Below, piece by piece: positions 1 to 64,000 of a stretch of DNA of 64,000 nucleotides; the stretch's first letter is position 1; each line of letters starts with the position of its first letter. The DNA comes from Limnochordia bacterium (GTDB lineage Bacteria; Bacillota; Limnochordia; DTU080; RSA5): contig JAWLDA010000005.1 of assembly GCA_041686855.1 (NCBI GenBank), positions 203,222-267,221 of the forward strand. The letters run 5' to 3'. The notes beneath the pieces were generated by a model, which was not told the DNA's origin, ran no database searches, and saw nothing but the letters and a program-made list of their open reading frames with translations. The position numbers and the translations under genes were made by a program.

Positions 1-726
1 GAACCCGAGACCGTGTACGCACTCGGAACACGCGGCGTTTACGGCCCGACCCGCGAGGAGCGGGGAGAGCGCTGCCTCACCTGCTCGTACACTGAGAGCT
101 GCGAGTTCTACATGAATCTGTCCGGGAACGAGCGAATGAAGCGCATGTACCTCGAAGCCGAAAGCGAGGACGGGTACCGGCGCGACCAGTGCGTCTTCGG
201 CGACGATATCAACATCGAGGATACTATGGCGGCGATGGTTCGCTTTAACCGCGGTGTCCAAATGACGTACACGCTCCACGCGTACATGCCCTTTGAGGGC
301 TGGCGCATCGCCTTCAACGGGACCAAGGGCCGCCTCGAAGCCGGCAAACCCGAGACCTTCGTCCCTGCGGAGACCCGCAACTTCGCCGAACGCTCCCGTG
401 CCAAGCTCTCCCACGTCGACCCGCTTTGGGCGGCGCATGGGTCGATGGAGCCGCGGGAAGACGAGATTCGCATCTATCCCATGTTTGGCGGCGTCGACGT
501 GATCAAGGTACCGCAGGCGACGGGGGGACACGGCGGGGGCGACGTACGCTTGCGCGACATGCTCTTTAGACCTGGGACGCCCGATCCGCTCGGACATGCG
601 GCCGGGAGTAGGGCCGGCGCCATGTCTATCTTGGTTGGTGTCTCGGCCAATCAGTCGATGGCGTCGGGGCTTCCGGTTTCGATCAACGAGCTCCTGAGCG
701 GTCAAACGGCTGGAAGCGTCGCCTAA
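1..726 (+). CDS. 3' partial CDS of a hypothetical protein, possibly the C-terminal domain of a Gfo/Idh/MocA-like oxidoreductase
   Basis: The frame is open from base 1, so the gene enters from upstream. The GGHGGGD motif and overall composition resemble oxidoreductase C-terminal domains. The product call is weak. Confidence 0.35.
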   Translation, partial: EPETVYALGTRGVYGPTREERGERCLTCSYTESCEFYMNLSGNERMKRMYLEAESEDGYRRDQCVFGDDINIEDTMAAMVRFNRGVQMTYTLHAYMPFEGWRIAFNGTKGRLEAGKPETFVPAETRNFAERSRAKLSHVDPLWAAHGSMEPREDEIRIYPMFGGVDVIKVPQATGGHGGGDVRLRDMLFRPGTPDPLGHAAGSRAGAMSILVGVSANQSMASGLPVSINELLSGQTAGSVA

Positions 727-782
727 TAGATCGCCTTTGCACATCGGGTTACCGTTCAAACGAGAGGGAGGCGTCATTCGTT

Positions 783-1907
783 GTGATTGAACCGTCCATG
801 CTCTACCCTGATACACTCTTCTCCGAACTCGACACGCCGACGGTGTTGGTCGACCTCGACGTCGCCGAGGCGAACATGCGCAAGATGGCGGAGGCGACCG
901 CCGCCCGGGGCGTCGGTTTGCGGCCGCATATTAAGACCCATAAGTCCGTCTACTTCGCTCACCGGCAGCTGGCACACGGAGCCGTCGGCATCGCGGTAGC
1001 CAAGATCGGCGAGGCGGAGGTGATGATCAACGGCGGTGTCACCGACGTCCTCCTTGCGTATCCGCCCATCGGACCGATTAAACTGCGGCGGCTCGCCGCC
1101 CTTATGGACCGGGCCCGAATCATCGTCTCGATCGACAGCGTAGAGGCGGCCGAAGGCCTCTCCGACCTCGGGCGGAAGTTGGACCGAGAGATTGAGGTGT
1201 ACGTCGACGTCGATACGGGACTGCACCGCATGGGGCTGCCGCCTGGTGAGCCCTCAGCCGAGTTGGCCCAAAAGATCGACCGCTTGAGCCACGTGCGGGT
1301 GATCGGTATCATGTCTCACTGTGGTCACGTCGGCCGGGAGAAGACGCCCGAAGCCTTGGCTAAGGCGGCACGAGGCGATGCCGAGCGACTCGTGGAGACG
1401 GCAAACCTGGCCCGTAAAGCGGGGATCGCGATCGAGACGGTCAGCCCCGGCTCTACGCCGGCTTCACTGCACCACATCCAGGTTGAAGGCGTCACGGAGA
1501 TCCGTCCCGGCACATACATCTTTAATGACGCGAACTGCGTCGGTCACGAGATTTCCACTGTTGAGGAGTGTGCCGTGACGGTGCTGTCGACTGTCGTCTC
1601 TCGGCCGTCTCCTGACCGAGCCGTGGCCGACTCCGGGAGTAAGACGCTCACCAACGACGGGAATTCAAAGCGGCGCGGTTTCGGCATCGTCAAGGGTATC
1701 GAGTCGGCCTACGTCTCCAGTCTCAGCGAGGAGCACGGGGTGTTGGAGCTCACCGATCCTTCGGTCACACTCAAAGTGGGCGATCGGATTCGCATCGTTC
1801 CCAACCACGTCTGTCCCGTGGTGAACCTTACGGACGAGTTGGTGGCGGTACGTGGCGACGAACTCGCCGGCACGATCCCCGTCTCAGCCCGCGGCAAGCG
1901 ACAGTAG
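783..1907 (+). CDS. PLP-dependent D-TA-family enzyme (alanine racemase N-terminal domain; D-serine deaminase / D-threonine aldolase-like)
   Basis: The HIKTHK PLP-lysine motif and the TIM-barrel plus C-terminal beta-domain layout fit this family. An RBS GAGGGAGG lies 12-13 nt upstream of the GTG start at 783. Confidence 0.7.
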   Translation: MIEPSMLYPDTLFSELDTPTVLVDLDVAEANMRKMAEATAARGVGLRPHIKTHKSVYFAHRQLAHGAVGIAVAKIGEAEVMINGGVTDVLLAYPPIGPIKLRRLAALMDRARIIVSIDSVEAAEGLSDLGRKLDREIEVYVDVDTGLHRMGLPPGEPSAELAQKIDRLSHVRVIGIMSHCGHVGREKTPEALAKAARGDAERLVETANLARKAGIAIETVSPGSTPASLHHIQVEGVTEIRPGTYIFNDANCVGHEISTVEECAVTVLSTVVSRPSPDRAVADSGSKTLTNDGNSKRRGFGIVKGIESAYVSSLSEEHGVLELTDPSVTLKVGDRIRIVPNHVCPVVNLTDELVAVRGDELAGTIPVSARGKRQ

Positions 1908-1972
1908 TGGAGCGCGAGCCCAATTTGCGCGCATCCTAGCCGCTACGTTCACATAACTGAAGCGCAATAGAG

Positions 1973-2051
1973 GATCCCCCCCGGCTCGTCGGAAGGATGA
2001 GCGAAGAGCCCTGTGCCAACCGCACCTGGCCGACGGGGGGGGGATCTTTTT
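1973..2051 (+). terminator. Long GC-rich interrupted palindrome (GATC-C7...G9-GATC, about 17 bp stem, about 37 nt loop) followed by T5; candidate intrinsic terminator or regulatory hairpin
   Basis: The 5' arm GATCCCCCCCGGCTCGTCGG (1973-1992) pairs with the 3' arm CCGACGGGGGGGGGATC (2030-2046). TTTTT follows at 2047-2051. It lies 65 nt after the upstream gene stop. Confidence 0.45.
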
Positions 2052-3879
2052 GGTTGGCGACAAACTAGGTATCGCCTTATCCGGTGGCGGGTTCCGGGCT
2101 TCCTTCTTTCACATCGGAGTCCTCGCCGCATTGGCCGACCGCGACCTCTTGCGCAACGTCGAGGTGATCTCGACGGTCTCGGGTGGCTCCATCGTCGGAG
2201 CGCTGTACTACATCAAGGTTAAACACCTTTTGGAGCGCAAGGAGGATCGCGAGATCACCGCGGTCGACTATCAAGAGTTGGTCTCAGAGCTCGCCGACGA
2301 GTTCTTGGCGACGGTTCAGCGCAACTTGCGCCTTATGGCTTTCGCTAACCCGCTTAAAAACGCCCGGATGGCGCGCGTCGACTACTCTCGCAGCGATCGC
2401 ATGGGTGAGCTCTTCGATCGACTGCTCTACCGGCCGGCCTTTGGTCACCAGCGGCGTGAGCCCGTGGGCATGGAGGAGCTGTTGATCACCCCAAAGGGGT
2501 GGTCGTCGCAAGAATTCTCACCCGCGCAGGCGAACCCACGCCGCCGCGCGAAGGTGCCACTCCTCGTCATCAACGCGACCTCACTGAATACTGGGCGGAA
2601 TTGGCGGTTTGAAGCCACCCGCATGGGCGAACCTGACCGTCGCGGCGCGTTCGCCGCCGACATCGACATGCGTCTGCGCCTGCAACCACTCCCGTCCTAC
2701 GATGAGCTCGGTCCCCGCCGCACGATGCTTCTAGGGCACGCGGTAGCGGCTTCGGCGGCGGTTCCGGCGATCTTTCATCCCTTATCCATTACTCACCTGT
2801 ATCACGAGACTCGCGTGGAGCTGATCGATGGTGGCATTCACGACAATCAGGGAGTCGTCGCACTACTCGATTACCGGTGCGACTCCTTGGTTGTAAGCGA
2901 CGGCAGCTCTCAGATGCACGGCGAGACGCTCCCCGGTACCTCGATTCCGACCGTGTTGATGCGGACCAATGAGATTCTGATGAGTCGTGTGCGCGAAGAA
3001 CAACTGCTGCGGGCCTACCAGTCGCACGGCAAGCGCCTTTGCTTGGCCCATCTGCAGCAGGGGATCTCGGCAGAGTATATCCCGTATCGCACCAAGAATG
3101 GATACAAGGTGTCGGTGAAACGCCCACAACCGTCGGCGACTGGTGACATGCGAGTACACCCTGCAGTGCGTGAGGCGCTTGTCCACATCAGGACAGACTT
3201 GGACGCGTTCAACGACGCCGAGAGTTTTGCGCTGATGCGAACGGGGTATCTCAACGCGGTTAAAAGTTTGCGCGCCTTTGACCGCCCTCGTCGCTACGGA
3301 CGCCTGAGTGCATTTCCATGGCGCTTCGAAGCGGTCGATCCTTTACTCAGCGAGCCGCCGCCCGCCTTCCTCAAAGTGCTGCGGACGTCTTCGGCTAATG
3401 CATTTAAGGTGTTCGCACTTTACCGTGCTCTCACGACCGTTTCAACCCTTCTCGTCGTCGGAGGTTTTGCGCTATGGGGGTGGATGGAGCGGAATCACCT
3501 GTTGGAGCCGATCGTAGAGCTGGCGTGGACACCGACGCGACTATCGGTCCTCTTAGGCCTCGTTTTCGTTGTCGCGGCGGGGATTATGGCGAGTGTACGG
3601 CGAGCGCTGGGCGGGATCGAATCGATTCAGCGACTGTGGAAGGTCGTGCGCACGCCGATCCGCTTTGTAGGCAGGGTGGCATTGCGGGCTGCTCCTTGGG
3701 TGTTGGCAGCCTTTCCGATCTATTTATACGTGCGGCTCGTCAATCCACTCTACCTCAAGGCCGGGCGCCTCGATCGGTTCGGGCCGGGACAAGGCAAGGG
3801 GAGCGCACGTGTTAAGCGCTCTGAGAGCCGGTCTTGGCACCGTCGGCCGAATTCCTCTGCTGCAGCGCCCCCGCGCTGA
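2050..3879 (+). CDS. Patatin-like phospholipase with a C-terminal multi-pass membrane domain
   Basis: A Gly-rich oxyanion motif SGGGFR, a serine nucleophile motif STVSGGS and a catalytic Asp motif IDGGIHDNQG are present. The C-terminal about 200 aa are hydrophobic. The only in-frame start before the patatin fold is TTG at 2050, which sits inside the T-run of the upstream hairpin. The 3' end overlaps the convergent MFS gene. Confidence 0.7.
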   Translation: MVGDKLGIALSGGGFRASFFHIGVLAALADRDLLRNVEVISTVSGGSIVGALYYIKVKHLLERKEDREITAVDYQELVSELADEFLATVQRNLRLMAFANPLKNARMARVDYSRSDRMGELFDRLLYRPAFGHQRREPVGMEELLITPKGWSSQEFSPAQANPRRRAKVPLLVINATSLNTGRNWRFEATRMGEPDRRGAFAADIDMRLRLQPLPSYDELGPRRTMLLGHAVAASAAVPAIFHPLSITHLYHETRVELIDGGIHDNQGVVALLDYRCDSLVVSDGSSQMHGETLPGTSIPTVLMRTNEILMSRVREEQLLRAYQSHGKRLCLAHLQQGISAEYIPYRTKNGYKVSVKRPQPSATGDMRVHPAVREALVHIRTDLDAFNDAESFALMRTGYLNAVKSLRAFDRPRRYGRLSAFPWRFEAVDPLLSEPPPAFLKVLRTSSANAFKVFALYRALTTVSTLLVVGGFALWGWMERNHLLEPIVELAWTPTRLSVLLGLVFVVAAGIMASVRRALGGIESIQRLWKVVRTPIRFVGRVALRAAPWVLAAFPIYLYVRLVNPLYLKAGRLDRFGPGQGKGSARVKRSESRSWHRRPNSSAAAPPR

Positions 3880-5020
3880 TCCCCAGCGCGACGAGTAGGC
3901 CCGCACCGGCCAAGATTGCCGAGAGAGCAAAGAGCATCCTCATTCCCAACACATCCGACAATAACCCGATCGGGTAGAGCACGACGAGGCCGGGCAGGCC
4001 GGCAGTCGCCACGGACCAGGCGCTTTGCCCCTCGGTCCGCCTATGAGAGGGTAGCCGACCGTGCAACAGTGTGACGGCGCCGACGTGAAAGGCTGCGAAG
4101 GTAAAGGCGTGCAGTGATTGCGAGAGCAACAGAAGCGTCGGCGAAACGGTAGCTGCGCAGATGGCCCATCGTACGACGCCTGCACCAATCCCTGTGATAA
4201 AGAGGGCGCGGGCATCGACTCGTCGGGCGATGCGGGGTGTGACCGCCATCAAGACCACTTCGCTGAGGACCGCTATCGCCCACGCGACGCCGATCATCTG
4301 CTCCGTCATGCCCAATTGATCGGCGTAGACGGCAAAGAAGATCTCGTGGGCAAGCCCCGCGCTGCGTCCCAAAATGCCGGCGATGACCGCGAGCCGTACA
4401 TCGCGAATGCTCCAAAGGAGCTTCATGCCCGCCCACGGCGGTGTGAAGCCGCCGGGCGTCACTCCAGGGCCCACTGCCAAGCCGGGAAAGCGTCCCCGGC
4501 GCGCCATGGCAGCGGCCAAGAGTGCCGTCACCCCGAGGACGGCGACGTGGGCGATGACGCTGGCGCCGATCCCCACGCGATCGGCCGCGGCGCCCACTGT
4601 ATACACCCCTGCGATAAAACCGATGGAGCCCCAGAGGCGGATGGGCCCGTAACTCGCCTTGCCCCCGTCGATCGTGCGTAGGGTCGCATCGTCAAGGAGG
4701 GGAGCGACCGGCGCTTTGCCCAGACTCAAGAGGAGGTAGAGGAGGGCGAGAGCCCACAAGCTCTTGGCTCCGATAAAGAGGGCGGACGGGACGAGGGCGG
4801 CGAGTAACACGAGCGGCAGCGTCCACTCCTGTAGGCGGAGTCGTGACGAGAGTGAGATCAGCGCTACCGGTCCAATGAGCGCGGCAAGCGGGCGCATCGT
4901 ACTGAGCAAGCCGATTTCGGCTCCGTCCAATCCGATCCGTTTTAAGTATAGGGCGAGGTAAGGGGAGAGCACCCCAAGCGAGGCAAAGTAGGCAAAGTAG
5001 AGCGATTTGTATGCAATCAC
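3812..5020 (-). CDS. MFS transporter
   Basis: About 12 predicted TM helices with typical MFS composition. The ORF runs to 5062, but a GTG at 5020 preceded by GAGG avoids overlapping the divergent neighbour. Confidence 0.65.
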   Translation of the reverse strand: MIAYKSLYFAYFASLGVLSPYLALYLKRIGLDGAEIGLLSTMRPLAALIGPVALISLSSRLRLQEWTLPLVLLAALVPSALFIGAKSLWALALLYLLLSLGKAPVAPLLDDATLRTIDGGKASYGPIRLWGSIGFIAGVYTVGAAADRVGIGASVIAHVAVLGVTALLAAAMARRGRFPGLAVGPGVTPGGFTPPWAGMKLLWSIRDVRLAVIAGILGRSAGLAHEIFFAVYADQLGMTEQMIGVAWAIAVLSEVVLMAVTPRIARRVDARALFITGIGAGVVRWAICAATVSPTLLLLSQSLHAFTFAAFHVGAVTLLHGRLPSHRRTEGQSAWSVATAGLPGLVVLYPIGLLSDVLGMRMLFALSAILAGAGLLVALGISAGALQQRNSADGAKTGSQSA

Positions 5021-5116
5021 GTCAAAGCCTCGGGAAGTACCGACATAATGCAAGGGTACCACGAGGTACGCGTAACCTTCAACGAGAAAAGAAAGTCCGG
5101 GAGGAGTGAGTGTTCC

Positions 5117-6079
5117 GTGCCACTTGGTTCGTGTGTCGACAGCGTTTTACAGGTGATTGGAAACACCCCGTGTGTGCGACTCAGCAAGCTTTCTGCAAAC
5201 ATACCGGGCAACGTGTACGTCAAATTGGAGATGCATAACCCCAGCGGTGGGTTGAAAGATCGAATTCTATTACACATTGTCGAGAAGGCAGAGCGCGAGG
5301 GGCGATTGCGCCCTGGGATGACGCTGATCGAGGCGACGACCGGGAGCACGGGGATTGCCACGGCGTTGATCGGTGCGGTGAAAGGGTACCGCGTCATGAT
5401 CGTGATGCCGGAGGGTATGAGCATCGAACGGCGCCGAGCGATTCAGACGTACGGCGCCGAAGTGCACTTGACGGCGGGGGGCGGCAGTGACATTGATGCT
5501 GCGATCAGCCGGGTGCACGAGCTGATTCACGAGAGTCCGGAGAAGTACTTTCACATTAATCAATTTGCGAATCCCGAGAACGTGACGGCCCACTACGAGG
5601 GGACGGGCCCTGAGATATGGAATCAGATGGATGGACAGATCGACGCGTTCGTCATGGCCTACGGCACCGGTGCGACCCTCACGGGTGTGGGCCGCTACCT
5701 TAAGGAGCAAAACCCCGCCGTCTACGTCTTAGGCGTTGAGCCGGCGGAGAGTCCGGTGTTGGCCCGGGGGCAAAAGGGGAGTCACCGCATCGAGGGTGTT
5801 GGCGACGGCATCGTTCCTCCGATCTTAGACACCAAGGTGATGGACGACTTGGCGCTTGTCTCGTCCGAGGACGCCTACGCGACCAGCCGACTCATGGCTC
5901 GCGAGGAAGGTATCTTCTCGGGACCCTCCTCAGGCGCCAACGTTTACGCGGCGCTTGAGCTCTCCAAGCGGAAGCCGGAGTTGGCCCACATCGTTACTGT
6001 CCTCGGTGACACGGGATGGCGATACCTTTCGGTTGACGGAGGCCTGGTCCCCCAAGGGACCTTTACATGCACGCCGTAA
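5117..6079 (+). CDS. Cysteine synthase / cystathionine beta-synthase family PLP enzyme (CysK/CysM-like)
   Basis: The VIGNTPCVRL motif, the NPSGGLKDR PLP-lysine motif and a Gly-rich loop are present. The ORF opens at 5048, but a GTG at 5117 with RBS GGGAGGAG 10 nt upstream gives the usual short N-terminus. Confidence 0.7.
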   Translation: MPLGSCVDSVLQVIGNTPCVRLSKLSANIPGNVYVKLEMHNPSGGLKDRILLHIVEKAEREGRLRPGMTLIEATTGSTGIATALIGAVKGYRVMIVMPEGMSIERRRAIQTYGAEVHLTAGGGSDIDAAISRVHELIHESPEKYFHINQFANPENVTAHYEGTGPEIWNQMDGQIDAFVMAYGTGATLTGVGRYLKEQNPAVYVLGVEPAESPVLARGQKGSHRIEGVGDGIVPPILDTKVMDDLALVSSEDAYATSRLMAREEGIFSGPSSGANVYAALELSKRKPELAHIVTVLGDTGWRYLSVDGGLVPQGTFTCTP

Positions 6080-6096
6080 CGGGACTTTAGGCTCCT

Positions 6097-7173
6097 ATGG
6101 AGTTTTACTATAAGAAAGGGCGTAATACACAGATGAAAGCAGGAGTGAATAAATCCATACACTCGGTCTCCGAACTCGAGGAGGCATTGTCGGTTCCTAG
6201 CCCCGAGCTCGTTGAAGAGGTGAGCTCTTGGGACGACGGATTAATGGTCTTGGGTGCAGGGGGCAAGATGGGACCCACGCTCTGCCGCATGGCGGCAAAT
6301 GCGTTCCGGGAAGCAGGGAAGAGCCACACCGTCACGGCAGTCTCCCGCTTCTCTAACCCCGAGGAGAAGGAGAAGCTCGAGGCGGCCGGAGTAAGGACGA
6401 TCAGCGCAGATCTCATGGACAGGCAGGCGGTCGAAGCGCTGCCCGACTGTAAGAATATCGTCTTTGCTGCGGGCCGGAAGTTCGGCTCCACTGGGGCTGA
6501 GTCGCTCACATGGGCGATGAACGCGTACTTGCCCGGCATTGTAGCGTCTCGCTTCACCAACTCCCGTATGGCGGTCTTTTCGAGCGGAAACGTCTACCCC
6601 TTCTTGCCGCCCGTTACAGGCGGGTGCACCGAGGAGACGCCGCCCAATCCCTTGGGTGAGTACGCACAATCGGTGCTGGGACGCGAGCGCATCTTTGAGT
6701 ACTTCAGTCATACGTACGACGTTCCGATGACGATCGTACGGCTCTGCTACGCTGTTGAGTTGCGCTATGGGGTCCTGGTTGACCTAGCTCAGACAATCCA
6801 CGCGGGTCAGCCCGTCGACCTGACGATGGGTGCCGTCAACGTGATTTGGCAGCGGGATGCGAACGACTACGTACTCCGCTCTCTCTCAATCGCAGACTCG
6901 CCGCCGACCTACTTTAACCTGACAGGGCCCGAAACGGTCTCCGTGCGCGGGGTCTCTCAAAAGCTCGCTCAGGCGCTGGGTAAAGACGTGGAGTTCGTCG
7001 GTGAAGAGGCGACCGCGGCGCTCCTCGTCGACGCGTCACAATGCTTCCGCCAATTCGGCTACCCCAAGACAAGCCTTGCCGAGATGATCGAACGAGTCGC
7101 GGACTGGGTGAAACGCGGTGGAGAGACACACGGCAAACCGACCGGTTTCCAAACGCGTGACGGTAAGTTTTAA
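6097..7173 (+). CDS. NAD(P)-binding Rossmann-fold protein (NAD-dependent epimerase/dehydratase-like)
   Basis: An N-terminal GAGGKMG dinucleotide-binding motif is present. No clear YxxxK motif was seen, so the family assignment is tentative. Confidence 0.5.
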   Translation: MEFYYKKGRNTQMKAGVNKSIHSVSELEEALSVPSPELVEEVSSWDDGLMVLGAGGKMGPTLCRMAANAFREAGKSHTVTAVSRFSNPEEKEKLEAAGVRTISADLMDRQAVEALPDCKNIVFAAGRKFGSTGAESLTWAMNAYLPGIVASRFTNSRMAVFSSGNVYPFLPPVTGGCTEETPPNPLGEYAQSVLGRERIFEYFSHTYDVPMTIVRLCYAVELRYGVLVDLAQTIHAGQPVDLTMGAVNVIWQRDANDYVLRSLSIADSPPTYFNLTGPETVSVRGVSQKLAQALGKDVEFVGEEATAALLVDASQCFRQFGYPKTSLAEMIERVADWVKRGGETHGKPTGFQTRDGKF

Positions 7174-7239
7174 ACGTACGCCATACGAAACATGTGGCGG
7201 TGAGTCGGTAGCGGTAAGTCTTAAGTTGAGGTGATTTAG

Positions 7240-8295
7240 GTGACGATCCAAGAGTTGCGTCATGCGCTCTTTGACAGTGCAGTGATCCCCGCGCATCCGC
7301 TGGCGCTTACGGCTGAGCGGAAGTTGGACGAGCGCCGCCAAAGGGCGCTCTCGCGCTACTATCTGGACGCCGGAGCAGGTGGACTGGCAGTTGGTGTGCA
7401 CACGACGCAGTTCCCCATACACGACAACGGCATGCTTGAACCTGTCTTGTCGATGGCGATCGAAGAGGTGCACCGACACGAGCGCGAGACGGATCGCAGT
7501 CTCATTAAGGTCGCGGGCTTGGTCGGGAAGACGGAGCAGGCGGTACGGGAGGCCAAACTCGCCCGAGAGCTCGGCTACGACGCTGGCCTCCTGAGTGTAG
7601 CTGCCTTTAAGACGGCGCCCAACGAGGAGATTTTGGCCCACTGCCGTCGCGTTGCCGAAGAGCTACCGGTGATCGGTTTTTACCTGCAGACGGCGGTGGG
7701 CGGGCGCTTGCTCGACTACGCGTTTTGGCGCGAGTTCTTTGAGATCGAGCGTGTGGTCGCTGTGAAGGCGGCCCCCTTTGATCGGTATCAAAGCCTCGAC
7801 GTGATGCGGGCGTTGGCCGACTCGGGTCGGGCCGACGAGATCGCTCTGTATACGGGGAACGACGACCACATCATCCTCGACCTCATCGGCCAGGCGCGCT
7901 TCTCGACGCGAGCCGACGCACCGGCGGTCGGCTTTGTGGGCGGTCTCCTCGGCCAGTGGGCCTGCTTTACCAAACCCGCCGTTGAGATGCTGGCTCGCCT
8001 GCGTGAGCTGCGTTTGAGCGGGGACCCGATCCCCCAAGATCTGATCACGTTGGCGCACATGATGACGGATATCAACAGCGTTGTCTTTGACGTACGCAAC
8101 AACTTTAAGGGTGTCATCGCAGGGATTCACGAGGTACTCCGTCGCCAAGGACTCCTTGAGGGCATTTGGTGTCTGGACCCTGAGGAGGATTTGGGACCCG
8201 GACAAAATGAGGAGATCGATCGCATTTGGCGAGATTACCCGGAGTTGAGGGACGACGAGTTTATCCAGGAGAACCTCGATCGCTGGCTCTCGTAA
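7240..8295 (+). CDS. Conserved hypothetical protein, possibly a TIM-barrel aldolase-like fold
   Basis: A 351-aa ORF with good coding character, but no motif I can name with confidence. Confidence 0.4.
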   Translation: MTIQELRHALFDSAVIPAHPLALTAERKLDERRQRALSRYYLDAGAGGLAVGVHTTQFPIHDNGMLEPVLSMAIEEVHRHERETDRSLIKVAGLVGKTEQAVREAKLARELGYDAGLLSVAAFKTAPNEEILAHCRRVAEELPVIGFYLQTAVGGRLLDYAFWREFFEIERVVAVKAAPFDRYQSLDVMRALADSGRADEIALYTGNDDHIILDLIGQARFSTRADAPAVGFVGGLLGQWACFTKPAVEMLARLRELRLSGDPIPQDLITLAHMMTDINSVVFDVRNNFKGVIAGIHEVLRRQGLLEGIWCLDPEEDLGPGQNEEIDRIWRDYPELRDDEFIQENLDRWLS

Positions 8296-8299
8296 ACGC

Positions 8300-9547
8300 G
8301 TGAGGCGCGACCGTATCGCAGGGAGGGAACGAACAGTGGCGCAACTGCTCTTAGGTACGGCGGGGACGGTGATCACGCCGCCCCTCGGACTCTTTTTGGC
8401 GGGGTACGGCTTCCGAGACCGCGGTGCCGACGAGGTGTTGGATGAGATCGAGGCGCGCGTCTTTTGGCTTCAAGTCGACGATGGTACGGGCAAGCTTGAG
8501 GACGCGTGCATCATTACAGCGGACCTGATCGGGTTCGGTAAGGCGTTGACGGCGGCGTTGCGACGCCAACTCTCTGAGCGTTTCGGCTTGGCGGCGGAAC
8601 GGCTCACGTTGGCGGCGAGTCACACTCACTCCGGTCCCCAGACCTGTGAGAATATGACGACAGCGGGCGGGCACCCCGATCCTGATTATATCGCCTCTCT
8701 CCAAGAGCGGCTGATCGAAGCTGTCGGTGAAGCTCGCTCCAAGCTGCGGCCGGTCACTTTGCGCAGCGGCCTGGGTGCGCTCAGTGGGTTTGCGATCAAC
8801 CGCAGAGTGCTCGTCAACGGCAAGGCCGTCGCCGCGCCCAATCCCAAAGGGGTAAGGGACGACCAAGTGACCGCCCTACTCTTTCAAGACGCCGCCAACG
8901 GCGAAGTGGCAGCCGTACTCTACCACTACACGTGCCACCCTACCACCATGGGAAGTTACAGCGTCACAGGCGATTACCCGGGAGCGGCACGTCGCCGCCT
9001 GGAGAAGGAGTTTAGCGGCGCGGCATGCGGCTTCTTGCCGGGCTGCTTCGGAGATGTACGGCCGGCGTGTACACTTGTCGGCGGAAAGCAGTTTCGGCGC
9101 GGTACCCCCCAAGATGTGGCCGCATTCGGCAACGCCCTGGGTGATGAGGTCGCTCGGGTGGTCTACAGCATCGCCGACTCTGAGGCCGCGTTGCATGAGC
9201 CCCACATTTCAGGGGCGCGGACGGATCTACAACTCCCACTGGTCGATGGGAGCAGCGCCGAACTAAGCGTGCAGCGGTTGGACTTCGCCCCTGATCTCGC
9301 ACTCGTCGCCATGGGCGGCGAGATTTGTGTTGATTATGGCCACTGGATCAAGGCGATGCGGCCAGGTAAGACGACCCTCCCTGTCGGCTACTCCAACGGG
9401 TTGGTGGGCTACATCTCTTCCGAGCGCATGTTTCCTGAGGGCGGATACGAACCGGACACATCGATTCGCCCCTTTAATCTACCGGCGCCATTCGAGCCGC
9501 GCATCGAGGGCCTGCTTTTGGAGGCCGTCAAAGGCCTTCTCGCGTAA
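8300..9547 (+). CDS. Neutral/alkaline ceramidase N-terminal-domain-like protein
   Basis: The pattern ITPPLGLFLAGYG ... DLIGF ... ASHTHSGPQ matches the ceramidase N-terminal domain signature. Confidence 0.45.
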   Translation: MRRDRIAGRERTVAQLLLGTAGTVITPPLGLFLAGYGFRDRGADEVLDEIEARVFWLQVDDGTGKLEDACIITADLIGFGKALTAALRRQLSERFGLAAERLTLAASHTHSGPQTCENMTTAGGHPDPDYIASLQERLIEAVGEARSKLRPVTLRSGLGALSGFAINRRVLVNGKAVAAPNPKGVRDDQVTALLFQDAANGEVAAVLYHYTCHPTTMGSYSVTGDYPGAARRRLEKEFSGAACGFLPGCFGDVRPACTLVGGKQFRRGTPQDVAAFGNALGDEVARVVYSIADSEAALHEPHISGARTDLQLPLVDGSSAELSVQRLDFAPDLALVAMGGEICVDYGHWIKAMRPGKTTLPVGYSNGLVGYISSERMFPEGGYEPDTSIRPFNLPAPFEPRIEGLLLEAVKGLLA

Positions 9548-9614
9548 GAGCACGACCAACGCGCCCCCACATCCATTAACGGCACGGCGTCGCTGCCACG
9601 GCCCAAGCACCACG

Positions 9615-9668
9615 CGAAAACGAGCCTCTTGAAACCTTCGCTGAAAGGTTCCAAGAGGCTCGTTTGAT
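9615..9668. terminator. Bidirectional intrinsic terminator between convergent genes
   Basis: A 13-bp perfect stem AACGAGCCTCTTG / CAAGAGGCTCGTT with a nested AACCTT/AAGGTT stem. It is flanked by an A-run upstream and TTTGATG downstream. Confidence 0.55.
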
Positions 9669-9688
9669 GTACGCGTCGTCAGGTACGC

Positions 9689-11068
9689 TTAGGCTGTCGC
9701 TGGACGGTAGAGATTCCAACTGCCGATCGCATCCGGATTCCCTGTGTCGTCCGCCAGCAGCTCCTCGTAATTCTCTGCCGCTTTGCGGAACGCGTTGGCG
9801 TACTCTTCGATGATTTGGGGGCGGTAGTGCTTAAACCACGGTATGCTGTAGAGTCGAGCGCTGATCGAGTCGGTGACAGGCAGATCCCGGTCGAGCTCGC
9901 GCACGTCCCTGGATGTATGAGCGATGCGAGTCGGCTTGCCGTCTCCATACACGTCGGCCTCTTGAAAGAGCGGGTGTGTATGCAAGGGCTTGTTCGCTCC
10001 AGGACTGGTGGACGCACCTTCGGCGCGTACCGCGGCACAGAAGCGCTGGACGGAGAGACCGCCCAACTCCTCCGGTACGTAGATGCCCTTCGCAGCGTAC
10101 CAGCCCGCCATGTCCGACCCGGAGTCTTTGGGTGGCCGGTGTGCCCGCAGGCCAGGCACGCCCTCAAGCAGATCCCAGAAGTAGTTCATCGCTTTGCGAA
10201 TCTCTTGACAACGCTCGTCGTAATATTTGAGTTGCACCCGGCCGACCGCAGCGCTTAACTGGTGCATGCGGTACTTGTAACCGCCCAGGGGCAGTCCGGC
10301 CATCGGCGTTAGATCTTCGGATTGGACGAAATTATCGTTGTAGCGATCGTAGTGGCCAAGCGCGATGCCGCGCTCGTAGATCTCCCGATCGTTGGTGGTC
10401 AAGATGCCGGCTTCTCCGATAGCAAAGGACTTGCCTGCCATCAACGAGGCGGCGCCGACATGGCCGATCGAGCCGAGCTTGCGTCCCTTATACAGCCCAC
10501 CTTGGGCGTGGGAGACGTCCTCGATCACTTTGATGCCGTGCTTCTCGGCAATCGCCATAATCGGGTCCATGTCGCAGGGGTGACCGACGTAGTGAACGAC
10601 AATGATCGCTTTGGTGCGGTCTGAAATCCGTTTCTCGATGTCGTTAGGATCGATACATAGGGTTGTCGGATCCACATCGGCGAAGACCACGGTGCCACCA
10701 AGCGAGTAGACCGGCAAACAAGACGCCCAGTAGGTGAGACTGGGGCAAATCACTTCGTCTCCCCGCCGCACGCCGCACGCCCACATCGCCGCCTGCAGAG
10801 CGGCCGTGCCGTTGTGGAATCCGAGAGCGTACTCGGTTCCCTGCCATGCGGCGTACTCTTTCTCAAACTGTTGAGTGACGTCGGTTTGCGACATCGCACC
10901 ACGACGCAGTACCTCGAGGGCGGCTGCTTCGTCCTCCTCGGTGATAATCGGCCATTTGAACATGTCGCCCGCAGGTGACTGGACAGCTTTAGGTCCTCCA
11001 AATAGGGCCAATTGCGACTGGGTACTCAATCTAATGGGCTCCTTTCGTATTGCCAACGATGCGTTCAA
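9689..11068 (-). CDS. DegT/DnrJ/EryC1/StrS-family PLP aminotransferase (sugar aminotransferase) with a C-terminal extension
   Basis: The family core and the PLP-lysine region (LMAGKSFAIGEAG) are recognisable. It is 459 aa, compared with about 370-400 aa typical for the family. Confidence 0.75.
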   Translation of the reverse strand: MNASLAIRKEPIRLSTQSQLALFGGPKAVQSPAGDMFKWPIITEEDEAAALEVLRRGAMSQTDVTQQFEKEYAAWQGTEYALGFHNGTAALQAAMWACGVRRGDEVICPSLTYWASCLPVYSLGGTVVFADVDPTTLCIDPNDIEKRISDRTKAIIVVHYVGHPCDMDPIMAIAEKHGIKVIEDVSHAQGGLYKGRKLGSIGHVGAASLMAGKSFAIGEAGILTTNDREIYERGIALGHYDRYNDNFVQSEDLTPMAGLPLGGYKYRMHQLSAAVGRVQLKYYDERCQEIRKAMNYFWDLLEGVPGLRAHRPPKDSGSDMAGWYAAKGIYVPEELGGLSVQRFCAAVRAEGASTSPGANKPLHTHPLFQEADVYGDGKPTRIAHTSRDVRELDRDLPVTDSISARLYSIPWFKHYRPQIIEEYANAFRKAAENYEELLADDTGNPDAIGSWNLYRPATA

Positions 11069-11193
11069 CGCGTCACCATTTTATTCAGCGGGAACTTAAA
11101 AGCCCCTTCATAATTTCTTGCGTTTTCCAGAAAAAATGGCAATAGCGCGTTTCGAGGACGGGGCAATAGGAAATGGAAGGAGAATCTTGAAAA

Positions 11194-11207
11194 GTATCCT
11201 AGGATAC
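11194..11207. promoter_or_regulatory. Perfect 14-bp palindrome GTATCCTAGGATAC, candidate operator
   Basis: It is an exact reverse-complement palindrome 20 bp upstream of the ROK gene start, in the divergent DegT/ROK intergenic region. Confidence 0.35.
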
Positions 11208-11226
11208 GCGAAAGGATGGCACCCCG

Positions 11227-12441
11227 GTGTATGAGTCCGACTCATTACGTGGATTAATCGTCCGATACGGGAGTCTCATCAGTAATATTATCGAACGGGG
11301 GCCGCTGACGCGGGGCCAACTTGGCGCCGCTCTCAAAGTAGCCCAACCGACGATTACGCGTCGAACGATGGAGCTGATCGAGGCCGGCCTGCTTTACGAG
11401 GGTGAAATTGCCTCGGAAGAGAGTCGCTTGGGCCGGCCTTCCAGAAGACTTCACGTTAACTCCGATGCAGCGTATGTGGCGGCGCTCCACTTGGGCCGTG
11501 TCGACGTCGAGATCGGCCTGGTCAACCTGGCCGGCGAAGTGGTCGCTAAACGGACGCTCGACGCGGATCCGGCCGAGGAGGAGGCGCCGGTTGAGTCGAT
11601 CGACCGCGCCGTTGACGCACTGGGATCGCTGTGGGACCAAATCGAGATTCCCCACACAAAGGTTTTGGGCTTGGGTGTCGCTACTACCGGCGTCGTCGAC
11701 GCAGCGACCGGCACCGAAGCCCGCTTTTGGTTGCGGGGTGGACGTCTGGTCCGCACCGACGTTCCGGTGCGAGAGCGACTCGCTGCGACAGTGACGCTGC
11801 CAACGGTGATCGAGACCAATGCGTGGGCGATGGCGATGGGCGATCGCTGGTTTGGCAACCGGATGAGAGACTTTGCGCTCTTTCATGTGAATGCCGGCGC
11901 CGCTGCGGCGCTGGTCGTAAACGGCGCGCTTTATCGAGGGCAAGGCGCCGCAGGAGAGATCGCGCACACGCGCGTTGGTGGCAGTCGCCGTCCGTGTTCA
12001 TGCGGGAAGAGGGGATGTTTGGAGGCCGTCGTTTCGAGGGCTGCGATCCTGGCTGAGGTCGAACGGTATCAGAAGGTGTCGAGCATCTGGGACGTCGTGG
12101 AGTTGGCCAATAGCGGAGATCCCGACGTGCTGGAAGTCCTTGCCGAATGCGCTGAGGCGATTGGTCCGGCGTGCACGTCGATCGTCGACCTGTTGGATCC
12201 CAGGGCGCTCGTCGTCTCGGGTCCAATCTTTAGCGTGCCGCATGTCTTTAACGCAGTCGAAGAGTTTGTACGCCAAAATTCATTTACCGGACGTATGGGC
12301 CGAGTGCAGGTTTGTCGCTCACCATTGGCGGCGGACATCGCCCTCGTCGGCGCCGGCAGCCTTGTCATCGGTTCGGTGCTCTCCGGGTCGTTGCCGCGCC
12401 TGCGCCGGACAACCCGCAAGAGCATGGCCAAGTCGAGCTGA
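11227..12441 (+). CDS. ROK-family transcriptional regulator (NagC/XylR-like)
   Basis: An N-terminal wHTH and the ROK zinc motif CSCGKRGCLE are present. GTG start at 11227 with AAAGGA 10 nt upstream. Confidence 0.7.
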   Translation: MYESDSLRGLIVRYGSLISNIIERGPLTRGQLGAALKVAQPTITRRTMELIEAGLLYEGEIASEESRLGRPSRRLHVNSDAAYVAALHLGRVDVEIGLVNLAGEVVAKRTLDADPAEEEAPVESIDRAVDALGSLWDQIEIPHTKVLGLGVATTGVVDAATGTEARFWLRGGRLVRTDVPVRERLAATVTLPTVIETNAWAMAMGDRWFGNRMRDFALFHVNAGAAAALVVNGALYRGQGAAGEIAHTRVGGSRRPCSCGKRGCLEAVVSRAAILAEVERYQKVSSIWDVVELANSGDPDVLEVLAECAEAIGPACTSIVDLLDPRALVVSGPIFSVPHVFNAVEEFVRQNSFTGRMGRVQVCRSPLAADIALVGAGSLVIGSVLSGSLPRLRRTTRKSMAKSS

Positions 12442-12494
12442 GTACGACCGTACCTTACGCTGTTGACGACTATCTAGGAGGTTGCACGTTACAC

Positions 12495-13532
12495 ATGGCT
12501 GAGAAAAAGCTTAAATTAGGTATCCTTGGTCTGGGTCGCAGTGGTTGGAACATTCACGCCCGTGGGGTAAAGGACCATGCGCTCTTTACCGTGGCTGCGG
12601 TGGCCGATCCCGTCGCAGAGCGGCGTCAAGAGGCGATCGATACGTTTGGATGTAAAGCGTACGAGGAGCCGCAAGGGGTGATCGCCGACTCCGACGTCGA
12701 TGTAGTGGTCGTCGCGACGCCGTCTCACACGCACGTGCCCCTAGCGGTTCAAGCGCTTGAATCCGGCAAGCACGTCATCGTGGAGAAGCCGATGGCTGAG
12801 AAGGCGAGCGACATCGATACGATGATTCAAAAGGCCAAGGAGACGGGGCGGCACGTCACCTGCTATCAGCCGCGTCGCTTCGACGCAGAGTACCTGGCCA
12901 TCCGCTCGCTCATCGACGAAGGCCGGTTGGGCCGCATCGTCATGGTGCGTCGTACCGCACACGGCTTCCAACGTCGAGCCGACTGGCAGATGCTGCGCAA
13001 GTACGGCGGTGGCGAACTCTCCAACACGGGTCCGCACCTCCTCGATCAGGTGCTCCAGCTCTTGGGCGAAGGGGAGCTCGAGGTGTTTGCCGACCTGCAA
13101 CATACCGTTGGCGCGGGAGACGCCGAGGACCACGCCAAGGTAGTTATCAAGAGTGCGTCGGGTGCCGTCGCGGACGTAGAGATTACACGCTGCAGCGCCT
13201 TCACGCAAGAGCCTTGGTTTATCATGGGCACGCAGGGCGCCGTCAAGGGTACCACCAAGGAGCTTCACGTGAAGTGGTACGATCCGTCCACCCTAGGTGA
13301 GCTCGTCGTCGAGGAGGGCCCCGCCGCCGGCCGCCGCTACGGGACGGGCGAGGAGATCGAGTGGCACGAAGAAGTGATCACGCCAAAGCTCGAGGCGCCT
13401 CAGGTGGTCCAGTTCTACAACGCGTTCTACGACACCATCGTCAACGGCGCGCCGTTGTTCGTTACGCCTGAGAGCATCCGCACCCAAATCGAAGTGATCG
13501 ACCGGGCGCGCCAGGTAGCCAACTACGCCTAG
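12495..13532 (+). CDS. Gfo/Idh/MocA-family NAD(P)-dependent oxidoreductase
   Basis: The N-terminus MAEKKLKLGILGLGRSGWNIH carries the Rossmann GxGxxG motif. ATG at 12495 follows AGGAGG. The ORF extension up to 12312 overlaps the ROK gene and was rejected. Confidence 0.75.
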   Translation: MAEKKLKLGILGLGRSGWNIHARGVKDHALFTVAAVADPVAERRQEAIDTFGCKAYEEPQGVIADSDVDVVVVATPSHTHVPLAVQALESGKHVIVEKPMAEKASDIDTMIQKAKETGRHVTCYQPRRFDAEYLAIRSLIDEGRLGRIVMVRRTAHGFQRRADWQMLRKYGGGELSNTGPHLLDQVLQLLGEGELEVFADLQHTVGAGDAEDHAKVVIKSASGAVADVEITRCSAFTQEPWFIMGTQGAVKGTTKELHVKWYDPSTLGELVVEEGPAAGRRYGTGEEIEWHEEVITPKLEAPQVVQFYNAFYDTIVNGAPLFVTPESIRTQIEVIDRARQVANYA

Positions 13533-13588
13533 GCCCGCTCTTTATAGAGAACGCCGGTAAGAGCGCCGGCTCCATACGTAAGTAGCCT

Positions 13589-13641
13589 GACGCCTGTGAC
13601 CATGCCCTTTAAAGGGTGGTTGCGGGCGTCTTTTTTTGTTT
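13589..13641 (+). terminator. Rho-independent terminator
   Basis: A GACGCC...GGCGTC stem with a nested CCCTTTAAAGGG palindrome, followed by TTTTTTTGTTTG. Confidence 0.6.
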
Positions 13642-13678
13642 GCCTTGCCACAACCCACCTTAACCGGCGGCCATTCTC

Positions 13679-13709
13679 TTGAGGGAGACTATAAGGGTCC
13701 ATGTACAAT
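13679..13709 (+). promoter_or_regulatory. Sigma-70-type promoter (TTGAGG, 17-nt spacer, TG-n-TACAAT)
   Basis: -35 TTGAGG at 13679-13684 and extended -10 TGTACAAT at 13702-13709. A purine-rich RBS and the GTG start at 13729 follow. Confidence 0.5.
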
Positions 13710-13728
13710 GGGGGAGTAGGAAGGGGAT

Positions 13729-15165
13729 GTGATCGTGCTGGGAAGAGTGAGCTGGAGCGGGAGTCTGGGTCGGCGGTCGGGAATCGTCGTGGCGCTCGTT
13801 CTCGTGCTGGTGACAGCGCTTGGATGCTCGGCCCCCTCCGACGATTCGTCGCCGGGCGGGCAATCACAGGCGGAGGGGGCACGCGAACTGCCCGCCGCCG
13901 ATAACTCGGCCGGTGCTTTCGTCGAGTCATTCACCCTTGAGAACGGGTTACAGGTTTACGTCACTGAGCGTCGGAGCGCACCGGTGGTTACGGTCATGCT
14001 CGGTTATCAAGTGGGCTCGCGGGACGAGCCGATTGGAAAGCGGGGAATGGCTCATCTCTTCGAGCACATGCTGTTTAAAGGGACGCCTCAGTTTGGACCG
14101 GGAGAGTACGATCGCCTGATTCAGTCGGTCGGCGGTTCACTCAACGCATTCACGTCGTTCGACATGACAGGGTACTGGGCTACGGTCCCCTCGTCCCGAC
14201 TCGACCTCGTCCTTCAGCTGGAAGCGGATCGTATGGAGAACACCTTGATCACCGAAGAGGCGCTGAAGAGTGAGCGGGAGGTCGTGAAGGAGGAGTACCG
14301 CCTGCGCATGCAAAACGCCCCGGGCGGACTCGCGGTGAATCACCTCTTCGCGTCGGTCTTCAAGGAAACGCCGTACGCCTGGACAGCAAGCGGCTTTCTC
14401 GAGGACCTTGATCAGATTGCGACGGATGATTTGCTTCGTTTTTACAGGCAGTATTACTCGGTGAACAATGCGGTCCTCGTCGTCGTCGGCGATGTCGAGC
14501 CGGACCAAGTCTCCGACCTGGTCAAACGGCACTTTGGTGATCTGCAGCCGCGGACCCAACCCGAGCGAGAGTCGGTGGAGGCCCGCTCCATTCCTGAGGG
14601 CCGACCCGTAGCGGAGGTCGTCTATCCGGTCCAGGCACCGCTGTTGGTGGGCGTCTACATGCTGCCTGCAGCGGGAGACCCCGATGCTCCAGCGTTGGAG
14701 GTGTTGGGCGCGCTGCTCTCTCTCGGCGAAAGCAGCCGGATGCATGACGAGGTGGTGCGCACTCGGCAAGTGGCAGTGGCAGCCTCCGCCGGCCCACTCA
14801 CGCTTAAGGATGCCGGCCTGTTTGTGTTGGAGGCGGTGCATACCCCCGCTGTCTCTGTAAACCAGGTCAAAGAGGCGCTCGAAAGCGTGGTTGCCGGGGT
14901 TGTCGCGAGCCCGCCGACTTCGGATGAGTTGCGCAAGGCAATCAATCAACTCACGCTCGTGCACGCCCTGCAGCTTGACTCAGTGCACAGTACGGCGATG
15001 GGCCTCGCCGAGGCGACACTCCTCTCCGGCGATCCCACGACATTCACTCAGGCCCTCGAACGGTATCGCGCGGTCAGTGTTGACGACGTGGTTAGAGTCG
15101 CCAAGGAGTACCTGGTAAGCCAATCGGCCCAGTGGGTGAGCGTCGCGCCGGGCGAGGATTCTTAA
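13729..15165 (+). CDS. M16-family zinc peptidase (insulinase-like), lipoprotein
   Basis: The inverted zinc motif HLFEHMLFKG (HxxEH) is present. The N-terminal signal peptide carries a lipobox-like LGC. Confidence 0.75.
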   Translation: MIVLGRVSWSGSLGRRSGIVVALVLVLVTALGCSAPSDDSSPGGQSQAEGARELPAADNSAGAFVESFTLENGLQVYVTERRSAPVVTVMLGYQVGSRDEPIGKRGMAHLFEHMLFKGTPQFGPGEYDRLIQSVGGSLNAFTSFDMTGYWATVPSSRLDLVLQLEADRMENTLITEEALKSEREVVKEEYRLRMQNAPGGLAVNHLFASVFKETPYAWTASGFLEDLDQIATDDLLRFYRQYYSVNNAVLVVVGDVEPDQVSDLVKRHFGDLQPRTQPERESVEARSIPEGRPVAEVVYPVQAPLLVGVYMLPAAGDPDAPALEVLGALLSLGESSRMHDEVVRTRQVAVAASAGPLTLKDAGLFVLEAVHTPAVSVNQVKEALESVVAGVVASPPTSDELRKAINQLTLVHALQLDSVHSTAMGLAEATLLSGDPTTFTQALERYRAVSVDDVVRVAKEYLVSQSAQWVSVAPGEDS

Positions 15166-15189
15166 GCGGAACGAGGAGGTTGAGGACGA

Positions 15190-16671
15190 GTGAGAAGACA
15201 GATACGCATGATGGGGCGACGATCCGGGGCGTTGGTCGTGCTCATCCTATTGGCCGCCGCCGCAGGAGTGGGAGGCTCTTTGCCGCTGATGGCGGCGACG
15301 GACCAAAGCCTAAAGCCCACGCCGATCGAGATCAATCTGCCTGAGGTGACTGAGACGACGTTGCCTAACGGTCTCCGACTCATTGTAATGGAGCGCCACA
15401 GTGCACCGTTGGTCAACCTGTCGCTGGTGGTGCCCGTCGGACACGTTCACAGCCCTCGTGAACAACCGCTTTTGGCTGAGATGACCGCCGTCTTGTTGGA
15501 GGGTGGGACCGAGCGCCTTAGCGCACGGGAGCTGGCCAAGCAGCTGGAGGAGCTGGGGGCAAACGTGAGCGCCTCGACGGCTGCGGACGATTCGACCTTG
15601 AGCGTGACGGCCGTCTCGCACGAGTACCAGCAAGCGTTGGCTCTCTTAGCGGAGATGGTGACGGGGCCGGCGTTCCCTGAAGCGGAGCTCGCGTTGCGCA
15701 AAGAGATGACTCACGCCGCGCTTGACGGTATGAGGGACGATCCGGCTCTGTTAGCTAAGGCGCACGCCGAGGCCATGGTGTACGGCTCGGGGCATCCTTT
15801 GGGAGCGTATCCGACGCACGCGGAGGTTGACGCATTGAAGGTCGGCGATCTGCGCTCCTTTTACCGACAGCACTGGCGGCCACAGGGAGCGAGGCTTCTA
15901 GTAGTCGGTGACGTACGGACAGACGACGTCGTTGCCGCGGTGACGGAGCAGTTTGGACGTTGGAAGGAGAACGCCGACGCTCCGGCCGACCCGACGCCAC
16001 CCGCGGGAGTACGTGCGCTGAAGGGGCCGCGTGTCCGCTTCGTCGAGAAGCCCGGTCTCTCTCAGGTCTCCATCCACCTCATGCAGCCGGGCATCCCTTG
16101 GAACGATCCGCGGCACATCCCGAGCGGTATGTTCACGGCTGCCCTCGGAAACGCGGGATTCTCCTCACGATTGATGGGAACAGTGCGTGATCGAGACGGT
16201 CTGACGTACGGCGTGAGTGCCACACAGTCGTCGACAGCGCAGAGTGGCACCTACTCTATCGCCACGTTTACCGGCACGGAGACGTTGGGGGCGATGATGC
16301 AAACGTTACGTAAGGAAGTGACCACCTTTGTAAGAGACGGCGTCACCCCTGACGAGCTGGACGTGGTGAAGTCACTCTGGGTCGGCTCGTATCCCATGCG
16401 CTTTGACTCGTTGGCGGGGATGGTCGGTGAAGTGCGGCGGGCGCTCTCACGCGGTGAGACGCTCTCGGCGCTTGAGCGTCGGGCATTTACCTACGACTCG
16501 GTGCAGTTGGAGCAGGTGAATCGGACGCTGAAGGAGTTGCTCTCACCGGACTCCTGGGTGATCGTGTTGGTCGGCGATCCGGCGGCCCTCCAGGAGGCGC
16601 CCAATGAGATTTGGGGCGTGCCGCTGGAAAAGGTCGAGCGCGTAAGCTGGACGGACCCGATCGACGGATAA
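15190..16671 (+). CDS. M16-family peptidase, non-catalytic partner subunit (no HxxEH)
   Basis: M16 fold-like composition and a signal peptide, but no HxxEH motif. GTG start at 15190 with RBS GAGGAGG 9 nt upstream. Confidence 0.65.
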   Translation: MRRQIRMMGRRSGALVVLILLAAAAGVGGSLPLMAATDQSLKPTPIEINLPEVTETTLPNGLRLIVMERHSAPLVNLSLVVPVGHVHSPREQPLLAEMTAVLLEGGTERLSARELAKQLEELGANVSASTAADDSTLSVTAVSHEYQQALALLAEMVTGPAFPEAELALRKEMTHAALDGMRDDPALLAKAHAEAMVYGSGHPLGAYPTHAEVDALKVGDLRSFYRQHWRPQGARLLVVGDVRTDDVVAAVTEQFGRWKENADAPADPTPPAGVRALKGPRVRFVEKPGLSQVSIHLMQPGIPWNDPRHIPSGMFTAALGNAGFSSRLMGTVRDRDGLTYGVSATQSSTAQSGTYSIATFTGTETLGAMMQTLRKEVTTFVRDGVTPDELDVVKSLWVGSYPMRFDSLAGMVGEVRRALSRGETLSALERRAFTYDSVQLEQVNRTLKELLSPDSWVIVLVGDPAALQEAPNEIWGVPLEKVERVSWTDPIDG

Positions 16672-16698
16672 TCGCCGACAAATCGGCAGAGAAGAAGA

Positions 16699-16725
16699 GG
16701 CCGGCGTCCATCGAGACGCCGCGCC
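16699..16725. terminator. Short GC hairpin between convergent genes (candidate bidirectional terminator)
   Basis: Stem CGGCGTC / GACGCCG with loop CATCGA. Flanking runs are pyrimidine-rich rather than clean U-tracts. Confidence 0.35.
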
Positions 16726-16761
16726 CCTTCTCATAGGATCCCTCATAATATGGCATATGGC

Positions 16762-18351
16762 TCAGTAGGGTTTGGCGGGATGCGAGTGCTTTTCGGCGTC
16801 TTTCACCGCTTCGTCGGTGTGGGCGGCTCCGATGGGGGCGCCGTCCTGTGTCATGTCGTCGTTCATGCTCGCCGCTCTGGCCAGGCCTTCGGCCACTCGG
16901 CGACCGTAAGCTGGATCGCACTTGGTGAACATTTCGATCATCCGGTCCTTGATGTGCTGCCGACAGGGCTTTAGCGTATTCACCAAGTTGGTGATCAGCT
17001 CGTCGCGCTCCCAATCGGTGAGCACCTCGCGGTAAGTGACGCCGGCGTACTTGTAGTCGACCTCCCCGGAGCGCTCAACCGTCTCCCGCACGAGGCGTCC
17101 CTCTATGCGGGGGGTGTGCTCCCTACCCGAGCGGGTCCCTTCCACGAGCCCGTTGAGTGACGAGGGCTCGTAATTGATATGCGGATTCTGACCGGGGGCA
17201 GTGTCGACCTGGTACGACATCTGCCCACCCCGCTGATGGGTCGCGACATGCGTCTTAGGCGCGTTGATCGGGAGTTGTAGGTAGTTACTGCCCACACGGT
17301 AGCGCTGGGTGTCCGAGTACGAGAATGTCCGCCCCTGCAGCATCTTATCGTCGGAGAAGTCGAGCCCGTCGACGAGAACCCCTGTTCCGAAGGCAGCCTG
17401 CTCCACCTCGTTAAAATAATCGATGGGGTTGCGGTCGAGGACCATGCGCCCGACAGGCAAGAAGGGAAACTGATCTTCCGGCCAAAGCTTGGTGTCGTCG
17501 AGGGGATCGAAGTCAAGCTCAGGGTGCTCGCTGTCGTTCATGATCTGGACGCAAAGCTCCCACTCGGGGTAGTCGCCCCGCTCGATCGCTTCGTAAAGGT
17601 CTTGGGTTGCGTGATTATAGTTGCGACCTTGGATTGACTCGGCCTCTGCCTGTGTCAGATTTTTGATGCCCTGCTTTGGCTCCCAGTGATATTTGACGAG
17701 GACGGCTTCGCCGTCGGCGTTCACCCACTTGTAGGTGTTGACGCCCGAGCCCTGCATCTGGCGGTAGTTGGCCGGAATGCCCCACGGCGAGAAGAGAAAG
17801 GTGATCATGTTGAGCGACTCCGGGTGATGCATGATAAAGTCAAAGATGCGCTCGCCGTCTTGGATGTTGGTAATCGGGTCGGGCTTAAACGCATGGATGA
17901 GATCAGGGAACTTGATTGCGTCTCGAATAAAGAAGATTTTGAGGTTGTTGCCGACCAGATCCCAGTTGCCGTCCTCGGTATAAAATTTTGTGGCAAACCC
18001 TCGAGGATCGCGAAGTGTCTCCGGAGAGTGCCCGCCGTGCGTGACGGTCGAGAAGCGGACGAAGACCGGTGTGCGCTTCCCTTCCTCCTGAAAGAGCTTG
18101 GCTCGCGTGTACTTGGAAATGGGCTCGTTGCCCACACGTCCGTAACTCTCAAAGTAACCGTGTGCCCCCGCGCCGCGGGCATGGACGACGCGTTCGGGGA
18201 CCCGTTCTCGGTCAAAGTGCGAGATCTTCTCGATAAAGTGGTAGTTCTCGAGCGTCGCCGGTCCGCGGTTGCCGACAGTGCGCATGTTTTGATTGTTGGC
18301 GACGGGATGTCCCTGCCGGGTGGTCAGGGTCTTGTTGCCATCGTTCTCCAA
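16762..18351 (-). CDS. Monofunctional heme catalase
   Basis: A typical clade-3 catalase N-terminus ([21 protein letters not shown]) and a distal heme region are present. Confidence 0.9.
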
Positions 18352-18461
18352 GGCACAAACCTCCTATGACGGTGCATTCCGTTAAAGAGTTTCCGTGCCC
18401 CTTCGCTGTTATACTCCGCACGAACGATGCCGGGCTTGGGCGTGGGTGGCCTGTCCCATCG

Positions 18462-19553
18462 CTACCGTCCCGCCGGCGCCACCCCGCGATACTGCGGCGG
18501 CCAGTACGGCAGGGAAGCCCCCAAGGTCTCAGCCGCCCGTCTGGGCCAGTAGGGGTCGCGTAGGAGTTCGCGCGCCAGGAGTATGATGTCGGCGTCGCCG
18601 CGCTCCAGGATCGACTCCGCCTGCTCGGGTTGGGTGATGAGGCCGACGGCTCCGGTGGCGATCCCGGCCTCGGACCGAATCTGGGCAGCGAAAGGCACTT
18701 GGTAACCGGGCGCTGCCGGAATCTTCGCCTGTGGCACGGTTCCCCCTGAAGAGGTATCAATCAGGTCAACGGCGAGTGATTTGAGCCGGCGGCTCAGTTC
18801 GACACTTTGATCGACGTCCCAACCGCCCTCATCGAGCCAATCAGTGGCGGAGATGCGGACCCAGAGGGGGAGTCGCTCCGGCCAGACTCGCCGTACGGCT
18901 TGGACCACCTCTGTGAGGAGGCGGATGCGTCCCTCAAAGGAGCCACCGTACGCGTCCGTGCGTCGGTTAGTCACCGGCGATAGGAATTGGTGCAGCAGGT
19001 ATCCGTGCGCCGCGTGAATCTCGACGACGTCGAATCCCGCCTCCAGTGAGCGACGGGCCGCGGATGCGAACGAGGCGACGACCTCCTTGATTCCTCCCGC
19101 GTCGAGTTGGTTCGGTATTGGATCTCCTTCGTTAAAAGGGATCGGGCTGGGAGCGACCGGCTGCCAGCCCCCTGCCTCCCGAGGGACGGGGCCGCGCCCT
19201 TCCCAGGGTCTGTAGGTCGACGCCTTCCGGCCGGCATGAGCCAGCTGGATCGCGGGAACGGCCCCTTGGCTGCGAATAAACGCGGTGACTCTCGCCAAGG
19301 GTTCGACGTGGCGCTCTTCCCAAATGCCGAGGTCGTTAGGGCTGATCCGGCCCTCAGGCGTCACGGCGGTCGCTTCGGCCATCACCAGACCGGCCCCGCC
19401 GACGGCACGGCTGCCGAGATGGACGAGGTGCCAGTCGTTGGCGATACCGTCTTCGCAGGTGTACTGGCACATGGGTGAGACGGCGATTCGGTTGCGCAGA
19501 GTGATGTCGCGCATCCGTAGGGATGTAAACAGTCGTGGTTGCGATCCGTGCAT
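18462..19553 (-). CDS. NADH:flavin oxidoreductase, Old Yellow Enzyme family (YqjM/NamA-type)
   Basis: The N-terminal LFTSLRMRDITLRNRIAVSPMCQY motif is present. ATG at 19553 follows GGGAGTG. The ORF extension to 19577 would place the RBS inside the coding region. Confidence 0.8.
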   Translation of the reverse strand: MHGSQPRLFTSLRMRDITLRNRIAVSPMCQYTCEDGIANDWHLVHLGSRAVGGAGLVMAEATAVTPEGRISPNDLGIWEERHVEPLARVTAFIRSQGAVPAIQLAHAGRKASTYRPWEGRGPVPREAGGWQPVAPSPIPFNEGDPIPNQLDAGGIKEVVASFASAARRSLEAGFDVVEIHAAHGYLLHQFLSPVTNRRTDAYGGSFEGRIRLLTEVVQAVRRVWPERLPLWVRISATDWLDEGGWDVDQSVELSRRLKSLAVDLIDTSSGGTVPQAKIPAAPGYQVPFAAQIRSEAGIATGAVGLITQPEQAESILERGDADIILLARELLRDPYWPRRAAETLGASLPYWPPQYRGVAPAGR

Positions 19554-19589
19554 TAAAGTACACTCCCGGCTTGTCATCGATTATGGTAC

Positions 19590-19630
19590 AAAAAGGAGCC
19601 CCTCGCTGACGCTGGTTCGGCGAGGGGCTC
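19590..19630 (-). terminator. Rho-independent terminator after the Mn-catalase/coat-F operon
   Basis: An 11-bp stem GAGCCCCTCGC / GCGAGGGGCTC. On the minus strand it is followed by TTTTTGT. Confidence 0.6.
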
Positions 19631-19667
19631 TCCGATTCCTAGTTGGATATCATGGCACAAGGATGCC

Positions 19668-19928
19668 TTACACGGGTGTCGGCGTTGCGTAAAACTCTTT
19701 GATCCTTTGAATCTCCTCTTGGCCCGCCTGGGAAGCGGGGAGATACCACTGCCGCTCAGCCGCCAGTTCAAACATCTGGAACTGGGACTTCTCGCCTTCG
19801 GTTACCAATTGCATGAGGGTTTGTCTCAGTTTGGGATTGGACGACTCGAGGCAGGCCTTCAGTGTACCGGCCGTGCTGTGTTTCATCATGTCGAGGGCGT
19901 CACTGGCGATGTCTTTATCGGAAAGCAT
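19668..19928 (-). CDS. Small coat-F-domain-like protein
   Basis: About 86 aa with an NPKLRQTL helix motif as in Bacillus CotF/YraD-like proteins. ATG at 19928 has RBS GGAGGTG 6 nt upstream. The longer ORF reaching 20039 overlaps the previous gene. Confidence 0.5.
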   Translation of the reverse strand: MLSDKDIASDALDMMKHSTAGTLKACLESSNPKLRQTLMQLVTEGEKSQFQMFELAAERQWYLPASQAGQEEIQRIKEFYATPTPV

Positions 19929-19948
19929 GCGAATCACCTCCGGGGCGT

Positions 19949-20140
19949 TTATTGAAGAAAGCTCATGAGCTGGTCTGCTTTCTTTTGGCACTTGGCGCTC
20001 TCGGTTTGCAGCATCTGTTTCAGTTGAGGGTCTTGGCACTGCTCGGAGTACGTTCCAAACTTCGTCGACGCCAACTGCGCCTCACCGACCAAGTGACGGA
20101 GATACTGTAGCTCCATCTGAGTCGTTTGAGTCTGCGGCAT
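19949..20140 (-). CDS. Small coat-F-like protein (63 aa)
   Basis: It carries a QDPQLKQMLQ motif paralogous to the downstream gene. RBS AAGGAGGTG lies 8 nt upstream of the ATG. Confidence 0.45.
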   Translation of the reverse strand: MPQTQTTQMELQYLRHLVGEAQLASTKFGTYSEQCQDPQLKQMLQTESAKCQKKADQLMSFLQ

Positions 20141-20214
20141 TGGGCGTGCACCTCCTTTATTAGGTTTCCCTCTTCACGCACAAGAGTGAGTATCAGCCTA
20201 TCACTAGTCGATAC

Positions 20215-21081
20215 TTACGCCTTTCCGTTGCTTCCGTTGGCCCCGACCGGTACGGGCGCCTTGGTGGTGCCGAACACTTTCGGATTACCGGCGCCCAGCT
20301 CAGGAGCGGGTCCGAGGGGTCCGGGATTCTCGATGTACTCGAAGTTTGACTTCCCATCCATCGACTGGCCGCTCGCCCACCGTCCCTCGCCGCTCTGGGT
20401 TCCGGCCGAGCAGTTCCAAAACTGGTACGCTACCTCAGACTTCTCCAGTTCCTGCGGGAAGCCGACGCTGGGAACGGGAGTGAGCTCGAGGCCTTCTTTC
20501 TCAATCTCTTCGATGGCTGCCATCCACTGGTTCTGGTGCATGGTGTCTCGGGCGATTAAGAATGAGAGCATGTCCTTGACACCGGCATCATCGGTGAGCT
20601 CGTAGAGGCGACATACCTGTAGACGCCCCTGCGACTCAGCGTTGAGGTTGGCACGGAAGTCCGCCAAAAGGTTACCGCTGCTGATGGTGTACCGGGAGTT
20701 GAACGGGTAGCCGGCGCTGTCCGTAGGCGTGGCGCCCAGCCCGCCGACGATCACATGCTGCGGGTTCATGCCGCCCATGACGGCCCCGACCAACGGGTTG
20801 GACTGTGCCGCCTGGTCTTGATCGACCGGCGAACCCTCCAACAGGCGGGCGATCATCGTGGCGAGCATCTCGACGTGGGCAATCTCTTCGGTTCCGATGT
20901 CCAGGAGCATGTCGCGGTACTTGGCAGGCCCGCGGCAGTTCCACCCCTGGAAAAGGTACTGCACCATGACGGTCATCTCGCCGAATTGGCCGCCAAGCAC
21001 TTCTTGGAGCTTCTTGGCGTAGACCGGATCGGGTTTGTCTGGCTTCGCCTCATATTGAAGACGTTTGTCATGAAAGAACAA
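20215..21081 (-). CDS. Manganese catalase (CotJC/YdbD-like, ferritin-like fold)
   Basis: MFFHDKRLQYEAKPDKPDP ... EEIAHVEM align with Bacillus YdbD-type Mn-catalases. TTG start at 21081 follows GGGGAGGGGA. The ORF extension to 21153 was rejected. Confidence 0.8.
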   Translation of the reverse strand: MFFHDKRLQYEAKPDKPDPVYAKKLQEVLGGQFGEMTVMVQYLFQGWNCRGPAKYRDMLLDIGTEEIAHVEMLATMIARLLEGSPVDQDQAAQSNPLVGAVMGGMNPQHVIVGGLGATPTDSAGYPFNSRYTISSGNLLADFRANLNAESQGRLQVCRLYELTDDAGVKDMLSFLIARDTMHQNQWMAAIEEIEKEGLELTPVPSVGFPQELEKSEVAYQFWNCSAGTQSGEGRWASGQSMDGKSNFEYIENPGPLGPAPELGAGNPKVFGTTKAPVPVGANGSNGKA

Positions 21082-21176
21082 TTTCCAAATCCCCTCCCCA
21101 CAAGTGTTAACGATTGGTAGGCTCTCCGGCGCGGGGGTGGGTATGCACGGCAAGATCTGACAGGCGAGATGGATCG

Positions 21177-21218
21177 CGTGACGGTCTTAGCGTGACGGTC
21201 TTAGCGTGACGGTCTTAT
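21177..21218. repeat. 14-bp tandem repeat x3 (CGTGACGGTCTTAG)
   Basis: Read directly from the sequence. It lies in the upstream (promoter) region of the Mn-catalase operon. Confidence 0.8.
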
Positions 21219-21284
21219 TAGAGGGAAGGAAGTGTCTGGGTTCACCCTAAAGTAGATGAAGAACGAGTTTGACAAGCCTTTTGG

Positions 21285-22244
21285 GTGGAGCGTGATGCTG
21301 AATTGGACGTACTCATTACGGCCTCGCTGAGCGAGGATGTTCGCCGTCTCGTGAACGAGACGGTGCAGCGCGCCGGCGCGGGCGCTACGTTTGAGAAGGA
21401 TTTGCGGCAGGTGAGCGTGCAGCCCGACGTCATCTTTGGCAACGTCTCGGTTGACTTTGCGTTGGAGCAGCCGAAACTACGCTGGGTGCAAACGGTCTCT
21501 GCAGGAATTGATGCGTTCTCGGCGCGCGCTGACGAGATTCCTGAGGAGCTCCTCATCACCAACGGATCAGGGACGTACGGCCCTGGCGGCGGCGATCACG
21601 TCATGGCGATGATGCTCTTTTTCACACGGGCTCTCGGCACGTATTGGGATAACAAAAAGCGCGGCCTTTGGCAACCGCGCCTTGCCTCCATGAGTCGCTT
21701 GCTGGGGCAGAGGTTGGTCGTGTTGGGGCTTGGAGATTTGGGGCTTAACGTGGCCCGCCGGGCCAAGGCGTTCGGCATGTACGTGATCGGCGTAAAGCGG
21801 ACGCCCGAACACGTGGCTGAGGTCGATGAGGTCGTCACCGTCGACGAGATCGAGCGTGTCCTCCCAGGAGCGGATCACGTCGCGATCACGCTCCCACATA
21901 CGAATGCGACGCGGCATCTCTTGAGCCGCGAGCGCCTCGCTCTCCTGCCTCCGACGGCGTATCTTTATAACATCGGGCGCGGCGCAGTCGTCGACGAGGA
22001 TGCCCTCGTTGAGGCGCTGCAAAGCGGTCGTCTGGCGGGAGCGGGACTCGACGTCTTCACGACCGAGCCACTCCCAGAGGAGCACCCGTTTTGGGCGATG
22101 GAGAACGTGTTGATCACGCCGCATGTGGGCGCGAACACGCCCCATGATCATGACATTGCCGCAGAGATTTTCCTGCAGAACTGGCAGCGCTTCGTGGCCG
22201 GTGAACCCCTCATGAATCGGGTCGACCTCCAATTGGGGTACTGA
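21285..22244 (+). CDS. D-isomer-specific 2-hydroxyacid dehydrogenase family, NAD-binding
   Basis: A GLGDLG Rossmann motif and catalytic R/E/H residues (HVGANT) are present. Confidence 0.75.
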   Translation: MERDAELDVLITASLSEDVRRLVNETVQRAGAGATFEKDLRQVSVQPDVIFGNVSVDFALEQPKLRWVQTVSAGIDAFSARADEIPEELLITNGSGTYGPGGGDHVMAMMLFFTRALGTYWDNKKRGLWQPRLASMSRLLGQRLVVLGLGDLGLNVARRAKAFGMYVIGVKRTPEHVAEVDEVVTVDEIERVLPGADHVAITLPHTNATRHLLSRERLALLPPTAYLYNIGRGAVVDEDALVEALQSGRLAGAGLDVFTTEPLPEEHPFWAMENVLITPHVGANTPHDHDIAAEIFLQNWQRFVAGEPLMNRVDLQLGY

Positions 22245-23489
22245 TTACGCCGATGCTTGAGTCGTGCCGGCGTCAGCTTTGCCGCGGTGGGCGGTGCTCA
22301 ACCAGACGGCGCTGCTGACGAATAAGACGAGCGCTCCGGCTGCGTACATCCATGTGAACCCAAATGCCTCCGCAATGAACCCCCCAACGGTGGAGCCGAG
22401 GATGATGCCGATGTCGAATGCGTTGGTCATTCCGGCAGCGGCCATCGCTCGGCTCTGGGTCGCGCGCTCGACGAGCTGAGTCCAAAGCAGCGTTTGGCAG
22501 GTTCCGTGGCCGACTCCCATCAGCAGCGCTCCGCCAAAAAAGGTGAGCGGCGTTGTTCCGGTGGCGAGCGTCAGCAAGCCGGCGAGGAGAAGGAGGAATC
22601 CCGGTGCACCGACGAGGCGGGCGCCAAACCGGTCGATCGCTTGACCGGAGAGGAGTCGCAGGCTCATCGAGCCGAGCGCAAAGGCCGAAAAGAAAAGCCC
22701 TGGGTTAGCGACACCGAGCGTCGTGCCGTGCACGGCTGCGAAGGTAAAGATCATCCCGAAATTGAGTGTCACGGTTAGGTTGACGAGGAGTATGACGAGG
22801 ACGTCCCGATCGCGCCACGGGGAAGCAGTCCGCCCCTCAGCGTCAGCCGCTCCGGACGCCTCGGAAGCGGTGCCTTCTCGCATTAAACTGCGAGCCGTAC
22901 GATCGTCGGAGCCGATCGGGAGGCGATCCTCCGGCAGGTCGCGTACGGAGCGCAGGAGGAAGAGCGCACCGAGCGCGGCGAGGATGGCGCCGGCGACCAC
23001 GAGGCGCATTCCCCCGATGTGTAGAAGCGTAATGCCGATCGAGGGCGCGACGAGGAGGCTGGAACTCGTGGCGGCTCCGTGCAAGCCGATCGTTCGACCG
23101 CGCTCGCTCGGCGAGCAGCGGTCTACAAGCATCAGAGGGATGGCCATAATGAAACCTGCCGGCATCAGCGCGTGGACGACGCGCAACAGGGCGAGCCATC
23201 CGGTACTGGTTGTCACAAGGTAGGCGAGCGGGCCGACGATGCCGCCCACGGCGGCCAATCGAACGATCAAGCCTAGGCCACGGCGGTTGGCCAGGTGCGC
23301 TAGAAGGGGGCGGGCCAGAAAGGAAGCGCCCGAAAAGGCGCCCATCAACAAACCGATCTCGCTGCTGCTGCCGCCCCGTTCGGCGAGGTAGACGGGAAAA
23401 GCGCCTAGGATAAAGTCGTAGTTGTAGAATAAAAGGAGCGCCGATGCAATGAGCATCGCCCGCTCCCGTCGCACTCCTATTTGCTTCAT
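22245..23489 (-). CDS. MFS transporter
   Basis: Twelve TM helices. The preferred start MKQ at 23489 overlaps the upstream gene stop as ATGA (translational coupling). An alternative ATG at 23456 follows GGGAGCGGG. Confidence 0.65.
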
Positions 23490-25489
23490 TCGTTCGGCTG
23501 AACCACACTCCATCCCGCTTCGAGCGCGGCGACAATCGAGTCGACGTCGTAGACACAGCCACCCCACGTGCCGCCGCTCACCCGCTGCAGAGCGGCCCAA
23601 AGTCGTGTCTCGGGCGGGAGCCCCTCGTCCGGTTGCACCTTGGGATGAACGGTACGCTCGGCGAGCAACTGCTCGGCCTCATCGGGCTGGAGCCGACCGC
23701 TCTTGGTCCCGACCAAGTTGACGGAGCCGGTGAGGTTGACACAGTCGACGACGAGCTCGATGAGGTCTCCGTCTCGCACTTTGCCGATCGGACCGCCGGC
23801 AAGCGCTTCGGGTCCCACGTGGCCGATACAGGCGCCGGTGGAGACGCCCGAGAAGCGGGCGTCGGTGAGCACGGCCACGTCCTTGCCAAAGGGGAGGTAG
23901 CGCAGTGCGATCGTAATTTGGGCCACCTCTTCCATGCCGGAGCCCATGGGACCGCGCCCAACAAGGACGATCACGTCACCCGCTCGAATCGGCTCAGCGC
24001 CCTGCCCTTTGATGGCGGCGTTGGCTTCTCGCTCCGTCGTAAAGACGCGGGCCCGTCCTACTTTGCGGTACACTCCATCCTCATCGAGGAGGCTGGGATC
24101 GATCGCCGTGCTTTTGATGACGGAGCCTTGTGGGGCGAGGTTGCCAGTGGGGAACGTGACCGTACTGGTCAACCCTTTGGACTTGGCCCGGTCGGCGTCC
24201 ATAATCACATCGTCGGGATCGATTCCGTCCGCCTCGTGGAGACGGGCTCGCAAAAGCCTCCGTCGCTCGCTCCCTTCCCACCAGTCGAGAGCGTCGTTCC
24301 ACGTATGTCCAGAAGCGGTGAGGCATGTGCCGTCGATCAGGTTCATCCGCCGCAAGTGCAGCATCACTTCGGGGACTCCGCCGGCAAGGAAGACCCGCAC
24401 CGTGGGATGGTACATGGGGCCGTTGGGTAGGACATCGACGATCCGAGGCACCTTGGCGTTCACGCGCTGCCAGTCTTCTACCGTGGGGCGGCGCAAGCCC
24501 GCAGCATGGGCGATCGCGGGAATGTGCAAGAGCAGATTCGTCGAGCCCCCGAACGCCGCATGGACGACCATGGCGTTGTGAATCGCCGCCTCTGTGAGGA
24601 TATCCGCCAGCGTCAGCCCTCGGGATTCGAGCGCAGCTACGGCGGCCGCTGCCCGGCGAGCGCCGGAGAGCCAAATCTCTTGTCCGGAGGGGGCCAAGGC
24701 GGAGTGGGGCAGGGCCATCCCGAGCGCTTCCGCCACCACTTGGGCTGTCGCTGCGGTGCCGAGGAACTGGCACCCACCCCCCGGACTGGCGCAGGTGCGA
24801 CAACCGAGCTCGGCCGCCTCTTCGAGGGTGATCTCCCCGTGGGCGTAACGGGCGCCGACGCTTTGGATCCTCCCGGCATCCTCGCCCGAGGTCGGCGGCA
24901 GGGTGACGCCGCCGGGGATCACTACCGACGGGAGTTGTTTCACCCCGGCGAGGGCGATCATCATAGCGGGCAGGCCCTTGTCGCACGTGCCGACGCCGAC
25001 GATGCCTTTGCGCGTCGGCAGTGAGCGGACCAGGCGTCGCAAGACGACCGCAGCATCGTTGCGATAGGCCAAGCTGTCGAACATGCCGGGGGTGCCTTGT
25101 GAACGTCCGTCGCAGGGATCGCTGCAGTAGGCCGAGTAGGGAATGTGCCCCATCTCTTTAAGGGAGCGAGCGCACGCGTCGACGAGGAGGCCGACCTCCC
25201 AGTGCCCTGTGTGATAGCCGAGTGCGATCGGCTCCCCGTCAGGGTCGCGCAGGCCTCCCATCGTGCTGAGAATGAGAAACTCTCTCCCCGTCAGCTTGGT
25301 GGGATCCCAACCCATGCCGACGTTTTGGCTGAGGCGAAAGAGGTCGCCGCTCGGCGCTTCGAGGAGCATTTCGCGCGTGAAGGGCAGCCGTCCCGCCGGA
25401 CCGTCTGCATGTGTGATCACGTTGTACTCGTCACGATTCTCAGTGGTGTAAAGCGTCTCCATTGGAGTCATACGTTCGCCTCGCCTCAC
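23486..25489 (-). CDS. Dihydroxy-acid dehydratase family protein (IlvD/EDD)
   Basis: The CDKGLPAMM and [13 protein letters not shown] motifs are present. The 667-aa length fits the long sugar-acid dehydratase subgroup. Confidence 0.8.
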
Positions 25490-27273
25490 TAGGCCGAATT
25501 CGCTGCGTATTGCCGAGCGTAGAGTCGTCGGTAGGTCCCGTCTTCGTTAATCAGTTGTTCGTGGTTGCCGAACTGGGAGATGCGGCCGCCTTCGAGTACG
25601 CAGATGTTGGTTGCGTCGCGGATCGTCGAGAGTCTGTGTGCGATGACCAACGTGGTGCGCCCCACCATCAGCTTTTGGAGCGCTTCTTGAATGAGGCTCT
25701 CGGTCTCGACGTCGACGGCTGAAGTGGCCTCGTCGAGAATGAGGATCGGGGCATCCTTGAGGATTGCTCGAGCGATGGAGAGCCGTTGCTTTTGTCCCCC
25801 GGAGAGGCGGACGCCGCGCTCACCGATATGAGTGTCGTACCCTTGCGGCAGCTTAGCGATGAACTCGTGCGCGTTGGCAACCTTAGCGGCCTCGATGGCA
25901 TCCTCGGGGCTCTTGCCCGGATTGCTGTAGAGGATGTTGTCAAGGACGGTGCCGTTGAACAAGAACGTGTCCTGCAGCACCATACTGATGTTGTGTCGCA
26001 GGGACTGAAGGTTGATCTCCTTGAGGTCGACGCCGTCTAACGTAATGCGCCCGGCCGTCGGATCATAAAAGCGGGGAATGAGGCTCGCAACCGTACTCTT
26101 GCCCACACCGGTCGGCCCGACCACCGCGAGTGACTCGCCCGGTTTGATAACGAATGAGATGTCGTGCAGGACCGGCACGTCTTCGCTGTAGCCGAAATCG
26201 ACGTTGTGGAACGCGATCTCACCCTCGACGTTTTTGAGCGTGCGGGCGTCCTTCGCCTCTTTCACGTCGGACTCCACGACGAGGATGTCCGAGACCCGCT
26301 CGGCCCCGGCGAGTGCCATTTGTACCTGCTCGTTCATCCGGGCCAACAACATTATGGGTTGGTAGAACATACTGAGGTACAGAAGGAAGGCGACCAAGTC
26401 TTCGATAGGCAATGAGCCGCGCAGCGCTGCCATTCCACCAAAGTAGATGATGATAATGGTCCCCATCGTACCGACGAATTCGACGGATGGGTGATACACG
26501 GCCATGATCTTGAGGGCGCGCAAAAGGTCGGCCGTATACCGGCGTGAGCGGTTGGCGACGCGCTTCCCCTCGTGGCGCTCCCGAGTAAAGATGAGGATCT
26601 CTTTGATGCCGGAGATATTGTCCTGCAAGATCGCGTTAAACTCGGCGAGCTTCTCCTGGGCCGCTTTAAAGGCGGAGCGCATGTGTTTGCTGAAACCGAG
26701 GACGACAAAGAGGAGAAGGGGAATCGGAAGCAGCGTCAGTAGCGCGAGCTCGACATTGAGGTAGAGCAAAATACCTGTAATGCCGACGATCAGGAACGTG
26801 TTGACGATCAGGTCCGGAATGTTGTGCGCCACCAACGGCTCAATGTGGTTGGTGTCGTTGACGAGTCGGGACATGATCTCACCCGTCTGCTTGTCGTGGT
26901 AGTAGCGGAGTGAGAGCTTCTGCAGGTGCTGGTAGACAAAGACTCGTAGATCGCTGACGAAGTTCCACGCCATGACGTGAGCGACGTAGCTCATAAAAAA
27001 CTGGCAGATGCCGCGCAGGATGTGAGCGACGGCAAAGATTCCGGCCAATAGGCCGATACGCCCGGCGAGGCCGCTCGCGGCGAGGCGCTCGGCAAAGTCC
27101 AAGCTGAGGGCGAGCGCGCCCGCCTCCTCGGATTGGAGAATCATTAAGACCTCACGAATGATCCAGGGACCAATCAAGTTGAGGGCCGTGACGCCCAAGG
27201 TGGCCAGAATCACAACGACCATGTGCTTGCGGTATGGGCGGAAGAATGCCCGCAGTCGCCATAACGCTTCCAT
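25489..27273 (-). CDS. ABC exporter, fused transmembrane domain and ATPase (MsbA-like)
   Basis: Six TM helices, Walker [10 protein letters not shown], the LSGGQKQR signature and Walker [11 protein letters not shown]. Confidence 0.85.
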
Positions 27274-27417
27274 TTGGCAACCTCCTAAAATACCCTTTGA
27301 ACTTTAATTAAGTTCCATTCGACGTCGGAGCCCTTCGGGCCTTCGAATAGAGGGAAGTGCAGCCCAGCGCTCGAACTTCAAGTGACGGGTGCGCCCAACG
27401 TGTCGAACGATTCACAG

Positions 27418-27489
27418 AGTAACTACGATAGTAACTACGATAGTAACTACGAGAGTAACTAAGAGTGTAACTGGAAGAGCAACTGTGTT
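27418..27489. repeat. 12-bp tandem repeat (AGTAACTACGAT), about six increasingly degenerate copies
   Basis: Read directly from the sequence. It lies in the divergent promoter region between the ABC exporter and the MFS gene. Confidence 0.8.
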
Positions 27490-27531
27490 AATGAGGGCGG
27501 CTCTCTCCTAAACGAGGTGGACACCACTTCC

Positions 27532-28725
27532 GTGACTGACGACAATCGCCGATCGACCCGTACCTTACTCGTTGCCATTGCCTGCTTTTGGGCGTCACTG
27601 TACCTCTACGTTCCCATCCTTGCGCCGTATGCCGAAACCCTCGGCGTTCCCATAGCCTGGGTGGGAATCATCATTGCGTCGTACGGTTTCTCGCAACTCG
27701 TCTTGCGCATTCCTGTTGGCTTGTGGTCCGACCGACTGGGACGCCGGCGCCCCTTTATTGTAGCGGCTTTTGTCGCATCGGCCCTTTCGGGCCTCCTGTT
27801 CGTCTTCTCCGGCGGATTGGGGGGGCTGTTGACGGCGCGGGCCCTCTCGGGCGTCTCCGCCACCATGTGGGTTGTGATCACCGTCTTGTACTCCAGCGCT
27901 TTTCCACCGGAGAAGGCAGGTTACGCGATGAGCATCGTCACCTTTGTGACGACGGTGACGCAGCTTTGTTCCACGCTTGCCGGAGGGTTGATCGCCGAGA
28001 TATGGGGATGGAAGAGTCCCTTTTGGGTGGCGGCCGCAGTCGGCGCCGTCGGCTTGGCTCTCACCTTGCGTCTGCGAGAAGTGAACACCCGCCCCTTGGG
28101 TCTCTCCGTGCGCGCCCTGGCGGCGGTGGGGAGGGAGCCGTCACTCCTGTTGGTCTCCGCTCTCGGCGCCTTATACCAGTTTAATATGTTTGTGACGGCA
28201 TACGGATTTACCCCCAATTACGCCGTCGCCCTGGGTGCGTCCAAGGCGGACCTCGGCTGGTTGGGACTCGTCTCGACGTTACCGATGGCGCTCGCTTCAT
28301 TGGGGAGTGGGAGCCTCTTTGCCAAGCGTATGAACGAGGGGCAAATGGTGACGACGGGGTGCGCGCTTACCTGCGTAGGCACCGCATTGATTCCTGTTTG
28401 TTCCTCACTGTGGGCGCTGTATGCAACCCAGGCTCTCGCAGGTTTTGGACGAGGCTTGGTCTTTGCGGTCTTGATGGGTCTTGCGATTCGCACTGTTCCG
28501 ACCGAAAAGCGTGCGACAGCCATGGGCTTCTTTCAATCGCTCTACGCAATCGGCATGTTTGCCGGGCCGGCCGTCGCAGGAGTTACAGCCGACGCATACG
28601 GGTTGAACGGCGCCTTTTACACAGCGGCGGCGGTGATGGCCGTGGCTACGTTGGTCGCGGCCGGATGGCTGACCCGTACCTTTAACAAGACGATGCACTC
28701 TCCAGAAAACGTCGTCTCCTCATAA
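27532..28725 (+). CDS. MFS transporter
   Basis: Twelve TM helices. GTG at 27532 has GAGGTGG 11 nt upstream. The ORF opens at GTG 27517, which lies within that RBS. Confidence 0.7.
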   Translation: MTDDNRRSTRTLLVAIACFWASLYLYVPILAPYAETLGVPIAWVGIIIASYGFSQLVLRIPVGLWSDRLGRRRPFIVAAFVASALSGLLFVFSGGLGGLLTARALSGVSATMWVVITVLYSSAFPPEKAGYAMSIVTFVTTVTQLCSTLAGGLIAEIWGWKSPFWVAAAVGAVGLALTLRLREVNTRPLGLSVRALAAVGREPSLLLVSALGALYQFNMFVTAYGFTPNYAVALGASKADLGWLGLVSTLPMALASLGSGSLFAKRMNEGQMVTTGCALTCVGTALIPVCSSLWALYATQALAGFGRGLVFAVLMGLAIRTVPTEKRATAMGFFQSLYAIGMFAGPAVAGVTADAYGLNGAFYTAAAVMAVATLVAAGWLTRTFNKTMHSPENVVSS

Positions 28726-28769
28726 ACCCGGACGGTGCACCCAGAAAACGTCGTCTCCTCATAAACCCG
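28702..28769. repeat. 29-bp direct repeat x2 duplicating the 3' end of the MFS gene
   Basis: CCAGAAAACGTCGTCTCCTCATAAACCCG occurs twice, 10 bp apart. Confidence 0.8.
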
Positions 28770-28890
28770 CCGGTCGTGTATGATGGGTAAGGCGGCGCAG
28801 TCGCCGCCTTATACGGAGACGAAATGCGGAGACGAAATAGGCAATCGAAATAAGCAACCGAAATACGGAATTAGAAAGCGGGTGGCGGGC

Positions 28891-29835
28891 ATGGGACGCC
28901 CCCTTAAAGTGTTATCGATCGCCACGGTGATCGGGATGTTTCTCGTCCTTTTAATGGGCGCTCTCGTAACCAAATCGGGCTCCGCCGAAGGGTGCGGCGC
29001 GTCGTGGCCGCTATGCGACGGCAAACTGCTACCAGCGGCCAACATTCACTCGATCATCGAGTACAGTCACCGTGCTGTCTCCGGAACGGTCGGCCTCCTC
29101 GTCCTCGCTTTGACGGTGTGGGGGTGGCGGCGCTACCCGGGACGGCGTGACGTACGCGCCTTGCTCGTGACGGCGTTGATCTTTATCGTCATTCAGTCGC
29201 TGCTCGGTGCGGCCGCTGTCTTGTGGCCGCAGCCCAAGCTGGTGCTGGCGCTACACTTTGGCATATCACTCACAGCGTTTGCTGCTGTCTTGCTACCAAC
29301 GATCATCATGTTTCAGCTCGAACGGGGTGAGACTCACCGGCAAAAGCCTGTCAGCTCACGCCTTTGGGCATGGTCTTGGGGCGCTCTCGCGTACGTCTAC
29401 GCCGTGGTGTATTCAGGGGCGTACGTACGCCACACCAACTCGCACCTCGCCTGTCTGGATTGGCCGCTCTGCAACGGCGCCTTGATTCCGGAGTTATCCG
29501 GGGGTGTCGGTATTCAGTTCTTTCACCGAGTGGCGGCCGGTGTGGCACTCCTCGTGTTGCTGGGGTTGGTGCGCGTGGCTTCCCGGGAGAGAGCGGAGCG
29601 TCCGGACCTCTACCGCGGTGCCGTCGTGGCGGCAGCGCTTGTGGGGTTGCAAGTGTTGAGCGGGGCTCATGTGATCTTGACGCACTTGACGATGACGGCG
29701 ATGATGCTGCACAGCGCGATTGTGACCAGCTTGTTCGGCGCACTCAGCTACCTCTGTCTCCAGGTCTCCAGGGAACCGGTCGCTCGGGATCCTAAACGGC
29801 ACGCGCGGATAGGAGGGGAGCTTCATCGACCGTAA
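28891..29835 (+). CDS. ctaA: Heme A synthase
   Basis: CtaA/COX15-like TM topology with a conserved Cys pair (CGASWPLC) and His residues. ATG at 28891 follows GGGTGGCGGG. Confidence 0.75.
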   Translation: MGRPLKVLSIATVIGMFLVLLMGALVTKSGSAEGCGASWPLCDGKLLPAANIHSIIEYSHRAVSGTVGLLVLALTVWGWRRYPGRRDVRALLVTALIFIVIQSLLGAAAVLWPQPKLVLALHFGISLTAFAAVLLPTIIMFQLERGETHRQKPVSSRLWAWSWGALAYVYAVVYSGAYVRHTNSHLACLDWPLCNGALIPELSGGVGIQFFHRVAAGVALLVLLGLVRVASRERAERPDLYRGAVVAAALVGLQVLSGAHVILTHLTMTAMMLHSAIVTSLFGALSYLCLQVSREPVARDPKRHARIGGELHRP

Positions 29836-29896
29836 AGCGCTCCTTGCCGCGCTGACCACTGTCCTGTTCTGGTCGTCCGCATTTGCCGGTATTCGG

Positions 29897-30730
29897 GTGG
29901 CGATCGAGGCGTACGGTCCTGGCCACCTGGCGCTCATCCGCTTCCTCTCCGCTTCGGCGCTCTTTGGAGTGTACGCTCTCGTGACGCGGATGCCGATGCC
30001 GGCTCGGCGGGACTGGCACCGCTTCGCCTTGCTGGGCTTCTGCGCGGTGACGATTTATCACACGGCGCTGAATTTCGGCGAGCAAACGGTTCCGGCAGGG
30101 ACGGCGAGCCTCATCATCGCGACGGTCCCGGTCTTCACGGCGATCTTCTCCCGGATCTTTTTAGAAGAACGACTGACGGGCGTGGCGTGGGCCGGCCTCT
30201 TTTGGAGCCTCTTTGGCATCGCGGTGATGACTTTTGGCGGAGAGCGAGAGGTCGGTTTCACGCTCGGAGTGTTTTATGTCGCTGTGGCCGCTGTGTCGGG
30301 CGCGATTTATACGGTCTTCGTCAAACCGCTTCTGGCTCGTTACCCCCCGGTAAACAGCATGGCCTACGTGACATGGGCCGGGACTCTGCCACTGTTTCTC
30401 TTCGCTCCGGGCTTCCTTCAGACCCTGAGCGCAGCTCCGATCGAATCGACCCTAATCGGCGTGTACATCGGCGTCTTTCCTGCTGGGATCGCTTACGCCT
30501 CGTGGAGCATCGCCCTCTCACGCCTCCCGGTGAGCCGAGTCGCACCGTTTATGTATTTGGTCTCCCCCCTGGCCATTCTGTGGGGGTGGCTGTGGGCGGG
30601 TGAGGCGCCTACAGCCATGACATTGGTAGGCGGCTTTATTGCCCTCTCCGGGGTGCTCGTCGTGCAGCTCTGGGGGCGCCGTCCGCTGAGCGCCCCCTCC
30701 ACGAGCCGCAGCGCCAATGTGAGGGCCTAG
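29897..30730 (+). CDS. EamA/DMT-family transporter
   Basis: Ten TM helices with an EamA repeat. The frame is open from 29813 and preceded by a strong AGGAGGGGAG, but no canonical start precedes GTG 29897, so the true N-terminus may be longer. Confidence 0.6.
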   Translation: MAIEAYGPGHLALIRFLSASALFGVYALVTRMPMPARRDWHRFALLGFCAVTIYHTALNFGEQTVPAGTASLIIATVPVFTAIFSRIFLEERLTGVAWAGLFWSLFGIAVMTFGGEREVGFTLGVFYVAVAAVSGAIYTVFVKPLLARYPPVNSMAYVTWAGTLPLFLFAPGFLQTLSAAPIESTLIGVYIGVFPAGIAYASWSIALSRLPVSRVAPFMYLVSPLAILWGWLWAGEAPTAMTLVGGFIALSGVLVVQLWGRRPLSAPSTSRSANVRA

Positions 30731-30744
30731 GGACTCAAGCAATT

Positions 30745-30812
30745 CAGTGACTCGAGCGGTCTAGCGAATCTAGCGAATCAAGCGATCCAGTGACTCAAGT
30801 GGTCTAGCGAAT
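30745..30812. repeat. 25-bp direct repeat x2 (AGTGACTCRAGYGGTCTAGCGAATC) with short internal repeats
   Basis: Read directly from the sequence. It lies at the 3' end of the convergent DMT and D-TA genes. Confidence 0.75.
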
Positions 30813-31877
30813 CATCCCCCGAGCGGCGACGGGCCAAACCTTCTCCACGTTGGCACCTCGAACACCGATCAACTCGTCGTGAAGATTGGTGACGACACAG
30901 GTGTGGTTGGGGATGATACGAATCACTTCGCCCACCTCCGGCTTGCGCTCCCCTTCCGGGAAGCGGACGTACCCGTGCTCCTCGTTGAGGCGGTAGATGA
31001 CGGCGTCGGGGTACTCGACGATGCGCCCGTGGCCCTTGAGGCCCAGCGTGTCCGCAGAGAGGCTCTTGGAGCCGGCGTCGATGATCGCTCGATCAGCCGT
31101 CGGCCGACTCACCACAGTGGCGCGAATGTGCATGGCACAGTCATCCCACGTAGCGGCTCCTTTAGCGACACACGAGCGGTCGTAAAAGATGTAGGTACCG
31201 GCCCGGTGCTCCGTCGCTCCTGGGATCTGAGGGAGCAGCGAGACGGCCGGCGTGCCCCCGGTGCTGACGATCTGGGCATTCAATCCGACACGATCTAATG
31301 CACGGTACGTCTCTTGTAGAAAACTGGCGGTCGCGTCGGTGATCGGGTAGGTCATCAGCCCCGCGAAACGCAAGTTGGGTAGGCCATCGACAAATTTGCC
31401 CAACTCAGCGGTCTCCTCCGGGGTTTGCGTCCCGTTGCGACCACTCCCGGTGTCACACTCCACGAGGACCGGCAACTCTTCTGCAGTGTCGCGCATGCTT
31501 TCCGACAGCCCTCTAGCTACATGAGCGTTGTCACAGAGGGTTAGTAGCCGCCCGCGTGTCGCCGCCTCCCGGAGGCGGTCCAGCTTTGCGGCGCCCAAGA
31601 TATTATAGGTAAGAAAGATGTCCCCCAAGCCCGCTGCCTGCATGACGGCCACTTCGCCGAGCTTTTGGCAGGCAATCCCTTGTGCGCCCGCCGCCACCTG
31701 CATGTGAGCGATCTCCGGAATCTTGTGCGTTTTGATATGAGGGCGGAGCGCGACGCCTGCGTTGTCACAAAGCCGCTGCATGCGAGCAATGTTGGCTTCC
31801 ATGACGTCGAGATCGATGGTGACGACCGGGGTGTCGTTTAAGTCAACGCTATCGCTTATGTGGGTTTTGGCATTCAC
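30804..31877 (-). CDS. PLP-dependent D-TA-family enzyme (paralog of 783..1907)
   Basis: The HIKTHK motif and the same domain order as the first copy. Confidence 0.7.
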   Translation of the reverse strand: MNAKTHISDSVDLNDTPVVTIDLDVMEANIARMQRLCDNAGVALRPHIKTHKIPEIAHMQVAAGAQGIACQKLGEVAVMQAAGLGDIFLTYNILGAAKLDRLREAATRGRLLTLCDNAHVARGLSESMRDTAEELPVLVECDTGSGRNGTQTPEETAELGKFVDGLPNLRFAGLMTYPITDATASFLQETYRALDRVGLNAQIVSTGGTPAVSLLPQIPGATEHRAGTYIFYDRSCVAKGAATWDDCAMHIRATVVSRPTADRAIIDAGSKSLSADTLGLKGHGRIVEYPDAVIYRLNEEHGYVRFPEGERKPEVGEVIRIIPNHTCVVTNLHDELIGVRGANVEKVWPVAARGMIR

Positions 31878-32052
31878 TTAAGAATGGCACATCCTTTCGC
31901 GTGGAGCACCTTTACCGTATTGCTAAGTGGGGTAGAGCTTCCGGCATGGGGCGTCAGATCCTGCGTGCTCCTAGAGATAACGGAGTCTTGGATATGGGGT
32001 GGCACGCCTAATCCTATGCCGATGGCGCCTGTGGTCTATGATCGACACTTTA

Positions 32053-32126
32053 AGAGTCGAGAGTATTAGTCTAGGACTCGAGAGTCTAAGGTCAATAGTC
32101 CACGGTCAATAGTCTACGGTCTATGG
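32053..32126. repeat. Short tandem repeats including 14-bp GGTCAATAGTCYAC x2 plus a partial copy
   Basis: Read directly from the sequence. Confidence 0.75.
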
Positions 32127-32193
32127 CGGTTGCACTTTGGCGGCACCCATCCCGGATTGCCCCCCTCGGAAGGCCCTTCCTGGCTTTCACCCG

Positions 32194-33231
32194 CTACGGA
32201 GCGCTTTGGGCCGCTTTTATGTAGCGCTGGCTACAGTGCTTCAGGTACTGGATCGTCTGCTTAAATCCCCGCAATACCCTCATTGGCAGCTTGTCTCCAA
32301 TTTTCCTACGCAAATTAGTGAGCGAAAGGTCCTCGGCGTGGACGACGACAAGAGCGATCTTTTTGTCTTTACAGATCTGCCGCTTGAGGGCGTCGCGTTT
32401 TCGTTGTGCGATCACTTCCTGTTTTGAGAAGCGTCCCGTCGCGACGTAATGCTGCCTTCCGTTGAACTCGAACGCCACGCGATCCACTGGGTAGAAACGG
32501 TCGAGCTCCATCCGCTCTCCAGTGGATGGATTCTCAAGGAAATTCGGTCTAGCGCCGTCCTCGCACTCCTGTGTGTCGACAATTAGTGACAGGCACGCCC
32601 GCAAAAGCCCTTCCCCACTGTACTTCGACTCCCCCAGGCCCCTTGCGACCTCCGCTTTATACGCTTGGTCGGCGTGTTGAAGTCGAAACCAGAGGGACGC
32701 GCGCCGGTTCTCTTGCCTGATCGCGATCCAGTGTGCCGCGGCGAGGGCGCGAATGGCACGCTTCACGGTCTTTATGTGTAAACCGGTCTTCTTACTGAAT
32801 TCAGCCCACTTGAAGAAGCCCGTCAAGCCATTGAATTCAGACGTCGCCTGCAGCAGCCCGTAACACAGAAGCGTCTGCGGGCGCACTGTATGGGACGCTC
32901 GGATCAAGTCCACCGGAATCTTTACGACAGATGGGTTGTCCAGGGCGGGAAAGCCAATTCGCCAGCGCCGCTTCCCGGAAGAACGCTGACGATAGGAGAC
33001 GAGCCAACCCGAGGCTACTGCACTTTTTAAGGCCACATACACGGTGGAACGGGCCAGGCCGGTGCGCTTTGCGAGACGATCCGGCATGTGAGACCGTTGT
33101 CGTTTGTGCGTTGCGTCAAAGCGCAACCTGATCCAGAGCAACTTCGCAGCGGGCGTCAACGACCGAGAGAGCAATAGGGCGAGTGGAACGTCAACCGTCC
33201 GCACCTGCAACCGCAACTGCACCCGTGCCAC
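32194..33231 (-). CDS. Protein with two winged-HTH domains and a C-terminal DUF559 / Vsr-like (PD-(D/E)xK-type) endonuclease domain
   Basis: Two HTH-like segments: LAKRTGLARSTVYVALKSAVASGWL and FSKKTGLHIKTVKRAIRALAAAHWI. The C-terminal LDRFYPVDRVAFEFNGRQHY...RKRDALK...VVVHAED region matches the DUF559/Vsr pattern. Confidence 0.5.
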   Translation of the reverse strand: MARVQLRLQVRTVDVPLALLLSRSLTPAAKLLWIRLRFDATHKRQRSHMPDRLAKRTGLARSTVYVALKSAVASGWLVSYRQRSSGKRRWRIGFPALDNPSVVKIPVDLIRASHTVRPQTLLCYGLLQATSEFNGLTGFFKWAEFSKKTGLHIKTVKRAIRALAAAHWIAIRQENRRASLWFRLQHADQAYKAEVARGLGESKYSGEGLLRACLSLIVDTQECEDGARPNFLENPSTGERMELDRFYPVDRVAFEFNGRQHYVATGRFSKQEVIAQRKRDALKRQICKDKKIALVVVHAEDLSLTNLRRKIGDKLPMRVLRGFKQTIQYLKHCSQRYIKAAQSAP

Positions 33232-33424
33232 CTCCTCGTCGATCTACTCGTTGGCCTTCGGGATGAATCGCTTGGTGATGGTGCGCTCGAACCGCTGTAG
33301 ATAACCTCCGCCACTTCTTGCACAAACATTTGTTCGCCAGGCCAATAGAACCCTTCCCGTGACGCGATCCGAGGGTGATGTAACACAGAAAACTTAATAG
33401 CAAAGCGGCTTCGACGTCCCAGTG

Positions 33425-34230
33425 GTCCGAAAAATGCCCGGTACATCCTCGGCGTGGTCCGGTGGAGGCTTCTGTCCACAGTGCTGAGCAGAAAAGTCCT
33501 GCTCAACGAGGGTGACCTCGCGAACCGAAGCAATGGATGGCGGAGTTGGGCCCCTAGCGGGAACTTCTCGGACAGCGAAGGTACGGTCGTCGGGCCAACT
33601 GCCGTCGGTCTCAGATTTGCCGCTGCAACGGGCGCCGACCCACAGGCGTCCGAAAAATGCCCGGTACTTACTCAGCGTGGTCCGATGGAGGCTTCTGTCC
33701 ACAGTGCTGAGCAGAAAAGTCCTGCTCAACGAGGGTGACCTCGCGAACCGAAGCAATGGATGGCGGAGTTGGGCCCCTAGCGGGCACTTTTCGGACAGCG
33801 AAGGTACGGTCGTCGGGCCAACTGCCGTCGGTCTCAGATTTGCCGCTGCAACGGGCGCCGACCCACGGGCGTCCGACACACCGGCGTTTGACTCAGCGGG
33901 TGTCCGACCCCTACGGGCGCCGACCCACGGGCGTCCGAAAAATGCCCGGTACATCCTCAGCGTGGTCCGATGGAGGCTTCTGTCCACAGTGTTGAGCAGA
34001 AAAGGCCTGCTCAACGAGGGTGACCTCGCGAACCGAAACAATGGATGGCGGAGTTGGGCCCTTAGCGGGCACTTTTCGGACAGCGAAGGTACGGTCGTCG
34101 GGCCAACTGCCGTCGGTCTCAGATTTGCCGCTGCAACGGGCGCCGACCCAGCGAGTGTCCGAGCCGCGGGTGTCCGAACCCTACGGGCGCCGACCCAGCG
34201 GGCGTCCGAGCCTCGGGCGTCCGAGAAAGA
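33425..34230. repeat. Three tandem copies (223, 285 and about 298 bp) of a roughly 90%-identical unit, apparently non-coding; each unit carries a conserved 7-8 bp hairpin
   Basis: Units begin with GTCCGAAAAATGCCCGGTAC at 33425, 33648 and 33933. Unit spacings are not multiples of 3 and reading frames differ between units. The internal hairpin is TGAGCAG-N7-CTGCTCA. Short GGGYGTCCGA motifs recur at the unit junctions. Confidence 0.85.
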
Positions 34231-34540
34231 ACCGCATAAGTGCGCCAGAGGCGCAACGTATTTATTCAAACGAAATCTGCGTGCTAAACCCCCGATTCTG
34301 TTGGGGAAAAGTGGAACGTTAAACAAAGTGTGCTCGCCTTAAGCAAGCTGCAATCGCTGATCGGACGAAGCCGGGGCACGCGCTGTGAAACGGAATGACA
34401 CGGCACAAAGCGGAGGCTACGTGGTGTGGATCGAAACTCGTGCCAACAAACGTGGATATGTCTCAACCTCCGCATGGGTGTGGAGCTTGGGCGGACTTGG
34501 GACTGTACGTGGGTACGATGCCGCACTCCATTTGGTGGTC

Positions 34541-34622
34541 TTGGAAGGCTTGGAGGATTTAAGGGAAATGGAGGATTTAAGGGGATTGGAGGACTTAAGG
34601 GAATTGGAGGTCTTGAGGTACG
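34541..34622. repeat. 18-bp tandem repeat x4 (TGGAGGATTTAAGGGAAA, degenerate)
   Basis: Read directly from the sequence. Confidence 0.8.
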
Positions 34623-34769
34623 AATGAATTAATCGTGGGACGGCCGCAATGAAGGCCGAAGCCTCACCTGTGCGAGCGAGGATCTCCGGCCTCCGTTCCA
34701 CCACGCTTTCGCAGTTACGCTATTCGGTTAGAGCGCAATGAGCGCTACTGTAGCAACAGCCCATCGACG

Positions 34770-34855
34770 CAACACCGCAACACCGCAACATCGCCCCAAC
34801 CCCACATCGCCCCAACCCCACATCGCCCCAACCCCACACCGCTACAACCCACAAC
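34770..34855. repeat. 8/16-bp tandem repeats (CAACACCG x2; CCCCAACCCCACATCG x3)
   Basis: Read directly from the sequence. Confidence 0.8.
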
Positions 34856-34856
34856 G

Positions 34857-35630
34857 TTACGGCGCCACGACGTACCAGACTTCGCCGACGCCTTGGCCGG
34901 TCGTGTCGCCCGGCTTCTCGTCGTTGATCCACCCGTACAGCGGCATGCCGTTATAGGCGATCTGGCGTGACCCGTCCTCGCGGGTGATTACGCTGATCGC
35001 ATCGGGGTCGACGCCCTCACCAGCCACCGGCTCACCATAGGCAATCAGCGTTGGTGGCCAGTTGCCCGCGCATCGGCCGGAGCAGTTGCTGACGCCTTCT
35101 TCGTCCCGGGTGTACAAATAAAGGGTCATTCCGGTACCGTCAATGAGGTATTTGCCGAGATTCGCATTCTCTGCCACGCGCAGGGTGGGGCTCGGGTTAA
35201 CGACGTACCACACATCACCCACACCTTGGCCGGTGGTATCTCCGGGTTTGGCGTCCCGTACCCAGTAGTAGAGGGGAATGCCGTTGTAGGTGACGTGCAG
35301 CGTGCCGTCGTCGGCGCGCTTCACCACGTCGAGCTCACCTGCGAGGCCGTCGGGCAGCATGAGCTGGTCCTCAGACTCAACGGTAAGCGCGGGCCAGTTG
35401 GCCAGACAGCGACCGCTACAGTTGCTGACGCCCGGTTGATCCGGGGTGTACAAATAGAGCGTGAGGTCGTCGGGACCGATCAAGTAGTGGCCCAACTCGG
35501 GTGAGTAAGCCACCTTGACTGTGGGCTCCGTCGCGCTGGCAAGGGCCGGCAGGGCCAACAGAACGAGGGTTGCTACTGCTAAGAGGAGAACTCTGGCACG
35601 GGTGGTTCGCAATCCAATCCGGTATCTCAT
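34857..35630 (-). CDS. Secreted protein with two internal repeats (secreted repeat of unknown function, COG4315-like)
   Basis: A signal peptide, then two repeats of about 110 aa each containing SNCSGRC, WP and DTTGQGVG motifs. ATG at 35630 follows GGAGGCG. The ORF extension to 35702 was rejected. Confidence 0.6.
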   Translation of the reverse strand: MRYRIGLRTTRARVLLLAVATLVLLALPALASATEPTVKVAYSPELGHYLIGPDDLTLYLYTPDQPGVSNCSGRCLANWPALTVESEDQLMLPDGLAGELDVVKRADDGTLHVTYNGIPLYYWVRDAKPGDTTGQGVGDVWYVVNPSPTLRVAENANLGKYLIDGTGMTLYLYTRDEEGVSNCSGRCAGNWPPTLIAYGEPVAGEGVDPDAISVITREDGSRQIAYNGMPLYGWINDEKPGDTTGQGVGEVWYVVAP

Positions 35631-35734
35631 CGATTTATCGCCTCCGAAAATGTGGTCCTTCATCCGGAGATACGGAGGAAAGGCAGGAGGTGGATCACCC
35701 AAAGTCTGACGATTTGTAAAAGCGTGGAGGGTGC

Positions 35735-36604
35735 GTGGTGCAGCAACACTCTGAAATCGTATGGAACGAAATCGTTGCAGGCGCTTTTCAGGAGTACCCG
35801 ATCTTCGTTCTTCACGCTCCGTGTCGACGAGCGCGGGTGACCCGATTTCATCGTCAACCCGGTCTGGAGCTTCACTTCAGCCACAGTGGACGGGGATCGT
35901 TTCACTTAGAAAATCGCGTCCTGCCGCTCGTCGGCCGTCATGTAGTGATTCTGGGCGGCTCCCAACCCCATCAGGTGTTTGCAGACGTCACGTCGGGGTA
36001 CAAGCGGACGGTCGTATGCATCGACACGCCGGTCGTAGAGATGGTGCGGAGCTTCTTCCCTGACGGTCAGACGCCTGAGTTCTTACGCACAGGGAGCGCG
36101 TCGGAGGCTGTGGTACCCTGGAGCCTTTGGCGCCGGCTGAGTGGGTACCTTGCTCACATTCACGATGAATACCGAGGGCGTGAACGCGGGTGGGAGCAGT
36201 CTATCTTTGCGTCGGTGGTACAACTGATCGTCTTGCTCGAACGGGTAAGGGTGAATCCCATTAAGGAGGAACGACCGGAGGATCTCGTCTCTCGCTGTCT
36301 CGACGTGATCGAATCGCATCTGGATTCTGACATCAATGCTGAGATATTGGCCCGGCTGTTGAACGTCTCGCCGAAGCACCTCTCACGTGTCTTTAACCGC
36401 GCCGTGGGTTGCGGCATCCGCCACTACCTCAAGCGCCGACGTATCGAAGTGGCAAAGAGAATGCTCCTCGATGATCGGGAGGTAAGTGTGCAAGAGATCG
36501 CCTTTCTTTGTGGATTTAAAGCGCTCTCGCATTTCTGTCGCTCCTTTCGCGAATTGACGGGGACGACACCGACTCAATTCCGACAGCCTGAACGCGGCGA
36601 CTAA
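35735..36604 (+). CDS. AraC-family transcriptional regulator (N-terminal cupin-like domain, C-terminal HTH)
   Basis: C-terminal tandem HTH with the AraC signature (IAFLCGFKALSHFCRSFRELTG). Confidence 0.75.
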   Translation: MVQQHSEIVWNEIVAGAFQEYPIFVLHAPCRRARVTRFHRQPGLELHFSHSGRGSFHLENRVLPLVGRHVVILGGSQPHQVFADVTSGYKRTVVCIDTPVVEMVRSFFPDGQTPEFLRTGSASEAVVPWSLWRRLSGYLAHIHDEYRGRERGWEQSIFASVVQLIVLLERVRVNPIKEERPEDLVSRCLDVIESHLDSDINAEILARLLNVSPKHLSRVFNRAVGCGIRHYLKRRRIEVAKRMLLDDREVSVQEIAFLCGFKALSHFCRSFRELTGTTPTQFRQPERGD

Positions 36605-36723
36605 GCAGTGTCTAACTTGAGGTAAAGAGATAACTGGTGAGGCGGTTGGCAGACAAATGAAGACGGTTGGGTCGTGCTATAGTCGGTTCAAAGGTTAGGC
36701 AAAGGGGATGGGTAGATTTGCGG

Positions 36724-37998
36724 ATCTTGGAACCCTCAAGGCATATTCCGGTCGCCGGCGAGTACGATGTCGTCGTCTGCGGCGGCGGACCTGCAGGTGT
36801 GTCGGCCGCCGTTGCGGCGGCACAGAACGGGGCGAAGACACTCCTCATTGAAGGGGAGGGATGCCTCGGAGGGATATGGACGGCCGGTCAGCTCTGCGTC
36901 ATCCTCGACGCGGCGGGCAAGGGCGGTCTCATGCATGAGTTCGAGAGCAGGCTCAAGAGTCACGACGCGTACCTTGTCAAGTCCGGTCGGAGCAAGTACA
37001 CCTACGACGTCGAGGCAATGAAGTACATCTTGGATACGATGTGCGCCGAAGTGGGTGTCGACGTTAGACTGCACACACGGGTGGTCGCCGTGAACCGGGA
37101 TGGTGAGCGCATCACCTCGATTGTGACAGAGAGTTATAGCGGGCGCGAGGCGATCCGAGCCAAGATGTTTGTCGAGGCGACCGGGAACGGGCAAATGGCT
37201 GCGTCGGCCGGCTGCGCGTTCGACGTAGGGCACCCAAAGACCGGGCAAACGCAACCGGCGACACTGATTGGAATCATAAGTGGCGCCCCCGCCGATGAGC
37301 CGGGTACCCGCAGTATGGACGAGAAGCTTGCGTTTTTGCGACTCCTCCAGTCGGTGGGCTTTGAGCCGTCGTACCGAAAGCCGTCGATGTGGCGACTCCC
37401 CAACCCCGAGCTCTGTTGTCTGTCGGTGCACCACGCCTACGGCGTGCCGTGTGATGACGCCAAAGCCATTACGAAAGCGACCATCGAAGGTCGTCGCCAG
37501 CTCAATCAAGCCGTTCAGGCGTTGCGGCAGCTCCCGGCGTGGCGCAATGTCCGTCTCGTCAGCACGGCAACTCACCTCGGGATCCGTGAGGGACGGCGCA
37601 TTCGGGGACTCTACTACCTCGACGTCGATGACATTCAAAACGGGACGCGCTTTGACGACGGTATCTGTCTCGTTCGCTTCGGCGTCGACATTCACGCGGT
37701 CACGATGAACGACGATGACCGGCAAGAAGGGTACAGCCAAGGGATCAAGGTGCGGCCGTACAACATACCTTTGCGTTCCCTGATCGCTAGAGATGTGAGC
37801 AACCTTGCTCTGGCGGGGCGGTGTGTCAGCGGGGACTTTTACGCGCACGCATCGTACCGCGTAACGGGGAACTCCGTTCCGATGGGAGAGGCTGCAGGGA
37901 TTGCTGCCGCCATGTCGGCCGAAGCCAGTGTCGCGTTGCGAGATCTCGATGGCGGACGCGTGCGACAAGCGATGCTCTCGCGCGGGTACGAGGTTTGA
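36724..37998 (+). CDS. FAD-dependent oxidoreductase
   Basis: YDVVVCGGGPAG dinucleotide-binding motif near the N-terminus. TTG at 36724 has AAAGGGGATGGG 12 nt upstream. The ORF opens at TTG 36667. Confidence 0.6.
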   Translation: MLEPSRHIPVAGEYDVVVCGGGPAGVSAAVAAAQNGAKTLLIEGEGCLGGIWTAGQLCVILDAAGKGGLMHEFESRLKSHDAYLVKSGRSKYTYDVEAMKYILDTMCAEVGVDVRLHTRVVAVNRDGERITSIVTESYSGREAIRAKMFVEATGNGQMAASAGCAFDVGHPKTGQTQPATLIGIISGAPADEPGTRSMDEKLAFLRLLQSVGFEPSYRKPSMWRLPNPELCCLSVHHAYGVPCDDAKAITKATIEGRRQLNQAVQALRQLPAWRNVRLVSTATHLGIREGRRIRGLYYLDVDDIQNGTRFDDGICLVRFGVDIHAVTMNDDDRQEGYSQGIKVRPYNIPLRSLIARDVSNLALAGRCVSGDFYAHASYRVTGNSVPMGEAAGIAAAMSAEASVALRDLDGGRVRQAMLSRGYEV

Positions 37999-38027
37999 CC
38001 GTCAAGCAAAGGAACATCCTCAAGCCA

Positions 38028-38054
38028 CTGCAAAAGTAACCCCGGAGGCGTGGC
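38028..38054. terminator. GC hairpin between convergent genes (candidate bidirectional terminator)
   Basis: Stem AACCCCGG / CCGGGGTT. An A-run precedes it on the plus strand, which gives a T-run for the minus-strand gene. Confidence 0.4.
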
Positions 38055-38119
38055 CCCCGGGGTTACTTCGGCATTCGGCGGGGCTTGCGTGGTCGATAGT
38101 CACCCTTCGTTACTGTTCG

Positions 38120-38557
38120 TTACTGTACGATGAGTGTGCCCACCATGCCGCTGGCCGTGTGTCCGGGAATATCACAGTAGATCTGGTACTCTCCGGCCTT
38201 GTCGGGCGTGAAATTAACACGAATCGTCTGGTCCGGATTGTAATCCTGATCCACGCCAAACTCGTCGATGGAGATATTGTGGGCGATTGACCCGCTATTC
38301 GCAAGGATGATTTCCACGGGCTGTCCTCGCTGCACCGTCACTTCGGATGGCTCAAAGTAAAACTCGCCGCTGTCCATTTCGATCGTCTGGGTTTGTTGAC
38401 CGCCACCTTGCTGTTGGGGCTGGTTGCCGCCGTCGTTTGCTCCGCCGCCACCGCCACCACCTCCGCCTCCGCCACAAGCCGTAGCGACCAAAGCGAGGAT
38501 GAGCACGGTAAGCAAAAGCCAGAGTTTGTTGTTGTTTCCAGGTCTCGTAAGCCGCAT
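38120..38557 (-). CDS. Cupredoxin (type-1 blue copper protein), probable lipoprotein with a Gly-rich linker
   Basis: C-terminal copper ligands in YCDIPGH...M, plus an upstream His. A signal peptide ends in ATAC, followed by a poly-Gly linker. ATG at 38557 follows AGGAGGAGGT. Confidence 0.65.
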   Translation of the reverse strand: MRLTRPGNNNKLWLLLTVLILALVATACGGGGGGGGGGGANDGGNQPQQQGGGQQTQTIEMDSGEFYFEPSEVTVQRGQPVEIILANSGSIAHNISIDEFGVDQDYNPDQTIRVNFTPDKAGEYQIYCDIPGHTASGMVGTLIVQ

Positions 38558-38833
38558 GTGTACCTCCTCCTTCAGATGGTAGCTTGGAGCGCGACCGCCA
38601 AAATCATGTGCACTCTGACCATACCAAACCTGTGGAAAGAAGATCCAGGGGAAGTTAACCCAAAGAAATGGTGACATTTGCCCCTTAACGAGGCCAGGAA
38701 GGGCTTTCTTATGCTTATCATGAATTGACGAGAGTGATCCACGATCGGCTGGCACTCACCCATGATCCGTTTGTTTGTGATCCGTAATCGGCTACAGTCG
38801 CTGCTTTATTCGGGCATTTTGGAGGTTGGTCTC

Positions 38834-41632
38834 ATGTCTCGCACCTTGTATATCATCGACGGTTACGCCCAAATCTTTCGGGCTTACTACGCTATTCGCG
38901 GCGGCATGCAAAGTCCCACGACGGGTGAGCCGACCCACGTCGTCTTCGGTTTCACCGGCATGTTGCTTAAGCTCTTTACGCAGCTCAAGCCCGATCTTGT
39001 CATTGTCGCATCCGACGCTCCGGGAAAGACGTTTCGTGACGAGCTGTACCACGATTACAAGGCAAACCGAGAAGCGATGCCCCAAGATCTCTCCGCGCAG
39101 ATTCCCCGAGTGATGGAGTTAGTGGAGTCATTTGGGATTCCGATCGCTTCGGTCGAAGGCTTGGAGGCCGACGACGTCATTGCGACGATCACCCGCCAAG
39201 TCCTGTCAAACCCGGAGATGGACGATGTGCGCATTCGCATTGTCTCCAAGGACAAAGACTTGGAGCAACTTCTTTGTGATCGCGTCACCCTCTACGACAT
39301 CCACAAGGACGAAGAGGTAGACGTTCGGCGCCTTTGGGAGAACAAAGGGGTCCGTCCTCACCAGGTAATTGACCTGTTGGCAATGACGGGCGACTCCGTC
39401 GACAACGTACCCGGCGTGCCCGGCATCGGCCCGAAGACGGCGGCGAAACTCATCCAGGAGTACGGTTCGATCGAGGACATCTTGGCAAATCTCGACTCGA
39501 TCAAGGGGAAGCGTCGCGAGAATCTCGAGGCGTCCAAGGAGGTGCTGGCGCTCTCCCGTGAGTTGGTTACATTGAAGGATGACGCGAGCATCGACGTGCC
39601 CTGGGAGTCCGCTCACGTCTCGTCGATCGACCTCAACCGCCTCTTGCCGCTCTTTAAGCAGCTTGGGTTCCGGCGTTATCAAGACGAAGTGCGCAAGCTC
39701 GCCGAGGCACTGGGCACGCCGGGCGACGCCATCGACGCAGCTGGCGACGGCGCGGCCGAAGACGAAGTGGCGGCTGCGACGGCAGAGGCGGTGGAGAGCG
39801 AGCCGGCTTTACCGCGGGGAGAGTACGAGGTGGTGACGACGGCGGCACGGCTCGACGAGGTCGCCCGTGCGCTCAAGTCAGCTGAAATTGTCAGCGTCGA
39901 TACAGAGACGACCGGTCTCGAGTTCGACGCAGAGCTGTGCGGTCTTAGCCTCTCCTGGGAGGTGGGGAAGGGCGTTTACGTCCCTGTCCGTTCGCCCAAT
40001 CCGAATCATCACCTCAGCCAAGAGGAGGTCCTGAGCGTCTTGGGACCGATCCTCTCCGACCCGACGATTCCCAAGTGTGGTCACAACCTGAAGTTTGACG
40101 CCCGCGTCCTTATGCGAAATGGAGTGCGCTTGCGCGGGATCCACTTTGACACGATGGTGGCGAGCGTGTTAATCGATCCGGCCCAGGCGAGCCATAAGTT
40201 GGATCAGTTGGCCCTCGACCACCTGGGATACCGGATGATTCCCATCCAGGACCTAATCGGGACCGACGACGGAGAGATCTCGATGGACGCGGTCCCCTTG
40301 GATGAGATCGCACCCTACGCTGCCGAGGACGCGGATATTAGCCTGCGCCTGTACCATCACCTCGAGGCCAAGGTGAAGGCGATGGGCCTCGATCGACTCG
40401 TCCGAGACGTGGAGGCGCCGCTCACGGCTGTGCTGGCGGAGATGGAGAACCACGGGATCGTGTGCGACCCCGATGAGCTGCAGCGCCAAGGTGATGACCT
40501 CTCGACCCGCGTCGATGCGCTGCGGACTCAGGTGTGCGAGATCGCCGGAGAAGAGTTTAACGTCGACTCCCCGTCGCAGCTGGCGGAGATCCTCTTTGAG
40601 AAGTTGGGGCTACCACCCGGCAAGCGCACCAAGACCGGCTACTCGACGGACGCGGAGGTGCTGTCCAAGCTGGCGGCTCAGGAAGATAAGAGCAACCCCG
40701 CTTCGCTCGTCCCGGGTCTCGTCTTGGAGTACCGACAACTCGGTAAATTGATCAACACGTACCTGGGGAATTTGCGCGAGTCGGTAAACCCGACGACCGG
40801 CCGGATCCACACGACGTTTCACCAACTTGTCACCGCGACCGGGCGGTTGGCGTCTCATGCGCCCAACCTGCAAAACATTCCCGTGCGCACCGATATCGGC
40901 CGGCAAATTCGCAAGGCGTTCCGGGCTCCGACAGGCTCTGTGTTGATCTGCGCTGACTATTCGCAGATTGAGCTGCGGATCCTCGCACACCTGAGCGAGG
41001 ATGAGGGCTTGGTGACGGCTTTCGAAGACGACCTCGACATCCATGCGGCCGTCGCCGCCCAGGTGTTTGGCGTCCCCGTCGACGCTGTGACGAATGAGCA
41101 GCGGACGCATGCGAAGACGATCAACTTTGGTATCATTTACGGCGTGACGCCGTACGGGCTCGCCCGCCGGATCGACGGGCTTGACGTAGGCAGCGCCGCC
41201 CGCCTCATTGACGATTACAAGGCGCGCTTCCCTAAGATTGACACGTTTTTGCAGTCGTGCATCCAGCACGCCCTCGAGTACGGGTACGTCGTCACGATGA
41301 TGGGGCGTAGGCGGGAGATCCCCGAGATTCAAGCGAGCAACCGAGTGCGGCGGAGTCTAGGAGAACGCTTGGCGATCAACTCCGTCGTACAGGGGAGCGC
41401 CGCCGACCTGATCAAGATTGCCATGGTGAACGTGCAACGCCGCATCGACACCGACGCGCTGCCGATGAAGCTGCTGCTACAGATTCATGACGAGTTGATC
41501 TTTGAGGCGCCGAGCGCAGACGCCGACGCATGTGCCCAGGTGGTGCGAGAAGAGATGGAACAGGCACTGTCGCTGCGGGTGCCGCTCAAGGCGGAGGCCG
41601 GGTTTGGAGAGGACTGGATGAGCGCTAAGTGA
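38834..41632 (+). CDS. polA: DNA polymerase I
   Basis: 5'-3' exonuclease N-terminus (LYIIDGYAQIFRAYYA), a 3'-5' exonuclease-like region, and polymerase motifs A (DYSQIELR), B (RRxxKxxNFGxxYG) and C (QIHDE). ATG at 38834 follows GGAGGTTGG. Confidence 0.9.
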   Translation: MSRTLYIIDGYAQIFRAYYAIRGGMQSPTTGEPTHVVFGFTGMLLKLFTQLKPDLVIVASDAPGKTFRDELYHDYKANREAMPQDLSAQIPRVMELVESFGIPIASVEGLEADDVIATITRQVLSNPEMDDVRIRIVSKDKDLEQLLCDRVTLYDIHKDEEVDVRRLWENKGVRPHQVIDLLAMTGDSVDNVPGVPGIGPKTAAKLIQEYGSIEDILANLDSIKGKRRENLEASKEVLALSRELVTLKDDASIDVPWESAHVSSIDLNRLLPLFKQLGFRRYQDEVRKLAEALGTPGDAIDAAGDGAAEDEVAAATAEAVESEPALPRGEYEVVTTAARLDEVARALKSAEIVSVDTETTGLEFDAELCGLSLSWEVGKGVYVPVRSPNPNHHLSQEEVLSVLGPILSDPTIPKCGHNLKFDARVLMRNGVRLRGIHFDTMVASVLIDPAQASHKLDQLALDHLGYRMIPIQDLIGTDDGEISMDAVPLDEIAPYAAEDADISLRLYHHLEAKVKAMGLDRLVRDVEAPLTAVLAEMENHGIVCDPDELQRQGDDLSTRVDALRTQVCEIAGEEFNVDSPSQLAEILFEKLGLPPGKRTKTGYSTDAEVLSKLAAQEDKSNPASLVPGLVLEYRQLGKLINTYLGNLRESVNPTTGRIHTTFHQLVTATGRLASHAPNLQNIPVRTDIGRQIRKAFRAPTGSVLICADYSQIELRILAHLSEDEGLVTAFEDDLDIHAAVAAQVFGVPVDAVTNEQRTHAKTINFGIIYGVTPYGLARRIDGLDVGSAARLIDDYKARFPKIDTFLQSCIQHALEYGYVVTMMGRRREIPEIQASNRVRRSLGERLAINSVVQGSAADLIKIAMVNVQRRIDTDALPMKLLLQIHDELIFEAPSADADACAQVVREEMEQALSLRVPLKAEAGFGEDWMSAK

Positions 41633-42474
41633 GCGGGAGCGATGACGGGGGCGTTCACGTACGAATGACAACGCCCAAGAGTCTCCTCAACAAGGGGACG
41701 GGCTTCCTCTCGGAGTACACACACACGCTGAATCCGTATGCCGGTTGCGTCTACGGATGCTCGTACTGTTATGTGAGACAGATGCCTGTGGCCCTCTTTC
41801 GCCAGGAGGAGTGGGGGCGTTGGGTCGATGTCAAGACGACGGCTGCCCAGCGCCTCGCCAACGAGCTGCGCCGAGCGCTGGCAAAGGGGCGCGTGACGAT
41901 CTTTATGGCCTCGAGCACCGATCCGTATCAGCCGATCGAGCATCGCGCCAGGGTGACGCGCTCGCTCCTCGAGGTGATGGTCGAGCAACCACCCGATTTT
42001 TTGCTCGTGCAGACTCGCAGTCCTTTGGTACGGCGGGATATCGATTTGCTGCAGCGTTTAGGAGAGCGAGTACGTGTGAGCGTGACCGTGGAGACGGATC
42101 GAGAGGAGATGCGCAAACACTTCACGCCCCACGCCCCGCCGATTGCGGCCCGGCTGAGTGCGCTCAGCGCTCTGGCGGAGGCTGGAGTACCAACGCAGGC
42201 GAGCGTCGCGCCCGTTCTCCCAAGTACAGAGCGTTTCGGGCAGGTGCTCGCGCAGTGCGTCTCGCGGGTGTGCATTGACGATTACTTTATGGGAGACGGC
42301 AGCGGTGGGCGGCGGACCCACGCGCTCGGCATCAAGCGGTTGTACGAGGAGCTCGGACTGGAAGAGTGGTACCATCCCGCAGCCTATCGCAGGGTGTACG
42401 AGAGGCTGCGGGCGGTGTTTCCTAAAGGAAGCGTGTGGCTGAGCCGAGAGGGGTTTGGCCCCAGGGGGCAATAA
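41629..42474 (+). CDS. Radical SAM protein, SplB-like (COG1533 DNA repair photolyase family)
   Basis: CxxxCxxC cluster motif GCVYGCSYCY. The GTG start overlaps the polA stop (GTGA). An alternative ATG lies at 41665. Confidence 0.65.
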   Translation: MSGSDDGGVHVRMTTPKSLLNKGTGFLSEYTHTLNPYAGCVYGCSYCYVRQMPVALFRQEEWGRWVDVKTTAAQRLANELRRALAKGRVTIFMASSTDPYQPIEHRARVTRSLLEVMVEQPPDFLLVQTRSPLVRRDIDLLQRLGERVRVSVTVETDREEMRKHFTPHAPPIAARLSALSALAEAGVPTQASVAPVLPSTERFGQVLAQCVSRVCIDDYFMGDGSGGRRTHALGIKRLYEELGLEEWYHPAAYRRVYERLRAVFPKGSVWLSREGFGPRGQ

Positions 42475-42481
42475 ACCTCCA

Positions 42482-42967
42482 TCAAACCTCCATCTCGAGG
42501 AGCTCGCGGCTTTGGTGGTCGAGTTGGTTGATGTCGACGATTTCGTAGCGGTTGCCGTCGACATCGGTCACGACGACGTGGCGATCGTTTAACCAGCGGA
42601 TGTCTCGTTGGCGACTCCGCACTTCAAAGGTGCGTGCACCTTTGTCGGTCTGCACGGTCCACTCCATCATGCGAAACTGATCGTCGATCTTCTCGATCTT
42701 GGTGATACGCGGGAGGAAGTAGCTCTCTTCGAGCTCCTCCTCGAGGATCTTGAGCGAGTCGGGGTCCAGGCGCTTGTAGTTGCGCAGGAGGCCCACAAAC
42801 TCGCGCTCCTCATTGGAGATGATGACGAAGTCGTCAGGAGTGGTGAGAGGAAAGGCCCAATTTACCCAGATCGGACCCTCCTTCCCCTTTGCAGTCTGCA
42901 TGTAAAGCTTCTGGTCGGTCCCGCGAGTAATCGTAACGTCTCGGGGTGAGAGCACTCGCTGTTCCAT
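42482..42967 (-). CDS. Small conserved protein, DUF1854-like, commonly adjacent to ABC exporters
   Basis: 161-aa soluble protein immediately downstream of the ABC exporter on the same strand. The family assignment is from memory. Confidence 0.4.
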   Translation of the reverse strand: MEQRVLSPRDVTITRGTDQKLYMQTAKGKEGPIWVNWAFPLTTPDDFVIISNEEREFVGLLRNYKRLDPDSLKILEEELEESYFLPRITKIEKIDDQFRMMEWTVQTDKGARTFEVRSRQRDIRWLNDRHVVVTDVDGNRYEIVDINQLDHQSRELLEMEV

Positions 42968-42999
42968 TCTGGTTCGACTCCTCTAGTGTACTGCTACCC

Positions 43000-45294
43000 T
43001 TAGACAGCCTTTTGTTCGCTAATCTCCTGCTGCATCCGGACCAGTCGGGCAAAGACTCCGTCCTGCTTGATCAGCTCCTCGTGCGTTCCCATCTCCACCA
43101 GTTTGCCGTGCTCGATCACGAGCAGCCGATCGGCGTTTTTGAGGGTCGAGAGTCGGTGCGCGATGGCGATCGTTGTACGATTTTGTACGAGACGCTCGAT
43201 GGCCTGCTGAATGAGTGTCTCTGTCTGCGTGTCGACCGCCGAGGTGGCCTCATCAAGGATAAGGATCTTTGGATTCTTGAGAATGGCCCGGGCAATGGAG
43301 ATCCGCTGCTTTTGACCGCCTGAGAGGCGCAAGCCGCGCTCACCGGTGTGCGTGTCGTAGGCGTCAGGGAAGCCCATGATGAAGTCGTGTGCGTTGGCAG
43401 CGTTGGCGGCCCAGATGATCTCCTCCCGCGAGACGTCGGGGACACCGTAGGCGATGTTGTCCGCAATGGTGCCATGGAAGAGGAGTGGCTCTTGCAATAC
43501 GACGCCGATCTGACTGCGCAGCGACTTAAGGTCAAGGTCGCGCACGTCGTGACCGTCGATCTTGAGTTTGCCTCCGGTTACGTCGTAGAGCCGGGGGATT
43601 AAGTTGGCCATCGTCGTCTTACCCGATCCCGATGGGCCGACGAGGCCGATCATCTCACCCGGTTTGATGTCTACGGTGATCCCTGAGAGGACCGGTTCGG
43701 TGTCGTAGGCGAAGTGTACGTCCTCAAACGTGATGCGGCCCTCGATCTTGTCAACCGTGATCTCCTTGCCCTTAGGTTTCGCTTCGGGCTCGGTGTCGAG
43801 GATCTCAAAGACGCGCTCGGCTGCGGTGGCCGCCTCCTGAACCACGTCGGTGAAGCCGGCGATTTGGCGCAGCGGGTTGTAGAACTGGTTGACGTAGTAG
43901 AGGAAGGCGACGAGGTCACCTACCGACAACTCTCCCGTGCCGATGACCAGATACCCGCCGAAGCCCCAGATAATCAAGGTGCCTGTCGACGTGACAAACT
44001 CAAGGAACGGGTTGAAGACGCTACGGTATTTGGCCACGTCGATGTGACGGTCAAACACCTGGTTGCTGCGGTGGTCGAACTTATCGATCTCGCGCCGCTC
44101 CTGGGCGAACGACTTAACCACTTTAATGCCGGGGATGGAGTCGGCCAAGACGGAGTTCATCAGGGCGATGCGAATCCAAACTCGCCGGTAGATGCGGCGT
44201 ACGCGGCGGGTGAAGTGGTTGATCCCGAGCATGATGAACGGCATCGGAATGAGTGTGACGAGCGCCAGCTTCCAATTGTACACGAAGAGGACGGTGGCGA
44301 CACCGACGAGCATGACGCCTTGGAAGATGACGTTCTGGGCGCTCGAGACGACGAAGCGCTGAATTTGTTGCGTGTCGTTGGTCGCACGGGACATGATCGC
44401 TCCAGTGCGGACGCTGTCGTAAAAGTTCATCCCCAGGTACTGCAGGTGGTGGAAGACTTCAGATCGTAGATCGCGTACGATTCGCTGTCCTAACCACGTC
44501 ATCAGGTACTGCCGGAATCCGGAGATAAAGGCACGTATCACAAAGACGACGCCGAGGATCGTAACGAATCCCCACAGGGCGCTCATGCGTCCTGGGTAGA
44601 GGACGTCGTCGACGAGGCGTCCCGTAAGGTACGGCTGCACCATTTGGAGGACGCCGCCGAAGAAAAGCAACAGCAGAGAGAGGGCGACGTGTCTCCAATA
44701 CGGCTTGACGTAGAGAAGCACCCGAAGGAGCAGTTTGGACTGTTGTATACAGTGTGGACAGTAGGAGTCCCGAATGGCCCGCCCGCACTTGGGACAGCGG
44801 TTGGTGTTTGACCGCTCGTTCGATTGGCGCCGCAGTCCAAGTTCGCGCTCGTTCCCGGACTCTTCACGCTGGGGGAGCGTGTGTACTTTCTCGTTCACCC
44901 ACTTCTCGATGGCGACGCGCGCCTCTTCGAAGTCGTGGGCGAAAGTACGTGAGAAACGTACTAGTTTGATTCGTTCGGAGCCTGTCACGATCATCAGGAC
45001 GCCGTTGCCGACGAAGTGGTCGATGTCGACTCCTTGCACGCTATCCAGAGGGACTTCGAGCCTCGGTGAGGAGTCTCCGTCATAAATAGAAAAGACCCTC
45101 CGACTTGTGAGGATCAGCCACCCCCTTGCATAGGCCCCGTCCAGCGTCATGTCCGTCACGGTGACATGCTCAATCTCTTCGCCTTGGGAGAGGGTGTGTC
45201 CGAATAACTCACGAGCCTGGGTCGTGCGTTCCGCTAACTCCGGTTGCCGTTTTAAGTAGGGGTCGGACTCCGAAGTCATAGCCACATTCAACAT
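43000..45294 (-). CDS. ABC exporter (TMD-NBD) with an N-terminal bacterial PH/GRAM-like domain and a zinc ribbon
   Basis: N-terminal about 190 aa (WLILTSRRVFSIYDG...IKLVRF) then CPKCGR...CPHC. Six TM helices, Walker [18 protein letters not shown] and Walker B follow. Confidence 0.8.
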   Translation of the reverse strand: MLNVAMTSESDPYLKRQPELAERTTQARELFGHTLSQGEEIEHVTVTDMTLDGAYARGWLILTSRRVFSIYDGDSSPRLEVPLDSVQGVDIDHFVGNGVLMIVTGSERIKLVRFSRTFAHDFEEARVAIEKWVNEKVHTLPQREESGNERELGLRRQSNERSNTNRCPKCGRAIRDSYCPHCIQQSKLLLRVLLYVKPYWRHVALSLLLLFFGGVLQMVQPYLTGRLVDDVLYPGRMSALWGFVTILGVVFVIRAFISGFRQYLMTWLGQRIVRDLRSEVFHHLQYLGMNFYDSVRTGAIMSRATNDTQQIQRFVVSSAQNVIFQGVMLVGVATVLFVYNWKLALVTLIPMPFIMLGINHFTRRVRRIYRRVWIRIALMNSVLADSIPGIKVVKSFAQERREIDKFDHRSNQVFDRHIDVAKYRSVFNPFLEFVTSTGTLIIWGFGGYLVIGTGELSVGDLVAFLYYVNQFYNPLRQIAGFTDVVQEAATAAERVFEILDTEPEAKPKGKEITVDKIEGRITFEDVHFAYDTEPVLSGITVDIKPGEMIGLVGPSGSGKTTMANLIPRLYDVTGGKLKIDGHDVRDLDLKSLRSQIGVVLQEPLLFHGTIADNIAYGVPDVSREEIIWAANAANAHDFIMGFPDAYDTHTGERGLRLSGGQKQRISIARAILKNPKILILDEATSAVDTQTETLIQQAIERLVQNRTTIAIAHRLSTLKNADRLLVIEHGKLVEMGTHEELIKQDGVFARLVRMQQEISEQKAV

Positions 45295-45424
45295 CCTTCC
45301 TGAAGCAAACCTCGGTAAGGTGTTCGTTGTTCCTGGACATTATGAGTCATGTTACCAGCGTAGTCAAGTGCTGGAAGCACAGAACAGTGAATACTTTTTT
45401 GCCTTGGTGGAAAGGAATAATTAG

Positions 45425-46822
45425 CTACGCATTCTTTAGTCTCCTTCGCATAAGCACAACGACGGCGCCTGTGTCAAGCACAGCCGTGAGTATGTAATCG
45501 GCCACAACAGCCCAAAGCGCTCCAACGATCCCCCATTTGGGGTCCCCGACCAACACAAAGATGAGTCCGAGGCGTACGACGTTTCCGATGACGGTGTTGA
45601 CCATGGCGACGCCCGTGCGACCCAATCCGTAGAGAATCCCTGCGGCTACGTGACCGACGTACACAAATGGAGCGGCGACGGCGAGTGGCGCGATGAGGAC
45701 GCCCAGCCCGCTCGTGCTGTACAAAAGGACGCCGAGCTCCTCTCCGTAGTTCCAAAAGGCAAAGGCTGAGACGCCGGCCACCGCGATCGCGACGGAGAAA
45801 CACTTGGTCAGAAGGTTGCGCACCGAGTGCAGCTTCCCTTCGGCGAGGCGCCGGGCGACGGCGGGGATGGCGGCGTGAGCGATCGGGTGAACGGCGACCA
45901 TCGGCATGTAAAGCATCGGCAGGACCATGCCAAACAGGCGTCCGTAGACAATGGTCGCTTCGGTCGAATCCAATCCCGCCGTGAGAAGCTGCCGGGGAAT
46001 GAGCGCAACGTTAAACATGCCGAGAACGCCGTTGATGAGCCCCGAGAGGAGGACGGGGGCGGCGACGGCGCTCAAAGCGCCTGCCACCGGAACTGCCGTC
46101 GGAATCCATCGCTGCCAGCGCTTGCGTGCCTTGGTCGAGGCCCTCCCTCTCCTCGTGGAGGGTCGGGTGTCGACGGGATCGCTTCGCCATGATTTGCGCA
46201 CGCACCAAGCTAAGTAAGCGAGAGAGAGAACCTCGCCGACGACAAGACCGCCCGCAATACCGCCGGCCTGCCAAGCGGCTCCCCACGGCATCAACCATGC
46301 CACTAAAAAGAGGACGATGGGCACGCGGCTCGTCGCCTCAATCACACTGGAGATGGCGACGGGGGTGAGGCGTTCTTGTCCTTGCAACACGCCGCGCAGA
46401 CTGTGTGAGAGTGCAGCAGGAATTAACAATAGCGGAAAGATGGCGAGCGTGACGATGGTCCGAGGATCTGTGAGAAAGTGATTGGCAAACAGGTTGCGTG
46501 TGCCAAAGAGGAAGAGGGCGGCCAACAGCGCGGTACACAACGTAAGCGCCAGCCCGACCCGACCGTATGTACGTGCGGCGACGCGATCCCGAGAGCCGAG
46601 GGCGTCGGCGCTGAGCCGGGCGATCCCGACGTAGAGACCCGCGGTGGCCAGTGTCCAAGCGACACGGTAGACGGGCCATGTCATTTGGAGGAGTCCGATC
46701 ACCTCTTCGCCGGCGGTGCGCACCAGGAGGACTCGATAAGCGGTACCAATGACGCGGTTGGCGACGCCGGCCAAAAAGAGGGCGGCAGCCCCTGCTAGAA
46801 GCGGTCTTTTGCGCAAATCCAA
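45425..46822 (-). CDS. MOP-superfamily flippase (polysaccharide biosynthesis protein; SpoVB/MurJ-like)
   Basis: The N-terminus RVIGTAYRVLLVRTAGEEVIGLLQM matches the SpoVB/Wzx-type signature. About 12-14 TM helices. Confidence 0.6.
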   Translation of the reverse strand: MDLRKRPLLAGAAALFLAGVANRVIGTAYRVLLVRTAGEEVIGLLQMTWPVYRVAWTLATAGLYVGIARLSADALGSRDRVAARTYGRVGLALTLCTALLAALFLFGTRNLFANHFLTDPRTIVTLAIFPLLLIPAALSHSLRGVLQGQERLTPVAISSVIEATSRVPIVLFLVAWLMPWGAAWQAGGIAGGLVVGEVLSLAYLAWCVRKSWRSDPVDTRPSTRRGRASTKARKRWQRWIPTAVPVAGALSAVAAPVLLSGLINGVLGMFNVALIPRQLLTAGLDSTEATIVYGRLFGMVLPMLYMPMVAVHPIAHAAIPAVARRLAEGKLHSVRNLLTKCFSVAIAVAGVSAFAFWNYGEELGVLLYSTSGLGVLIAPLAVAAPFVYVGHVAAGILYGLGRTGVAMVNTVIGNVVRLGLIFVLVGDPKWGIVGALWAVVADYILTAVLDTGAVVVLMRRRLKNA

Positions 46823-46827
46823 CGTTA

Positions 46828-46873
46828 AACGCGCCCCCCATCCCTTGCAGGTTATGGGGACGAGGGGCGCGTT
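46828..46873. other. Strong nested GC hairpin (AACGCGCCCC ... GGGGCGCGTT)
   Basis: 10-bp outer stem with inner CCCCAT/ATGGGG pairing. It sits between the flippase start and the DUF3105 gene end. It may be a terminator or regulatory structure. Confidence 0.35.
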
Positions 46874-46912
46874 AGAACGGCCACCGATGTGCTTTCATCA
46901 TACGGTCTATTG

Positions 46913-47491
46913 CTAGCGTACTGGATTCTCCGGACCGCGGCCGCGAAAGGCATCGCTAAAGGCGTCCAACGCCTCGCGCTCGAGTGAGTCGAGTGGGAGC
47001 AGATGGCGCCAGGCGGCAAGGACGTACGGGTGATCCATGTTAGGGCGAGGCACCGCGATGATGGCGTCCCACTGCCCTGTATACGATTTGGTCAGCGTCG
47101 AGAGGTACGCTTCGTCCTCAGGTGTCAGATTCTCCGGGCGGTAAAAGACGACGATGTGCCCGTGTTCGAGGTTGTGCACGACGAGCTCGTCGTCGATCGG
47201 CTGGTAGTAAAAGCCTGGAGGCGCCCAACGTGCGTAGTGAGCGCCGGAGTTGGGCGGATCAGTCTTGTAGGTGACCTGTTCTCCGACCGCAACGTGGGTT
47301 GCCCCTTCGGATGCGTACACTTGGACGCGGTCGGCAATGACGTCTGGAAGCCCGCGCACTTGCGAGTCATACCAATAGGCGGCCCCGAGAACGAGGACGA
47401 CGACGATGCCTACAATAATGTAGGTTTTGTTTCGCTTTTGATTGCGACGTGCGGTAGCGGCTTGTCGCCGCGAGGAGCGCGGGGTGCTCAT
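46913..47491 (-). CDS. DUF3105-like membrane-anchored protein
   Basis: N-terminal TM helix and a conserved HNLEHGH segment. The family assignment is from memory. Confidence 0.45.
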   Translation of the reverse strand: MSTPRSSRRQAATARRNQKRNKTYIIVGIVVVLVLGAAYWYDSQVRGLPDVIADRVQVYASEGATHVAVGEQVTYKTDPPNSGAHYARWAPPGFYYQPIDDELVVHNLEHGHIVVFYRPENLTPEDEAYLSTLTKSYTGQWDAIIAVPRPNMDHPYVLAAWRHLLPLDSLEREALDAFSDAFRGRGPENPVR

Positions 47492-47500
47492 CGTTTCCGA

Positions 47501-48031
47501 TCAAACCCTTTCGTCAAGAATTTCAAGGAGGTAATTCTCCATCTCTGCGCCGGAGAGTTGTCCGATGTGTCGTGAACGAATCACTCCGCGCCGATCGATA
47601 AAGATACTGGTTGGCATAGCCCGCACGAGGTACGAGCGTCCTACCTCCCCCTTGTGATCGAGGTAAATGGGGAACGTATAATCAAAATCCTCAAGGTAAC
47701 GAACGACCGTCTGTCTCGGTTCGTCCGAAATGGCTACAACGTGAAAGGCGCCGGCGTGTTCTTCGTAGAGAGCCTGAATCTCCGGCATCTCCTCGAGGCA
47801 GGGCAGGCACCACGTCGCCCAAAAGTTTATGAATACAGGTTTGCCTTGCAAAGACGCCAAGTCGACGGCGTCACCCGAGGATAGCTCTGTCACCGTGAAA
47901 TTGGGGGCGCGCTCTCCTTCAAACGTGCCGACAGCGGGTTGGCCGAAGTACCACAGGACCAAGGCGATGCCTGCCACTACCGCCCCCCACAAAAACCAGG
48001 TTGCGCGCGCTCTCCCTTTTTCAACGCTCAT
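47501..48031 (-). CDS. TlpA/ResA-family thiol:disulfide oxidoreductase
   Basis: WATWCLPC thioredoxin active site with an N-terminal TM anchor. Confidence 0.75.
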   Translation of the reverse strand: MSVEKGRARATWFLWGAVVAGIALVLWYFGQPAVGTFEGERAPNFTVTELSSGDAVDLASLQGKPVFINFWATWCLPCLEEMPEIQALYEEHAGAFHVVAISDEPRQTVVRYLEDFDYTFPIYLDHKGEVGRSYLVRAMPTSIFIDRRGVIRSRHIGQLSGAEMENYLLEILDERV

Positions 48032-48184
48032 GCGAGTCGTACCTCCTGCTCGAGTGGGTAAAGATCGCTGTTAACCTTTGGTGAAGCACCTTTCACACAT
48101 TCTTCACATTTCCTGCAGAGCGTGAACGGGCATTTGTGTTATGCTAAGGGCGAAAACTACGAAAGAGGCGTGAGTGGTGCATCT

Positions 48185-48616
48185 ATGAGTCTCTCAAAAC
48201 GGACCATCATAGCGCTTGTCCTGGTCGTCGGAGGTCTCGTCTATCTTATTTCGTCGGCCGTCTCCAACACAACCATGTATTATGTGACAGTCGAGGAGGC
48301 GCTTGCCAAAGGCGTCGACGCTGACAAGGGGATGCGGATCCAAGGGAACGTCGTGGGAGAGAGCATCAATTGGCAGCCGCGGGAGCTCTTGTTGCGCTTT
48401 GCGGTGGCCGGAGAGAGCGGCGAGAGTATCAAGGCCGTCTATCACGGACCTCGCCCGGACAACTTCACCGCGGATGCCCCAGCGATCCTTGAGGGGCGTT
48501 TCGGTACTGACGGTGTCTTTCAAGTCGAAAAGTTGATGCTCGCCTGTCCGTCCCGCTTCGAGGCGGAAGGGGCCGAACACCCCGGCACGATGGAGTTCCA
48601 GTACGTCGGTGAGTGA
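48185..48616 (+). CDS. ccmE: Cytochrome c maturation heme chaperone CcmE (variant heme-binding motif)
   Basis: N-terminal TM anchor and OB-fold, plus gene context with ccmABCD. At the aligned position the canonical LAKHDENY is replaced by LACPSRFE. Confidence 0.7.
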   Translation: MSLSKRTIIALVLVVGGLVYLISSAVSNTTMYYVTVEEALAKGVDADKGMRIQGNVVGESINWQPRELLLRFAVAGESGESIKAVYHGPRPDNFTADAPAILEGRFGTDGVFQVEKLMLACPSRFEAEGAEHPGTMEFQYVGE

Positions 48617-49322
48617 GGCTGCGCCGCTCCTGGCGGCTCGCGGTCTAAGCGTCCCCATCGGACGTCGCAGGCTCGTGCAGCCGACGGACCTTGCGTTGCG
48701 CGAGGGAGAATGGTGCGCCCTCATCGGTCCCAACGGAGCGGGCAAGAGCACGTTGGTGCGTGCGCTGGCGACGCTGATGCCCAGTGAAGGGCCGATCTCC
48801 TTTGCCGGCGAGGACGTTCGTCGGGATTCGCGGCGCTATCGGCGTCATTTGGGGGTCGTCTTGCACGAGCCGATGCTCTACAGGGAGTTGACGGCCCTCG
48901 AAAACCTGGAACTCTTCGCCAAGCTCTACCAGGTGACCGATCGGCGTCAAGAGATGTGGCGGCGTTTGGAACAGGTGGGTCTGGTGGAGCACGCGGTCGA
49001 GCCGGTCCGCCGCTTCTCTCGAGGGATGCTCCAGCGGCTTAGTGTGGCGCGGGCGTTGTTGCATCGGCCGCGCATCCTACTGCTGGACGAACCGCTTGAA
49101 GGGATCGACGCCACGGGGGCCGAGGAGTTGAAGGCCCTCTTTCTGCATGTGAAAGAGGAGGGCGTCGCGGCTATCTGGGTCACCCACAATTGGCGGCGGG
49201 CCTGGTCGGTGGTAGATGAGGTGTGGGAGATGCAGCGCGGCCTCATTCACAACCGCATACGGACAGAGCGGGTGAGCCCACAGACGTGGCGACCCCGGCA
49301 CTCGAGCGGGCTGGGTTACTGA
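48609..49322 (+). CDS. ccmA: Heme exporter ATPase CcmA
   Basis: Walker A GPNGAGKST, signature and Walker B LLLDEP. The GTG start overlaps the ccmE stop. Confidence 0.7.
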   Translation: MSEAAPLLAARGLSVPIGRRRLVQPTDLALREGEWCALIGPNGAGKSTLVRALATLMPSEGPISFAGEDVRRDSRRYRRHLGVVLHEPMLYRELTALENLELFAKLYQVTDRRQEMWRRLEQVGLVEHAVEPVRRFSRGMLQRLSVARALLHRPRILLLDEPLEGIDATGAEELKALFLHVKEEGVAAIWVTHNWRRAWSVVDEVWEMQRGLIHNRIRTERVSPQTWRPRHSSGLGY

Positions 49323-50002
49323 TGGGGGCGTACTGGAGTGTCGTCCTGGCCGTCGTCTGGCGGGACGCGCTGGTTGAGCGGCGGAACCTGCAGAGCTTGG
49401 TGGCGATGATCACGTTTGCTCTGTTGGTGGTGGTCCTCTTTCATTTCGCCTTTAACATTCAAGGAGGCGAGGAGGCGCGGTTCTTTCCGGGGGCCATCTG
49501 GGTCGCGCTCTTTTTCGGCGGCACCGTGGGGATGGCGCGCACGCTTCACATGGAGGAGGTAGACGGGCGGGGTCGAGCGTTGACGTTGGCGCCCGTCGAT
49601 CGAAGCGCCGTCTTCGTCGGAAAGTTTCTTTCGAATTTATTGCTTCTCGGAGTCACTCAGCTTGTAGCCGTTCCCCTCTTTGTGGCGGCGTTCCGCCTGC
49701 CAGGCATTGCCGCGCCGGGTCTCTTTGTCGGGGGATTGGCCTTAGGTACGTGGGGGTTTGCCGCCTTAGGGACGCTGCTCACAAACGCGGCGGGTGGGAG
49801 CCAGGGGCTCGGACTGATACTGCCTCTGCTACTCTTTCCTCTACTTGTGCCTGTTGCACTGGGTGGGGTGGCGTTGGTGGCAGCGGGCGTGAGCGGTGAG
49901 ACGGGGCCGGCAATAGTCTCGTGGATGCAGCTGTTGCTCGTCTTTGACCTCCTGTTCACCGTCTTGCCGGCGCTCTTTTACGAGTACATTGTGGAGGTGT
50001 AA
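49322..50002 (+). CDS. ccmB: Heme exporter membrane protein CcmB
   Basis: Six-TM protein of about 227 aa. The ATG overlaps the ccmA stop (TGATG). Confidence 0.65.
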   Translation: MGAYWSVVLAVVWRDALVERRNLQSLVAMITFALLVVVLFHFAFNIQGGEEARFFPGAIWVALFFGGTVGMARTLHMEEVDGRGRALTLAPVDRSAVFVGKFLSNLLLLGVTQLVAVPLFVAAFRLPGIAAPGLFVGGLALGTWGFAALGTLLTNAAGGSQGLGLILPLLLFPLLVPVALGGVALVAAGVSGETGPAIVSWMQLLLVFDLLFTVLPALFYEYIVEV

Positions 50003-50725
50003 GTGACGTTGCGAGTGCTGGATAAGTTGTTGAATCTCGTTATAAACGCCCGTACTCTCACCGGTGTGTTGTCGATGATCCTCGTGCCGATCTCGTTGTA
50101 CATGGTCTTTGTCTACGCCCCTCGGGAGGCGTCGATGGGCGACGTACAGCGGATCTTTTATTACCACGTCGGCACGGCCTGGAATGCGTTTCTCTTTTTT
50201 GGCCTGGTTGCAGCGAGTAGCCTTATCTACTTGGTCACCCGCAAGGAACGGTGGAATACGGCGGCACGCACCGCTGCAGAGTTGGGGGTCCTGTTTACCA
50301 CGCTGACCCTCGCAGCCGGCAGCCTGTGGGCCCGGCCCATTTGGAACGTGTGGTGGACGTGGGATCCCCGGCTTACGACCACGTTGATCCTCTGGTTTAT
50401 CTACATTGGGTATTTGTTGATTCAAGCCGGGGCGACGGAGAGCGTCGGTCAGCGTCGCTTTGGAGCGCTCGTCGGAGTGGTCGGATTCGTCGACATCCCG
50501 CTGATCCACTTCTCGGCGCGCCTCTGGCGCAGCATCCATCCTACGGTGATCCAACCCAACTCTCCCGGGATGCCGCCGGAGATGTTGATCACGATGTTTG
50601 TGTCGCTCCTCGCGTTGATGTCGGTCGGCTTCTTTCTGTGGGGTCAGCGGCTGATGATTGAGGAGCTTAAGGAGCAGGCGGAAGTGCTGAGGGACGAGTT
50701 GGCGCCTGCCAGCGTCCGGTCGTAG
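50003..50725 (+). CDS. ccmC: Heme exporter protein CcmC
   Basis: Tryptophan-rich WWD motif NVWWTWDPRL. GTG start immediately after the ccmB stop. Confidence 0.8.
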   Translation: MTLRVLDKLLNLVINARTLTGVLSMILVPISLYMVFVYAPREASMGDVQRIFYYHVGTAWNAFLFFGLVAASSLIYLVTRKERWNTAARTAAELGVLFTTLTLAAGSLWARPIWNVWWTWDPRLTTTLILWFIYIGYLLIQAGATESVGQRRFGALVGVVGFVDIPLIHFSARLWRSIHPTVIQPNSPGMPPEMLITMFVSLLALMSVGFFLWGQRLMIEELKEQAEVLRDELAPASVRS

Positions 50726-50831
50726 TGCGGCGTCGGTGCGTCCGAGAGAGTCGACCTCTCTTGGGGAACGTAAGGCGTTCGCGCACCTGTGATTCGACGT
50801 GAATTTTGGTCTGGGAACGGAGGGACATACC

Positions 50832-50978
50832 ATGTCGTATCTCTTTATCGCTTACTCGGTGGTTTGGTTGGGTGTTTTGTGGTACGTGTTTGTGTTGAAT
50901 AAGGAGAGCCGCCGCCTACGTGAGCGGATCGAATCGCTCGAAGCGTTGAAACGCAGACAGGAAGGGAGCGCTCATTGA
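50832..50978 (+). CDS. ccmD: Heme exporter protein CcmD (48 aa; below the 60-aa cutoff of the ORF track)
   Basis: MSYLFIAYSVVWLGVLWYVFVLNKESRRLRERIESLEALKRRQEGSAH: a single TM helix followed by a basic tail, positioned between ccmC and the ccmG-like gene. Confidence 0.5.
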   Translation: MSYLFIAYSVVWLGVLWYVFVLNKESRRLRERIESLEALKRRQEGSAH

Positions 50979-50980
50979 CG

Positions 50981-51535
50981 ATGAGACGGGGTGCAAAGAC
51001 GGGTCGTTCATACTTGAGCTTTGTGCCACTCGCCATCCTCGCGTTCTTTCTGGTACTCGCCTTTATGTATCAAGGGGGCATCGAAGCTCGCGCGACTGTC
51101 GGCGAGGTCGCGCCCGACTTCAAACTTCTCGGTTTGAATGGTGAAGAGGCGAGCCTTTCGGACTTTCGCGGTCGCCCCGTCGTGGTCAATTTTTGGACAA
51201 CGTGGTGTACCGAGTGCCGGACTGAGGTGCCTGAGCTGGAGCGACTCCATCAGCGCCGCGGCGATTCGGTGGTGGTCCTCGGTGTGAACATGAGAGAGCC
51301 GGAAAGCGTGATACGTCCGTTCCTTGACGAGCTCGGCGCGACCTACCCGGTCCTCCTCGACCGAGACAAAAAAGTAGCCAAAGCGTACCGCGTCACCGGC
51401 GTTCCGGAGACCTGGATCGTCTCGGCCGAAGGCGTGGCGTTGCACCGGTTTATTGGACCGGTGAGCGCGGCGCAACTGGAGCAGGCGCTCAACGTCACCT
51501 CCGGCGAGGCGACGACCGGGAAGGGAGGGGCCTAA
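50981..51535 (+). CDS. Thioredoxin-like CcmG/ResA-family thiol:disulfide oxidoreductase
   Basis: WTTWCTEC active site with an N-terminal TM anchor. Confidence 0.75.
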   Translation: MRRGAKTGRSYLSFVPLAILAFFLVLAFMYQGGIEARATVGEVAPDFKLLGLNGEEASLSDFRGRPVVVNFWTTWCTECRTEVPELERLHQRRGDSVVVLGVNMREPESVIRPFLDELGATYPVLLDRDKKVAKAYRVTGVPETWIVSAEGVALHRFIGPVSAAQLEQALNVTSGEATTGKGGA

Positions 51536-51540
51536 GGCTT

Positions 51541-52449
51541 ATGCGATTAAAGTCGATCGTCTTGTGGGGCGGCATCCTAGCCGCACTGGGGCTCTTTCTC
51601 TTCGTTGCCTTTCAATCGACTGTCACCCGCGGGATCGATGTAGGCGAGCCCGTGGATGGGTTGCGCCTCACTACGCTGTCGGGCGACGTGGTCGACCCCG
51701 GCGCCTGGCGCGGCAAAGGTGTCGTCTTGCGCTTCTCTTCGTCGAGCTGCACGACCTGTCCGCAGGACGGCCCACTCCTCGAAAGGTGGCAGCAAGACTT
51801 GGGTGACCAGATCCTGGTGCTCGCTGTCCAGGTGGGCGACACGGCGACGACGGCGCGGGCTGCATTGATGGGGGCCAACTCCGGCGTGCCGGTTCTCCTC
51901 GACACCGACGGTGCAGCGGCTCGACAACTGGGACTCAAACAGGTGCCGGCGGTCTACTTTATCACTGCACGGGGAACGCTCAGCTCCGTCTCCAATGTAG
52001 AGGTGGCGCGCACTGATATGGCCGGGCACGCCCGTCTCATGCTGGCCGGCGGTCCGACGATCGAGTCTGAGGTGCGAAGCGTCTCACAGCAGTTGCAGTG
52101 CCAGGAGTGTCAGGGTCGTTCAGCGTGGGAGTCGGACTCGCGCTCTTCGTTCGACATGAGGGAGCAAGTGCGTAACCGCCTGCTGGAGGGTGAACGGCCT
52201 GCGGAGATCTTGCAGGCGATCGCCGACGAGTATGGCGAGTGGATCTTGATGTCGCCTCCTGTTAGCGGTGTAGCGTCGCTGGCTTGGTTGTTGCCGATCG
52301 GGGCGACGCTCGTGGGTGGCGGCGCGTGGGCTCTGATGCTCAGGCGGGCCCGCAGGCGACTCCCAAAGGCGGAGGCGAAGGATGATGACACCGCGGCACT
52401 GGAGGAGAAACGGGCGCGCCTGAAGCGCCGAATCGACGAGTACATGTAG
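51541..52449 (+). CDS. Fusion of a thioredoxin-like (CcmG-type) domain and a CcmH/NrfF-like domain
   Basis: CxxC (SSCTTC) in the N-terminal half. The C-terminal half carries the CcmH motif LQCQECQGRS, a YGEWIL segment, a TM helix and a basic/acidic tail. Confidence 0.6.
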   Translation: MRLKSIVLWGGILAALGLFLFVAFQSTVTRGIDVGEPVDGLRLTTLSGDVVDPGAWRGKGVVLRFSSSSCTTCPQDGPLLERWQQDLGDQILVLAVQVGDTATTARAALMGANSGVPVLLDTDGAAARQLGLKQVPAVYFITARGTLSSVSNVEVARTDMAGHARLMLAGGPTIESEVRSVSQQLQCQECQGRSAWESDSRSSFDMREQVRNRLLEGERPAEILQAIADEYGEWILMSPPVSGVASLAWLLPIGATLVGGGAWALMLRRARRRLPKAEAKDDDTAALEEKRARLKRRIDEYM

Positions 52450-52455
52450 AGGCGG

Positions 52456-55400
52456 TTGCCAATGGAAACGCTTGCGCTCGTGGGCCGCAGCGCCCTCGTG
52501 CTTGCCTTTTTAACGTTTGTCGGCGCAGGGCTCTTGCGCCTGTTGCATCGGGAGGGTCTGGACGTCTCGGCGCCTGCCAACCGGTGGGCGCACCGTCTCC
52601 TGTGGGCTGGATGGGGGCTCACCTCGGCGGCGCTGTTCCTGTTGGTCGGACTCTTTGTGGCCGATGCGTTCGCCTTCACGTACGTGTCCGGGCGCTCAAA
52701 CCGTGAGATGGCCACCGTCTACAAGGTGACAGCGCTGTGGGCCGGACAAGAGGGATCGCTCCTCCTCTGGCTGTGGATTCAGTCCAGCTACGCTCTCTTG
52801 GTGAGTCACAAGGCGATGTGGAGCAGGCGGCTTGACGTGGGGGCCGCCGGAGTGCTCGCCCTGATCGCATCGTTCTTTGCCCTCTTGGTCGCCTTTGTGG
52901 CGAGCCCATTCCTGCTCAACGCGACTCCCCCGGCCGACGGCGCCGGCATGAATCCTATCCTGCAGAGTTACTGGATGACGGCCCATCCGGTGATGTTATA
53001 CCTCGGCTACGTCGGCCTCTCGGTTCCCTTTGCCTATGGGGCAAGCTCGTTGATCAACCGCAGCGACGCATGGATTCGGGCGACGCGGCGCTGGTCGTTG
53101 GTGGCGTGGACATTTCTAAGCATCGGCATCCTCTTCGGCGCCCGCTGGGCGTACGAGGAGCTCGGCTGGGGCGGCTACTGGGGCTGGGATCCGGTTGAGA
53201 ATGCGTCGTTTATGCCCTGGTTGGTGGCGACGGCCTTCGTTCACTCGGGCCTCATTCAAGAGAAGCGTGGGATGCTGAAGCGATGGAACCACGTGCTCAT
53301 CTTTGCCACTTACCTCTTGACGATTTTTGGCACCTTTATCACACGCAGTGGCATCCTCTCGAGCGTCCACGCGTTCGTGGAGTCGGACATCAGTCCATGG
53401 TTCATTGGCTTTGTCGGTCTCCTCGTCGCCGGGTACCTCTACGGTTTGACGCAGCGATGGGAGTCGCTGAAGGATGAGCGGCGGGTGGATTCGCCGCTCT
53501 CCAAAGAGTCGTCGTTCCTCGCCAACAACGTTGTCCTCTTGGCGAGCGCCTTCGCCATCTTTTGGGGAACCGTCTTCCCGCTGATCGCCTCTGCGCTGGG
53601 GCGGCAGGTGACGGTGGGCGCGCCGTACTTCGACAAGGTGACGGCGCCGCTCTTTTGGTTGTTGATTGTGTTGATGGGCATCGGGCCGCTCATCGCGTGG
53701 CGCCGGGCCTCGCCCCAGAGCTTGCGGCGGCACTTCACCGCCCCAGTCATCAACGCGCTCTTTATGCTGGTGTGGCTCTTAGTCGTCGGGCTGCGCGAGA
53801 GTGTGACGCTCTTTACGCTCCCCGCCGTCGTCTTTGTCTTTACGACGATCCTCATGGAGTTCGCCCGCGGCGTCGGGGTCCGCATGCGCTCGCGGGGAGA
53901 GCCCTTTTGGTTGGCGTTGCCGCGCATGATGAACCGCAGTCCAGGCCGGTACGGCGGGTACGTCGTTCACCTGGGAATTCTCCTGTTGGTCGTGGGAATC
54001 TCGGCGACCGGTGTCTACCAGCAAGAGCAAAACGCTGTGCTGGGCGTCGGTGAGGAGGCGCGCGTCGGTGGTTACACGCTCTCGCTGTACGATGTGCGCC
54101 ACACACAGCACGGTGCCGTCCCGGCCGTCGAGGCGGATTTGTTGGTCCGGGACCCTGGAGGGGAGATACTTGGATTCTTGCGCCCGAGTAAGCGGTTTTA
54201 CCCGGGGAGCGAGACGATGGGCCCCACGACAGAGGTGGCGGTCTACGGGACCTTGCGGGGGGACGTGTACGCGGTCCTGGCCGGCTGGGAACCGTACGGC
54301 AGCCTCGTCGGCTTTAAGCTTTACTTCACGCCGTTGGTGTGGCTGATTTGGACCGGGGGAGGCCTCCTGGTCTTTGGCGGGCTCTTCGCCTTTTGGCCGC
54401 GCACCAAGCGGGTCCTCTCGGAATCCGAGCACGCGTTGGCATCGATGGCGGAGCTTGAGTACGACTTTCGGATGGGGAAGGTGAACGAGAGCGAGTACCG
54501 TGCGCTCTTTGTCGAGTTGTCGGGGAAAGCTGAGTCGTACTTGGCGCGAGAGGCTGAAGCGATTCGGCGCGTTGAAGCCGAGTTGGCGGGCGCCTCTGAG
54601 GACGCGAAGGAGCAAGACTCGTCTGGATCTCAAGGCGGCGACCGCTCGGACGGTCGAGGCAATGGCGCCAAGCTGTTGAGCGTTGCGCTCCTCGCGGGTA
54701 TGCTCAGCCTGAGCCTTCCCGCGTGTGTATCGGCCCAGGCGCCGGCGGTGCCACCGGTCGAAGGCGGAATGCCGAGCGGCATGGGACCAGGCGTCGCGGT
54801 GACGAGCGACGTCCTCGTCGTCAGCGCCATTGGGCCTCGACTCTCAGTCCTCAACTTTGTGAACCTCACTAACGTTGGTGAAGAGGCGGTCGGTGAGATT
54901 CACGTACCGATTCCCAAAGGGGCGATCCTGCAGGAGCGGCAGCCCGAGCGACTCGCCCCTGCCGAGGACGGAACACTCGTTGACCCTGAAGCGCTCCTCC
55001 CCGACGAGGATCGACGCTACACTCTGCGCTACGAGATACCGGTGATGCGGTGGCCGTACCCCTTTTTGAGAGAGATCGAGTACCCGACTCGGGAGTTGAC
55101 GCTCCTCGGCGACACACAGAACCTGAACGTGAGTGGCGTCGACGTCGTCCAGGCGGGGCAGGAGAGCGTGGCTGGAGCCGTCTTTACGACCTTCCGAAGC
55201 GAGTGGATTGCGCCGGGGACGACGTGGCAGGCTGTCTTTAAGCCGACGGCGGCCCTCGGCCCCCTCCCAGGTTGGGACGAGCGTATCGATCGACTCGACG
55301 TGATCGCCGAAGCGGATCGCTTCCCTGGTGACTGGTTGTTTCAGCAGCTTGTAGGGTTGCCCGGATGGCTGCAGGGCGCCGTGTTGATCCTCGTAGGCGC

Positions 55401-55692
55401 AGGGAGTGTCGCTGTTCTCCTGCGGCGACGGGCGGCTCACGGCTCCGGCGAGACCGATGCTGCGCCCACCGCGGGCATCGGTCCGACGCGTGCGGAGGGC
55501 ACGCCTGCGGGGACCTCAGCCGGATCGGACCCCTCGGGGGATTCCGGTGAGACAGAACGAGATGCGTTGTTGCGCGCGGTCGCCCGACTCGACATCGCCT
55601 ACAGTGAAGGGGCGTTGCCTGAGCGTGGATACCGGCGCCGGCGGCTGGCGCTCATCGAACGTTTAAAGAAGGAGATGCCGCGTGGCACCTAA
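52456..55692 (+). CDS. ccmF: CcmF (cytochrome c heme lyase subunit) fused to a C-terminal extension of about 430 aa
   Basis: The CcmF core spans about residues 1-650 with a WGGYWGWDPVEN WWD-type motif and conserved His residues. One uninterrupted ORF then continues through a charged linker, a signal-peptide-like segment, a domain of about 280 aa, a further TM helix and a basic tail. Confidence 0.75.
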   Translation: MPMETLALVGRSALVLAFLTFVGAGLLRLLHREGLDVSAPANRWAHRLLWAGWGLTSAALFLLVGLFVADAFAFTYVSGRSNREMATVYKVTALWAGQEGSLLLWLWIQSSYALLVSHKAMWSRRLDVGAAGVLALIASFFALLVAFVASPFLLNATPPADGAGMNPILQSYWMTAHPVMLYLGYVGLSVPFAYGASSLINRSDAWIRATRRWSLVAWTFLSIGILFGARWAYEELGWGGYWGWDPVENASFMPWLVATAFVHSGLIQEKRGMLKRWNHVLIFATYLLTIFGTFITRSGILSSVHAFVESDISPWFIGFVGLLVAGYLYGLTQRWESLKDERRVDSPLSKESSFLANNVVLLASAFAIFWGTVFPLIASALGRQVTVGAPYFDKVTAPLFWLLIVLMGIGPLIAWRRASPQSLRRHFTAPVINALFMLVWLLVVGLRESVTLFTLPAVVFVFTTILMEFARGVGVRMRSRGEPFWLALPRMMNRSPGRYGGYVVHLGILLLVVGISATGVYQQEQNAVLGVGEEARVGGYTLSLYDVRHTQHGAVPAVEADLLVRDPGGEILGFLRPSKRFYPGSETMGPTTEVAVYGTLRGDVYAVLAGWEPYGSLVGFKLYFTPLVWLIWTGGGLLVFGGLFAFWPRTKRVLSESEHALASMAELEYDFRMGKVNESEYRALFVELSGKAESYLAREAEAIRRVEAELAGASEDAKEQDSSGSQGGDRSDGRGNGAKLLSVALLAGMLSLSLPACVSAQAPAVPPVEGGMPSGMGPGVAVTSDVLVVSAIGPRLSVLNFVNLTNVGEEAVGEIHVPIPKGAILQERQPERLAPAEDGTLVDPEALLPDEDRRYTLRYEIPVMRWPYPFLREIEYPTRELTLLGDTQNLNVSGVDVVQAGQESVAGAVFTTFRSEWIAPGTTWQAVFKPTAALGPLPGWDERIDRLDVIAEADRFPGDWLFQQLVGLPGWLQGAVLILVGAGSVAVLLRRRAAHGSGETDAAPTAGIGPTRAEGTPAGTSAGSDPSGDSGETERDALLRAVARLDIAYSEGALPERGYRRRRLALIERLKKEMPRGT

Positions 55693-56380
55693 GGTGCTGG
55701 TTGTGGACGACGAGGAACGGATGCGCTCCCTTCTCAAGCTGCACCTGAGACAGTGCTTTGAGGTGGTCACGGCCTCCTCAGGGGAGGAGGCGCTGGAGCG
55801 CGTCCGGTCGGAGCGGTTTGACGCCGTCGTTCTCGATATACTGATGCCCGGCCTCGACGGGCGGGAAGTATGCCGCCGCATTCGGAGCATGAGCGCCGTG
55901 CCGCTCCTCATGCTCACGGCGCTGGCCGACGTCGAAGAGAAGCTCGAAGCGTTTGACCGGGGCGCGGACGACTACCTAACGAAGCCGTTCGATCCCCGGG
56001 AGCTCGTCGCTCGAGTCGAGGCGCTCATTCGCCGGTCCCAAGCGAGCTCAGATCCGGCGCCGGCCGGGACGCCGCCAACCCTCGAGTACGGTCCGCTCCG
56101 CCTCGATCAGGCGGCCCGTGTGGTGCAGGTGGAGGGGCGCGAGCTGGCGCTCACTCCCAAGGAGTACGAACTCCTCCTCTTTTTGACGCAAGCCCCGGGA
56201 CGCCCATTCTCGCGGGAAGAGCTCCTCCAGGAGGTGTGGCGCGACGCTGCCTTTGCGCAGACTCGTACCGTGGACAGCCACATCAAGACACTGCGCGAAA
56301 AGCTCGGTCGAGACGGTGTGGGCGCCACCCTTGTCACCGTGTGGGGGGTAGGGTACAAATTCGATCCCCAGGGCCTTTAA
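55682..56380 (+). CDS. OmpR/PhoB-family response regulator (ResD-like)
   Basis: Receiver domain (VLVVDDEE...D...K) and a winged-helix output domain. The GTG start overlaps the ccmF stop. Confidence 0.85.
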   Translation: MAPKVLVVDDEERMRSLLKLHLRQCFEVVTASSGEEALERVRSERFDAVVLDILMPGLDGREVCRRIRSMSAVPLLMLTALADVEEKLEAFDRGADDYLTKPFDPRELVARVEALIRRSQASSDPAPAGTPPTLEYGPLRLDQAARVVQVEGRELALTPKEYELLLFLTQAPGRPFSREELLQEVWRDAAFAQTRTVDSHIKTLREKLGRDGVGATLVTVWGVGYKFDPQGL

Positions 56381-56412
56381 GACTCGGAATCACCGACAAA
56401 CTCTGGCTCTCC

Positions 56413-57774
56413 ATGCTCGCCATGGTCGCCGTCATCCTCATTCCCGTCGGCGTCGCCATCGACCGTGGCGTCACCCAGTTTTACTACCAACAAAATACGC
56501 GGGAGATGCTCGCCTTTGGGCAGCGTCTCGCCGATTTTATCGAACGGGCCCCCGCACCCGGCGCCGCTGAAGCCGTTCGATCCATCGCACAACTCGCCGG
56601 GACGCCTATCATGCTTATCGACACCGACGCCCGCGTGAGCGCGGGCTCGGGGCAGCTGGCGGCCGAGGTGGGGCGGAGGGTCCAGTCCGAGCAGGCGCAA
56701 AACGCGCTAAAAGGCGACGCCTCGGTCGTCTTGGCTGTGGATGAGACGCTGCCTGGAAGCCTCTTTGTAGCGGCGGTTCCGGTAGGGCGGGGCGATCGTG
56801 CGATCGGCGCCGTCCTCCTCTTTCGTTCCGCCGATGAAGTGAGTGCGACCCTCACCCGAATGCGAGCGCTCCTGGGGTTTGGCGGCGGCTCCTTTTTGCT
56901 GCTCGTTTGGGTGGTGGGCTGGCTCCTCTCGCGCAGAATCGTTCGACCCATCCTCCAAATGAAGGAGACCGCCGATCGCATGGCGAGCGGCGACTACTCG
57001 ACACGGGTCTCGGGGAGCGGTAACGACGAGTTGACGGAGTTGGCGAACGCCATCAATCGGCTGGGTGAATCGTTGCATTCGCTTGCAGCGGGGCGACGCG
57101 CTTTCTTTGCTAACGTCTCGCACGAGCTGAGGACGCCGCTCAGCTACGTCCGTGGCTACTCCGACGCCCTTGCCCACGGCCTCTTTGAGAGTGAGGAGGA
57201 GGTGCGCGAGACGGGGCGCATCCTCTCGGAGGAGTCCAAACGCCTCAGTCGCCTCGTCGACGATCTCTTCGACCTCGCCCAGGCGGAGGAGGGACGGCTT
57301 CGTCTCGAAGTGGAGCGGTTGAATGCGAGTGATGCAATCGAAGAGATCGTGGTACGCATGCAGAGCGTGGCGGAGCAAAAAGGAATCCGCCTGCAGGCTG
57401 AGGCCTCTGAGGCGCTGTGGCTCGAGGCTGATCCGCTCCGGTTTGAACAGATCATGGTGAACTTCCTGGACAACGCGCTGCGGCACACGCCCGAAGGCGG
57501 GCGGGTGCAGGTGAGCGGGCTGCGAGAGCCGGGCGGTCGAGTCACTGTAACTGTCGAAGACAGCGGTCCGGGCTTGGGCGCCGAACCGCATCGGGTGTGG
57601 GAGCGTTTTTACCGTGGGGATGAGTCGCGCAATCGCAACCTAGGCGGGAGCGGTCTGGGCCTCGCCATCGTCAAGAGCCTCGTCGAGTTGCACGGCGGCG
57701 ACGTGTTTGCGGACAACCGAAGCACGTATGGCGGCGCACGCTTCGGCTTTGTGCTGCCGTCGATCGATGGCTAG
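56413..57774 (+). CDS. Sensor histidine kinase (ResE-like)
   Basis: Two TM helices, a HAMP domain, the H-box HELRTPLSYVRGY, and N/G1/G2 boxes (GSGLGLAIV). The ORF is open from 56236 and overlaps the regulator gene. ATG at 56413 is the first start downstream of the regulator stop. Confidence 0.8.
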   Translation: MLAMVAVILIPVGVAIDRGVTQFYYQQNTREMLAFGQRLADFIERAPAPGAAEAVRSIAQLAGTPIMLIDTDARVSAGSGQLAAEVGRRVQSEQAQNALKGDASVVLAVDETLPGSLFVAAVPVGRGDRAIGAVLLFRSADEVSATLTRMRALLGFGGGSFLLLVWVVGWLLSRRIVRPILQMKETADRMASGDYSTRVSGSGNDELTELANAINRLGESLHSLAAGRRAFFANVSHELRTPLSYVRGYSDALAHGLFESEEEVRETGRILSEESKRLSRLVDDLFDLAQAEEGRLRLEVERLNASDAIEEIVVRMQSVAEQKGIRLQAEASEALWLEADPLRFEQIMVNFLDNALRHTPEGGRVQVSGLREPGGRVTVTVEDSGPGLGAEPHRVWERFYRGDESRNRNLGGSGLGLAIVKSLVELHGGDVFADNRSTYGGARFGFVLPSIDG

Positions 57775-58766
57775 TGGTCGCGGTCAACGGCGGCGTGGCA
57801 CATGCTTTGTAATGCGCGGCTCGCTTCGCTGGCGTCGAGGATGTTAAGGTACTGCAGAGCCTCCAACGCGAGCATGTGACCGGCCGCCCGTGCGGCATCC
57901 ATCGCGCCGGTGGCTCGGGCGCCCTCCTTAACCAGGGAAATCGTCTCAGCGTCGACCTGACGTGCGGCGATACGGGGTGCGATCCGTTGGCGCCAGTGGG
58001 GACGTTCGAGGAGACGAATGACCGGCAGGGTCACATTCCCCTGGACGAGGTCGGAACCGGTGGGTTTGCCGAGGAGCTCTTCGTCTCCTTCGAGATCGAG
58101 GACGTCATCCATGATTTGAAAGGCGAGCCCGAGGTTGAGTCCAAACTGACGCATGGCTTCACAGACACCTTCGTCGGCGCAAACCAGGCGGGCGCCCCCT
58201 TCGCAGCACGCCGCCAACAGCGACGCGGTCTTGCCCCGGACCCGAGTCGTATAGGTCGTTTCGGAGACGGTCGGATCAAATGCGTACTCTCGCTGTAACA
58301 ACTCTCCCCGGCACATATCAGCGATGGCGTCGGTCATCAACGTAACGACGCCGGTGTGAGCGTGCGCGCCCAAGAGTCCAAACGCAGAGGCAAAGAGGTA
58401 GTCACCGGCCAGCACCGCCGTGTGATTGGACCACATGCTGTTGACAGAGCGGCGGTTGCGTCGCACGTCTGCGTGGTCGATGATGTCGTCGTGAATCAAT
58501 GAGGCGACGTGAATCAACTCCGCGGCCGCCGCCACATCTTGTACCGCCTCCCAGTCGGCTCGCTCGTCCGGCGGCGCTCCGCACAGGCTGGCTTCGGCGC
58601 TCAGCAGCACGAGCCTGGGCCGGAATCCCTTTCCTCCTGCCTGAATGAGGTGGCCCGCCGCGGCGCGCAACTCGCCGGAGGCCCTGTTCAACACCTCGTC
58701 GATCCGACTGTGAACGTGCTTGAGTGAAGGAAGGATGTCACTCTTTGTACGCACAACATGCACCAA
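57771..58766 (-). CDS. Polyprenyl diphosphate synthase (trans-IPPS, hepta/octaprenyl-type)
   Basis: Two Asp-rich motifs, LIHDDIIDH and FQIMDDVLD. It converges on and overlaps the HK stop by 4 nt. Confidence 0.8.
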   Translation of the reverse strand: MVHVVRTKSDILPSLKHVHSRIDEVLNRASGELRAAAGHLIQAGGKGFRPRLVLLSAEASLCGAPPDERADWEAVQDVAAAAELIHVASLIHDDIIDHADVRRNRRSVNSMWSNHTAVLAGDYLFASAFGLLGAHAHTGVVTLMTDAIADMCRGELLQREYAFDPTVSETTYTTRVRGKTASLLAACCEGGARLVCADEGVCEAMRQFGLNLGLAFQIMDDVLDLEGDEELLGKPTGSDLVQGNVTLPVIRLLERPHWRQRIAPRIAARQVDAETISLVKEGARATGAMDAARAAGHMLALEALQYLNILDASEASRALQSMCHAAVDRDH

Positions 58767-58840
58767 TCAGGTCACCTCGGCCTTGTAAGGTTCCCTTAGT
58801 ATGCATGTTGTGGGGACGGTGCATGCGCGTGGGTTTGCGG

Positions 58841-59071
58841 TTAACGACGCAGGATGACGCTGGAGCCTTCCATGCGAATCATTCCCTTGCTCTTGAGCCG
58901 GTTAAGGACTCGCGTTGCGTCCGCACGGGTCATGCCCAGGAGTGAGCCGATGTCTTGCTTAGAAAGGTCGAGTTGGACGAGGGTGCCTGCCGGCGTGCTC
59001 ACGCCGCGCTCGGACGACTCTTTCTCGAGGTATTGAAGGACTCGAGCCTCTTGTGCCTCTAAGGAGTTCAC
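58841..59071 (-). CDS. Short Crp/Fnr-type HTH-only protein (possible gene remnant)
   Basis: The 76 aa match only the C-terminal DNA-binding domain of Crp-family regulators (LSKQDIGSLLGMTRADATRVLNRLKSKGMI). No cNMP-binding domain is found upstream in any frame. Confidence 0.4.
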   Translation of the reverse strand: MNSLEAQEARVLQYLEKESSERGVSTPAGTLVQLDLSKQDIGSLLGMTRADATRVLNRLKSKGMIRMEGSSVILRR

Positions 59072-59200
59072 GTCTTTCTCTCTCCTCTTTCTTTAAGAAG
59101 ATCTGGATAGCTCTTTGTTGTTTGCCATCGTGTCACGTGACTCCTTGCAGCGTAATAGGATTCAGGGCAGAGAATGTGTGTGCGAGGAGTCCAGAGCACG

Positions 59201-60226
59201 ATGGCAGTCGGCAGCGACAACCCTTTGCTGGAGATTAAAGGCTTAAACGTTCAAATCGGGACAGGGCCGCGTCGGGTGCAGGCGGTAAACGGTGTCGACT
59301 TGACCCTGCAGCGCGAGCGTACCCTTGGCGTTGTGGGTGAGAGCGGTTGCGGCAAGAGTGTGATGTCGCTCTCTATTATGCGGCTCCTACCCCGACAGAG
59401 TGCCCGCGTGCGCGGCCAAATCCACTTTTCTTCCGCGGCCGGCGGCCGGATCGATCTCAACAAACTCCCGCCCAACGGCGCGATGATGCGGCGGATCCGC
59501 GGCGCTGAGATCGCTATGGTGTTTCAAGAGCCGATGACTTCGTTGAATCCGGTGTATACTGTGGGCGCCCAGATCGCAGAGGCGATTCGACTCCACGACC
59601 CGCCCAGCCGGCGACAAGCCCGAGCCCGTGCCGTCGAGATGTTGGATTGGGTCGGCATTCCCGCAGCGGCCGAACGGGCCAGAGCGTACCCACACCAACT
59701 GAGCGGAGGCATGCGACAGCGCGTGATGATCGCCATGGCCCTCGCCTGCCGCCCGCGCCTGTTGATCTGTGACGAGCCGACGACGGCGCTCGACGTGACC
59801 GTACAGGCGCAAATTCTCGAACTCTTACAACGCCTGCAACACGAGTTTCACACGGCGATCATCCTGATCACGCACGATTTGGGTGTCGTAGCGGAGAGTG
59901 CGGATGACGTCGCCGTCATGTATTTGGGTCAAGTGGTCGAGTCGGGGCCGGTGCGCACTGTCTTTGCCAAGCGGAGTCACCCATACACACAAGGGTTGTT
60001 CCGCTCATTGCCGCGGCTCGAGTCGGCGTCCAACGGACGGTTGCATCCGATTCCGGGCATGGTGGGCGACCCCCGCCGCCTCGGGCCAGGCTGTCGCTTT
60101 AAAGACCGGTGTCCGGTGCGCATGCCTCTTTGCGACCGCGAGCCACCCCTTGTACAAAAGCGCGGCGGCCACCAAGTGCGCTGCTGGCTGGCCGCGCCCG
60201 AAGGAGCGTCGGTTACTGCCCGTTGA
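59201..60226 (+). CDS. ABC transporter ATP-binding protein, oligopeptide/dipeptide OppD/DppD-type, no adjacent permease
   Basis: Walker [17 protein letters not shown] and Walker [13 protein letters not shown], plus the Opp-type C-terminal domain. ATG at 59201 has GAGGAG 11 nt upstream. Confidence 0.8.
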
Positions 60227-60788
60227 TACTCCCCTTCTCAGCGTACTCTTTAAAGATGCCTACAAGACGCTCCGTGGGTTGCGCGCCTGAGAGCAAGTAG
60301 CGGTTGGCGATCACGACGGCAGGGACGCCGCTAAGACCAATCTGACGCGCTCCCATCTCTTCGCCCAACACCTCGGCTTTAAGCTCCTCGTCTGCAAGCC
60401 CTTGCTCAAAGGCCTCTCGCTCAATCCCCAGCGAGGTTGCGAGCTCGGTAAGCGTCTCCACGTTGCTGATGTCCTTCTGCTCGGTCCAGTGCGCTTCAAA
60501 GACCCGCTTGTGGTACTCGTCCGCGCGCCCGGCGTCGCGAGCCACTTTCGCTCCGATGTGCGCGAGGCGTGTGTCGATTCCCCACAATCCCTGTTTGAGC
60601 GTGAGACCGTAGCTCTCGCGGGCGACGCGCTCGACTTGGGGCCAGTGCGCTTCGATTCGCTTCTTTTTCTCTTTAGTCCACTCTGCGTCAAACTGGGAAC
60701 GGGCTTCCTCAGGTCGAAGCTCAAACGCTCTCCATTCGACGGCGAGTTCGACTTTCTGGGCTGTCTCCTCCAAACTGGAGTAGATCAT
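60213..60788 (-). CDS. DsbA-family oxidoreductase (FrnE-like)
   Basis: DSBA-like thioredoxin-fold composition. The 3' end overlaps the convergent ABC ATPase gene by 14 nt. Confidence 0.55.
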   Translation of the reverse strand: MIYSSLEETAQKVELAVEWRAFELRPEEARSQFDAEWTKEKKKRIEAHWPQVERVARESYGLTLKQGLWGIDTRLAHIGAKVARDAGRADEYHKRVFEAHWTEQKDISNVETLTELATSLGIEREAFEQGLADEELKAEVLGEEMGARQIGLSGVPAVVIANRYLLSGAQPTERLVGIFKEYAEKGSINGQ

Positions 60789-60972
60789 GTAGCACCAGGG
60801 TCAAACGTAGTCCGAATAGGCCACGACGGGTACGGGTTCCATGGCGAAAGCCTCCCTTTGTCTTCCCGAGCTCCATTTGGCGGGACGTGTCCAACGTGAC
60901 ACGTTAAGTAAGCACGGCATTGGTACGTTCAGCCATTATCGTAACACGGTTGTGCCGTTGCGACACGCCGAC

Positions 60973-61845
60973 TTACTGAAATCCCCGCCAGGCGATATGC
61001 GCTACGACCGGCAAGTGGTCGGAGCCGCTCGTTTGCGGTACGTCGTGGTGGACTACATGTTGGGCCAGGTCGGGTGAGGTGAAGATGTAGTCGATACGCG
61101 AGTTGGGGTTGGGGTTAGGGAAGGTGAGGCCGGCGGGATCCGAGCTGAGTTCCTCGGTAGGAGTGAGGACCGACGCGATCAGTTGAATCTCCGGTGAGTC
61201 CGGGAGCGCGTTGAAGTCGCCGGCGAGAATGACCGGGGTCTGCACGTCCTGCACGATCCGCACCAGCTCCTTTGCCTGCTCAAGGCGCTCGTCGGCGTCG
61301 AGGCCGAGGTGGGTGACGATCACCGTGAGGGGTCGGTCCCAAAGCCTGATCTCGACGAGGAGCGCGGATCGCTGTTCAGCGCCTGCTGGGCGCGGGAGGG
61401 CTAAACGCTCGGCACGCTCGATCGGGTGACGACTAAGAATCGCATTGCCGTAACGGGATGGCGACAAGTTGACGGACGGCAACGCCAACGAGGGACCGAA
61501 GGCGTAGTGCTCAAAACCGGCCTCCTGTGCGATGAGGCGGGCTTGATCGGAGAACTGACTGCGAGGCCAGTTGATGTCTACTTCATTGAGAAAGGCAAGG
61601 TCCAGAGGTTGCACAAATCGTGCGATCCGAGGGATATCCAGAAGGTCGTCTTCGCCGACGCCGTGGTGAATGTTGTACGTGGCGATTTTGAGGACCGACG
61701 GCGGCGACGAAGCGCTGCGGGAGCTGGTCGAAGTGGCCAAAGCCACCACCGTCGGCGTAAGACTAAGACTCGCCGCGCGGGTGCAACCGAGAAGCGGTAA
61801 GAGCGCTACGCACAACACATAAAGGTTTGATCGCAAGAGTCGCAT
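60973..61845 (-). CDS. Endonuclease/exonuclease/phosphatase (EEP) family lipoprotein
   Basis: Signal peptide ending LLGC (lipobox), then EEP motifs: IATYNIHHG, LNEVD and a C-terminal SDH. ATG at 61845. The ORF extension to 62106 was rejected. Confidence 0.7.
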   Translation of the reverse strand: MRLLRSNLYVLCVALLPLLGCTRAASLSLTPTVVALATSTSSRSASSPPSVLKIATYNIHHGVGEDDLLDIPRIARFVQPLDLAFLNEVDINWPRSQFSDQARLIAQEAGFEHYAFGPSLALPSVNLSPSRYGNAILSRHPIERAERLALPRPAGAEQRSALLVEIRLWDRPLTVIVTHLGLDADERLEQAKELVRIVQDVQTPVILAGDFNALPDSPEIQLIASVLTPTEELSSDPAGLTFPNPNPNSRIDYIFTSPDLAQHVVHHDVPQTSGSDHLPVVAHIAWRGFQ

Positions 61846-62002
61846 GATCCGTACCCCAGTCATGAATCGACGATGCACAAAAGGTGGAGCAAACCCGAGA
61901 GAGTGCTCACTAGGAGTACATTTTGGACTTTCCACCAATAGGTCCTCCAGGGGATGATTGCCACTTGGACTGTAATTGCCACTTGGACGGTGCCGGGAGC
62001 GT

Positions 62003-62293
62003 CTACCGAATGGCGAAGCCTCGCTGCGGGGGGCGATGATCAAAAGGTGCAGGCGTCTCGTGGACGCTGTGGACCCGGGCGTGGCGCGGGCCCTTGGCAA
62101 GCGCACGGCGCAGAGCCGCTAAATCGTCGGGCGGCCCGATGGCGAAGACGCGTACGTCACCGTCGTCGAGGTTTTGCGCATACCCCGTCAGACCTAACGT
62201 GCGGGCGCGGCGTTGCACAAAGGCGCGAAATGAGACACCTTGAACCCGCCCCGAAACGATCCAGCACTTCTCGTGTCGCTCCTCAGACGCCAT
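62003..62293 (-). CDS. Acylphosphatase
   Basis: The VSGRVQGVSFRAF motif and a length of 96 aa fit AcyP. Confidence 0.8.
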   Translation of the reverse strand: MASEERHEKCWIVSGRVQGVSFRAFVQRRARTLGLTGYAQNLDDGDVRVFAIGPPDDLAALRRALAKGPRHARVHSVHETPAPFDHRPPQRGFAIR

Positions 62294-62602
62294 GATAACT
62301 CCACCTTTCCAACGAGACTAAATCACTGCTCACACTTTCGCTGCAGCCCGCCGGACGGCCTGGGTCGTGTCGACGCCGGTATCGCTCCTGCCGTTAGTGT
62401 AAGCCGGTTTGGCGCGGAGGGTGACTCGAGCGGTCGACCAAGCGTTCCTACGTTGTAGCGATACGAGCAACGGGTTTGGTCGTGAAAGCACGAGGGGAAT
62501 CCACCGATAAGAGTGAATTCTCCCATGAGAGTCTTGCAGCGCTTGGGCCGCGGGTGGTCCAAGGCCAAGCGTCGAGCGTATCAGAGTACGGGAGGGGTCG
62601 AC

Positions 62603-63505
62603 GTGCAGTGTGAAGCGGTCCGTGATGAACTGGCGCTTGCCGCGTTGGGTGAGACGCGCGCCCTTCCTGTGACTATCGTTGACCACTTGGCAACCTGCTC
62701 GGCGTGTCGGCAGGCTTACCGCGAGTTTCAAAGGAGTGTCGATCGGCTTGCAGATGCCCTCCCGCGGGTCGCACCACCGCCCGGTCTCAAGGGGAAGGTG
62801 ATGGCACGCATCGCCGCTGCCCAGGAAGAGGCAGACCCACACGAGGCGCAGGAGTTGGCCGGCGCGGCCTCGGACGCTTCTCGGTCCCGCAGATCGATTT
62901 CACTGGTGGAGAGAGTGGCGGGTATCGCTCGTCGTGCGGAGTTTTGGGGTGCGGCGGCGGCTCTGCTTGCCGTCGTCAATGGTGCGCTGATCTGGGGCCA
63001 GTTGCAGCTCAATCGAGAGTTCCGCCGTGTGCTGAGCGAGACAGAGGTCGTTCGCTCGGAGTTGGTGGAGACGTGGCGCGCATTCTCCGGCGCTCCGGCG
63101 CAATCTGTGGGGACGCTCGTCTTTGATGTGGTGGACCCCGGTGAAGGACGAGCCCCGGCTCTGGTGTCGGCGGAAGGATACTTGTATCAGCGGCCCAACG
63201 GCTGGTCGGTCCTTATTCAGGTCCGTGGCATCGAGCGCACCTCCGGGCATCAGTACGACGTATGGTTGCGTGGCGTTCGCGGTTGGGAACAGGTGGGCCC
63301 GCTGATGTTTGACACGGACGGTATCGGGACGTTCCTTTACTACGCCCGCGAGCCGGAGGTGGCGTTTGAGAGTCTGCGGGTGGTCACTTCCGGAGTCCTT
63401 CCTGGTACGCCTCAGTGGCGAAGTGAGTCGCTCATCGTCGGTCAGGCCGTCTTTGATCGTGATGGTACGAATGATGGGGCGCCACGCGTTGATGACGCGT
63501 GGTAG
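62603..63505 (+). CDS. Anti-sigma factor with a zinc-binding (ZAS) N-terminal domain, one TM helix and an extracytoplasmic domain
   Basis: HLATCSACRQ (HxxxCxxC), then a TM helix (FWGAAAALLAVVNGALIW). GTG at 62603 has GGAGGGG 5 nt upstream. The ORF opens at 62513. Confidence 0.55.
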   Translation: MQCEAVRDELALAALGETRALPVTIVDHLATCSACRQAYREFQRSVDRLADALPRVAPPPGLKGKVMARIAAAQEEADPHEAQELAGAASDASRSRRSISLVERVAGIARRAEFWGAAAALLAVVNGALIWGQLQLNREFRRVLSETEVVRSELVETWRAFSGAPAQSVGTLVFDVVDPGEGRAPALVSAEGYLYQRPNGWSVLIQVRGIERTSGHQYDVWLRGVRGWEQVGPLMFDTDGIGTFLYYAREPEVAFESLRVVTSGVLPGTPQWRSESLIVGQAVFDRDGTNDGAPRVDDAW

Positions 63506-63580
63506 AGCGTGCGCTGGATGTCCCCGAGTCGGGAGGAATGGGTTCGTTGTCGAGAAAATAAACTGAAATATCCGTCTTTG

Positions 63581-64000
63581 ATGGCAGCCTCTTCGTTGGC
63601 TGCCGCGGAAAGGATCGAGACCATGACGAGAAGCCGCACGCATCCTCCCGAACGGCGCTGCATCCTTGACCCTGTCACAGGCTCGCAATTGTGGCAAATG
63701 ACGAACGCCCCATGTATCAACCACGGGCTCTACTTTACCCACCCCGATTGGACGGCGAGTGAGCGAGATCTTATATTCATATCCGATCGCGAAGAGCAGT
63801 TTGACCTTTACGCCATGAGTGACGAAAGTGGGGAAATCCGACGGATCACGGATGTCGAGAATCTAAACTCTTTTTCCGCGACGCCGTCCAACAAGGAGGA
63901 CCGAATATACTTCACAGCTGGAAGTGCCGCATGGGTTGTGGACGTCCCAACGGGTGAAGTGGATCGTCTCGCCCACATTGACGGTGCATCCTTGACAGGT
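63581..64000 (+). CDS. 5' partial CDS: beta-propeller protein resembling oligogalacturonide lyase / TolB-like repeats
   Basis: The frame is open to the window end. The repeat-like pattern DLIFISDREEQFDLYAM...GEIRRIT...DRIYFTAGSAAWVVDVPTGE resembles that family. Confidence 0.4.
   Translation, partial: MAASSLAAAERIETMTRSRTHPPERRCILDPVTGSQLWQMTNAPCINHGLYFTHPDWTASERDLIFISDREEQFDLYAMSDESGEIRRITDVENLNSFSATPSNKEDRIYFTAGSAAWVVDVPTGEVDRLAHIDGASLTG

Follow-up and report, generated by a model that had tools for sequence, protein, structure and literature searches.

Does the long ccmF gene of this Limnochordia bacterium encode a single genuine protein and, if so, what has been joined to the heme lyase? 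The window (i.e., the whole 64,000-nucleotide stretch that was analyzed) contains a System I (ccm) cytochrome c maturation operon, in which the 1078-codon ccmF open reading frame (ORF) has approximately 427 in-frame residues beyond the CcmF core (residues 1 to 651). A sequence-only reading had described a canonical CcmF with a WWD motif to approximately residue 650, continuing without a stop through a linker, a signal-like segment, a domain without any recognized motif, a transmembrane (TM) helix (WLQGAVLILVGAGSVAVLL), and a tail (ERDALLRAVARLDIAYSEGALPERGYRRRRLALIERLKKEM). We located all of these elements where that reading had placed them, with the domain measuring about 200 aa here. The gene is almost certainly a genuine fusion with a ccm-linked partner, which we refer to as X. 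This membrane protein, encoded separately in the ccm operons of related bacteria, is likely an overlooked helper of cytochrome c assembly. The ORF is composed of the following features.

52456..55692, + strand: whole ORF, CcmF::X fusion, 1078 aa counted from TTG 52456
52456..54408, + strand: complete CcmF heme-lyase core, residues 1 to 651, about 15 TM helices (Pfam and 6ZMQ alignment)
54334..54396, + strand: last CcmF TM helix (TM15), outside to inside
54430..54591, + strand: cytoplasmic helical motif 1 (HALASMAELEYDFRMGKVNESEYRALFVEL..., LEYDFRMGK...), residues 659 to 712
54592..54672, + strand: low-complexity acidic/Gly/Ser linker, residues 713 to 739
54673..54738, + strand: signal-peptide-like TM helix (TM16), inside to outside, n-h-c layout, ending V-S-A↓Q
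54793..55248, + strand: exported beta-sandwich domain of X, residues about 780 to 931
55366..55422, + strand: TM17 (WLQGAVLILVGAGSVAVLL), outside to inside, then cytoplasmic RRRAAH, residues 971 to 989
55555..55677, + strand: cytoplasmic tail motif 2 (ERDALLRAVARLDIAYSEGALPERGYRRRRLALIERLKKEM), residues 1034 to 1074, hallmark tail of the X family

The CcmF core resembles canonical CcmF/NrfE from end to end. Pfam models matched residues 95 to 298 (Cytochrom_C_asm, PF01578; E 6e-34) and residues 320 to 647 (CcmF_C, PF16327; E 3.5e-56), and the Thermus thermophilus CcmF of solved structure (6ZMQ; 660 aa) aligned to residues 6 to 651 (E 6e-106). The WWD motif (WGGYWGWDPVENAS) is conserved at residues 238 to 251 (bases 53167 to 53208), as are four histidines (H177, H263, H305, and H505) in blocks aligned to 6ZMQ, which we take, from E. 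coli CcmF, to be the two periplasmic and two TM heme ligands. Regarding the curated NCBIfam model TIGR00353, the fusion ORF scored 398.5 bits, under the cutoff of 569. Given that the core is complete despite this low score and the length of 1078 aa, we regard the protein as a CcmF that has diverged and gained a module. Canonical CcmF ends a few residues past its last TM helix (660 aa in 6ZMQ; approximately 650 aa in E. coli), whereas the window protein continues.

The earliest possible start of the ORF is TTG 52456; ATG 52462 is the likelier start, being better spaced from an AGG just past the CcmH stop codon. Codon-position GC content (i.e., high GC3 and low GC2) keeps the same frame across the junction between CcmF and the extension. 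The linker at 54592 to 54672 is the junction zone, where in relatives ccmF stops and X begins. Scans of the extension against Pfam and NCBIfam gave only subthreshold noise (CdvA, GvpG, and a CcmH match over a TM helix), and no Pfam or NCBIfam model describes it. The extension has a single cysteine (C757) and no CXXC. A CcmH domain (LRCxxC) was ruled out for it on this ground, the real CcmH being the product of the upstream gene; the PF03918 match (15.2 bits; cutoff, 25) falls on the last TM helix of CcmF rather than on the extension. Rfam had no match within the window.

An exhaustive HMMER profile search identified 92 relatives of the extension, while word-indexed protein searches returned fragment P0001 only. 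The E values (2e-77 to 4e-205) are far beyond chance. Nearly all of the 92 consist of a signal/TM segment, a beta domain, a TM helix, and the tail motif, and the gene context was sampled in about a dozen loci. A Clostridia/Limnochordia-type metagenome-assembled genome (L002; 1071 aa; 38% identity across the extension) carries the same fusion, in an operon that reads ccmE-A-B-(C)-tlpA-[trx-ccmH]-ccmF::X-RR. P0002/L003 has it too, at 1081 aa and within the same operon. The 90% cluster of P0002 has 25 Limnochordia-type members, many of them full length at 1081 aa in separate assemblies, one being an NCBI Limnochordia entry. In a further relative, L001 (50% identity; 48% by BLASTP), the ORF runs up to the contig end without closing. 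The response regulator gene that lies downstream of the fusion in the window is also found there in L001 and L002. No identical fusion protein was found in the contig index, and a scan of the genome collection for the fusion yielded one locus only. A second, far more divergent CcmF::X fusion (P0052) was detected; the layout of L008 is dsbD-ccmF::X-ccmH.

Split forms exist as well. In the split locus L006, ccmF encodes 720 aa ending in the motif, and the TGA of ccmF and the ATG of X (P0010; 334 aa) share one base. L009 has the same layout, while L004 and L005 look like L006 except that the upstream gene is truncated by the contig end. Genes for TlpA-like redoxins invariably come after X in these split lineages, and one of these redoxins is fused to a beta-propeller-like domain. 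Wherever the flanking sequence sufficed, more distant X homologs were located within or next to ccm genes, and X there comes after a small protein that combines a TM helix, the motif that ends the 720-aa CcmF, and a zinc ribbon. Examples are ccmE-ccmF-ccmH-[TM + motif + Zn ribbon]-X-ccmA-B-C-D (L010/L011), the P0082 locus with this same layout, and [TM + motif + Zn ribbon]-X-ccmC (L018). One or two N-terminal cytochrome c domains are carried by X relatives P0061, P0080, P0082 (two), P0086, and P0092, such domains being confined to some Chloroflexota-type members.

Regarding the individual parts of the extension, motif 1 corresponds in relatives either to the end of the 720-aa CcmF or to part of the small TM and zinc-ribbon protein, and motifs 1 and 2 are related to each other. 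The window tail matched the X-tail HMM with an i-E of 8e-15. This HMM gave only an E of 1.4 (4.9 bits) on the tail of the upstream CcmH-like protein, so the proposed likeness between those two tails did not hold; it is motif 1 that the X tail resembles. SHOCT (PF09851) had no match in the window tail, and P0078 alone reached 18.1 bits, under the cutoff of 27. The hydrophobic segment of TM16 spans residues 740 to 760 (bases 54673 to 54735) and ends in LSLPACVSA. A lipoprotein reading of its LPAC was ruled out by the atypical proline at position -2 and by the lack of the cysteine in L001 and L002.

The exported domain of about 200 aa is predicted to be an all-beta sandwich, not a tetratricopeptide repeat (TPR), by an AF2 model built from a 72-sequence alignment (a two-sequence alignment gave a pLDDT of 43 there). 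Its conserved residues are N806, P849-G850, Y859, and Y876-P877-T878, with no conserved Cys, His, or Met; heme or metal binding by the domain was ruled out on this basis. The nearest folds were the N-terminal beta-sandwich of M1 aminopeptidases/LTA4 hydrolase and that of Ost1/ribophorin I of oligosaccharyltransferase, a likeness at the fold level only (5 to 16% identity). X differs from M1 aminopeptidases in having no peptidase catalytic domain, and it had no Peptidase_M1 or ribophorin match in Pfam and thus no sequence-level kinship. Any functional parallel with the M1 aminopeptidase N-domain or Ost1 would be an analogy.

The suggestion that the added module is CcmH/CcmI-like fared unevenly. 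The CcmH part was not borne out, nor was a direct match of the window sequence to TIGR03142 (CcmI N-terminal). TIGR03142 was, however, the best NCBIfam match for the motif modules of three relatives (18.8, 17.1, and 13.6 bits), all under the cutoff of 29.3. An hhalign comparison with real CcmI sequences gave 82.6% probability (E 1e-5) when the TM helix was included, with TM15 of CcmF occupying the position of CcmI TM1. The loop alone scored 18.4 versus 6.3 to 11.6 in eight column-shuffled controls (P 0.002), with a probability of only 14%, and its motif is in register with CcmI (LAELEYDFRMGKVNESEYRAL versus LLELDREVETNQLGRNEYEYARAEV). The loops of E. coli CcmH and Caballeronia CcmI are short and lack the motif, which made both proteins unusable for this comparison. 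Motif 1, following CcmF, weakly resembles the CcmI N-terminal domain.

CcmI (CycH in Rhodobacter, Rhizobium, and Pseudomonas; the C-terminal half of E. coli CcmH) is a membrane-anchored accessory of the CcmF/CcmH heme-ligation complex (PMC3884852, PMC3601427). With the last CcmF helix counted as TM1, X matches CcmI in running from a TM helix through a cytoplasmic helical loop and a second TM helix into a large periplasmic domain, and both are encoded in ccm operons. X differs in that its periplasmic domain is an all-beta sandwich rather than TPR (no TPR family of Pfam or NCBIfam matched the extension), in having one more C-terminal TM helix with a second motif copy, and in being joined to CcmF instead of being free or fused to CcmH.

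On the basis of these comparisons, the ORF is probably a natural fusion of ccmF with the next gene of the System I operon, X, which would be a non-TPR, CcmI-like heme-lyase subunit. Both the fusions (window, L002, P0002, and P0052) and operon linkage imply that X associates physically with CcmF/CcmH. According to the predicted topology, the 15-TM CcmF would end in the cytoplasm, where the helical hairpin of motif 1 would follow; TM16 would lead the chain back out, so that the beta-sandwich would lie on the outer membrane face, where the CcmF WWD heme site and CcmH act. TM17 would then return the chain to the cytoplasm, and the related hairpin of motif 2 would end the protein inside. X may thereby serve as an accessory subunit of the CcmF/CcmH heme lyase in the role of the proteobacterial TPR-type CcmI, holding or presenting unfolded apocytochrome c or another client beside the lyase active site. 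We consider such a substrate-handling role a tentative assignment, with odds somewhat short of even. The two cytoplasmic hairpins may pair and dock X onto CcmF, as suggested by their co-occurrence and by one co-loss (the P0052 fusion lacks both motifs). Where the small zinc-ribbon protein carries the motif, X would dock onto that protein instead, and in the window lineage the docking would be covalent. The broader proposal, to which we would give nearly even chances, is that X and the motif module (zinc-ribbon protein or CcmF C terminus) constitute a new System I component of Chloroflexota and Limnochordia-type Bacillota, i.e., a hairpin-docked, non-TPR replacement for CcmI whose beta-sandwich handles apocytochromes. 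If that reading is true, the window CcmF::X fusion is Rosetta-stone evidence of physical interaction.

The conserved V-x-A↓Q of TM16 raises the possibility that signal peptidase may later part the two halves. The ORF would then encode a polyprotein, made as one chain and cut by signal peptidase I after VSA↓Q (residues 760/761) to yield CcmF with motif 1 and TM16, plus a mature type-I X. This reading is compatible with a fusion and refines the best explanation. TM16 has a canonical n-h-c organization (R/K n-region, 18-residue hydrophobic core, and V-S-A↓Q), V110, A112, and Q113 are invariant across three aligned fusion-clade sequences, and the signal peptides of stand-alone X proteins end in A/V-x-A↓Q (VRAQ, AAAQ, ARAQ, and VSAQ). 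The Bradyrhizobium FbcH cytochrome b-c1 precursor, which is cleaved at an internal signal sequence, would be a parallel, although our literature search did not find this precedent. Nevertheless, the site in P0002 is less typical (ALAAALPGQ), and the motif could have been kept simply because the fusion is recent or because the end of the helix needs it structurally. Cleavage is possible, and we lean against it.

We next weigh whether X, while linked to ccm, is not a substrate chaperone but a platform on which the thiol-reduction branch (TlpA/CcmG-like redoxins and CcmH) or holo-CcmE docks or at which electrons are supplied. The operon upstream of the fusion bears on this question.

48122..51535, + strand: remaining ccm operon (CcmE to CcmG/TlpA-like redoxin)
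48122-48616, + strand: CcmE, Cys-type CPSRF
48609-49322, + strand: CcmA
49223-50002, + strand: CcmB
50003-50725, + strand: CcmC
50832-50978, + strand: CcmD
50975-51535, + strand: CcmG/TlpA-like redoxin
51541..52449, + strand: thioredoxin-like (CTTC) domain fused to CcmH (CQEC), upstream partner

Three redoxin domains plus the Trx-CcmH fusion in this operon, together with the redoxins that invariably follow X in split lineages, speak for a platform, and the cytochrome c domains on X relatives would fit an electron-transfer or heme-reduction context near CcmF. These domains, however, occur only in some Chloroflexota-type members. The beta domain has no conserved Cys, His, or Met and X is therefore not itself redox-active, and the nearest folds act on peptides or nascent chains. 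We thus regard the platform as unlikely.

A sensor or adaptor role, in which the extension would report cytochrome maturation to the response regulator and kinase encoded at its 3' end, is highly improbable. An OmpR-type response regulator gene does overlap the stop of the fusion ORF (55682 versus 55692), a HAMP histidine kinase gene comes next, and the regulator recurs in L001 and L002. In split and distant lineages, however, X is followed by redoxins or ccmA-C and not by a two-component system, so that the conserved association of X is with ccm genes; moreover, a TM and HAMP module already provides the kinase with input of its own. The weakest alternative, raised in the sequence-only reading, is a lost stop codon or a frameshift that joined ccmF artefactually to the next gene and concealed two true products; this is next to negligible. 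In its favor, the junction is of low complexity, and the one-base stop/start overlap of the separate genes in L006 would in principle allow a single error to fuse them. Against it, the fusion recurs in independent assemblies at 38 to 50% identity across the extension, with linkers of differing sequence and length (L002, P0002/L003, and many full-length members of the 25-member cluster), a more divergent second fusion exists in P0052, the codon-position GC signal is unbroken in one frame, and no ORF in another frame restores a separate X start.

Most work on System I has been done in proteobacteria, where its parts list, CcmA to CcmI, is treated as complete. No Pfam or NCBIfam model covers the X family, whose genes sit within ccm operons in at least two phyla and, in two separate lineages, are joined to that of the catalytic subunit. 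X is thus a testable candidate for accessory function where TPR CcmI is absent, our view of TPR CcmI being that of the 64-kb window. A literature search returned no CcmF fusion of this kind or C-terminal extension of CcmF, and nothing relevant on ccm with zinc ribbons or on Limnochorda cytochromes. Other cytochrome c synthase subunits that are usually encoded by separate genes are naturally fused in E. coli CcmH (CcmH-CcmI) and Helicobacter CcsBA (CcsB-CcsA), and such fusions are counted as evidence of physical interaction (PMC3601427, PMC10663686). What differs here is the partners, as the catalytic CcmF is joined to a protein outside all described families. A naturally tethered CcmF-partner construct could aid structural work on the heme lyase, as CcsBA did for System II. 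For annotation, the additional approximately 430 codons of these ccmF genes are explained and should not be "corrected" as frameshifts.

The window operon also shares a trait with the variant System I ("System I*"), namely, a Cys-type CcmE, with CPSRF replacing the His-containing motif. This class of CcmE has been reported in deltaproteobacteria, Chloroflexi, and Firmicutes (PMC3601427). Neither X nor its TM, motif, and zinc-ribbon partner is described in the literature on this variant, and by comparison with it, the window operon has CcmH, fused to a thioredoxin-like domain.

Alignments identify residues 1 to 651 of the fusion ORF as a complete CcmF. Pfam assigned Cytochrom_C_asm to residues 95 to 298 and CcmF_C to residues 320 to 647, the solved Thermus thermophilus CcmF (6ZMQ; 660 aa) aligned with residues 6 to 651 (E = 6e-106), and both the WWD motif (residues 238 to 251) and four conserved histidines (H177, H263, H305, and H505) were present. 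Whereas a canonical CcmF stops a few residues past its last transmembrane (TM) helix, the same frame here runs on for ~427 residues, and the GC1/GC2/GC3 pattern keeps one frame across the junction. The elements of this extension listed in the sequence-only reading were all found where it had placed them. ATG 52462 is a likelier start than TTG 52456 because it is better spaced from the AGG after the CcmH stop codon.

Genes of the ccm operon and its neighborhood (window coordinates)
46913..47491, - strand: DUF3105 protein, divergent, upstream of the operon
47501..48031, - strand: third TlpA-like redoxin, divergent, upstream of the operon
48122..48616, + strand: ccmE, with CPSRF replacing the canonical haem-binding His motif
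50832..50978, + strand: CcmD candidate (48 aa; MSYLFIAYSVVWLGVLWYVFVLNKESRRLRERIESLEALKRRQEGSAH), between ccmC and the redoxin gene
51541..52449, + strand: trx-CcmH fusion gene, directly upstream of the fusion ORF
52456..55692, + strand: fusion ORF, 1,078 codons if begun at TTG, the earliest candidate start
55682..56380, + strand: OmpR-type response regulator, overlapping the fusion-ORF stop codon by 11 bases
about 56377..57774, + strand: HAMP/HisKA histidine kinase, after the response regulator

Judging from sequence comparison, the extension is a gene of its own (referred to here as X) in related genomes. At locus L006, ccmF (720 aa) ends ~70 residues beyond its last TM helix with ...LRELEYDRAMERVPEADYARIRAAL..., and its stop codon TGA overlaps the start codon ATG of a 334-aa X gene (P0010) that aligned with the window residues from the signal-like helix through the tail. 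Locus L009 has the same arrangement, and L004 and L005 look alike, with the upstream gene cut by the contig end. The window ORF is a ccmF with a motif-bearing tail plus X, joined via a low-complexity linker in place of the stop/start overlap.

The fused form also recurs. The single relative found in a species-representative genome collection (L002, a MAG labelled "uncultured Clostridia bacterium") has a 1,071-aa ORF with the same CcmF-plus-extension layout, its extension being 38% identical to that of the window (36% over the top tblastn segment), in an operon matching that of the window (i.e., ccmE, ccmA, ccmB, [ccmC], tlpA-like, trx-ccmH, ccmF::X, and response regulator). An exhaustive profile search yielded a 1,081-aa fusion (P0002), whose operon on contig L003 is again the same; the 25 members of its 90%-identity cluster include many full-length 1,081-aa proteins from separate assemblies, among them an NCBI Limnochordia bacterium entry whose sole annotation is "CcmF C-terminal domain-containing protein." A fragment open to the contig end (L001/P0001; 50% identity to the window, 48% by BLASTP) shares both the hydrophobic segment and the downstream response regulator. 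Given that the linkers vary in length and sequence among the fusions, the fusion has been inherited and maintained, and a sequencing or assembly error joining two genes is ruled out. Of the two options left by the sequence-only reading, the frameshift or stop-codon error thus falls away, and the genuine fusion is upheld by the shared layout in L002 and P0002/L003 and by the separate gene in relatives. The ORF covalently joins a complete CcmF to a conserved, ccm-linked membrane protein, and we regard the fusion and its ccm linkage as very likely.

X is tied to ccm genes far outside the fusion clade. The exhaustive search recovered 92 X relatives (E <= 1e-3), almost all with an N-terminal signal/TM segment, a beta domain, one TM helix, and a cytoplasmic motif tail (L..I..LD.aY..G.l.e..Y..rR..Lk..L). 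A dozen of their loci were looked up, and ccm genes were seen at every one with enough flank.

Gene orders at X loci
L010/L011: ccmE-ccmF (670 aa)-ccmH-154-aa protein-X-ccmA-ccmB-ccmC-ccmD, then maf-radC-mreBCD
P0082 locus: ccmE-ccmF-ccmH-tlpA-zinc-ribbon protein-X (with two cytochrome c domains)-ccmA-ccmB-ccmC-ccmD
L018 (Anaerolineae MAG): zinc-ribbon protein-X-ccmC-ccmD
L008: dsbD-ccmF::X (938 aa)-ccmH
L007: X, then ABC ATPase

The L010/L011 X is about 18% identical to the window's domain. The small protein before X (L010 and L018) contains one TM helix (..YPLL/F..), zinc ribbons, and a motif (IEFDYRMNKLSGEDYEEL and LEFDRAMGKLSEADYQEL) matching the helical motif after CcmF in the window (motif 1, residues 659 to 712; LEYDFRMGKVNESEYRAL). 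In P0078, such a TM, motif, and zinc-ribbon protein is fused to X. This partner family has >400 members, mostly from Chloroflexota, annotated only as "zinc ribbon domain-containing" or "hypothetical." Because the same motif occurs in the small protein before X and after CcmF, the conserved unit consists of a TM helix with motif 1 and X with a related motif in its tail (motif 2, residues 1034 to 1074); the carrier of motif 1 is either the small protein or the CcmF C-terminus. In several X relatives (P0061, P0080, P0082, P0086, and P0092), a lipoprotein-like signal is followed by one or two cytochrome c (CXXCH) domains at the N-terminus. In such cases a protein of the ccm operon is a c-type cytochrome in its own right; P0082, for one, is flanked by the zinc-ribbon partner and ccmA.

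A tail HMM was built from 20 non-fusion X-family members.

Tail HMM matches (i-E)
Window tail, residues 1022-1076: 8e-15
Window motif 1: 0.07
P0002 motif 1: 7e-5
P0078 N-terminus: 5.5e-5
L010 small protein: 0.012
Upstream CcmH tail: 1.4 (not significant)

These scores relate motifs 1 and 2 to each other and not to CcmH; the resemblance to the upstream CcmH tail proposed earlier did not hold. Both motifs are helix-turn-helix hairpins in AF2 models of moderate confidence. TIGR03142, the NCBIfam model of the CcmI N-terminal domain, was the top NCBIfam match for three independent motif-1 modules, all under the 29.3-bit cut-off (P0078, 18.8 bits; L010 small protein, 17.1 bits; L009 CcmF tail, 13.6 bits), and the window's own motif-1 segment gave no match to this model. 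Using a CcmI comparison set from plasmid records (two Rhizobium sequences and one P. aeruginosa sequence), hhalign aligned eight modules with the three CcmI over the TM helix and loop (82.6% probability; E = 1e-5). The loop alone scored 18.4 (P = 0.002), compared with 6.3 to 11.6 for column-shuffled controls (n = 8) and 11.4 for a reversed control. A remote relationship of the motif-1 modules to the membrane/loop part of CcmI is plausible but unproven. Unlike CcmI, X has no TPR part; the earlier suggestion of a CcmH/CcmI-like module finds partial support. The second, very divergent fusion (P0052; L008 2490..5306) lacks both the post-CcmF and tail motifs, which suggests either an independent fusion or secondary loss of the pair. 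This single case fits motifs that work as a pair and can become dispensable once covalently tethered.

By a count of hydrophobic segments, the CcmF part has 15 TM helices, which would place the WWD loop and the domain at residues 521 to 621 outside and the CcmF C-terminus inside, in agreement with the 6ZMQ structure. The 94-residue stretch after TM15 begins with PRTKR, contains 14 K/R, and is probably cytoplasmic. TM16 (residues 740 to 760) has a signal-peptide layout, and the beta domain that follows must be outside because an N-terminal signal peptide precedes the same domain in stand-alone X. TM17 (residues 971 to 989) is followed by RRRAAH and by the tail, which would lie inside. The exported domain, on the same membrane side as the CcmF active site, was modeled by AF2 as an all-beta sandwich of 12 strands (pLDDT, 89; pTM, 0.81); a 72-homologue alignment was needed, a two-sequence alignment giving a pLDDT of 43. 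Its conserved positions (N806, P849-G850, Y859, and Y876-P877-T878) include no Cys, His, or Met, which makes haem, metal, or thiol chemistry unlikely for X itself. TM16 ends in V-S-A|Q, with V, A, and Q invariant in 3/3 aligned fusion-clade sequences, and the signal peptides of stand-alone X proteins end in VRAQ, AAAQ, ARAQ, or VSAQ. Cleavage by signal peptidase I into two polypeptides is therefore possible.

CcmI has been described as an apocytochrome chaperone in a CcmFHI complex (PMC3884852, PMC3601427), and synthase subunits are naturally fused in E. coli CcmH (CcmH plus CcmI) and Helicobacter CcsBA (PMC3601427, PMC10663686). In the literature searched, we found no CcmF fusion to such a module, no X, and no zinc-ribbon partner as a ccm component; database names for X, partner, and fusion proteins are hypothetical, zinc-ribbon, or "CcmF C-terminal domain-containing." We class the window operon as a System I in which a so far undescribed accessory module is fused to the catalytic subunit. 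In the proposed mechanism, X would be an accessory subunit of the CcmF/CcmH lyase, analogous to CcmI: its beta-sandwich would keep unfolded apocytochrome, or some other client, close to the WWD site, and the two cytoplasmic hairpins would dock it to whichever protein carries motif 1. We put forward this substrate-handling role tentatively, with slightly more doubt than confidence. Alternatively, and still within the ccm system, X may be a scaffold for the many adjoining TlpA-like redoxins, or for holo-CcmE or electron input, as the cytochrome c-fused relatives suggest.

The window CcmE is of the Cys type ("System I*") and carries Phe where Tyr is usual; the Cys type is reported for Firmicutes and Chloroflexi, and its combination with Phe has been called rare (PMC3601427). 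The trx-CcmH protein comprises an N-terminal TlpA/ResA-like thioredoxin fold (CTTC), a CcmH domain (LQCQECQG), a TM helix, and a tail, and 299- to 303-aa counterparts occur in L002 and L003; with CcmF::X, the thiol-reduction and lyase modules are thus both fused in the window lineage. Counting the divergent third redoxin, three redoxin-fold genes lie in the neighborhood in addition to trx-ccmH. Downstream of X in the split lineages is a gene for a 438- to 460-aa protein (L004 1199..2515, L005 1186..2514, and L009 2467..3849) with an N-terminal TlpA-like redoxin domain and faint C-terminal Sortilin-Vps10 (beta-propeller-like) matches, an unusual architecture for a ccm-linked redoxin. The 48-aa ORF, absent from an ORF list with an 80-aa threshold, resembles CcmD in size, position, and its single TM helix. 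The OmpR-type response regulator, also located after the fusion in L001 and L002, may couple regulation to cytochrome maturation. The mechanical ORFs of ccmA (48609..49322, + strand) and ccmB (49223..50002, + strand) overlap by 100 bases, and there is a 145-base overlap between that of the histidine kinase and the response regulator. For both ccmB and the kinase, translation probably begins further downstream.
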